DNA of 33,418 nt from a virus. Taxonomy: Duplodnaviria > Caudoviricetes. The notes beneath the pieces are model-generated. The model did no database searches. It was not told the origin of the DNA and worked only from the letters and a program-made list of their open reading frames with translations. The stretch covers positions 1 to 33,418 of IMG/VR virus record IMGVR_UViG_3300011339_000572. One strand, written 5' to 3'. Position numbers and translations under genes: made by a program. This document shows positions 1 to 33,418 of the stretch, one piece after another; position 1 is the stretch's first letter, and the number at the start of each line of letters is the position of its first letter.

Positions 1-128
1 GGAGACAGAGCCTGGGAGATGATGGGTCAGGGGCCACTCGGCAGAGAGCATATCTTTGTGCTGACTCCGGGTCTGACGTTCCACACGCTGCAAGTTTACG
101 GCAGAGGGATGGCGGCAAATGTGCCGGT
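1..128. repeat. Terminal direct repeat / circular overlap, left copy
   Basis: 1-128 matches 33291-33418 with 8 substitutions (positions 7, 16, 32, 36, 37, 72, 79, 128). The reading frame is continuous across the junction. Confidence 0.95.
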
Positions 129-222
129 GTATCGTCAGGGGTGGGGCTATCTTCTTCGGCCATACTTCGGAGGGAATCAGAAGGCACCGCACGACATTGA
201 GATAAAGATGAAAGAACTATGA
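1..222 (+). CDS. 3' part of a 155-aa hypothetical protein spanning the circular junction (starts at 33045)
   Basis: In frame with the ORF starting at 33045. Ends ...GYLLRPYFGGNQKAPHDIEIKMKEL, with an ATGA overlap onto the next gene at 219. Confidence 0.85.
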   Translation, partial: GDRAWEMMGQGPLGREHIFVLTPGLTFHTLQVYGRGMAANVPVYRQGWGYLLRPYFGGNQKAPHDIEIKMKEL

Positions 223-554
223 CACCCGGCAACTACACCATACGAGCATACCGAGGCGATACGCTTCAGCTCACGTTCACCTTGACCGATGGCAGCAACT
301 TGCCCATCGACTTGTCAACGGCCACAATGCTGATGCAAGTGCGTACCCATCCGGACGGTGACCTGAAGATGACATTTTCCGAAGGTGATGGCCTGACGGT
401 AGGCGGAACGAACAACAACGTGGTCACGGTCAGCAAAGTGGTCGGTCTGGATGGCTGCGCTTATCAATACGACCTCCAGGCTACCTTTGCCACTGGTGTG
501 GTGGTGACTTATGTGCGCGGGGCTTTTGTAGTAACTGAAGACATAACGACATGA
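219..554 (+). CDS. Putative virion/tail accessory protein, Ig-like (BppU-N/LtfC-like)
   Basis: Beta-rich pattern RGDT...PIDLS...MQVR...YQYDLQ...G.FVV..DIT, typical of small phage tail-associated Ig-like proteins. ATGA-coupled at both ends. Confidence 0.65.
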   Translation: MTPGNYTIRAYRGDTLQLTFTLTDGSNLPIDLSTATMLMQVRTHPDGDLKMTFSEGDGLTVGGTNNNVVTVSKVVGLDGCAYQYDLQATFATGVVVTYVRGAFVVTEDITT

Positions 555-1060
555 GTGACGTAAATGTAACGGTGACCGGCACCTCAATCGGTGTACAAGT
601 AGGCCCGCAGTCATACTATTTGTCTGCATATTCGACCCAAGATCAAACCAATGCCGGCGCGACATCGGTCAACAAGATGACCTACAACACGACTGACTTC
701 AGCAATGGGGTCAGCATCGTCAGCGATTCGCGCATCACGATCGCCAATGCCGGCATCTACAACATCGAGTTCTCCGCTCAACTCTCAAAGGGTGACAGCG
801 GGGACGATACCATTCAGATATGGCTCTGCAAGAACGGCAGCAACATGGCCAACAGCAACACCGAGGTGACGCTGATTGGCAACAACGGCAAGCACCTTGC
901 TTCGTGGAACTGGTTTGTGAATGCTGCTGCCGGTGATTACTACGAAATTTGTTGGCACTCTTCTGACACCGCGGTGACCATAGACTACCAGGCTGCTGCC
1001 ACGACACCCACACGACCCGCAATTCCATCCGTAATTTTAACCGTCAATAAAATAGGCTGA
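551..1060 (+). CDS. Putative tail-associated protein with C1q/TNF-like beta-sandwich
   Basis: RITIANAGIYNIEFSAQL and AGDYYEICW resemble C1q/BclA-type heads. Lies in the tail module. Confidence 0.6.
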   Translation: MSDVNVTVTGTSIGVQVGPQSYYLSAYSTQDQTNAGATSVNKMTYNTTDFSNGVSIVSDSRITIANAGIYNIEFSAQLSKGDSGDDTIQIWLCKNGSNMANSNTEVTLIGNNGKHLASWNWFVNAAAGDYYEICWHSSDTAVTIDYQAAATTPTRPAIPSVILTVNKIG

Positions 1061-1266
1061 TGAGCTTTGATATGATAGTATGGGCAGTGGGGTCGATTGC
1101 GTCAGTCTTCGGCATCTATATGCGCATGGAGATGAAGTTGAAGGAACTTGACCTTCGCGTCAAGTCGCTTGAGAAGACCGATCAGAAGATGAACGACAAG
1201 CTCGACCGGATCATGGAGATTGTCGGTGAGATTCGCTTGGAATTAAAAGACAAAGCAGATCGTTAA
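1060..1266 (+). CDS. Small membrane protein, N-terminal TM + coiled coil (holin/antiholin-like)
   Basis: Hydrophobic N-terminus (MIVWAVGSIASVFGIY) then a heptad-rich charged region. First gene of the lysis cluster. Confidence 0.6.
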   Translation: MSFDMIVWAVGSIASVFGIYMRMEMKLKELDLRVKSLEKTDQKMNDKLDRIMEIVGEIRLELKDKADR

Positions 1267-1282
1267 TCATAAATACACAACA

Positions 1283-1459
1283 ATGACAAAGAACTGGAAA
1301 ACAACTGCCGCAGGCGTACTGGTGGCACTGCTGGCCGCCGCAACTTACTTCGGATGGCTGACTGAAGAGCAAGGTATGAGCATCACCTCCGTGCTGACGG
1401 CACTGGGCCTTATCGCCGCGAAAGATGGCAACGTGACTGGCGGTAGCGTAAAGCAGTGA
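1283..1459 (+). CDS. Putative holin, 58 aa, 2 TM (absent from the supplied ORF track)
   Basis: Translated by hand: MTKNWKTTAAGVLVALLAAATYFGWLTEEQGMSITSVLTALGLIAAKDGNVTGGSVKQ*. Two hydrophobic helices, A/C-rich leader, fills the gap between its neighbours. Confidence 0.8.
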   Translation: MTKNWKTTAAGVLVALLAAATYFGWLTEEQGMSITSVLTALGLIAAKDGNVTGGSVKQ

Positions 1460-1460
1460 C

Positions 1461-1916
1461 ATGCGATATATCTCAATTATCGCCATTTTTGGGTTGTTTT
1501 CATGCGATACCGTTCAAAAGTCGCTTCGTAAGAAAGAGGCGATTGACGCGGTCATTGCTGACTACGTGGCCCGCAATCCTCCCAAGAGTGACACGGTGTA
1601 TCTGCCAGGGGTGGAGCGCGTCAGGTATGATACGATCGTCAATGAGAACATCTACGTGGATACAATCCGCGTCAGTGACACGGTGTACATCCGGAAGGTC
1701 AGGTACCAGGATATCGTGAAGACCATCATGAAGACCGACACCATGTACCGCGTGCTGGTGGACGATGGCGGTGCTCTGCTCCTGAAGCGGCAACTCGACC
1801 GGCAGACCGGTGAACTTGATGCCAAGAGCAGGAACGCGAAGGCCCTGCTGATCGCCGTCATCATCTTATCGGTTGCACTGATCACCGCCGTGGCTATTCG
1901 TCTTTTCTCCCGCTGA
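1461..1916 (+). CDS. Lipoprotein with C-terminal TM, unimolecular-spanin-like
   Basis: Lipobox FGLFS-C15, repeated DT(V/I/M) beta motifs, C-terminal TM ALLIAVIILSVALITAVAI. Directly follows the holin. Confidence 0.7.
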   Translation: MRYISIIAIFGLFSCDTVQKSLRKKEAIDAVIADYVARNPPKSDTVYLPGVERVRYDTIVNENIYVDTIRVSDTVYIRKVRYQDIVKTIMKTDTMYRVLVDDGGALLLKRQLDRQTGELDAKSRNAKALLIAVIILSVALITAVAIRLFSR

Positions 1917-1966
1917 TACATAGTGCTTTTGTGTGTGTGTTCGCCCGGTCATTTCTATGACTGGGC
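1917..1966 (+). ncRNA. Candidate small RNA / 3'-UTR element: CAU + GU tract + UUUCUA-loop hairpin (copy 1)
   Basis: CAT at 1919-1921, then AGTGCTTTTGTGTGTGTGTT, then stem GCCCGGTCA (1943-1951)/TGACTGGGC (1958-1966) with loop TTTCTA. Same layout at 7883-7949. Confidence 0.45.
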
Positions 1967-1990
1967 AACCTCATTTGTGGCAACCTGAAA

Positions 1991-2035
1991 AATATTTAGA
2001 AAAATAGTTTAGAAATATTTGGAAGATATTGGAAG
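1991..2035. repeat. Degenerate tandem repeat ATA(G)TT(T)RGAAR x4 overlapping the early promoter
   Basis: AATATTTAGAAA, AATAGTTTAGAAA, ATATTTGGAAG, ATATTGGAAG in tandem. Confidence 0.5.
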
Positions 2036-2050
2036 AATGGTGTAGTTTTG
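2018..2050 (+). promoter_or_regulatory. Bacteroidota housekeeping-sigma promoter (early operon)
   Basis: TTTG (2018-2021), 21 nt spacer, TAGTTTTG (2043-2050): matches the -33 TTTG / -7 TAnnTTTG consensus in an AT-rich intergenic region. Confidence 0.8.
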
Positions 2051-2083
2051 ATCAATCAAACAATCACAAATAAAACAGACGCC

Positions 2084-2233
2084 ATGAAAAAGTACACGGT
2101 TTACTGCCAGTCAGGTCGCTTCTTTGAATCGTTCACTATTGCTGCTGATAATTACGAGGATGCCATTGCCATCGGCCGCCGTCAGTGCCGTCTTGAAGGC
2201 ATCCGCTTCCGCTCCGTTCGTCTCGCAAAGTAG
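2084..2233 (+). CDS. Hypothetical early protein, 49 aa
   Basis: ATG at 2084 after an A-rich leader. The track's TTG start at 2048 lies inside the promoter. Confidence 0.7.
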   Translation: MKKYTVYCQSGRFFESFTIAADNYEDAIAIGRRQCRLEGIRFRSVRLAK

Positions 2234-2255
2234 TCACCAATAAACACACACACAT

Positions 2256-2573
2256 ATGCACAGAGTAATCGCACGCACACGTTCGGCAGAGGTGCCGGAA
2301 GTTTTTGCTAAGAATTTTGTTCCGGATGGCATCCGGCAGGAAGCAGGCAAGTACATCATGTACTACCAGGAGTTCGAGACCGAATCAGAAGCCCGCTGCC
2401 TCATTATGCGCTCCATCATGAATCTCCACTGGTGGAAGGCTGATGAGATGAGGATGAAGATCATCGACTTCCTTTACCGAGACTATTATTGCACGGACAA
2501 CGTTTTCGTCACCTACGATGATACAGATCGCACTAAAACAATCAAAAATGCAGCTGAAGAAAGAAATCATTGA
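2256..2573 (+). CDS. Hypothetical protein
   Basis: 105-aa ORF preceded by a CA-repeat leader, in operon arrangement. Confidence 0.75.
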   Translation: MHRVIARTRSAEVPEVFAKNFVPDGIRQEAGKYIMYYQEFETESEARCLIMRSIMNLHWWKADEMRMKIIDFLYRDYYCTDNVFVTYDDTDRTKTIKNAAEERNH

Positions 2574-2766
2574 TGAATGGAACGTCCTTCGCGAGCCGGG
2601 GGATGTCAGGAAAATTGCCGAACTGGCAAAATGCTCAAAACAACTGATCTATCACACGTTCTACACCGGAAAATGTCGGGAGGAGCTATTCAACATCATC
2701 AGCCAGTTCTACATCGACCGCGCAAAGAATCTCCAATACATTCACTCTAAAATCAAATCGTTATGA
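2548..2766 (+). CDS. Small helix-turn-helix DNA-binding protein
   Basis: DVRKIAELAKCSKQLIYHTFYTG is HTH-like. Start moved to ATG 2548. Confidence 0.6.
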   Translation: MQLKKEIIDEWNVLREPGDVRKIAELAKCSKQLIYHTFYTGKCREELFNIISQFYIDRAKNLQYIHSKIKSL

Positions 2767-3074
2767 TAACCGTGATTGCTGCCACATTTGCCCTGCTCAT
2801 GCTCATCTTCGTCACTTACGCCGCCATCGAGTACCGCCGCGAGTACAAGGCCCGCATGGATGCCTTCACGCTTGAGGATGAGTTCGTGGCTGATTACCTC
2901 AACTGCCAGGATATCCTGAAGTGCGCCACCTACAAGGATGGGCAGAAGATCATCAAGGCATTCAATGACCGATGGAGCGGCATCATGACCCGTGACCGTA
3001 TTGACTACTTCGTCAAGACCATGACCGAAAGCCTTGAATATCGCATTATTTATAATCAGTTCTCTATCAATTAA
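2763..3074 (+). CDS. Membrane-anchored hypothetical protein
   Basis: N-terminal TM (ITVIAATFALLMLIFVTYAAI). ATGA overlap with the upstream gene. Confidence 0.75.
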   Translation: MITVIAATFALLMLIFVTYAAIEYRREYKARMDAFTLEDEFVADYLNCQDILKCATYKDGQKIIKAFNDRWSGIMTRDRIDYFVKTMTESLEYRIIYNQFSIN

Positions 3075-3094
3075 CGCCAATAAAATTAAAACAC

Positions 3095-3679
3095 ATGGCA
3101 CTTGGAAATTCAAACACAGCAATTTACTTGTCCGTATCTGACGGCAAGATTGTGCGCCGGTTCAAGGAACCGACCGCGCAAAGCAAGGCACGCACAAACA
3201 AAATGGGCAACACCGTGCATGAGGAGTCTTATGACTACGTTGAGGGCATGATCACCGGCATCACGGTCAGGGACTCCGATTACGGCAAGTTCTGGTGCGT
3301 CAACATTCAGGACGGCGCGGATGCTTACATCCTTCAGTTCCAGTACAGCGGAGGCAATGCCAACAGCTTTCTCAAGTCCATCCCGAACGCTGACCTCCGC
3401 AAGCCCATCCGCATCCGGCCGGCGGTTGAGATTGACGGCGATAAGAAGCGGAGCAAGCTGTTCCTCGTTCAAGATGACAAGGCCCTGCGCTGGTTCTGGA
3501 CGAAGGAGAATCCCGGTCAGATGCCGAACCTGAAGAAGATAAAGATTAAGGGCGTGGAGCAGTGGGATGACTCCGACATGATGGAGTACCTTGAATCCTA
3601 TGTGAAGGAGCACATCACGCCCAAGCTCGGCGGGGGTGACATTACAAATGCCCAGGAGGATGAGGATGTACCATTTTAA
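3095..3679 (+). CDS. Putative single-stranded DNA-binding protein
   Basis: Beta-rich body with an acidic SSB-type tail (AQEDEDVPF). Adjacent to the exonuclease. Confidence 0.6.
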   Translation: MALGNSNTAIYLSVSDGKIVRRFKEPTAQSKARTNKMGNTVHEESYDYVEGMITGITVRDSDYGKFWCVNIQDGADAYILQFQYSGGNANSFLKSIPNADLRKPIRIRPAVEIDGDKKRSKLFLVQDDKALRWFWTKENPGQMPNLKKIKIKGVEQWDDSDMMEYLESYVKEHITPKLGGGDITNAQEDEDVPF

Positions 3680-3704
3680 GTAAACTAATCAACACACACA
3701 CACA

Positions 3705-4469
3705 ATGAGCAAGTTTATCATTGACATGCAGGCCAAGCAACTGACGATGCTTGATGCCCGCTTTTACTACGCGGAGGGGAACTTTTACCCCTCCGTCACC
3801 ACCATTCTTGAAGCATACCCGAAGGATGCCGCCTATTTTAAGTGGATCAAAGAGGTCGGCACTGACGCTGATGTCATCAGAGACGAAGCCGGCCGGAGGG
3901 GGTCGGTAGTGCATGAGCTGACGGAGCGATATGACAATGGGGAAGAGGTCAGCCTGCTGAACATGGACGGGAACCTTGCGTTCAAGATGAGCGAATGGGC
4001 GATGTTTGAGAGGTACGTTGACTTTGTCACAAGGTTCAAGCCTGACTACTTTATGAATGAGCAGAACTTTGTCAGTCCTGCGCTGGGCTTCGCCGGCACC
4101 ATCGACCGCTTGGCTTGGCTTGATGGCAAGCTGACGCTCATCGACATCAAGACATCCAACAACATCCATGACAGCTATTGGCTTCAGCTCGCCGCTTACT
4201 CTGCACTGGTGCACGTCCTGACATCCTACAAGGTCGATCAGGTGGCCATCCTGCACTTGAACGCCAAGACCCGTACGCTGGGCACAAAGGGAGCCGTGCA
4301 GGGCATCGGATGGCAACTGCTGAAGAAGGACATTGAAGAGAGCTCCACAGACTACTGGCTGTTCAAGGTCACAAAGCAGCTTTGGGGGGCGCAGAATAAG
4401 GATGCCAAGCCACGCCAGGTCTCTTACACATTGACGCATAAAAAGCCATCCGATGGAAGCGTTCAATGA
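3705..4469 (+). CDS. PD-(D/E)XK superfamily exonuclease (RecB/Cas4-like fold)
   Basis: YPSVTTIL, RGSVVHE, GFAGTID, IDIKTS and LQLAAY motifs. Confidence 0.9.
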   Translation: MSKFIIDMQAKQLTMLDARFYYAEGNFYPSVTTILEAYPKDAAYFKWIKEVGTDADVIRDEAGRRGSVVHELTERYDNGEEVSLLNMDGNLAFKMSEWAMFERYVDFVTRFKPDYFMNEQNFVSPALGFAGTIDRLAWLDGKLTLIDIKTSNNIHDSYWLQLAAYSALVHVLTSYKVDQVAILHLNAKTRTLGTKGAVQGIGWQLLKKDIEESSTDYWLFKVTKQLWGAQNKDAKPRQVSYTLTHKKPSDGSVQ

Positions 4470-4842
4470 CCTCACATGCCCGAAATGCGTGTATCAGGGG
4501 CAACCGTTCATCACGTTCCATCTCAAGTCAGGCAAGATCGCCATCAATGGCGTGGCCGTTAAGATGATGGGCATCAAGGCCGGTGACATGCTTGAGTTCT
4601 ACCGCAAGGAGATAGATGGGTCGATGGAGTGGTATGTATCTCCGGTCACTGCCGGCGGCTTCCTGCTATCAAAGCACTCCGGCAGCAGGACGCTGGTCTT
4701 CACACGCAAGGAACTCATCCTCTCCATCTATAACAGCTTATTTTATGAAGGCGCGCGGGGAAGGGCTTATGTGCTTCGAAAGCGCAGGGTGGAAGATAAA
4801 TGGGTGTATAAATTGGACACATCAGAATTGAAAAATAAGTAA
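4453..4842 (+). CDS. Hypothetical protein, paralog of 5105-5491
   Basis: Aligns by eye with the 5105 protein (P.I...KSG...N..A...G...F...W...GF.L). Confidence 0.75.
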   Translation: MEAFNDLTCPKCVYQGQPFITFHLKSGKIAINGVAVKMMGIKAGDMLEFYRKEIDGSMEWYVSPVTAGGFLLSKHSGSRTLVFTRKELILSIYNSLFYEGARGRAYVLRKRRVEDKWVYKLDTSELKNK

Positions 4843-4845
4843 CAC

Positions 4846-5094
4846 ATGGCACAACAAACGGCAGTTGAATGGTTGATTGAACAAATATCAGAAAAGCAAC
4901 CAAATGGGTTTTACGTCATTGATACATTGGAAGATGTTAAAAGAGTATTTGAGCAAGCCAAACAAATGGAGAAGGAGCAGATAATGAAAAGTTTTGAATC
5001 ATCAAGAATACCTTACAAATATGATGCAAACCTGACATTAAATGGGTTTGAGGATGCAGAACAATACTACAACGAAACATTCGGTAAACAATAA
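4846..5094 (+). CDS. Phage hypothetical protein (QTAVEWL...AKQMEKEQI...AEQYYNETF type)
   Basis: Motif I recall as recurrent in Bacteroidota phage proteins. Visibly AT-richer than its flanks. Confidence 0.8.
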   Translation: MAQQTAVEWLIEQISEKQPNGFYVIDTLEDVKRVFEQAKQMEKEQIMKSFESSRIPYKYDANLTLNGFEDAEQYYNETFGKQ

Positions 5095-5104
5095 CACACA
5101 CACA

Positions 5105-5491
5105 ATGAAATTCAAGATCTACGACACAACAAATGTCAAGTCAGGAGTAAGAAGCTCGAAGCCCATGATTCGGATTGCACGCAAGAGCGGCACGGTAAAT
5201 TTCAACAAGGGTGCTGCTGCGCACTTCTCATTGGTCGAAGGCATGCGGGTTAGGTTCCTGCAGTCAGAGCAAGAGCCAGGGGATTGGTTTATCCAGTTCG
5301 GGCACAAGGATGGCTTTGCTTTGCGTCAGTCATCTGATAAGAGCAACTTTATCTTCAACTCTTCCGCAATGGTGGCAGAGATCATGAAGTCGGTTGAATG
5401 CTTTGATAAAGGGATGAACCTTGGCATCGGGGAGACCGTCACATACGGAAAGATTGAAGCAACAGCACTCATCACACTGAAAAACAAGTAA
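5105..5491 (+). CDS. Hypothetical protein, paralog of 4453-4842
   Basis: ATG 5105 directly follows AACACACACACA. Similar to the 4453 protein. Confidence 0.8.
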   Translation: MKFKIYDTTNVKSGVRSSKPMIRIARKSGTVNFNKGAAAHFSLVEGMRVRFLQSEQEPGDWFIQFGHKDGFALRQSSDKSNFIFNSSAMVAEIMKSVECFDKGMNLGIGETVTYGKIEATALITLKNK

Positions 5492-5492
5492 C

Positions 5493-5963
5493 ATGACACA
5501 AGAGCAACTTGACCAGATCGAAGCATGGCGCGAGAGCCTTGACGAGAAGCAAAATGATGAGCACATTGTGAATGCAATGTGGCTTGCGGAGGAAATGTGG
5601 GAGCGGCATCATAGCATTGTGAAGTTCGGCAACGATCACCGTGACTTCGGCACGTACATGATGGCATTTAGCATGGCACTTATGGAATCCATCTGGATGC
5701 CGCACGATATCATCAAAGCGATCACGGCTGATCTGGATGATCTGGACACAATGCCGGAAGAGTTTATCTGCATCCATAGGGAGTCACGCGGTGACTCTAT
5801 GGTACGCATGTCATACATGGGCACGACTGACCAGGATCATGACTATGAGAAGCGTTCGACATTGAAGATATGCGACACGAAGACAGAAGCCGAAGCACTC
5901 ACCGCCATCCTCAACCACGCAAACAAAGCCGGCCATGATGCAGTTACGAGGCTATCAGCTTGA
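5493..5963 (+). CDS. Hypothetical protein
   Basis: 156-aa ORF tightly packed between neighbours. Confidence 0.75.
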   Translation: MTQEQLDQIEAWRESLDEKQNDEHIVNAMWLAEEMWERHHSIVKFGNDHRDFGTYMMAFSMALMESIWMPHDIIKAITADLDDLDTMPEEFICIHRESRGDSMVRMSYMGTTDQDHDYEKRSTLKICDTKTEAEALTAILNHANKAGHDAVTRLSA

Positions 5964-7203
5964 CATTATCGAGAGGGGCACAGAGGTGCTCCTCTCTCAT
6001 TCCATCCTCTACCTTGCGATGGAGGTGCGGACGGGCAAGACCTTGACCTCGCTGAATATCGCAGAGAAAGCAGGAGCAACCTCGGTGCTGTTCGTGACAA
6101 AGAAGAAGGCGATGAGCAGTATCGAGAAGGACTACGAGAGTCGGAAGTTCACCTTTGAGCTTGACCTTGTCAATTATGAGGCACTGCACAAGTTGACGGC
6201 CGATGACATCGAGAGCTATGACCTTGTCATTTGTGATGAGGCTCACTGCCTTGGAGCGTTTCCGAAGCCATCCATCCGGACGCAGCAGCTCAAGCAGATA
6301 GTCGGCACCAAGCTGCTGATCCTGCTCTCCGGCACTCCCACACCAGAGTCGCACAGCCAGATGTACATGCAGATGTACATCTCCGAGCATTCGCCTTGGA
6401 AGCACTACCGCAACTTCTACGCATGGGCGAAGGACTATGTCACCGTAAAAAAGAAATATGTGTACAACCGGGAGTTGAATGACTACTCCAATGCCGATCG
6501 GGAGCGCATTGAGCGCGACATGAAGCATCTCATGATCTCGTTCACGCAGGAAGAGGCAGGCTTCGTCCAGAGCATTGAAGAGGTCAGGATGGAGGTAAAG
6601 ATGAAGGATGCCACCTATGACGCAATAAGAAGGATTTTACGCGACAATCTATTGAAGACAAGTCAAGGCATGGTCATCGCTGATACTGCCGCTAAATTGC
6701 AGCAGAAAGCGCATCAGATGTATAGTGGCACGGTCATCATTGATGAGGCTGATGACCTGACCGATAGTGAGACAAAAGCGCAAGTCTTCGATGTCACAAA
6801 AGCGGAGTTCATTCGTGACAACTTCAAAGGCCAGAAGATCGCCATCTACTACAAGTTCAAAGCCGAGGAGCACATGCTGTACCTTGTGTTTGGTGCACGC
6901 ATCACCAAGGACAGTGAAGAGTTCAATCAGTCAGGATCCGACCGCGTGTACATCTCGCAGATCCAAAGCGGCCGGGAAGGCGTGAACTTGTCATCTGCTG
7001 ACTGCATTGTTATGATGAACATTGACTTCGCTGCGGTCAGTTACTTCCAGGCAAGGGCAAGGCTTCAGAGCAAAGACCGAGAGCGGCCGGCGATGGTGTA
7101 CTGGGTGATGGCAGAAGGTGGCATTGAGCAGAAGATTTATGAGCGTGTGCTTGACAAGAAGGATTACACGCTTTGGCATTTCAAGCGAGATTTTTTGAGC
7201 TGA
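5935..7203 (+). CDS. Superfamily 2 (SNF2-like, DEAH) helicase
   Basis: Q motif LRGYQ, motif I MEVRTGKT, motif II DEAH, motif III SGT, motif V SGREGVNL, motif VI QARARLQ. Confidence 0.9.
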   Translation: MMQLRGYQLDIIERGTEVLLSHSILYLAMEVRTGKTLTSLNIAEKAGATSVLFVTKKKAMSSIEKDYESRKFTFELDLVNYEALHKLTADDIESYDLVICDEAHCLGAFPKPSIRTQQLKQIVGTKLLILLSGTPTPESHSQMYMQMYISEHSPWKHYRNFYAWAKDYVTVKKKYVYNRELNDYSNADRERIERDMKHLMISFTQEEAGFVQSIEEVRMEVKMKDATYDAIRRILRDNLLKTSQGMVIADTAAKLQQKAHQMYSGTVIIDEADDLTDSETKAQVFDVTKAEFIRDNFKGQKIAIYYKFKAEEHMLYLVFGARITKDSEEFNQSGSDRVYISQIQSGREGVNLSSADCIVMMNIDFAAVSYFQARARLQSKDRERPAMVYWVMAEGGIEQKIYERVLDKKDYTLWHFKRDFLS

Positions 7204-7239
7204 ATTTCACTCATTGTGAAATAATGTTGATAATTTCAC
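7204..7239. promoter_or_regulatory. Inverted repeat ATTTCAC-N5-GTGAAAT plus a third half-site; possible operator/promoter
   Basis: ATTTCAC 7204-7210, GTGAAAT 7216-7222, ATTTCAC 7233-7239 in an AT-rich intergenic gap. Confidence 0.4.
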
Positions 7240-7261
7240 GTTAATAGAAACAAACCACAAA

Positions 7262-7498
7262 ATGAAAAAGACAATTTTTATCCTCATGCTTACCTTCTCC
7301 CTATCCACCAACGCGCAGGCCGGTGGCATATGGGATGGCATCAAAGAAGCTGCCCGCGGAGTGGGCTGGATGTTCTACATGGAAGCCTGCAAGTTGACCT
7401 GGGCATTGTTCAGCGAGGAAGGTCTGAACATCGGCAACCTCAAGTATTATTGCACTCACCCGCAGCATGACATCCTGCACAAACCGAACAGAAAATGA
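7262..7498 (+). CDS. Small exported protein
   Basis: Sec-type signal peptide MKKTIFILMLTFSLSTNA-Q. Confidence 0.75.
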   Translation: MKKTIFILMLTFSLSTNAQAGGIWDGIKEAARGVGWMFYMEACKLTWALFSEEGLNIGNLKYYCTHPQHDILHKPNRK

Positions 7499-7557
7499 AA
7501 AGCAAAAACTGGCAGCTCGTCTGCGACTTATTCTGGTATCTGATCAAACACATCTGA
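7495..7557 (+). CDS. Candidate 20-aa microprotein MKSKNWQLVCDLFWYLIKHI
   Basis: ATGA overlap with the upstream stop. Its TGA ends 1 nt before the next ATG, filling the gap exactly. Confidence 0.5.
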   Translation: MKSKNWQLVCDLFWYLIKHI

Positions 7558-7558
7558 A

Positions 7559-7777
7559 ATGAAAAAGCACACACTTACAATCGCACTTTTAGCAACTTTG
7601 ACAATGTCATCCTGCTCATTGTTCCGGCACATTGAAGGCCCGCAGGCCGGCAAGCCGGAGAACTGGCATGACGTGCATCGCGGTGACCAGCGATTCATTG
7701 CAATCCTTGCAGGGTTCACCGTAGCGTTCATCATCGGCTTTATCGGGTCACAGACTGACCTGATGATAAAAAGATAA
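7559..7777 (+). CDS. Small lipoprotein with C-terminal TM
   Basis: Lipoprotein signal MKKHTLTIALLATLTMSS-C and C-terminal hydrophobic FIAILAGFTVAFIIGFIG. Confidence 0.75.
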   Translation: MKKHTLTIALLATLTMSSCSLFRHIEGPQAGKPENWHDVHRGDQRFIAILAGFTVAFIIGFIGSQTDLMIKR

Positions 7778-7799
7778 TTACCTCGGATGGTTTGAGGCA

Positions 7800-7882
7800 G
7801 CGGGGTTAGTTCAAGTGCCGCAATGACGGCCAAGGTAGAACGCGCCATTGGTGCAATGGGAGTTCGAGTCTCCCACTTCGCT
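7800..7882 (+). ncRNA. tRNA-like RNA 1 (no anticodon loop; hairpin inserted in D loop)
   Basis: Acceptor GCGGGGT/ACTTCGC; TA linker; D stem GTTC/GAAC with GG and inserted GCCG-CAATGA-CGGC; GCGCC-ATT-GGTGC arm; perfect T arm GGGAG-TTCGAGT-CTCCC. Confidence 0.75.
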
Positions 7883-7949
7883 CTTTGCATTGGGTTTTGG
7901 TTTGGATTAAGGACAAGATCGCCCTGCGTTTCTACGCTGGGGCTTTTAT
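7883..7949 (+). ncRNA. Candidate small RNA: CAU + GU tract + UUUCUA-loop hairpin (copy 2)
   Basis: CAT 7888-7890, TGGGTTTTGGTTTGGATTAA, hairpin GCCCTGCG-TTTCTA-CGCTGGGGC (7921-7943), then TTTT. Lies between two tRNA-like folds. Confidence 0.5.
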
Positions 7950-8036
7950 GGTCAGCTGGCTGAATGGCATCAGCTTTTGAGGGTTGCATCTCCGTTATGC
8001 GTAATGCCTTCCATGGGTTCGATTCCCGACTGACCG
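7950..8036 (+). ncRNA. tRNA-like RNA 2 (elongated anticodon arm, weak T stem)
   Basis: Acceptor GGTCAG/CTGACC; D arm GCTG-AATGGCAT-CAGC; long arm GAGGG..TGCAT-CTCCGTT-ATGCG..CCTTC; T arm GGG-TTCGATT-CCC. Confidence 0.65.
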
Positions 8037-8058
8037 CGTCACAAAAACACACACACAC

Positions 8059-8340
8059 ATGTTACAAGCACTGAAAAAAACCATGAACAACATTGAAGAC
8101 AAGGTCAACGCATTTGTCACACCTGACCCGCTGATGAGGCAGGAAGGTGGTGAGCACTATAAGGGCATGAAGATTCAACCAGTGGAGTTCGTCCATGCCA
8201 ACAACATCCCTTACCTGGAAGGGTGCGCCATCAAATACCTTTGCAGGCATCGGGCAAAGGGTGGCGTGGTGGACTTGCTGAAGGCCAAGCACTATATTGA
8301 TCTCATCATATCACTTGAGTATAAAAACCAGCAGCCATGA
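8059..8340 (+). CDS. DUF3310 family protein (T7 gp1.7-like nucleotide kinase / SaV-like)
   Basis: GGEHY...IQPVEF...EGCAIKYLCR...KGG..DLLKAKHYID signature. Confidence 0.88.
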   Translation: MLQALKKTMNNIEDKVNAFVTPDPLMRQEGGEHYKGMKIQPVEFVHANNIPYLEGCAIKYLCRHRAKGGVVDLLKAKHYIDLIISLEYKNQQP

Positions 8341-8609
8341 AACTATACACCGAAAAACAGTTACGAGATGCTGTTAAATCTGCTCTCAATGGTATTGGTA
8401 TTCAATCAACAGACGATATAACGGATATTATTTTGTCTGAAATGACGCCAATATTAGTGCCGAAATTACCTAACATCAAAGAAGCGGCAAATGACCTAAG
8501 CCCTTTACTTCTTGCACATGATAAGCCGGAGATATTCATTGAAGGTGCTGCATGGACAGCTGTGCAAATAAAAGAACAGATTATGAAATTAAACCATATT
8601 CAGCCATGA
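8337..8609 (+). CDS. Hypothetical protein (AT-rich)
   Basis: ATGA-coupled at both ends. MKLYTEKQLRDA start and FIEGAAW motif seen in small phage proteins. Confidence 0.75.
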   Translation: MKLYTEKQLRDAVKSALNGIGIQSTDDITDIILSEMTPILVPKLPNIKEAANDLSPLLLAHDKPEIFIEGAAWTAVQIKEQIMKLNHIQP

Positions 8610-8815
8610 ACCGATCACACAACGCTATCAAGAAGTTCATAGACGAACTGCCCCCAGAGTTCGATGCCATCAAGCACAAAGCAGAGAAGCTGCTCGATGC
8701 CCATCGGGACGATGTCATTGCAGCATACGTACATGCCGGCGATGGCTACCTTGACAAAGATGCTCTCATTGAATCAGCGGAGGCCTATTATGAGAAGCGT
8801 CACACCACCCTCTGA
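8606..8815 (+). CDS. Hypothetical protein
   Basis: Start moved to the ATGA overlap at 8606. C-terminal AEAYYEK resembles AEQYYNE of 4846-5094. Confidence 0.7.
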   Translation: MNRSHNAIKKFIDELPPEFDAIKHKAEKLLDAHRDDVIAAYVHAGDGYLDKDALIESAEAYYEKRHTTL

Positions 8816-9080
8816 AGCGGCCATTCAGCGTCAGGTGATGAATGCGCTGGAGAAGGAAGGGTGGATGTGCGTAAAGCTCATCCAGACCAACCTAAACGGC
8901 ATGCCTGACCTTCTTTGCTTGCGGCATGGCATGACTATGTTTATTGAGGTGAAGAACGAGACGGGGAAGCCATCTCCGATGCAACTGCATCGCATAGAGA
9001 AGCTGAAGAACTGCGGGTTCGGTGCTTATGTGGTATCAAGCGTGAAACAACTTTATCTTTTAGGATTAATCAGTGAATAA
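8790..9080 (+). CDS. VRR-NUC domain endonuclease / resolvase
   Basis: SEAAIQ...GMPDLLCL...FIEVK...GKPSPMQ motifs. Start moved to ATG 8790. Confidence 0.9.
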   Translation: MRSVTPPSEAAIQRQVMNALEKEGWMCVKLIQTNLNGMPDLLCLRHGMTMFIEVKNETGKPSPMQLHRIEKLKNCGFGAYVVSSVKQLYLLGLISE

Positions 9081-9451
9081 TGCAACTCACAGAGAACTTC
9101 CATCTGCATGAATTTTCCTGCAATGACGGCACCGGTGTACCGCCGGTATATCTTGATAATGTCGAGAAACTTGCCAAGAACTTGCAGATATTGCGTGACC
9201 ACATCAAGCAACCCATCAGCATCAACTCCGCGTACCGGCATCGTGCGTACAACACCAAGATCGGGGGCAAGCCGAACAGTCAGCACCTGACCGCAAGCGC
9301 GGCAGACATCACCGTCAAATCAATGTCACCGCGTAAACTCAAGGGGGTCATTGAGAAGCTGATTGCGCAGAAAAAGTTGTGGTTCGGTGGGGTCGGACTT
9401 TACCCAGGATTTGTTCATGTGGACATAAGGGATACTCCCGCGCGGTGGTAG
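9080..9451 (+). CDS. Peptidase M15A family zinc peptidase, probable endolysin
   Basis: NF...EFSC, INSAYR, SQHLTASAADI (SxHx6D), FVHVDIR. Confidence 0.9.
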   Translation: MQLTENFHLHEFSCNDGTGVPPVYLDNVEKLAKNLQILRDHIKQPISINSAYRHRAYNTKIGGKPNSQHLTASAADITVKSMSPRKLKGVIEKLIAQKKLWFGGVGLYPGFVHVDIRDTPARW

Positions 9452-9459
9452 TACCTTTG
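9452..9459 (+). promoter_or_regulatory. Possible Bacteroidota -7 promoter box TACCTTTG
   Basis: TAnnTTTG match in the short gap before 9476. No clear -33 box. Confidence 0.4.
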
Positions 9460-9475
9460 AGCAACCACAAGAAGA

Positions 9476-10465
9476 ATGAGCAAAGCAGAATTGTGCAGGC
9501 AAGCGCGTGAGAAATACGGATGGGAGATGCCGACCTTGAAGCTCGCGCGGATAATTTACGATGAGAACAAGTTAAGGTTCAAGGACGTTGAAGCAGTCAG
9601 AACATTGCTGCGCACCATAGAGCGGAAGAATGGCAGTTCGACAAATGGCGTGAAGGTTTCCGCACCGATTGAGTACCAAGAGAACCACCGGCCACGCAAC
9701 CCGTACAAGCTACCGGAGAGTTCAGAGACCACTTACGAGCCATACATTGTGCCCGGCAAGCGCATCTTGGTGCTATCTGACATCCACATCCCATATCACT
9801 CCATTGAGGCACTAACGGCAGCTCTTGACTTCGCAAAGAAAGAGCCGATTGACACGATTGTTCTGAATGGGGATACGCTCGACTTCCACGGGTTGAGCCG
9901 GTTCGTCAAAGACCCAAAGGCAAGGAGCGTGGCGCATGAGCTGGCTGCTTTCAAGGAGTTCATGATCGCGCTGCGGGCATTGTTTCCAAAGAGTCATATA
10001 ATTTACAAAATGGGCAACCATTGCGAAAGATATGACCATTTTCTCATTCAGAAGGCACATGAGATCATTGGGGTGGAGGAGTTCGATTTCCGAAATATCA
10101 TCAAGGCAAGGGCAGAAGGCATTGAGGTGGTGGGCGAAAAGCGCATCTTGAAGCTGGGGGCTTTGAACCTGGTTCATGGCCATGAGTTCGGTGGCTCGAT
10201 ATTCTCACCGGTAAACATTGCCAGGGGCTTGTTCCTGCGCGGGAAGGTGAGTGCCATGCAGGGGCACAACCATCAGACAAGTGAACACACAGAAAGCAAC
10301 ATGAACGGAGAGATCACCACGACCTATTCGGTCGGATGCCTTTGTGAGCTTCATCCGGCATATCTTCCAATCAACAAGTGGAATCACGGGTTCGCCATTG
10401 TTGAGGTAGATGGGCAAGCATTCCATGTGCGCAATTACCGAATTCATAAAGGGGAGGTTTTATGA
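9476..10465 (+). CDS. Calcineurin-like metallophosphoesterase with N-terminal helical domain
   Basis: SDIH, GDTLD, GNH, HGH and GHNH metal-binding motifs. Confidence 0.9.
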   Translation: MSKAELCRQAREKYGWEMPTLKLARIIYDENKLRFKDVEAVRTLLRTIERKNGSSTNGVKVSAPIEYQENHRPRNPYKLPESSETTYEPYIVPGKRILVLSDIHIPYHSIEALTAALDFAKKEPIDTIVLNGDTLDFHGLSRFVKDPKARSVAHELAAFKEFMIALRALFPKSHIIYKMGNHCERYDHFLIQKAHEIIGVEEFDFRNIIKARAEGIEVVGEKRILKLGALNLVHGHEFGGSIFSPVNIARGLFLRGKVSAMQGHNHQTSEHTESNMNGEITTTYSVGCLCELHPAYLPINKWNHGFAIVEVDGQAFHVRNYRIHKGEVL

Positions 10466-10692
10466 TGGACACAGAGATAAAAGATGTGCCGGAGAGCGTC
10501 GAAGACTCTGAGTATTTGCTGGGTGTTATCGAGTGCCAACTGCAAGTCATTGTTACCATCAGCGAGATGGACAGTGACCTTTACGATGACCTGGATGAAG
10601 ACCGCGTCAAGACAATGAGCGGGGCATTCAGGCTGATCAGAGAGGCACAAAGAAAAATATCGGAGGATGTGAAAAAAATGGGGAAGGGGTAG
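10462..10692 (+). CDS. Acidic hypothetical protein
   Basis: 76-aa ORF with ATGA overlap. Confidence 0.75.
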   Translation: MMDTEIKDVPESVEDSEYLLGVIECQLQVIVTISEMDSDLYDDLDEDRVKTMSGAFRLIREAQRKISEDVKKMGKG

Positions 10693-10700
10693 TATATTTG
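10693..10700 (+). promoter_or_regulatory. Bacteroidota -7 promoter box TATATTTG (replication operon)
   Basis: Exact TAnnTTTG immediately upstream of a structured leader. Confidence 0.65.
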
Positions 10701-10709
10701 CGATGTAAT

Positions 10710-10814
10710 CCGATGTAGCCCACGCATCGGGGTGCGCTTAATAGTCGCCACATATTGGCAGGGCGGTACTCTTCGGGTGCCGGTGGGCCCCTGCCGATAT
10801 GTGGCTTTTATTTT
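10710..10814 (+). ncRNA. Structured leader: two hairpins with loop-bulge complementarity and a U tract (attenuator-like)
   Basis: Hairpin CCGATGT-AGCCCAC-GCATCGG; 17-bp stem 10747-10763/10789-10805; 6-nt bulge GTGGGC (10783-10788) complementary to loop GCCCAC (10718-10723); TTTTATTTT follows. Confidence 0.75.
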
Positions 10815-10820
10815 AATGTT

Positions 10821-11156
10821 ATGAGTAAATATGTAAAACTTTTATTGCAAAGTGGTGAAGTATTATCATTTGAAATTATTACACCTTACCCAATTGATTA
10901 TCCCATTATGTGCAGTATTGCAGAAAATAGGCTTGCTGCTGAATTAGATTTACATAAAATGAGGATTCTTGCCGAAAATTACAGACCAGTTTATAACGAT
11001 GGCAATAGAATAATTTCTATGTGTGTTGGCGTCAGTAACATCACGGTTTATTTATTAAATGAACCAACTGATGAAGAAAGGCAGAGAATCATTGATTTGT
11101 GGTCATTGTCAATGCAAATGGGTTATTGTGAAGTAAAGAGATCAAATATTTTCTAA
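10821..11156 (+). CDS. AT-rich hypothetical protein (moron-like), 111 aa
   Basis: ATG 10821 follows the leader; the track's start at 10755 lies inside the hairpin. Stop overlaps the primase ATG (TAATG). Confidence 0.7.
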   Translation: MSKYVKLLLQSGEVLSFEIITPYPIDYPIMCSIAENRLAAELDLHKMRILAENYRPVYNDGNRIISMCVGVSNITVYLLNEPTDEERQRIIDLWSLSMQMGYCEVKRSNIF

Positions 11157-13753
11157 TGGCAAAAATCACTGACATCATCCGCGAACTGCATGCCGATGGT
11201 CTGCATGTTCTTCCGCTTCGGCACAATGGCGAGAAGTTCATACACCCGCAGTACAGCGGTAGCTTTGACAAGCCGTTCAGTACGGAAGAGCTTGAGAAGT
11301 TCTTTGCCGATGGCTTCAACAATGCCTATGCCGTCATTCACGGCAAATGCAACCCATACCTAAAGTGTCTTGACTTCGATGAGAAGAACGCGCCTGGCAA
11401 AGACCTTTATGGCACATGGCAGATGCTTGTTGATCCAGATCTATTGTCAAAACTGGTCATCGAACGGACGCGCAGCAATGGCTATCACGTTTATTTTCTC
11501 TGCACTAATAAAGTGGTGGAGAAGGCATTGGCATCATCTGCCACCGGGCAGGAGTGGATCGCCTGCAGAAGCTCGGAGATGCACGGCCTTGTTTATGCTG
11601 CACCTTCGCCAGGCTACACCTACCATCAAGGCAGCCTATTCGACCTTCAGGAGATCACTGGTGATGAGATGGCGCAGTTATGCGATGCCGCATGTCAACT
11701 TAATGAGTACACCGGGGAGAAAAACTTCAAAAGCACCAGCCTGGCGCCTGTGCAGATGCCGGCAAATTATGCTCCTGCGCTTCGGGCATTTGATAGGGAG
11801 ATATCTGATGAATACATACTTGGGTTCCTGCAGGATCAAGGGTGGACGATAAGCGACAGAGTAAGAAGAGGTAAGGTCAATGGAGAAGATTGGCAATACG
11901 TGCCATGCTGGAGGCCTGGAAGAGATGACAAGGAGCCGGTCAGTGCGAGGTATTGGCTTCAGAACAAGAGATTGTCAGTCTTCACGACATCAACCGACTT
12001 CCCGGCATGGGACTCCGGCCAATCGTTCAGCCACTCACCTTCACGGGTGCTTTACTTTATGATGAACCGGGATTGGAAGGCAGTGATGTCTTTCATTGGT
12101 GAGAAGGCAGATGAACTGCAAGTGAAGATCCCGGAGGTCACACCGATGGCTTTTGCGAACCCGGTGAGGGGTGGTGAAGTGTGGAAGGTGGAGGTAAAGG
12201 GCATCATCGAATGGGCAGAGCGGGCAGGCTTCTGCTGGATGCGGATGTCGGCAAGCAGTGACACGGTGGTGGAGCTGATCCGGGTGGTGGACAATATCAT
12301 CTATGTATGTGATGAGAAGGATTTGCTCCGCGCTTACCGGGAAGAAGTCGAAGCTAACTACAACGGGGAGCAGAGCAGCAGAGTGCTGCATGCGTTCATG
12401 CCGTCAGTGTTCAAATACATGAGCGCACTGCCAAACTTTGACGGCGAACTGATGCGGGATGAGAAGGACTGCAGTTACATGTATTTTTCCAATGGCGCAC
12501 TGCGCATCTCTGCCGGCAATGTCAGCCTGGTAAAATACTCTGATCTCCCAGGGTGCGTCTTTGCCCGACATATCAAGAACTTTGAGTACAAAGGGCACCA
12601 AGGCACCGGTGACTTTGCAAAGTTTATCGGGTTCGTCTCTGTGGATGATGACCACCGCCGGCACATTATGTCATGCCTTGGGTATATTCTGCACCATTAC
12701 AAGCTTCGGAACTACGCGAAGGCCTTGATGATCATCGAGGATGTGGAAGACCAGGAAGAGGCGCGTGGAAGATCAGGAAAGGGCTTGATCGCGCAGTTCA
12801 TTGAGTGGATCAGGTGGACGGTGCAGCAGGATGGACGGAACTACAAGAGTGACAGTCAATTTAAGATGCAACAGATCGTGCCAGGGGTGCAAGTGTTCTA
12901 CCTCAATGACCCTGCACCTAACGTGCTGATGAACCAATTTTACAACTTCATCACAGATGATTGGCTGGTCGAATCGAAGGGGAAAAAGAGCTACACTATC
13001 CCGTTCAAGCATTCTCCCAAGATAATGATCACGACCAATTATCTGCCGAATCTTGAGAGTGATTCAGACAAGGATCGTTTCATTGTGATGGCCATCAAAA
13101 AGCACTACGGCAGCCACCGGAGCATCCGTGATGACTTCCCGGATGTCATCTTCTTTTCTGAAGATTGGCCGCATGCTGACAAGCTGATGGCCATAAACTT
13201 TGCCATAGAGTGCATCCAGTTATATCTCAATCATGGTGTTGTGAACTACACCAGCGAGCCGATGAAGCGGAACGCTGCCCAAAGGATCATCAAGAACCTT
13301 GTGCCGGAGGCACTCATTGAGTGCCTTGAGCAGGCAATGGAGGCATGCAGGGCATCTGACAGCGCATACCAATTCGGTGAGCTTTTGAAGCCGTACGACC
13401 TGAAGAAGGACACAAGCGAGAGCATGTCAAAAGCCTTTGATTGGAAAAGCAGGAAGGAGCTGATCATCTACAAGTCTGCACTTTATCAATATGTCACAAA
13501 AGCATATTCTATGAAGAATATGACTGACCGGGTATTTGGGAAGAAAGTCAATACCTACCTTGAGAAGTCTGGATATGAATTTGAAAGCACCAGAAACAAC
13601 ACCAAAGGCATCCGGATATTGGTGCAACTTAACTCAAATCCTTACGGCATTCCTGAAAATTCAACTGCACGCGATGCAGTCAAAATGCAGTCAAAAACAG
13701 ACAAAAACGAGATAAGTGGCAAAATTGACGATCTTGAAGATGCGCCATTCTGA
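11156..13753 (+). CDS. Primase-polymerase (Prim-Pol/AEP) fused to a P-loop helicase
   Basis: N-terminal CLDFDEKN and RTRSNGYHVYF (AEP motifs), APSPGY. C-terminal Walker A GRSGKG, Walker B-like FYLND, IMITTNY (SF3-like motif C). Acidic DDLEDAPF tail. Confidence 0.88.
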   Translation: MAKITDIIRELHADGLHVLPLRHNGEKFIHPQYSGSFDKPFSTEELEKFFADGFNNAYAVIHGKCNPYLKCLDFDEKNAPGKDLYGTWQMLVDPDLLSKLVIERTRSNGYHVYFLCTNKVVEKALASSATGQEWIACRSSEMHGLVYAAPSPGYTYHQGSLFDLQEITGDEMAQLCDAACQLNEYTGEKNFKSTSLAPVQMPANYAPALRAFDREISDEYILGFLQDQGWTISDRVRRGKVNGEDWQYVPCWRPGRDDKEPVSARYWLQNKRLSVFTTSTDFPAWDSGQSFSHSPSRVLYFMMNRDWKAVMSFIGEKADELQVKIPEVTPMAFANPVRGGEVWKVEVKGIIEWAERAGFCWMRMSASSDTVVELIRVVDNIIYVCDEKDLLRAYREEVEANYNGEQSSRVLHAFMPSVFKYMSALPNFDGELMRDEKDCSYMYFSNGALRISAGNVSLVKYSDLPGCVFARHIKNFEYKGHQGTGDFAKFIGFVSVDDDHRRHIMSCLGYILHHYKLRNYAKALMIIEDVEDQEEARGRSGKGLIAQFIEWIRWTVQQDGRNYKSDSQFKMQQIVPGVQVFYLNDPAPNVLMNQFYNFITDDWLVESKGKKSYTIPFKHSPKIMITTNYLPNLESDSDKDRFIVMAIKKHYGSHRSIRDDFPDVIFFSEDWPHADKLMAINFAIECIQLYLNHGVVNYTSEPMKRNAAQRIIKNLVPEALIECLEQAMEACRASDSAYQFGELLKPYDLKKDTSESMSKAFDWKSRKELIIYKSALYQYVTKAYSMKNMTDRVFGKKVNTYLEKSGYEFESTRNNTKGIRILVQLNSNPYGIPENSTARDAVKMQSKTDKNEISGKIDDLEDAPF

Positions 13754-13807
13754 AAAAAATGGTCAAATCATGCAGTGTGACAATATTGGTGCAAGGAAAA
13801 TTTTATC

Positions 13808-13969
13808 ACTGCACTGGCTTGACTGCACTCGCGCGGCATTGACCTTCAACGAGTTACACGGTTAGTGCAGTTAGTGCAGTTAATTTTCTTATTTTATATA
13901 TAAAGTAGTAAAATAAAATAATATATATATATAGAGTAGAAATCGGTTTTGTCACTGCACTACTGCACT
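13808..13969. repeat. Putative replication origin: six ACTGCACT iterons around an AT-rich core
   Basis: ACTGCACT at 13808, 13822, 13954, 13962; reverse complement AGTGCAGT at 13864, 13873; almost pure A/T at 13881-13933. Confidence 0.75.
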
Positions 13970-13997
13970 GGCATCATCAGGAACAAAAACGAAACAC

Positions 13998-14204
13998 ATG
14001 GAAAAAAATCATCTTGTCGTACTTGACGTGACCAAAGACGGGGTCAAGGCACATGGCCCGCTAAATGAGCTGCAAGCCGTCACCGTGATCACCCGCATGA
14101 TGGAGGATCAGCCCATGAGGGTGGCACATGAGGTGCCGAGGGTATGGGTGGCAAACCTTGAAACCGGAGAAATCAAAAAACCAATTCTAAAAATCGCATT
14201 ATGA
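13998..14204 (+). CDS. Hypothetical protein
   Basis: 68-aa ORF with AAACAC leader, ATGA-coupled to the next gene. Confidence 0.75.
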   Translation: MEKNHLVVLDVTKDGVKAHGPLNELQAVTVITRMMEDQPMRVAHEVPRVWVANLETGEIKKPILKIAL

Positions 14205-14668
14205 GCAACCACACACAGAAAAGCGTTCAGCGGGTAATTGATGCCATCTGCCAGGCATTCGGGGTAAGTGAAGAACAACTATCCAGCAGGACAAGAGTCA
14301 GGGAGATAGTCAGCGCACGGCACATGTTCTACAAGATCGGGCGGGACATGCTTGGCATGACCTACAAGACCTTGGGCAGTACCCTGACAATGGGTCGCAA
14401 AGGCTACGACCATTCAACGGTCATGCACGCCATTGATGCCATAAACGACCTCATGAGCATCAAGGATGAGATCGTCACTGCGAAGTACAACGAGGTCATG
14501 AGCATCATCCGGCAGAAGTCAGACAAGGTGACCACTGTTCACATCAAGGTTTGGCCTGATCAGGCTACCTTGCTTTTCCGCTTCCTTCAGCGGGAAGAGA
14601 TACCGTTCACGGTGCTGGATTCCGTAATTTCGCATGAGACAAAAAACGAAACAAATGGCACTGAATAA
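14201..14668 (+). CDS. DnaA C-terminal (domain IV) HTH-like DNA-binding protein
   Basis: ICQAFGVSEEQLSSRTRVREIVSARHMF...LGMTYKTLG...DHSTVMHA matches the DnaA domain IV signature. No AAA+ domain. Confidence 0.85.
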   Translation: MSNHTQKSVQRVIDAICQAFGVSEEQLSSRTRVREIVSARHMFYKIGRDMLGMTYKTLGSTLTMGRKGYDHSTVMHAIDAINDLMSIKDEIVTAKYNEVMSIIRQKSDKVTTVHIKVWPDQATLLFRFLQREEIPFTVLDSVISHETKNETNGTE

Positions 14669-15023
14669 GCAGGAGATGATTGACAAGGCTCTTGCGATAA
14701 TACCGCAGGAAGAATGCGTCACGCTTGAAGAAGTGTGGCTCTTCCTTGGCATCACACGCACCACGGCATTTAACTACGAGCTTAACAAGGTTGACGAGAT
14801 AAAAGAGGCTGTTCAGAATGAGAAGATCAAGGTCAAAAAGAAGCTCCGGCGCAGATGGCGAGATTCCGACAACGCCACCCTCCAGATAGCAGAGTTCAAG
14901 CTCTGCTCCGATGACGAGGAACTTGCACGGCTGAACACCCAGAAGGTGAATGCTGACATCGCCGTGACCGGAAAGGGCAGGGTGATCATGGAAATGCCTG
15001 ACGATGCAGATGCAACCTCCTGA
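14655..15023 (+). CDS. terS: Putative terminase small subunit
   Basis: Immediately upstream of TerL, HTH-like N-terminus (LEEVWLFLGITRTTAFNY). Start moved to ATG 14655. Confidence 0.7.
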   Translation: MALNKQEMIDKALAIIPQEECVTLEEVWLFLGITRTTAFNYELNKVDEIKEAVQNEKIKVKKKLRRRWRDSDNATLQIAEFKLCSDDEELARLNTQKVNADIAVTGKGRVIMEMPDDADATS

Positions 15024-16173
15024 CATTCGGGTAAAGCTGACCCGGCCGGCCGCCATCACGGTGAAGGCATTGGCCGGCGATAAGCGGTACATCTGCCATG
15101 AGGGTGGGTCAAGGTCAGGCAAAACCTTCGGCATCATCCAGGCACTGATCTTCTGGGCAACAAACAACGACCGGAAGAAGATCAGCGTAGTGAGCCACTC
15201 CCTCCCGCATCTGAAGCGTGGTGCCATGAGGGACTTCTTCGACATCCTTGAGTCATGGGGGTGGTACGATGAGGAGCAGCACAACAAGACCGATGCCATC
15301 TACACGTTTGAGAACGGCACGTACATCGAGTTTTTTGGGCTTGAGGATCACGACCGAGCGAAGGGGCCTGGCCGTGACATCCTCTTCTGCAACGAGGCCA
15401 ACCTTCTCTCGAAGGCTCTATTCGATCAGCTCGATATGCGGACACGGTTCAAGGTCATCACCGACCTGAACCCATCCGACTTCGACATCTGGTGCTACCA
15501 CCTTGCTGACTCTGACGAGGCGGTAAAGGTGCACAGCACTTATCGCGACAACACCCATCTGCCAGAACCACAGCGCAGGGTCATTGAGGGGTACCAGCAC
15601 GCTGACCCAATGATGTGGAAGGTGTTTGGGCTTGGGGAGAGGGGAGCAAGCCAAGAGCAGATCTACACGCACTGGAAGCTTGTGGAGAAAGTGCCGCAAG
15701 GGGAGGTCTTTTACGGGCTTGACTTCGGCTTCAGAAACCCAACCGCAATGGTGCGCGTGACATTGGCAGATGATGCGCTTTATGTGCATGAATTGTACTA
15801 CGAGTCAGGCATTACGACCGGAGAGCTGACCAGCATCATCCCGGACAAGGTGCATGACCCATACAGCGAGATTTACTGCGATGCTGCCGAACCCAAGACT
15901 ATTGAGGAACTTTACCGGCAGGGGCTGAATGTCAAGCCTGCCGACAAGGATGTCTATGCCGGCATCATGAAGGTGAAAAGTTTACCTTTGTTCGTGACCT
16001 CAAGCAGCAAGAACCTAATCCACGAACTCAAGAAGTACAAGTGGAAAACGGACATGAACGGCAAGGTGATAGACAAAGAGCCGGTGAAAATGGATGACCA
16101 CTTGGTTGATGCGATGAGATACGCAGTGTTCACGAAACTAAAACAGCCCAGGCTCACCTGGGGAGTGATATGA
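15004..16173 (+). CDS. terL: Terminase large subunit, PBSX/SPP1-like
   Basis: EGGSRSGKT Walker A, FCNEAN Walker B, DLNP, GLDFGF, DAAEP, DDHLVDAMRYA. Confidence 0.95.
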   Translation: MQMQPPDIRVKLTRPAAITVKALAGDKRYICHEGGSRSGKTFGIIQALIFWATNNDRKKISVVSHSLPHLKRGAMRDFFDILESWGWYDEEQHNKTDAIYTFENGTYIEFFGLEDHDRAKGPGRDILFCNEANLLSKALFDQLDMRTRFKVITDLNPSDFDIWCYHLADSDEAVKVHSTYRDNTHLPEPQRRVIEGYQHADPMMWKVFGLGERGASQEQIYTHWKLVEKVPQGEVFYGLDFGFRNPTAMVRVTLADDALYVHELYYESGITTGELTSIIPDKVHDPYSEIYCDAAEPKTIEELYRQGLNVKPADKDVYAGIMKVKSLPLFVTSSSKNLIHELKKYKWKTDMNGKVIDKEPVKMDDHLVDAMRYAVFTKLKQPRLTWGVI

Positions 16174-17552
16174 GCATAATCGACAGACTATTCAGAAAGA
16201 AGGGATTGAACCCGGCAGCGATGCAATACGCATTCATGCCGATGAATCAAGGGCAAATCCTTCAGCAATTTGATGCCCAGCGGTACACTGACGCATACCA
16301 AGATAACGCTGATGTGTACGCCATTGTGAGCTTCCTTGCTCGCAAGGCTGCAAGCATCCCTTGGTACGTGTACGAGAAGAAGAGCGGCGCAAAGGCACGG
16401 GTCAGCCTTGAGCGGTACAAGCAACTGACCAAAGGCCTTGGCAATCCGGGTGCGCTTGATCGCGCCATCCAGGAGCGCAAAGCGGCATACGATGAGAACA
16501 TGATTGTGGAAGATTCGCCGGTGGCAAATCTGCTCAAGAATCCGAATGGCTACCAAGGGCAAGATCAGTTCTTTGAGCAGCTTTTTGGCATGCGCTTCCT
16601 GACAGGCGAAGGCTTTGTCTGGGGCAACGATGGCAACATTGACGAGGGGGAGTTCACTGAATTGCTGGTAATGCCGAGTCAGTTCATGGACTTGATTGCT
16701 GACCCCAATGACCTCTTCGGTGTGCTTGGATGGCTGCTAACTTCCGGAAATGGCAACATATCACTCCAGAAGTCGGACATCCTGCAATGGAAGTCGTGGA
16801 ATCCGAAATTTGACTCCGTCACCCGTCCCCACCTTCGGGGCGTGTCACCGATACAAGCAGCCTGGAACAACTACCTCATGGGCGTGGAGAGTCAGAAGGC
16901 CGCTGCCAAGCTGATGGCCAACGGCGGTGCGAAGGGTGCGCTTGTGCCGAAGGCCATCGGCAACCAGATACCGCTTGTTGACGAGAAGACCGCTGCCAAC
17001 ATGCAGCGGGCACTTGCTGACCGCGTGAACAACAACGACCGGTATGGTCAGGTGGCGATGCTCCAGACTCCTTGGGAGTTCCTGAACTTCGGCTTGACCT
17101 CTTCCGAGATGGCACTTATCGACACGATGAAATTCAGCCTTGAGCAGTGGTGCCGGGTCTTCTCCATGCCGGTGGTGCTATTCTCTGCCGACAACATGGC
17201 CGACAATAACTACCAGAACGCACTCCGTGACCTCGTCACCAACACCATCGTGCCGATGTGTGCACAGCTCCGCGATGAGCTGAACAAGTGGCTCGTGCCG
17301 AGGATGGGTGACAAGAACGTATTCGTTGACTTCGACATCATGGCCCTGCCTGAACTGCAAAGGGACATGGAGAAGATGGTGAACGGTCTGCGGTCTGCCG
17401 ATTGGCTGACCTATGATGAGAAGCGCGTGGCGATGAACTACGAGCCGAAGGGCGGGGCGTATGATGCCGCATACATCGCGCAGGGCATGATACCCATCGA
17501 CCAGGCTGCAATGGACTTAAGTGCTGGAGAGCAACAGCTCGGACAGATATGA
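16170..17552 (+). CDS. Portal protein, HK97-like
   Basis: VYAIV...ASIPW, LLKNPN, GEGF, RGVSPI motifs. Follows TerL. Confidence 0.93.
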   Translation: MSIIDRLFRKKGLNPAAMQYAFMPMNQGQILQQFDAQRYTDAYQDNADVYAIVSFLARKAASIPWYVYEKKSGAKARVSLERYKQLTKGLGNPGALDRAIQERKAAYDENMIVEDSPVANLLKNPNGYQGQDQFFEQLFGMRFLTGEGFVWGNDGNIDEGEFTELLVMPSQFMDLIADPNDLFGVLGWLLTSGNGNISLQKSDILQWKSWNPKFDSVTRPHLRGVSPIQAAWNNYLMGVESQKAAAKLMANGGAKGALVPKAIGNQIPLVDEKTAANMQRALADRVNNNDRYGQVAMLQTPWEFLNFGLTSSEMALIDTMKFSLEQWCRVFSMPVVLFSADNMADNNYQNALRDLVTNTIVPMCAQLRDELNKWLVPRMGDKNVFVDFDIMALPELQRDMEKMVNGLRSADWLTYDEKRVAMNYEPKGGAYDAAYIAQGMIPIDQAAMDLSAGEQQLGQI

Positions 17553-17746
17553 CGGCAGACGATCTGCATATCATCAACACGCTCGTCATGGCACGCTTCC
17601 CGAAGCTGCCCACAGAGCGTGGGTGCATAACGGAGAAGCGCATGAGAGATGCGGCGCGCGAAGCATACCGGACAAGATTGATCAATGACATCACGGCAAA
17701 GAAGATCGTACTGGAGGAGATGGCACCAGCTCCTGAAAAAGCATGA
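17549..17746 (+). CDS. Hypothetical protein
   Basis: ATGA-coupled to the portal stop, but overlaps the next gene by 62 nt. Confidence 0.55.
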   Translation: MTADDLHIINTLVMARFPKLPTERGCITEKRMRDAAREAYRTRLINDITAKKIVLEEMAPAPEKA

Positions 17747-18497
17747 GGATGCCAATGTTACGCGTGTGCAGCGTGCTTTGACCAAGCAGGCAGAGCAGTT
17801 CATTGCGGAAGCCGAGCGCATCGGCTTTGACCGTGCGTTTCAGCAGTTCACGCTCCTGAATGAGGATTTGCTTAATGTCATCAGCAAGCTCCACAAATCC
17901 GTGGCAATGGAGTTCGGTCGGCTCACCAATCAGCAACTCAAGCGCGGGCAGAAGGTATCCTTCTTCAACGCCAACTTCCTGCTCAACATCACCGAACTGC
18001 TGACCCGTCAGGCTCTTGATCTGCTTTCACTGATTGAGGCAACGACCAAAGAGCGCATCCTTGACATCCTTGTCCAAAGCACGCAGGAGCGGTGGGGCTT
18101 TGCAGAGATTGCGCGCAGGATCACACCAGAAGTCGCGTCAGAATCACGCGCATTGACTATCACCCGTACCGAGAGCAACCGCGCCGCCAACCTTGCTGCC
18201 ATTGAAGCAGCCAGGCTGCAAGACTACGAGGTGACAAAGGAGTGGATCAGCACACTCGACTTCAGGACGCGCCGGTACAAAGAAAAAGATCAGTACGACC
18301 ACGCAAAGCTCGACGGAGATGTGAAGGAGCTTGATGAGAAATTCACACAAATGGGTAGGACAAACAATCTAATGGCATCGGCTGACTACCCACTCGACCC
18401 GGCAGCTCCTGCCGCTTTTACGATAAATTGCAGATGCGTGCTTGGCTTTGAGAATAAGCGGGACGCACAAGGACGATTGATACCAAAAAGACGATAA
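17685..18497 (+). CDS. Minor head morphogenesis protein (SPP1 gp7 / Mu F-like)
   Basis: RALTITRTE, KEWIS..D.RTR, H..LDG, YPLDP, INCRC. Confidence 0.9.
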   Translation: MTSRQRRSYWRRWHQLLKKHEDANVTRVQRALTKQAEQFIAEAERIGFDRAFQQFTLLNEDLLNVISKLHKSVAMEFGRLTNQQLKRGQKVSFFNANFLLNITELLTRQALDLLSLIEATTKERILDILVQSTQERWGFAEIARRITPEVASESRALTITRTESNRAANLAAIEAARLQDYEVTKEWISTLDFRTRRYKEKDQYDHAKLDGDVKELDEKFTQMGRTNNLMASADYPLDPAAPAAFTINCRCVLGFENKRDAQGRLIPKRR

Positions 18498-18499
18498 CA

Positions 18500-20059
18500 A
18501 TGCCAGTAGAGCAATGTAGCAACGGAAAATGGCGCATCGGAGATGGTGAGTGTGTGTACACCACCGAACGAGCGGCCAACCGTGCATATCAAGCATATCT
18601 TGCCATTGAAGGTGAAAGCGCAGCAGAACACGAAGAGAAGGCAGATGTCAATCGCATCAGCTTCGACTTCGATGATACTCTTGAGTACCCAAAGCTGCAG
18701 GCAATAGCCAAGCGTTACATGGCAGAAGGCAAGACGGTGTATCTCATAACCCGCCGGCGGTCGGAAGATAGCGCGGAGGTGTATGAGGTGACCGATGAGA
18801 TTGGCATCCCACGCCGGCGTGTCATCTTCACCAATGGGCAGATGAAATGGCAGACCGTGCAGCGTCTTAACATCGGCCATCACTACGACAACAACGAAGA
18901 TGAGGTCATGCTGATCCGCGAGAACACCGATGCACGCGCCACACTCGTCAATGAGGATGAGATGGAGGACTACGAAGATTTGGAAGATGACCAAGAAGAA
19001 AATGACGATGACGAAGAGATGAAGCACATCGTCAACACCATCATGCACAAGGAAGAGACATATAACGACTATCCGGAAGCGGCCACCAACAATGCACGGC
19101 GAGCATTGAAGTGGAAGGAAGAGAATGGCAGCACATGCGGCACGCCGGTGGGGTGGACACGCGCTAATCAGCTCGCCAACCGAGAGCGCATCAGCCGCGA
19201 CACGATCGCCAGGATGGCATCATTCAAGCGACATCAGCAGAACAAGGATGTGCCGTATAGCGAAGGCTGCGGAGGGCTGATGTGGGATGCATGGGGAGGC
19301 GATGCAGGCATAAACTGGGCTATTCGTAAATTGCAGCAGATTGACGGCAAAAACAACAGCATGATTTACGGATATAAGCGCATGACGCAGGAGGTGAAGG
19401 ATGTCGATGCCAAGAAGGGCATCGTCACCGGGTACTTCTCTGCTTTCAACATAAAAGACTCCGATGGTGACATTATCGTTCCAGGAGCATTTCAGAAGTC
19501 ACTATCCGAATGGTTCCCGAAGGGACGCATCAAGCACCTCCTGAACCATGACCCGCGCCAACCGCTTGGCAAGCTGATGGAGCTGAAAGAAGACTCTTAC
19601 GGTCTGTACTACGAATCGCAGATCGGCACCCATAACCTTGGCCGCGACTTCATCAAGATGGTTGAAAGTGACCTTGTCAAAGAGCACTCGATTGGCTTCA
19701 ACGTGAAGGGCAGCCGGAAGGGCAAGGATGCTACTGAACTCTATGACGTAGTTTTGTATGAAGGAAGTTCTTTGACGAGCTGGGGGGCCAATGAGTACAC
19801 CCCGATGCTCGGACTGAAATCAATGGATGCAAGGATCGAAAGGGTCAAGAAGTTAGAGAAGTTCATCAAGCACACAAGTGCCACCGATGAAACAATCGAG
19901 CTTCTGATGCTTGAGATCAAGCAGCTGAACCAACTTATCGAGGACTTGAGTAGCCAGCCGGCAGTCGAAGAGACACCGGCAGAGCCAAAGGTTGAAACCG
20001 AAGATGTTGCGCAAAAAGCTGCCACTGCACTCGATATTTTGACATTAAAATATTTCTAA
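18500..20059 (+). CDS. Multidomain HK97-type prohead protease (HAD-like and unknown domains fused N-terminally)
   Basis: C-terminal GYFSAFNIKDSDGDII.PGAF, LLNHD, HSIGF, LYEGS..WGANE (S78 protease). N-terminal ISFDFDDTL (HAD DxDxT). Confidence 0.88.
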   Translation: MPVEQCSNGKWRIGDGECVYTTERAANRAYQAYLAIEGESAAEHEEKADVNRISFDFDDTLEYPKLQAIAKRYMAEGKTVYLITRRRSEDSAEVYEVTDEIGIPRRRVIFTNGQMKWQTVQRLNIGHHYDNNEDEVMLIRENTDARATLVNEDEMEDYEDLEDDQEENDDDEEMKHIVNTIMHKEETYNDYPEAATNNARRALKWKEENGSTCGTPVGWTRANQLANRERISRDTIARMASFKRHQQNKDVPYSEGCGGLMWDAWGGDAGINWAIRKLQQIDGKNNSMIYGYKRMTQEVKDVDAKKGIVTGYFSAFNIKDSDGDIIVPGAFQKSLSEWFPKGRIKHLLNHDPRQPLGKLMELKEDSYGLYYESQIGTHNLGRDFIKMVESDLVKEHSIGFNVKGSRKGKDATELYDVVLYEGSSLTSWGANEYTPMLGLKSMDARIERVKKLEKFIKHTSATDETIELLMLEIKQLNQLIEDLSSQPAVEETPAEPKVETEDVAQKAATALDILTLKYF

Positions 20060-20082
20060 ACAATTTTTACAATCGTAACAAA

Positions 20083-21231
20083 ATGGAAGTAAAAGACATC
20101 GTCAGCGCGCTCGATCCGAAGCTCGCTGAAATCAAATCCCAGGTCAGCGCAGAAGTCGCTGCACTGGATGCCAAGCACTCCGCCACCGTGGCACAATTGA
20201 ACGAAGATGCCCAGAAGAAGGGCGAAACTCTCGGCGAACTGCGCGAGAAGATTAACGGACTGATCGCCGCCAATGGTAAGATCAAATCCGAGATGGAGGC
20301 TGATGCTTTTGGCGGTGACCGTCAGAAGTCGCTCAAGGCTGGCATCATGGACATCGTGGCTGCCAACTTCGACGCAATCAAGTCGGAGACTCCTTTCAAC
20401 AGCTCAAAGGCCGTTGGCACGATGACGCTCGGCAACAACCTGACCGGCACAAGCCAGATCAGTTACACCGACAATCCCATCCTGCGCAGCTTCTTCAGCC
20501 CGCACCTCTACAACATCTTCCGCATCATCCCGACTGCCACCGGCAACGTGACGTTCCCCCGCGGCAACGCCGCCATCGGTGAGGGTAGCTTCGGCACGCA
20601 GACTGAAGGGTCTGCCAAGGCACAAGTCGATTACGATGTAACGATGGTGAACACCTCCGTTCCTTTCGTAGCCGGTTACGCCAAGGTGAGCCGTCAGATG
20701 CTGCAAGACCTTCCCTTCCTCCAAGCGTATCTCTCCCAGAGCCTGCTTGAAGACTGGAACCGTGCCATCAACAACTCGTTCATGAGCACGATCACTGCAT
20801 CTGCTACTGCCGGCAGCACCTCTGCCACTCCGGTTGCAGAGCGCGTGATTGATTATGTTGCCCAGCACCTGGCTCTCGGTCTCGGTCAGCCCAATGTAAT
20901 CCTGACCACGCACGCAGTGTGGGCATCAGTCCTGAAGACGCAGCCGACCAACGGAAGCTACGGCGTACCGGGCGGCATCACCATCGGCGCACAAGGTGAG
21001 ACCCGCATCGTTGGCATTCCTCTGGTTCCTCACTCTCAAATCGTGAGCGGCAAGATCTATGTCATGAACACTGATGCGTTCGCAATCGCCCAAGCTTCCG
21101 GCCTCGCTGTTCGCTCTACGGAGACCGATCAGGATGACTTCGTGAAGAACCTGGTGACTTACCGTGCTGAAGCCCGTGTTGCTCTGCTTTCCTTCCAGCC
21201 TACCGCTGCGATCTACGGAAGCGCGAGCTGA
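20083..21231 (+). CDS. Major capsid protein, HK97 fold
   Basis: N-terminal coiled-coil delta domain, EGSAK, VSRQMLQD, IVGIPLV, FVKNLVTYRAEAR. Confidence 0.95.
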   Translation: MEVKDIVSALDPKLAEIKSQVSAEVAALDAKHSATVAQLNEDAQKKGETLGELREKINGLIAANGKIKSEMEADAFGGDRQKSLKAGIMDIVAANFDAIKSETPFNSSKAVGTMTLGNNLTGTSQISYTDNPILRSFFSPHLYNIFRIIPTATGNVTFPRGNAAIGEGSFGTQTEGSAKAQVDYDVTMVNTSVPFVAGYAKVSRQMLQDLPFLQAYLSQSLLEDWNRAINNSFMSTITASATAGSTSATPVAERVIDYVAQHLALGLGQPNVILTTHAVWASVLKTQPTNGSYGVPGGITIGAQGETRIVGIPLVPHSQIVSGKIYVMNTDAFAIAQASGLAVRSTETDQDDFVKNLVTYRAEARVALLSFQPTAAIYGSAS

Positions 21232-21251
21232 TCCGACCTCTGATAAATACA

Positions 21252-21283
21252 AAGGGAGTGGGGACATCGTGCCCTGCTCCCTT
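21252..21283 (+). terminator. Hairpin after the capsid gene, probable terminator
   Basis: AAGGGAG...CTCCCTT outer stem with a GC-rich inner stem. U tract is weak. Confidence 0.55.
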
Positions 21284-21290
21284 AAATTTG
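21283..21290 (+). promoter_or_regulatory. Bacteroidota -7 box TAAATTTG upstream of the methyltransferase/glycosyltransferase pair
   Basis: Exact TAnnTTTG in the intergenic region. Confidence 0.55.
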
Positions 21291-21368
21291 TAACAACAGT
21301 ACTCGCCACGCTTCTCATTGATCAGCGTACCAGGGCGAGTCTTTTGCTTTAACACACAAACACACAGC

Positions 21369-21929
21369 ATGCCCATCGGCTCCTACTCTTCTTTCCGTGA
21401 CATCATGCGTCAGGTATTGATGCACTCCCCAAAGACCATCCTCGACCTCGGCATCGGGCACGGCATCAATGGTGCAGGCATACGGAACTGGCTCAATGTC
21501 GGTATCAAGGATAACTACAAGCAGACCACGCTCATCGGTGTGGAAGGCTTCATGGAATACCGCTCACCATTGTGGGATTGCTATGATTGGGTTTATACTT
21601 CCACTATTCAACGGTATTTAGAGGCAGAAGATCGGGAATTCGACTGCGTCCTAATGACCGATGTGATTGAGCACTTCGACAAGGATGAAGGCAATGCAAT
21701 CATCAGCAAGATCGTGAACACAAAACTGGCTCTCGGCGGCATCCTCCTCATCAGCACGCCGGCCGTATGGATCGAGCAGGGCGCAGCCTACGGCAACCAA
21801 CTTGAGACTCACCGCAGCCTTTGGCACTTTACTGACTTCATCGGCATGCCGGGCGTGGAGATCATAAAGGATGGTCGTGAGGATGATATGGGCTACAAGA
21901 TGCTGGTCGTGAAAATTACCAAGGTATGA
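21369..21929 (+). CDS. Class I SAM-dependent methyltransferase (small-molecule/glycan type)
   Basis: ILDLGIGHG motif I, IGVE, FDCVLMTDVIEH, GGILLISTP. No DPPY or PCQ DNA-methylase motif. ATG 21369 follows a CA leader. Confidence 0.88.
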   Translation: MPIGSYSSFRDIMRQVLMHSPKTILDLGIGHGINGAGIRNWLNVGIKDNYKQTTLIGVEGFMEYRSPLWDCYDWVYTSTIQRYLEAEDREFDCVLMTDVIEHFDKDEGNAIISKIVNTKLALGGILLISTPAVWIEQGAAYGNQLETHRSLWHFTDFIGMPGVEIIKDGREDDMGYKMLVVKITKV

Positions 21930-22918
21930 AGCTGCTGAACTCCATCCATCTCTACCCACCGCAGCACACGTGTGGCGCGGAATTCATGGCACATTGGATC
22001 AACAAGGACATCAAAGCAAATGGCGGCGATGTGCGTGTACTTCTGCATCAAGCCCGCCACTACCGCATCAATAGCATGTACACCTATGATGGCATTGATG
22101 TCTTCCCACCAGAGGACATGGTGATTGAGCGACTCATTGGGTGGAGCGATGCCATGATGACGCACCTTGACTACACCGATTGGAGCATCGGCATCGCGCA
22201 AGTTTACAAGAAGCCACTCTTCCACCTAATACACAACACCAGCACGTACAACCGCATTGTATGGGCAGACAGCCCGCAATACATCATCTACAACAGTGAA
22301 TGGGCAAAGGAGCAGTTGAACTATCAGCATCCGAGCATTGTCGTGCCTCCTCCATGCGATTGGCGGCACTACGATACCAATGTTGACCCATCGTACAACG
22401 AAGCCATCACGCTCATCAACCTGGACGAGAACAAGGGCGGGCACATCCTCCGGCAGATCGCTGAAGAACTCCCTCACCGCAAGTTCATCGGAGTGATGGG
22501 CAGTTACTCCGAGCCGGCAGATAAAGGTCAGCACACGAACCAACCGCCGAACGTAACCGTGCTTCCAAAGACTCCAACGATCAAGGATGTGTATGCAAAA
22601 ACGCGCATTCTTATCATGCCGTCAAAATACGAATCTTGGGGGCGAACGGCAACGGAGGCCATGTGCAGCGGCATCCCGGTCATCAGCTCTGGTACACCGG
22701 GACTTCGGGAGAATTGTGGCAAGGCAGGGCTTTACGTTGAGCGTGAAAATGTCAAGCAATGGGTTGACCAGATTGAGCGGCTCTTTAATGCAAAAGCTTA
22801 CGAGAAAGCAAGCAAGGCGGCTAAGATTCGCAGCCGTGAGCTTGACCCGATGGCATCCTTGGAGAGACTTCGTAACTTTATGCGTCAGTCGATCGCTGAC
22901 CATAAACGACAAGCATGA
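21926..22918 (+). CDS. Glycosyltransferase, GT-B fold (GT4-like)
   Basis: YPP..CGAE N-terminal motif, NKGG, MPSKYESWGRTATEAMCSGIPVI (E-x7-E). Confidence 0.92.
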   Translation: MKLLNSIHLYPPQHTCGAEFMAHWINKDIKANGGDVRVLLHQARHYRINSMYTYDGIDVFPPEDMVIERLIGWSDAMMTHLDYTDWSIGIAQVYKKPLFHLIHNTSTYNRIVWADSPQYIIYNSEWAKEQLNYQHPSIVVPPPCDWRHYDTNVDPSYNEAITLINLDENKGGHILRQIAEELPHRKFIGVMGSYSEPADKGQHTNQPPNVTVLPKTPTIKDVYAKTRILIMPSKYESWGRTATEAMCSGIPVISSGTPGLRENCGKAGLYVERENVKQWVDQIERLFNAKAYEKASKAAKIRSRELDPMASLERLRNFMRQSIADHKRQA

Positions 22919-23430
22919 ACCTCCTCATAGATACCGAGATTGTCCAGGACTACACGACCGAGCCGGTCAGTGTAGCCGAGGCAAAGACTTACATGAAAAT
23001 AGCGTTCACTGATGATGATGCGCTGATTGGGTCGCTTATCAAGAACGCACGCATCTGGCATGAGAACTACACCGGCCGAAACTACGGCACGCGCCAACTG
23101 CATCTCACCATCGAGATGACCGCCGGCGAACTCTACGAACTGCCTGGGCCGGTGCAGTCGATTGACATGGTGATGATGGACGGATGCGCCACGACCGATT
23201 TTAAGGCTTATGGAGCGAACGGCGCGCAGATATCAGTATATCACTCCGGCATATACGAGATATGGCTCACAACTGGCTATTCTGCCGTTCCTGACGATAT
23301 CAAGAACGATATTCTATCCATCACCGCGTACACATACCAGAACCGTGGCATCGACTTAAGCAACGAAGGAGCCAACCTTGTTGACTTCCCGATGATGGCC
23401 GCCCAATACTACCGGAGGGTGGCGATATGA
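22915..23430 (+). CDS. Head-tail connector (HK97 gp6-like adaptor)
   Basis: EPVSVAEAKTYMKI...DDALI..LI..AR...E.YTGR and GY..VPDDIK..IL.....YQNR. Confidence 0.9.
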   Translation: MNLLIDTEIVQDYTTEPVSVAEAKTYMKIAFTDDDALIGSLIKNARIWHENYTGRNYGTRQLHLTIEMTAGELYELPGPVQSIDMVMMDGCATTDFKAYGANGAQISVYHSGIYEIWLTTGYSAVPDDIKNDILSITAYTYQNRGIDLSNEGANLVDFPMMAAQYYRRVAI

Positions 23431-24023
23431 ATTTTGAATTGAAAGGTGTCCAAGGAGTGGTTAATGCTCTTTCACAGATAGAGAGTAAAGTATCGAGGCA
23501 AGTCGCAAGAGAAATCGAAGCAGGCGCAAACAGCATTGCCCGTGATGCAAAGCGAATGGCTCCGGTAAACTTTGGCGAAGTGAAGAACAGCATCGGGGTT
23601 GAGAAGATTACAAATTACAAGTTCAGCATTTTTGCCAATGCCTACCATGCTCCTTATATTGAGTTCGGGACAAGAGGGAAAGTAAAAGTCCCGACAGAGA
23701 TGCAAGATGTTGCGGCGGAAATCAAGGCGAGGCCAAAACGCGGAACATGGGATGACTTTGTTGACAACATATTTGACTGGATACAACGCAAGAAAATTGC
23801 AGCGACTCAAATCGTACAAATTAAAAGTGGGGCAAACAAAGGCCGTTTCAGAAAAGCAAGCGGATTGCAGCAAGCATTATATCAGCGGCAACTTGCTTTC
23901 TTGATTGCAAAGAGGATATACAAAAATGGCATAAATCCGCAGCCGTTTATGTATCCTGCGTTTGTAAAAAACAGAGCCAAGATTGTGGCAAGGATCGAGG
24001 AAATAATTAAGAGACCACAATGA
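23427..24023 (+). CDS. HK97 gp10-like neck/tail component
   Basis: AKRMAPV..G.VKNSI, HAPYIEFGT, QPFMYPAF. Confidence 0.88.
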   Translation: MNFELKGVQGVVNALSQIESKVSRQVAREIEAGANSIARDAKRMAPVNFGEVKNSIGVEKITNYKFSIFANAYHAPYIEFGTRGKVKVPTEMQDVAAEIKARPKRGTWDDFVDNIFDWIQRKKIAATQIVQIKSGANKGRFRKASGLQQALYQRQLAFLIAKRIYKNGINPQPFMYPAFVKNRAKIVARIEEIIKRPQ

Positions 24024-24445
24024 AGAACCCAGGCACATCACTCCGCAAGGCATTTGCTGCCGCACTGGCATCGCTGACATACGATGGAAAAGCGGTGACC
24101 GTTTATTCGCAGCTACCAATCGTCACGCTGCCGGACAATTATGTGTACATCAACAGCATGACGCATGCCCAAGTCGGCAACAATCAAATCTTCATACATG
24201 ATTGCTCGATCACATTGGATGTGGTCAGCAAACAATACAAGCAGCTCGACTACGATGTGACGGATGGAATAGCGGCAGAAGTGATGAACACGCTGGTCAC
24301 GTTCCCTTACTCCACGCTGATAGATGCAGACTTTCAATTCGTGGCTCCGGTGCTGGCATCAAGCAACTACCTTGTCGAGCAGGACGGCAGCGCATGGCTC
24401 GTTCGGAAATTGCTTACTTTTGATATGACATTAATCGAAAAATAA
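24020..24445 (+). CDS. Tail completion/terminator protein (DUF3168-like)
   Basis: Position before the tail tube gene, size, and VY...P..YVYI pattern. Confidence 0.7.
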   Translation: MKNPGTSLRKAFAAALASLTYDGKAVTVYSQLPIVTLPDNYVYINSMTHAQVGNNQIFIHDCSITLDVVSKQYKQLDYDVTDGIAAEVMNTLVTFPYSTLIDADFQFVAPVLASSNYLVEQDGSAWLVRKLLTFDMTLIEK

Positions 24446-24454
24446 ACCAACGAA

Positions 24455-24892
24455 ATGGGACAAATACAAGGTTCGGTTCAGAACATTGAGATCGATGTTG
24501 CCGGCGGCACATCTTACAAAACGCTTGTCTGCTTGCGGACATCAAGCGTGAACACTACCGTAACGGTCAACGAGGATGAAACCAACTGCGGTAAGCTGAC
24601 ATCAGTAGGCGATCCTGGTTTCTCTTTCTCATTCGATGCCGTTTGCGAAGTGGCTCCGACGATCTCACAAGTGAGCTACAAGGATCTGCTGACTGCTTCC
24701 GTAAACAAGACCAAGATCACGGTGCGCTTCCAGAATCCAACTGTTACCGGCGCGTCCATCGGAACGGTCTATTACCACCAGTGTGAGGCATACATCACCG
24801 ACCTGACGCTGAACCAAGATGCCGCGGGTGGTGCTTATGTCAACTTCTCCGGGACAATTCAGTCCACCGGCACGCTTGACATTACTCCGTAA
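24455..24892 (+). CDS. Major tail tube protein
   Basis: Siphoviral tube pattern (AYITDLTL...VNFSGTIQSTG). Lies before the chaperone and tape measure genes. Confidence 0.85.
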   Translation: MGQIQGSVQNIEIDVAGGTSYKTLVCLRTSSVNTTVTVNEDETNCGKLTSVGDPGFSFSFDAVCEVAPTISQVSYKDLLTASVNKTKITVRFQNPTVTGASIGTVYYHQCEAYITDLTLNQDAAGGAYVNFSGTIQSTGTLDITP

Positions 24893-24916
24893 TCGCATCA
24901 CACAACACACACAATC

Positions 24917-25294
24917 ATGAACGGATACATTCAGGCCGACATCCTTGGCCGTACCAGGGGTTTGAAGTTCGGCATGCTGGCAGTCCAGCAAATAGGCATG
25001 GAAATGCAAAAGTTAGGCAAGGTCTTCGGGGACAACTCGATAGACCTTGCCGCCGTGCCCGTTATTATCTATTGGGGTCTATTCAATAATTGTTACATCA
25101 AGAAGGAAGACCCGGACTTCACCTTTGAGGATGTCGTGGATTGGGTTGATAGCAACATCAGCAGCCCAGACATCTTTACGCCAATCTTGCAGGCATTCTA
25201 CGACTCCAAGTTCCTTCAGCCAACTCAACAAGCACCGCAGGGAGATCAAAAAAAAAGTTCGACCTCGACACGCAGGAAGGGTGGGACAAGTTAA
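24917..25294 (+). CDS. Tail assembly chaperone (G)
   Basis: Between the tube and tape measure genes, with a slippery A9 run near its 3' end. Confidence 0.85.
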   Translation: MNGYIQADILGRTRGLKFGMLAVQQIGMEMQKLGKVFGDNSIDLAAVPVIIYWGLFNNCYIKKEDPDFTFEDVVDWVDSNISSPDIFTPILQAFYDSKFLQPTQQAPQGDQKKSSTSTRRKGGTS

Positions 25295-25578
25295 GGGCGC
25301 ACGTCACCGGTGAGATCGGCCGCACTGATTACGATGCTCTGACCTTCAAAGAAGTGTCGCTCATTATCGAAGGATATCAGGAGCGGCTCATCCACGACTA
25401 TCGGAACACGCGGCTCGTCATGTTTATGATGGCGAAGATGTGGGGCGATCCAAAGAAGGTGCCTGACAGCCCGGAAGCCCTTTGGAGATTGCCCGGGGAC
25501 GCGGATGCCGGGGTCACAGAGCAAGACATCGCCGAGATGTTTCGTAAATTGCGCTCAAAGGAACAAGGTGGCGGATAA
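24917..25578 (+). CDS. Tail assembly chaperone GT fusion via -1 frameshift
   Basis: CAA AAA AAA AGT at 25247-25258. The -1 frame is open from 25255 (KFDLDTQEGWDKLRAH...) into the 25354-25578 ORF. Confidence 0.85.
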
Positions 25579-27325
25579 CCAACTTCAGATAAATATAGGC
25601 GCAGATACGCGGAGCCTTGAGCAAGGTTTGCAGCGTGCAACTGCCGCAGTGGAGACATTTGACAAAAGTGTCAAGCAGACAACTGCTAATTCCGGCAAGG
25701 CTACGCTGGCATTGACAAACCTTGGCCGCGTAGCATCTGACGCTCCTTTCGGCTTCATCGCCATTGCAAACAACATCGAGCCACTCATCCAATCTTTCCA
25801 ATCTGTACGGAAAGAGTCCGGCAGTTTGGGCGGTGCGCTCAAAGCACTTGGCAGTTCACTCGCAGGCCCCGGCGGTCTGCTACTCGGATTCACACTTGTA
25901 AGCTCTGCCATCACGGTGGCAATTCAAAAATATGGCAGTCTGGGCGGTGCTATTGATGCAATATTTGGCAAGCAAGATTCGCTGAACCAAGAGATAAGAT
26001 CAGCGGCTGAATCTTACGCCAAGTACAATGAGCAGCTCAAGACCACGACAAGCATCCAATCAAATGCAGCCGGAAGTACGCAGGGAGAGATTAGCAGGGT
26101 GAAGGCACTTGCTGCCATCGTAAACAATACGACTGCAACCTATTTGCAACGCAACAACGCGCTGCAAGAGTTGGCAAAAATAAACAAGACATATTTTGGC
26201 AATCTTGATCTTGAGAGCGTAAAGCTTGGCACGCTGACAAAAGCGGTCGATGCGTACACAAAAGCCACCATTCAGTCAGCAATTACCAAAGGTTTTGAGT
26301 CAGAAATAGGTGCGGCGAATGTAGAGCTGAATAAGCAGGAGAACATCCTGAAGAAACTGCAAGATAGGCGCAGGACTCTTCAGGCTGCTCCTCAAAGGAT
26401 CGTGGGCGCAGCGGCTACGGTTGACACACGTGATTTAATTGCTGCCACTCAAGCAGAACTAGATCAGGCGAGAGTAGTGACTGAACTCCGCGCAAGGATT
26501 CGTGAGCTTAATGCAGCAATAGGGGATAGCATCCGGCAGTTTAATGCCATTACTGCGCCTATTAACGCGGCCAATACTGCAACGCAGAACAATACTTCGG
26601 TCACAAATAGGAATACGAGTGCGATAAATAAGCGGACTGCTGCTTTGCAACAAGCAGAAGAAAAGCAAAAGTCACTTGCAAAAATTCTCGCAGAAGCTGG
26701 TCAGGTTCAGACGCTTGACTTCACATCATTATTTGATGTTGATCAAGCAGAAGCTAAAAGCAGGCTTGAGCGGCTTGGCGTAATTACTGCGTATCGTGAC
26801 GCATTTGAAGAAGCACTCGCACCATCTCAAGGGAGGCTTGGCCGTGACTTCACCATCATCCCGCCAGCAGCCATTCAGGCAGCCATTGATAACGTCAACC
26901 GATTGCGGGATGCTGGATTACAAGCAGGCGCGGCATTCAGCTCGGTCATATCTCCGGCCATTGATGGCGTATTTTCAGCCATCGAGAACGGGCAAAGCGT
27001 CATCAAGTCGCTTGGCGATTCGTTCAAGAAACTCGTCATTGATCTCATCAAGGCAACGGTCAAGGCTGCTGCTTTTGCTTTGGTCATATCGGCGGCATCC
27101 GGTGGCACCATCAACTTCGGCACTGCATTCCGCGGTGCTTTGCAACTCGGCGGCACCGGCGGCGGCTTCGGTGGTTTTCGTGGCGCAGCAGCACCAACCT
27201 TCGGCGGTGTGGGTGGCTTCGGTGGCGGTCTGCAACTTTCCGGCCAAGTAGTATTCACGCAGCGCGGCACTGACCTTGTCGGGGTGCTGAACTCATCGAA
27301 CGCACGCATAAATCGGGTAGGCTAA
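25568..27325 (+). CDS. Tape measure protein (about 585 aa)
   Basis: LQINIGAD N-terminus, Ala/Gly/Ser-rich helices, hydrophobic segments. GTG start at 25568 is more plausible than 25505. Confidence 0.88.
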   Translation: MADNQLQINIGADTRSLEQGLQRATAAVETFDKSVKQTTANSGKATLALTNLGRVASDAPFGFIAIANNIEPLIQSFQSVRKESGSLGGALKALGSSLAGPGGLLLGFTLVSSAITVAIQKYGSLGGAIDAIFGKQDSLNQEIRSAAESYAKYNEQLKTTTSIQSNAAGSTQGEISRVKALAAIVNNTTATYLQRNNALQELAKINKTYFGNLDLESVKLGTLTKAVDAYTKATIQSAITKGFESEIGAANVELNKQENILKKLQDRRRTLQAAPQRIVGAAATVDTRDLIAATQAELDQARVVTELRARIRELNAAIGDSIRQFNAITAPINAANTATQNNTSVTNRNTSAINKRTAALQQAEEKQKSLAKILAEAGQVQTLDFTSLFDVDQAEAKSRLERLGVITAYRDAFEEALAPSQGRLGRDFTIIPPAAIQAAIDNVNRLRDAGLQAGAAFSSVISPAIDGVFSAIENGQSVIKSLGDSFKKLVIDLIKATVKAAAFALVISAASGGTINFGTAFRGALQLGGTGGGFGGFRGAAAPTFGGVGGFGGGLQLSGQVVFTQRGTDLVGVLNSSNARINRVG

Positions 27326-29349
27326 TGGCAGCAGTCAAGTTTTTTATGGAGTTCGAGAACGTGCAGGGTGATCTCTGCACGGTCAACTTTATTTTCGAGG
27401 ATTACAACGATGCGCCGATACGCTTGTACGGCGGGCCGCAGCCGTTCATCCTTGGCGAGTTCAACCAGGACTTTGACTTATTCAAACCTATCCGGCCACA
27501 GCAAGCCACCATTCAGGTGCTTGCATCTGCCGGCGGTGTATCGCTGGAGGACTTCCTGACCGACAATGACACCGACATCACGGTGCGCTTTGACTTTGGG
27601 GACTTCGGGAGTTATTGGCAAGGTATCCTATCGCAGGAGGACATTGAAGAGACATGGATCAGTACCAACCATATCCTCACGCTCCGAGCAGATGAGGGCT
27701 TCGGAAGACTTCAGAACAAACAACTGAACGATGGCACCGGAGCGGCACTGATTGGCACCTATACGCCATTCAATTACATCCAGTATGCTGCGGATGATGT
27801 GATCGGCAACTTCTTCTACACGCGCATATATTCCAATCTCTTTCACACCTCGATGTCATCCGCATCGAACAAGACGGGCATTGATCAATGTCTTATTGAT
27901 GCGAGGACATTTGAGCAATCACCTGGAGTGTTCGACAATGGGTACACGGTCATAGAAAAGATCAACCGCGCTTGGAGCCAAACATTATTCCAATGGAATT
28001 CTTTGTGGGTCATTCTGCGCATCCCTGAACTCTTCCGCACCGGCAATCTTGTCGGCTTCAACACCAACCGGCCAACGGTCGGAAACCGCGCATCAGCCAA
28101 CACGCGCTACGATATCGAGGTGGGTGTGCAAGAAGATGTGAAGCCGATCGTGCCGGAGATGTTGAAGACCGTGATCAAGCCGAAGAAAGAAACCACCATC
28201 CAATTCGATTGGGAGCAATACGACCAGGTCATTTGCAATGAGTCATTCAGGTACGGTACGTTCATCGAAACGACCGGCACACCACCAAACGAGACAGATA
28301 AATATAGCATCGATTCATGGACGGTGCAGCAAGGTGCTCTTGGTAATTCAAACCCAAGCACAAGCATTTTCCAAAGGCACGTAGTATTTGCAGGGAGTAG
28401 GCTTGACGATGAGTATGGCATATTGCAAAAGCAGACATCTGCGCTTGTATGGGCACGCTCATGCAATGTTTACGTTTCTCAAGATAGTGAATTGACATAC
28501 AGCGTTCAGTATTCGTTGAAATCTGCGATGTCATTTACAAAAGTGGATGCCATTGGTATCATACAACTATTTGCAAGCGATGGGACGTACTACACAATGG
28601 ATGATGACGGTATTTTTTACCAATCAAATTCAACTTGGACGGTTAATGTAAAACTTTTGCAAGTCACATTTGCAAATGGTGAAGGCGAAGGCTGGGCAGA
28701 TTATGAAGTGAGCGGTAATATTCCAAAGGATGGGTACTTGAATTTTCTTTTACTGAAAGATGAAACAAGCCCGAAAGATTTTATATACTTCCGCGGCCTA
28801 TCAGTTACTATTGAGCCAAAGGTTCAGAAGTTCCGTAGGCTGAAGATAAAGGGAGACTACGACCGTTACACCATCGACCGGGAGATAGTCAACACAGAGA
28901 CTGAAACCATCTTCCTGGACGATGCGCAACTTCAGATACATCGGGGCGCACTCCTTGAATCCGATGGAATCACGCTGACCAATGACCAATGGTATCGCCG
29001 AACCGACTTCAATGGCGATGTCACCACTGACGAGCGGCTGACATTTAAGCGTCAGCATGCGCTCTCCAAGTGGTACATGAATCGAGGATATAAGACCAAG
29101 CTCGATGTTAATCTATTCGGCTTGAAGTGGAAGGATCAGTTCGATGTCACTTATCCCATCGGCATTATCAACACGATCAAATTTGTGGATGATGCACCGA
29201 CAAAAATATTCGCAATCACGAACCTAAAAGAGATAGATTTTATGTCATGCACATGGAGTGCCACGCTCATTGAGATTGTTGACACTACGATTGCAGACAA
29301 TGAGCCAGGTGCGGAAGATGTGCATACCTTTGACTACTATTACGAATAA
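27325..29349 (+). CDS. Tail tip / baseplate hub-like structural protein
   Basis: 674-aa beta-rich protein right after the tape measure gene, with LTLRADEGFG hub-like motif. Assignment is mainly positional. Confidence 0.7.
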   Translation: MAAVKFFMEFENVQGDLCTVNFIFEDYNDAPIRLYGGPQPFILGEFNQDFDLFKPIRPQQATIQVLASAGGVSLEDFLTDNDTDITVRFDFGDFGSYWQGILSQEDIEETWISTNHILTLRADEGFGRLQNKQLNDGTGAALIGTYTPFNYIQYAADDVIGNFFYTRIYSNLFHTSMSSASNKTGIDQCLIDARTFEQSPGVFDNGYTVIEKINRAWSQTLFQWNSLWVILRIPELFRTGNLVGFNTNRPTVGNRASANTRYDIEVGVQEDVKPIVPEMLKTVIKPKKETTIQFDWEQYDQVICNESFRYGTFIETTGTPPNETDKYSIDSWTVQQGALGNSNPSTSIFQRHVVFAGSRLDDEYGILQKQTSALVWARSCNVYVSQDSELTYSVQYSLKSAMSFTKVDAIGIIQLFASDGTYYTMDDDGIFYQSNSTWTVNVKLLQVTFANGEGEGWADYEVSGNIPKDGYLNFLLLKDETSPKDFIYFRGLSVTIEPKVQKFRRLKIKGDYDRYTIDREIVNTETETIFLDDAQLQIHRGALLESDGITLTNDQWYRRTDFNGDVTTDERLTFKRQHALSKWYMNRGYKTKLDVNLFGLKWKDQFDVTYPIGIINTIKFVDDAPTKIFAITNLKEIDFMSCTWSATLIEIVDTTIADNEPGAEDVHTFDYYYE

Positions 29350-29352
29350 CAC

Positions 29353-30030
29353 ATGGCCGATCCGGTAAAGGGGGAAAATGTGGTCTTTTATGCCAAGCTC
29401 GGAACGAGTTACTACCCGTTCGCTTGCGCCAAAGAGGTCACCATCACCCAAACGACTGACAAGATAGAGCTGGCTCCGTACACAACGGGGAAGTGGCGGT
29501 CATTCATCTATGGTCGCACCTCCGGCACCATCACCGGCAGCGGCATCGTGAAGATTGACGCAGGAGCTGGCAAGTACAGCATATTCGATCTTCTGAACTT
29601 CCAGACCGATCACATCATCGTTCTGACCAGGTACACGCTCACTGACCCACAAAGCAATCAGAAGACCTACGATGTGCCATGCCTTATTGACGAGGTGACG
29701 CTCTCCGGCACGGTGGGTCAGTTCGCTACCTACTCCTTCACATTGACAATGTCAGGCGATCCTGAATTTAACCAGACACCAATCAATGACGCGCTGACGG
29801 ATGTGGACTCTTGGGATTACACCGCCACCGGCAGCGAGACGGTCATCAGTGATGCCACACTCATCGGAGTCGATGTGCTTGACATCCGCAGGAACGGCAT
29901 CGGCCTTCAGGTGATCACCGCCGGCACACCTACCGGCAGCCAGGTGAAGTTCAACTCCGGAGCCGGGTCGCTTGAGTTCGGCATGGCTCTTGGAGCCGAT
30001 GAGTACATCCTTGTAATCTATGTCGCTTGA
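29353..30030 (+). CDS. Second tail-tube-like protein with C-terminal accessory domain
   Basis: FACAKEVTI...GKWRSFIYGRTSGTITGSG...IDEVTLSG...ATYSFTLTMSG resembles TP901-1-type tube proteins. Confidence 0.7.
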   Translation: MADPVKGENVVFYAKLGTSYYPFACAKEVTITQTTDKIELAPYTTGKWRSFIYGRTSGTITGSGIVKIDAGAGKYSIFDLLNFQTDHIIVLTRYTLTDPQSNQKTYDVPCLIDEVTLSGTVGQFATYSFTLTMSGDPEFNQTPINDALTDVDSWDYTATGSETVISDATLIGVDVLDIRRNGIGLQVITAGTPTGSQVKFNSGAGSLEFGMALGADEYILVIYVA

Positions 30031-30860
30031 TGGTAAGCGTTAAAACATACATCGTTCCGGCAGCGCAGTCATACGTTGACACATCCGGCATCGTGGCCGC
30101 TGATGTCATGGTCGTGGATCGCAACGGCATCGGCGTGAAGCACTCTACGAGCTTCAACACCGGCACCAATAGCGAGAGCATAAAAGCATACCAATGGTAT
30201 GGGGTCAGACCCCAGACGCGGCCTTCTGGCACGTACCTAATCGAGATCAGCGAGGTCATCGGCTCGACTGACCGCACTTATGTGTTTAGGGTCGGCCCAT
30301 CTCCATCCGTAGGATGGACGTACACGCTTTATTTTGGCTCCATCCTTGCCGTCTATACCTCGCAGGCGGGTGATACTGCCGCCGATGTGCGTGACGGCCT
30401 TGTTGCGGCTGTAAATGCCCAGACATGGGGCACGTCAGTGACTGCCACGGCACAGAGCACGAACGAGCTTGAAGTGGTGGTCGATGACCTGACCACAACG
30501 CTGACAAATCTTGTTGGGAAGGAGAAGTGGAAGAATGGGTACTACGTCACGATCACCGGGGTAAATTACATCGTACTGGAGCAAGAGAGCACAACGGCGC
30601 AACCATCACTTCCGGCAGTGGCAGCATCTTACAACTTTGTTGACCTGACATTGATGCCATCCGACATCCAAACATACCTCACCGAAGCACTTTACATCAC
30701 ATCGTTCAGCGAGAGCGTGGCCGGCACGGCAAACATCAACGGCGTGCCGGTCATTGGCAACGTGCCGGCGAATGAATGCGTAGTGTATCAACCAGGTCAG
30801 AAGATATACTTTGAACTGCCACTTTTGGCAGGCGAGATCATAAACGTGATATCTAAATGA
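30027..30860 (+). CDS. Tail-associated structural protein
   Basis: Beta-rich. Shares DV...RNGIG and F...L..GE.I.VI with the C-terminal domain of the previous gene. Confidence 0.7.
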   Translation: MMVSVKTYIVPAAQSYVDTSGIVAADVMVVDRNGIGVKHSTSFNTGTNSESIKAYQWYGVRPQTRPSGTYLIEISEVIGSTDRTYVFRVGPSPSVGWTYTLYFGSILAVYTSQAGDTAADVRDGLVAAVNAQTWGTSVTATAQSTNELEVVVDDLTTTLTNLVGKEKWKNGYYVTITGVNYIVLEQESTTAQPSLPAVAASYNFVDLTLMPSDIQTYLTEALYITSFSESVAGTANINGVPVIGNVPANECVVYQPGQKIYFELPLLAGEIINVISK

Positions 30861-32440
30861 ATATGAAACGACTACTTTCACTTGTTGCAATTTTTGCAAC
30901 ACTTCAAGCATCAGCGCAGCAAGTAAATCCGGTGCCGGATTATGTTTTTGCCAATCGCATGAGCGCAGGGCGCAATACGGTGACCGACACGGCAGCGTAT
31001 TTCTCCATCGGGCCGCGATATGGGGCAACCCGTGGTATGATGCCTCCAATGGTGGTGGACACTGCATCATTTAGCGCGAACAAACGGAACGGATTGCTGA
31101 TATTCTCCGTTCAGAAAAATAAGTTCTTGTATTGGGATTCGGTCGGCGTAAAGTGGGCAGAGATGGCGGGTACCGGTGGAAGTGCCATCACGGGTTCAGG
31201 CGTCGCAGGATATATGCCTGAGTTCACCACTACGACCAATCTTGATACTACACGCCTTTATCATTCAGCCGGTCGCTTTGCCATAGGTAGCACAACGACA
31301 AGCAATGGTGCGTTAAGCGTTTACGGAGGCAATATTTACACAGACAATGATTTGAGGCTTGGGTCAACAACAGATTGGGGAGTCGAGGCTGAATTAACAA
31401 ACTTCCAAATAGTACAACGCACAACAAACTTCAGGTATTTGACTATTGACAGCGCAGGAAATGTAGCTTTTGGCAGGCTATCAAACGCAACCGGGTCAAA
31501 TGCTTCAGCGTACTTTAATACCGACAAAGAACTGATCATTGCCAACAGCGCGGTAGATCTTGGAAATTACAAATTACAAGTTAGCGGAAACGCATACATC
31601 GGAGGGAATGCAACATTAACAAGCATTGACAGTATTACTTCTCCGATCAATGTACTGACTGCAAATGCAAGCGGGTTGGTGCAAAAAACATCTTTAGCGA
31701 GCATTGGAATTTCCGGAAGTGGGACAACAAATTACGTTCCAAAGCTTACAGCTTCAAGGGTAATCGGTAACTCTTTAATATTTGATAATGGCTCGCAAAT
31801 TTTGATAAATACAACATCAGCAGGCGGCGGCTATACTTTACGTGTGTCCGGTAGCATGGAAACTACCGGGGCGACTTATTTAGGCACAAGCGGCGGTAAA
31901 GTATTGATGAATTACACAAGCGCTTCACCTGCTGAATTGAGAGTGCATAACACGGCAACAGATAACCAGCAATTAATACTTTCAAACGCCGGGACATATC
32001 ACACGGGGTTCATTGCATCTCAAGCCGATAATGTTCTGACGGACACATATGCCTGGGGTATGTTTGGTGGTTCCAATAGCTATATCAGTGGGCTTTCATA
32101 TTCTGCTGCCATTGCTTTGGCTGCTGATGTTTCTGCTTTCCGAATCATCAAGAATAACAATTTGAACTCTACACCAAGCGCGACACATTTGCAGCTGAAC
32201 AACTCATCCGGTGAGCTATTATTAGGCACCACGACTGACGCAGGGGATTACAGATTGCAAGTATCCGGCAACATCTATAACACTGGCAGCCTGACAACCG
32301 GCGCACCTTCAGGCGGTAGTATCAAGCCTTGGAAAATAGGCGAAGCTGCAACGGTATCTCCAACATCACCGAACAGAACGCTCCGCGTTGAGGTCGATGG
32401 CGTTGTGTATTACATCCATGCCAAAACGACAAATGATTAA
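30857..32440 (+). CDS. Tail fibre / receptor-binding-like protein with N-terminal signal peptide
   Basis: Gly/Ser/Thr/Asn-rich fibre repeats (GSG..Y.P..T x2; Y.L.VSG x3), C-terminal LRVEVDGVVYYI. N-terminus MKRLLSLVAIFATLQASA-QQ. Confidence 0.75.
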   Translation: MNMKRLLSLVAIFATLQASAQQVNPVPDYVFANRMSAGRNTVTDTAAYFSIGPRYGATRGMMPPMVVDTASFSANKRNGLLIFSVQKNKFLYWDSVGVKWAEMAGTGGSAITGSGVAGYMPEFTTTTNLDTTRLYHSAGRFAIGSTTTSNGALSVYGGNIYTDNDLRLGSTTDWGVEAELTNFQIVQRTTNFRYLTIDSAGNVAFGRLSNATGSNASAYFNTDKELIIANSAVDLGNYKLQVSGNAYIGGNATLTSIDSITSPINVLTANASGLVQKTSLASIGISGSGTTNYVPKLTASRVIGNSLIFDNGSQILINTTSAGGGYTLRVSGSMETTGATYLGTSGGKVLMNYTSASPAELRVHNTATDNQQLILSNAGTYHTGFIASQADNVLTDTYAWGMFGGSNSYISGLSYSAAIALAADVSAFRIIKNNNLNSTPSATHLQLNNSSGELLLGTTTDAGDYRLQVSGNIYNTGSLTTGAPSGGSIKPWKIGEAATVSPTSPNRTLRVEVDGVVYYIHAKTTND

Positions 32441-32449
32441 CTTTGAAAC

Positions 32450-32653
32450 ATGAAAAAAGCACTCACACTCATTGGCGTCATGACACTGATGGCGTTCCAA
32501 CCATCGCCTAAAAATTACAAGCTTGAGCTGACTGCGCAGGAGGTGCAAATTATCTACGATGCACTCGGTGAACTTCCGGCAAAACAAACCGAAACAATAA
32601 GATTCAAACTCATTCAGCAAGTGAACGAGCAAAATAAACAAGAGAAAAAATGA
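32450..32653 (+). CDS. Small fibre-associated protein with signal-peptide-like N-terminus
   Basis: MKKALTLIGVMTLMAFQ followed by LELTAQEVQIIYDALGELP. Confidence 0.75.
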   Translation: MKKALTLIGVMTLMAFQPSPKNYKLELTAQEVQIIYDALGELPAKQTETIRFKLIQQVNEQNKQEKK

Positions 32654-33048
32654 AGCAACTGATTACGCTGGCCTTCCTGGTTCTTTCCTTCTCCGCATTT
32701 TCGCAGAAGGATTCCACACGGCCCAACAAGCGACCGATTGACAAGGTCAAGGTATGGCAGAACGGGGTCGTGTACGATGCAGATGACATTGACGTGGTTT
32801 GTGTGTGGGATGACCTCGCAACGACTGCACGGTTCTATTACACCTTGTCGGATTCGACCGGAGCCGTGGTGACGAGCGGGAACGTGGAACTGACCGGAGC
32901 GAAATATCAGGACTACGCATCCAAGCCGAATCATGACGATCGGGCGGTAGTGTTGGTCATGAGGGAACTTAATGTTCGGCAGCGGGAGCAGAGAGCGGCC
33001 ACGCAAGCGGCACGTCAGGCGGCAGCAGGCACAGCACCGAAGCAATGA
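32650..33048 (+). CDS. Fibre-associated protein with Sec signal peptide
   Basis: MKQLITLAFLVLSFSAFS-Q followed by VWQNG...DDLATTARFYYTL...GNVELTG. Confidence 0.8.
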   Translation: MKQLITLAFLVLSFSAFSQKDSTRPNKRPIDKVKVWQNGVVYDADDIDVVCVWDDLATTARFYYTLSDSTGAVVTSGNVELTGAKYQDYASKPNHDDRAVVLVMRELNVRQREQRAATQAARQAAAGTAPKQ

Positions 33049-33418
33049 TAATCAAAGCCGGCACGCATGCTCCTCTTCGACTGCCTGAAATTATTGGGCA
33101 GTCGAGGATTTTGCGTTATGCGGTCGAGTTCACGCCATCGTGCCGGTACCGGATAGGGGAAGACCAGAGCGACATCAACAAGCTCTTCGGCATCGGCTAC
33201 TTCCCATACCACCGCCTCAACTCCGTTCGGTTCGGGTGGAGGTACACAAGCAATGACCACGTTGACATCTTTGCGTACTGGTACAAGGACGGAGACCGAG
33301 CCTGGAAGATGATGGGTCAGGTGCCCATCGGCAGAGAGCATATCTTTGTGCTGACTCCGGGGCTGACGGTCCACACGCTGCAAGTTTACGGCAGAGGGAT
33401 GGCGGCAAATGTGCCGGG
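33045..33418 (+). CDS. 5' part of the junction-spanning 155-aa hypothetical protein
   Basis: ATGA overlap at 33045. MIIKAGTH...DINKLFGIG...NSVRFGWRY... stays open to the window end and continues in 1-222. Confidence 0.85.
   Translation, partial: MIIKAGTHAPLRLPEIIGQSRILRYAVEFTPSCRYRIGEDQSDINKLFGIGYFPYHRLNSVRFGWRYTSNDHVDIFAYWYKDGDRAWKMMGQVPIGREHIFVLTPGLTVHTLQVYGRGMAANVP
33291..33418. repeat. Terminal direct repeat / circular overlap, right copy
   Basis: 120/128 identical to 1-128. Confidence 0.95.

Follow-up and report, generated by a model that had tools for sequence, protein, structure and literature searches.

Conserved seed-and-hairpin elements in an uncultured phage as candidate FopS-like antisense RNAs

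A conserved class of RNA elements, in which a seed-like tract precedes a short GCCC...GGGC hairpin, is present in the uncultured phage analyzed here and in its relatives. The stretch of DNA studied (33,418 nucleotides, IMG/VR record IMGVR_UViG_3300011339_000572, hereafter the window) carries two copies, copy 1 at 1919-1966 and copy 2 at 7884-7947. We favor, with a probability of roughly 0.55, the reading that both are FopS-like antisense RNAs at transcript 3′ ends and that copy 1 acts on the phage's own genes with CA-rich leaders. From the sequences we infer a separate RNA, its processing, pairing in vivo, repression, timing, and the host.

Results

Genome context and likely host

The window is a nearly complete phage genome with a 127-nt repeat at both ends; terminase, portal, protease, and major head genes were found in it, and all recognized genes lie on the plus strand. 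The sole full match to TTTG-N21-TAnnTTTG, which we take to be the Bacteroidota promoter consensus, is at 2018-2050 (plus strand) ahead of the early genes and is kept in relatives. Leaders are A/C-rich and lack Shine-Dalgarno motifs, as described for Bacteroidota (PMC6847099). Given this promoter and these leaders, the host is likely a member of the Bacteroidota. Phage protein relatives pointed to no usable host taxon, and blastn of window positions 1-8000 against 50,697 phage records returned no match. Rfam at the gathering score reported nothing in the window and only tRNAs among 18 loci, Rfam scans by E-value gave only chance terminator-like matches, and ARAGORN called no tRNA in the window. 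Six sequencing runs, all of them available as assembled contigs, contain 6-8% of the sequence words; in the sole RNA run (X6), contigs of relatives span 1854-1946 and 7784-8037, from which strand, ends, and level are not readable. The contig gap after the copy 1 hairpin is no finding, because a DNA contig also ends at 1946.

Three further features of the genome were observed. A promoter-like TATATTTG at 10693 is followed by a long inverted repeat with 24-nt arms (10740-10812), possibly a structured leader, and then by the primase region. A 21-nt inverted repeat (95%) is common to 2000-2020, in the early promoter region, and 20048-20068, before the major head gene. Whole genes are gained or lost among relatives with junctions at CA-rich leaders (window 4841-5493 and 7947-8040), so that these leaders may also be recombination boundaries.

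Structure and conservation of the two copies

A first-pass annotation had read the two elements as antisense copies of translation initiation regions, and the reverse complements of 1919-1941 and 7888-7910 indeed read as a leader followed by ATG. Each is followed by a hairpin of the form GCCC-N-TTTCTA-N-GGGC, a pattern that occurs exactly twice in the window (1943-1966 and 7921-7943) and in 0 of 100 dinucleotide shuffles. The identical TTTCTA loop that had been described holds for both window copies, but the real loop is a UUCU tetraloop closed by U-A, and it varies in relatives (GUCU and AUCU at copy 1; GUCU, UUCA, and UUCC at copy 2). CAU, proposed as a fixed part of the element, had to be given up as such: it is present in 11 of 12 copy 1 rows, which include a duplicate contig, and in three of six copy 2 rows. 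A simple terminator scan called neither copy, and no TAnnTTTG box precedes either one.

Copy 1 follows the last gene of the late/lysis block (1461-1916, plus strand), which encodes 151 aa with no PHROG or Pfam match above cut-off and, by eye, a lipoprotein-like N-terminus; the product is possibly spanin-like, and an orthologue with 40% identity precedes the copy 1 equivalent in L514. The element consists of the 26-nt 3′ UTR of this gene plus a 10-bp hairpin, about 50 nt ahead of the early promoter. Its putative seed (1919-1942, plus strand), a 5′ half CAUAGUGCUU followed by UUUGUGUGUGUGUUC, is invariant in close relatives: in an alignment of 12 rows, with one contig in twice, 22 of 22 columns (1920-1941) do not change; the corresponding figures for the flanks are 28 of 53 (coding end before the seed) and 29 of 51 (downstream). 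Five GT units were counted in each of 10 relatives, whereas the CA repeats of the leaders have three to seven. The hairpin (1943-1966, plus strand) is supported by covariation, with 100% of the stem cells paired in 10 distinct sequences, two pairs showing two-sided change, and a score that 0 of 500 shuffles reached. No U run follows the stem, and local folding is predicted to be able to mask much of the GU repeat.

Copy 2 begins at the 3′ end of a tRNA-like fold at 7799-7883 (plus strand) that has an acceptor stem, a T arm, an enlarged D arm, and a 3-nt loop replacing the anticodon loop. RNAalifold on six sequences showed compensatory changes in the acceptor, D-insert, and T stems of this fold, which escapes ARAGORN and is absent from the first-pass annotation, and similar folds were seen by eye at the same slot upstream of the DUF3310 gene in L514, L517, L519, and L522. 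Folds of this type have an extra D-arm hairpin and an anticodon loop that is 3 nt long in the window or otherwise non-standard; the fold may act as a scaffold for processing, or as a decoy against defenses that cut tRNAs. The putative copy 2 seed (7884-7920, plus strand), aligned in six sequences and kept in all of them, has the conserved core UUUGGAUUA(A)GGA, an optional CAU, and a variable 5′ part. Pattern and fold analyses place its hairpin at 7921-7947 (plus strand), with 9 bp including a bulge, a UUCU loop, and then four U. On its other side, still upstream of the DUF3310 gene, lies a second, variable tRNA-like element (7950-8035, plus strand; weak Rfam tRNA-Sec match, E=3), whose equivalents are called as tRNAs in L001 and L003, absent from L002 and L004, and repeated in some relatives. 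Such units look mobile, with GTCAGG...CCTGAC ends and very variable anticodon arms (window 7950-8035, L001 14036-14299, L003 13830-14191, L518 760-1070), and close relatives have zero to two copies at this slot.

Related elements in other phages

Two IMG/VR scans yielded 116 and 92 loci, and all three unconstrained stem pairs were paired in 116 of 147 non-identical rows, where about 5% would be expected by chance. Clustering of 115 rows (one without upstream sequence was left out) gave 65, and after removal of three GC-rich ones we retained 62 non-redundant phage elements of this layout. A U-rich tail is found on the UUUCUA strand in 60 of the 62, 43 lie 12-40 nt behind a same-strand stop codon, and a few have their own TAnnTTTG promoter box. 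CAT is the most enriched trinucleotide (41/62, compared with 24.3 in mononucleotide shuffles, 29.7 in dinucleotide shuffles, and 180/396 control 3′ UTRs), a modest excess when set against the other terminators of the same loci (18/39, p=0.06). Dinucleotide shuffles yield 6.9 ± 2.3 elements with TTCAT or TCTCAT upstream, where 25 of the 62 have one; a G/U tract is present in 19 of the 62 and in 13 of 396 control 3′ UTRs. Mirrored seeds carry ATG-AAA in 13 of 42 cases (131 of 1,268 phage starts), and they do not show the bias for A at -3 (16/42 vs 0.60 in real starts).

In distant relatives the hairpin sits at the same two slots with new seeds, those at the copy 2 slot being unrelated to the seed of the window. 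The proposal of a family with a variable seed and a constant handle thus stands as far as the 62 elements and the swapping of seeds before a kept hairpin at syntenic slots are concerned, but the loop is also found in chromosomal terminators and similar seeds precede other loops. Seed and loop are not strictly coupled, because some other CAT-bearing terminators look like the same class with another loop.

Two arrangements in the family were unusual. In L010, L024, and L044 (G029), two elements lie tail to tail, one with its own TAnnTTTG box, resembling a stand-alone 60-nt RNA gene. In L011/L100, L031, L099, L154, L205, and L236, a first hairpin presents the core UUUGUUGGUUU in its loop, and the sequence of its stem changes from phage to phage.

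Bacteroidota chromosomal counterparts

A strict GTDB scan returned 17 matches, none with a G/U tract. This had suggested a hairpin confined to phages, an idea abandoned once a looser pattern found true terminators in some Bacteroidota: raw matches in 47 genomes of a 351-genome sample of the phylum were not above the reversed control, but in one Bacteroidota family the hairpin loop is present in 37 of 61 genomes, compared with six with the reversed control. Among 30 chromosomal loci of this family the median G/T content is lower, CAT is found in 18 (13.6 in shuffles), and several have no G/U seed. Five of the 30 share the seed UUCUCAUAAGCAGUUAGUUUU, of which G448 has five copies and which resembles phage seeds in L128, L111, and L184. 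RF04319 matched in none of five chromosomes, and all 12 matches to chromosomal seed mirrors in five genomes were antisense copies or short frames.

Two chromosomal elements deserve mention in their own right. One, in one Bacteroidota family, is multicopy (the five copies in G448) and RNA-like, with an invariant seed and a terminator (L444, L447, L454, L458, L460, L461, L463, and L464, in G414, G447, and G448). The other, also conserved and with the core CUUAAUCAGAACC or CUAAUCAGAGCCUUAACC, precedes the same hairpin (L433, L438, L439, L448, L376, L377, and L380), in some cases with an upstream promoter-like box.

Judging from these matches, the loop is a host-lineage feature common to the phages, and because chromosomal terminators share it, it may be a lineage-typical terminator loop and not a dedicated handle. 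Ordinary 3′ ends, in which the hairpin terminates transcription or blocks exonucleases and the G/U spacer mirrors A/C leaders by chance, are the rival reading that fares best, unlikely as we consider it. The terminators of the one Bacteroidota family, several without a G/U seed, and the 43 phage elements that amount to short 3′ UTRs agree with it, as does the lack of general self-targeting described below. Yet in a mere spacer one would not expect 22 unchanging nucleotides and a constant repeat number next to changing flanks and a changing stem, and neither the upstream enrichment of TTCAT/TCTCAT, nor the identical seeds of the multiple chromosomal copies (five in G448), nor the missing U run of copy 1 fits an ordinary terminator.

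The likeness of the phage seeds in L128, L111, and L184 to a host seed (L444) also bears on a somewhat less probable reading, namely, that the G/U strand is a site for a host RbpB-like single-strand RNA-binding protein that protects the mRNA end or is titrated off host FopS-like RNAs; base pairing would not be required. RbpB does bind the single-stranded 5′ part of FopS (PMC11697453), and a GUUGGUUU core lies in a hairpin loop in many family members. A protein site would be expected to present one motif, yet unrelated seeds replace one another at one slot, each fitting the starts of its own phage.

Predicted targets in the phage's own genome

As the first-pass annotation had stated, copy 1 can pair over 12, 12, 13, and 12 nt (Watson-Crick) with the starts of genes 2256, 3705, 5105, and 8059; a further 10 nt pair at 24917. 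The predicted targets, all on the plus strand, are the CA-repeat leader and first codons of gene 2256 (2244-2262; 12-nt perfect complement, -26.2 kcal/mol, rank 1 of 48 starts), the CA-repeat leader of the PD-(D/E)XK exonuclease gene 3705 (PF12705; 3692-3711; 12-nt complement, -24.4 kcal/mol), and the CA-repeat leader of gene 5105 (5094-5107; 13-nt complement, -19.5 kcal/mol). The fourth, in the DUF3310 gene (8059-8340, PF11753), has two parts (8047-8073), the CA leader and AAGCACUG at 8066-8073 (codons 3-5), giving a predicted duplex of 12 + 8 bp (-25.3 kcal/mol). None of these four predicted duplexes pairs the copy 1 CAU with the AUG of the target gene.

The second part of the DUF3310 target is matched by the 5′ half of copy 1 (UAGUGCUU), with p=0.005 against shuffled 5′ halves for this one of 10 gene groups tested; averaged over the 10 CA-leader gene groups, the 5′ half added nothing significant (p=0.23). 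CAA GCA CTR is kept in six of six close DUF3310 genes while adjacent codons change, and the seventh relative (L510) has CTC, a 7/8 match to the 5′ half.

Gene starts for the target tests came from a simple caller. The best own-genome target at the copy 1 slot had p=0.012 in the window, 0.013 in L513, and 0.104 in L514, with the post-lysis slot of L513 assigned by gene context and not by homology; an element in a tRNA trailer of L518 had p=0.014. With 35-nt seeds, when the DUF3310 starts of the window, L514, and L518 are compared, the seed of each phage scores highest on its own, and this start ranks 2/28, 1/21, and 1/17 within the respective phage; the own-best result of L518 is lost with a 29-nt seed window. 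L513 shows an 11-nt perfect match across the AUG of an own gene. Of its three elements, two have a single clear best target each in their own phage, and the top-ranked own match of the third spans the AUG; none of the three targets is its DUF3310 gene. In a cross matrix of four phages, six of nine seeds were best on their own phage.

A size-corrected self-target test over 49 elements from 34 records gave p=0.02-0.03, and without the window, L513, L514, and L518 the remaining 40 elements gave p=0.32-0.39; an earlier value of p=0.016 was discarded, because it came from counting three copies of copy 1 that are not independent. Because the family-wide signal vanishes without these four phages, self-targeting is supported in the window's lineage only. 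The idea that the elements are aimed at own phage genes hence survives for copy 1 and for the corresponding elements of two distant relatives, which fit own starts best, but not as a general property. Copy 2 has no such target, as had been noted before: it pairs over at most 7 nt with any of 48 hand-listed window starts, and its own-genome test gave p=0.65.

Host and competitor mRNAs

In a sample of 636 genes (800 kb from two candidate-host genomes), family seeds fit start regions better than coding interiors (42/62, p=6e-4, mononucleotide shuffles); the enrichment of signal-peptide genes among seed matches is tiny (0.32 vs a background of 0.29). The suggestion that copy 2 acts on host mRNAs found no backing in 101 candidate-host genomes, with four matches and four in the control, and exact or wobble seed mirrors as single fixed targets were not found.

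That the elements are base-pairing RNAs directed only at host or competitor-phage mRNAs, such as envelope or receptor genes, with the own-leader match of copy 1 being incidental, strikes us as improbable. It would accommodate the ATG-AAA bias of mirrored seeds, the use of AAA as codon 2 by 69 of 183 signal-peptide-like host genes, the presence of CA leaders in other phages, and the action of FopS on SusC-type genes (PMC11697453). However, the full copy 1 mirror occurs in one of 151 candidate-host genomes (control, five), where it opens no ORF, IMG/VR contains no exact mirror other than the element, and own targets are preferred in the window's lineage.

That the minus-strand ATGs are true antisense gene starts, with the hairpin as a 5′ UTR, is very improbable and largely refuted. 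Within the window, frames of 89 codons (from 1921) and about 120 codons (from 7890) do begin at these ATGs, but the starts are not conserved, as indels beside the ATG shift the frame in relatives (17 codons in the L001-type copy) and CAT is missing in three of six copy 2 rows. Furthermore, none of the 62 elements has an upstream CAT opening at least 60 codons on the other strand, no PHROG match was obtained, and 60 of the 62 elements have their U-rich tail on the plus strand.

Discussion

Antisense RNAs at transcript 3′ ends remain our preferred reading of both copies. A G/U-rich strand with a stable hairpin at a transcript 3′ end would pair with A/C-rich mRNA starts that lack Shine-Dalgarno sequences, and pairing at these start regions would block ribosome loading. 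Being the last late gene's 3′ UTR, copy 1 would build up late in infection and would then damp translation of the CA-leader genes 2256, 3705, 5105, and 8059. The GU repeat is predicted to bind the leader and the 5′ half to bind the first codons of some targets, most clearly in the case of DUF3310. Copy 2 would be released behind its tRNA-like fold, and its targets are maybe host or competitor mRNAs.

A bolder and rather doubtful extension is that Bacteroidota phages run a modular, reprogrammable silencing kit borrowed from the host. Exchangeable seeds would be joined to a constant UUCU-loop hairpin that a host protein reads, and the RNAs would come off mRNA 3′ ends or tRNA-like scaffolds that lack an anticodon. 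One cassette would work on the phage's own CA-tagged genes as an early-to-late switch made of RNA only, and further cassettes would silence host or competitor starts.

Phage base-pairing RNAs described so far come mostly from Proteobacteria. If the antisense reading is true, a widespread FopS-like class whose seeds change with the phage's own starts would time phage genes by trans-acting RNA where ribosomes ignore Shine-Dalgarno sequences. The analysis offers concrete seed-target pairs (copy 1 with 8059 and 2256, and the L513 pairs), and it points to a multicopy chromosomal RNA family with no Rfam match to FopS.

Comparison with known systems

GcvB, which had been put forward as the model, is a ~200-nt Hfq-dependent host RNA with its own promoter and a G/U-rich seed, in enteric bacteria that use Shine-Dalgarno sequences. 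The pairing with enhancers ahead of the start is alike, and GcvB silences ACA-containing translation enhancers upstream of the start codon (PMC3879156), but the analogy is looser than that with FopS/GibS, and the window has no sequence or Rfam match to GcvB. The E. coli 3′ETS-leuZ RNA is a tRNA-trailer RNA from the 3′ side of a real tRNA and acts as an sRNA sponge. Copy 2 likewise lies 3′ of a tRNA fold, which in its case is anticodon-less, and its seed mirrors start regions. PreS, VpdS, DicF, and Esr41 are phage-encoded base-pairing regulators as well, described in Proteobacteria and several tied to Hfq with host targets (PMC12197685), and in the main text of that review the terms "Bacteroid" and "early genes" do not occur. 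No description of this element family was found in the literature searched or in Rfam; supplements of large phage structured-RNA surveys may contain the motif.

The closest known system is FopS (RF04319)/GibS of Bacteroides thetaiotaomicron, in the same phylum as the likely host. According to PMC11697453, FopS RNAs are multicopy, consist of a single-stranded 5′ seed, to which RbpB binds, and a terminator hairpin, have their own housekeeping promoter in 13 of 14 members, and include one 3′-derived member. They pair with SusC-type mRNA start regions, as compensatory mutations indicate in vitro, and lower target mRNA levels in vivo (PMC11697453). The window's copies resemble this design but do not belong to the family: RF04319 at the gathering score matched nothing in the window, and its best score in four other phage records was 16.3 bits, against a cut-off of 56 and away from the elements. 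The likeness is one of layout and of a U-rich, CAU-containing seed mirroring a start region. The 5′ end of FopS-10/GibS (GUGUUUUUCAUAG, from the primers in supplement 4 of PMC11697453) is itself a mirrored start region, and its first 13 nt are identical to the copy 2-slot seed of L513, L515, and L520; the window's own two copies share only a CAU(AG) core with the FopS R1 seed. Hairpins were confirmed in both window copies, and 60 of the 62 family members have U-rich tails, although in copy 1 the U run is missing and the seed is predicted to be able to fold back on itself. The phage elements differ from FopS in being phage-borne and mostly promoterless, in having a UUCU-type loop and seeds that are swapped between relatives, and in that their predicted targets include the phage's own genes.
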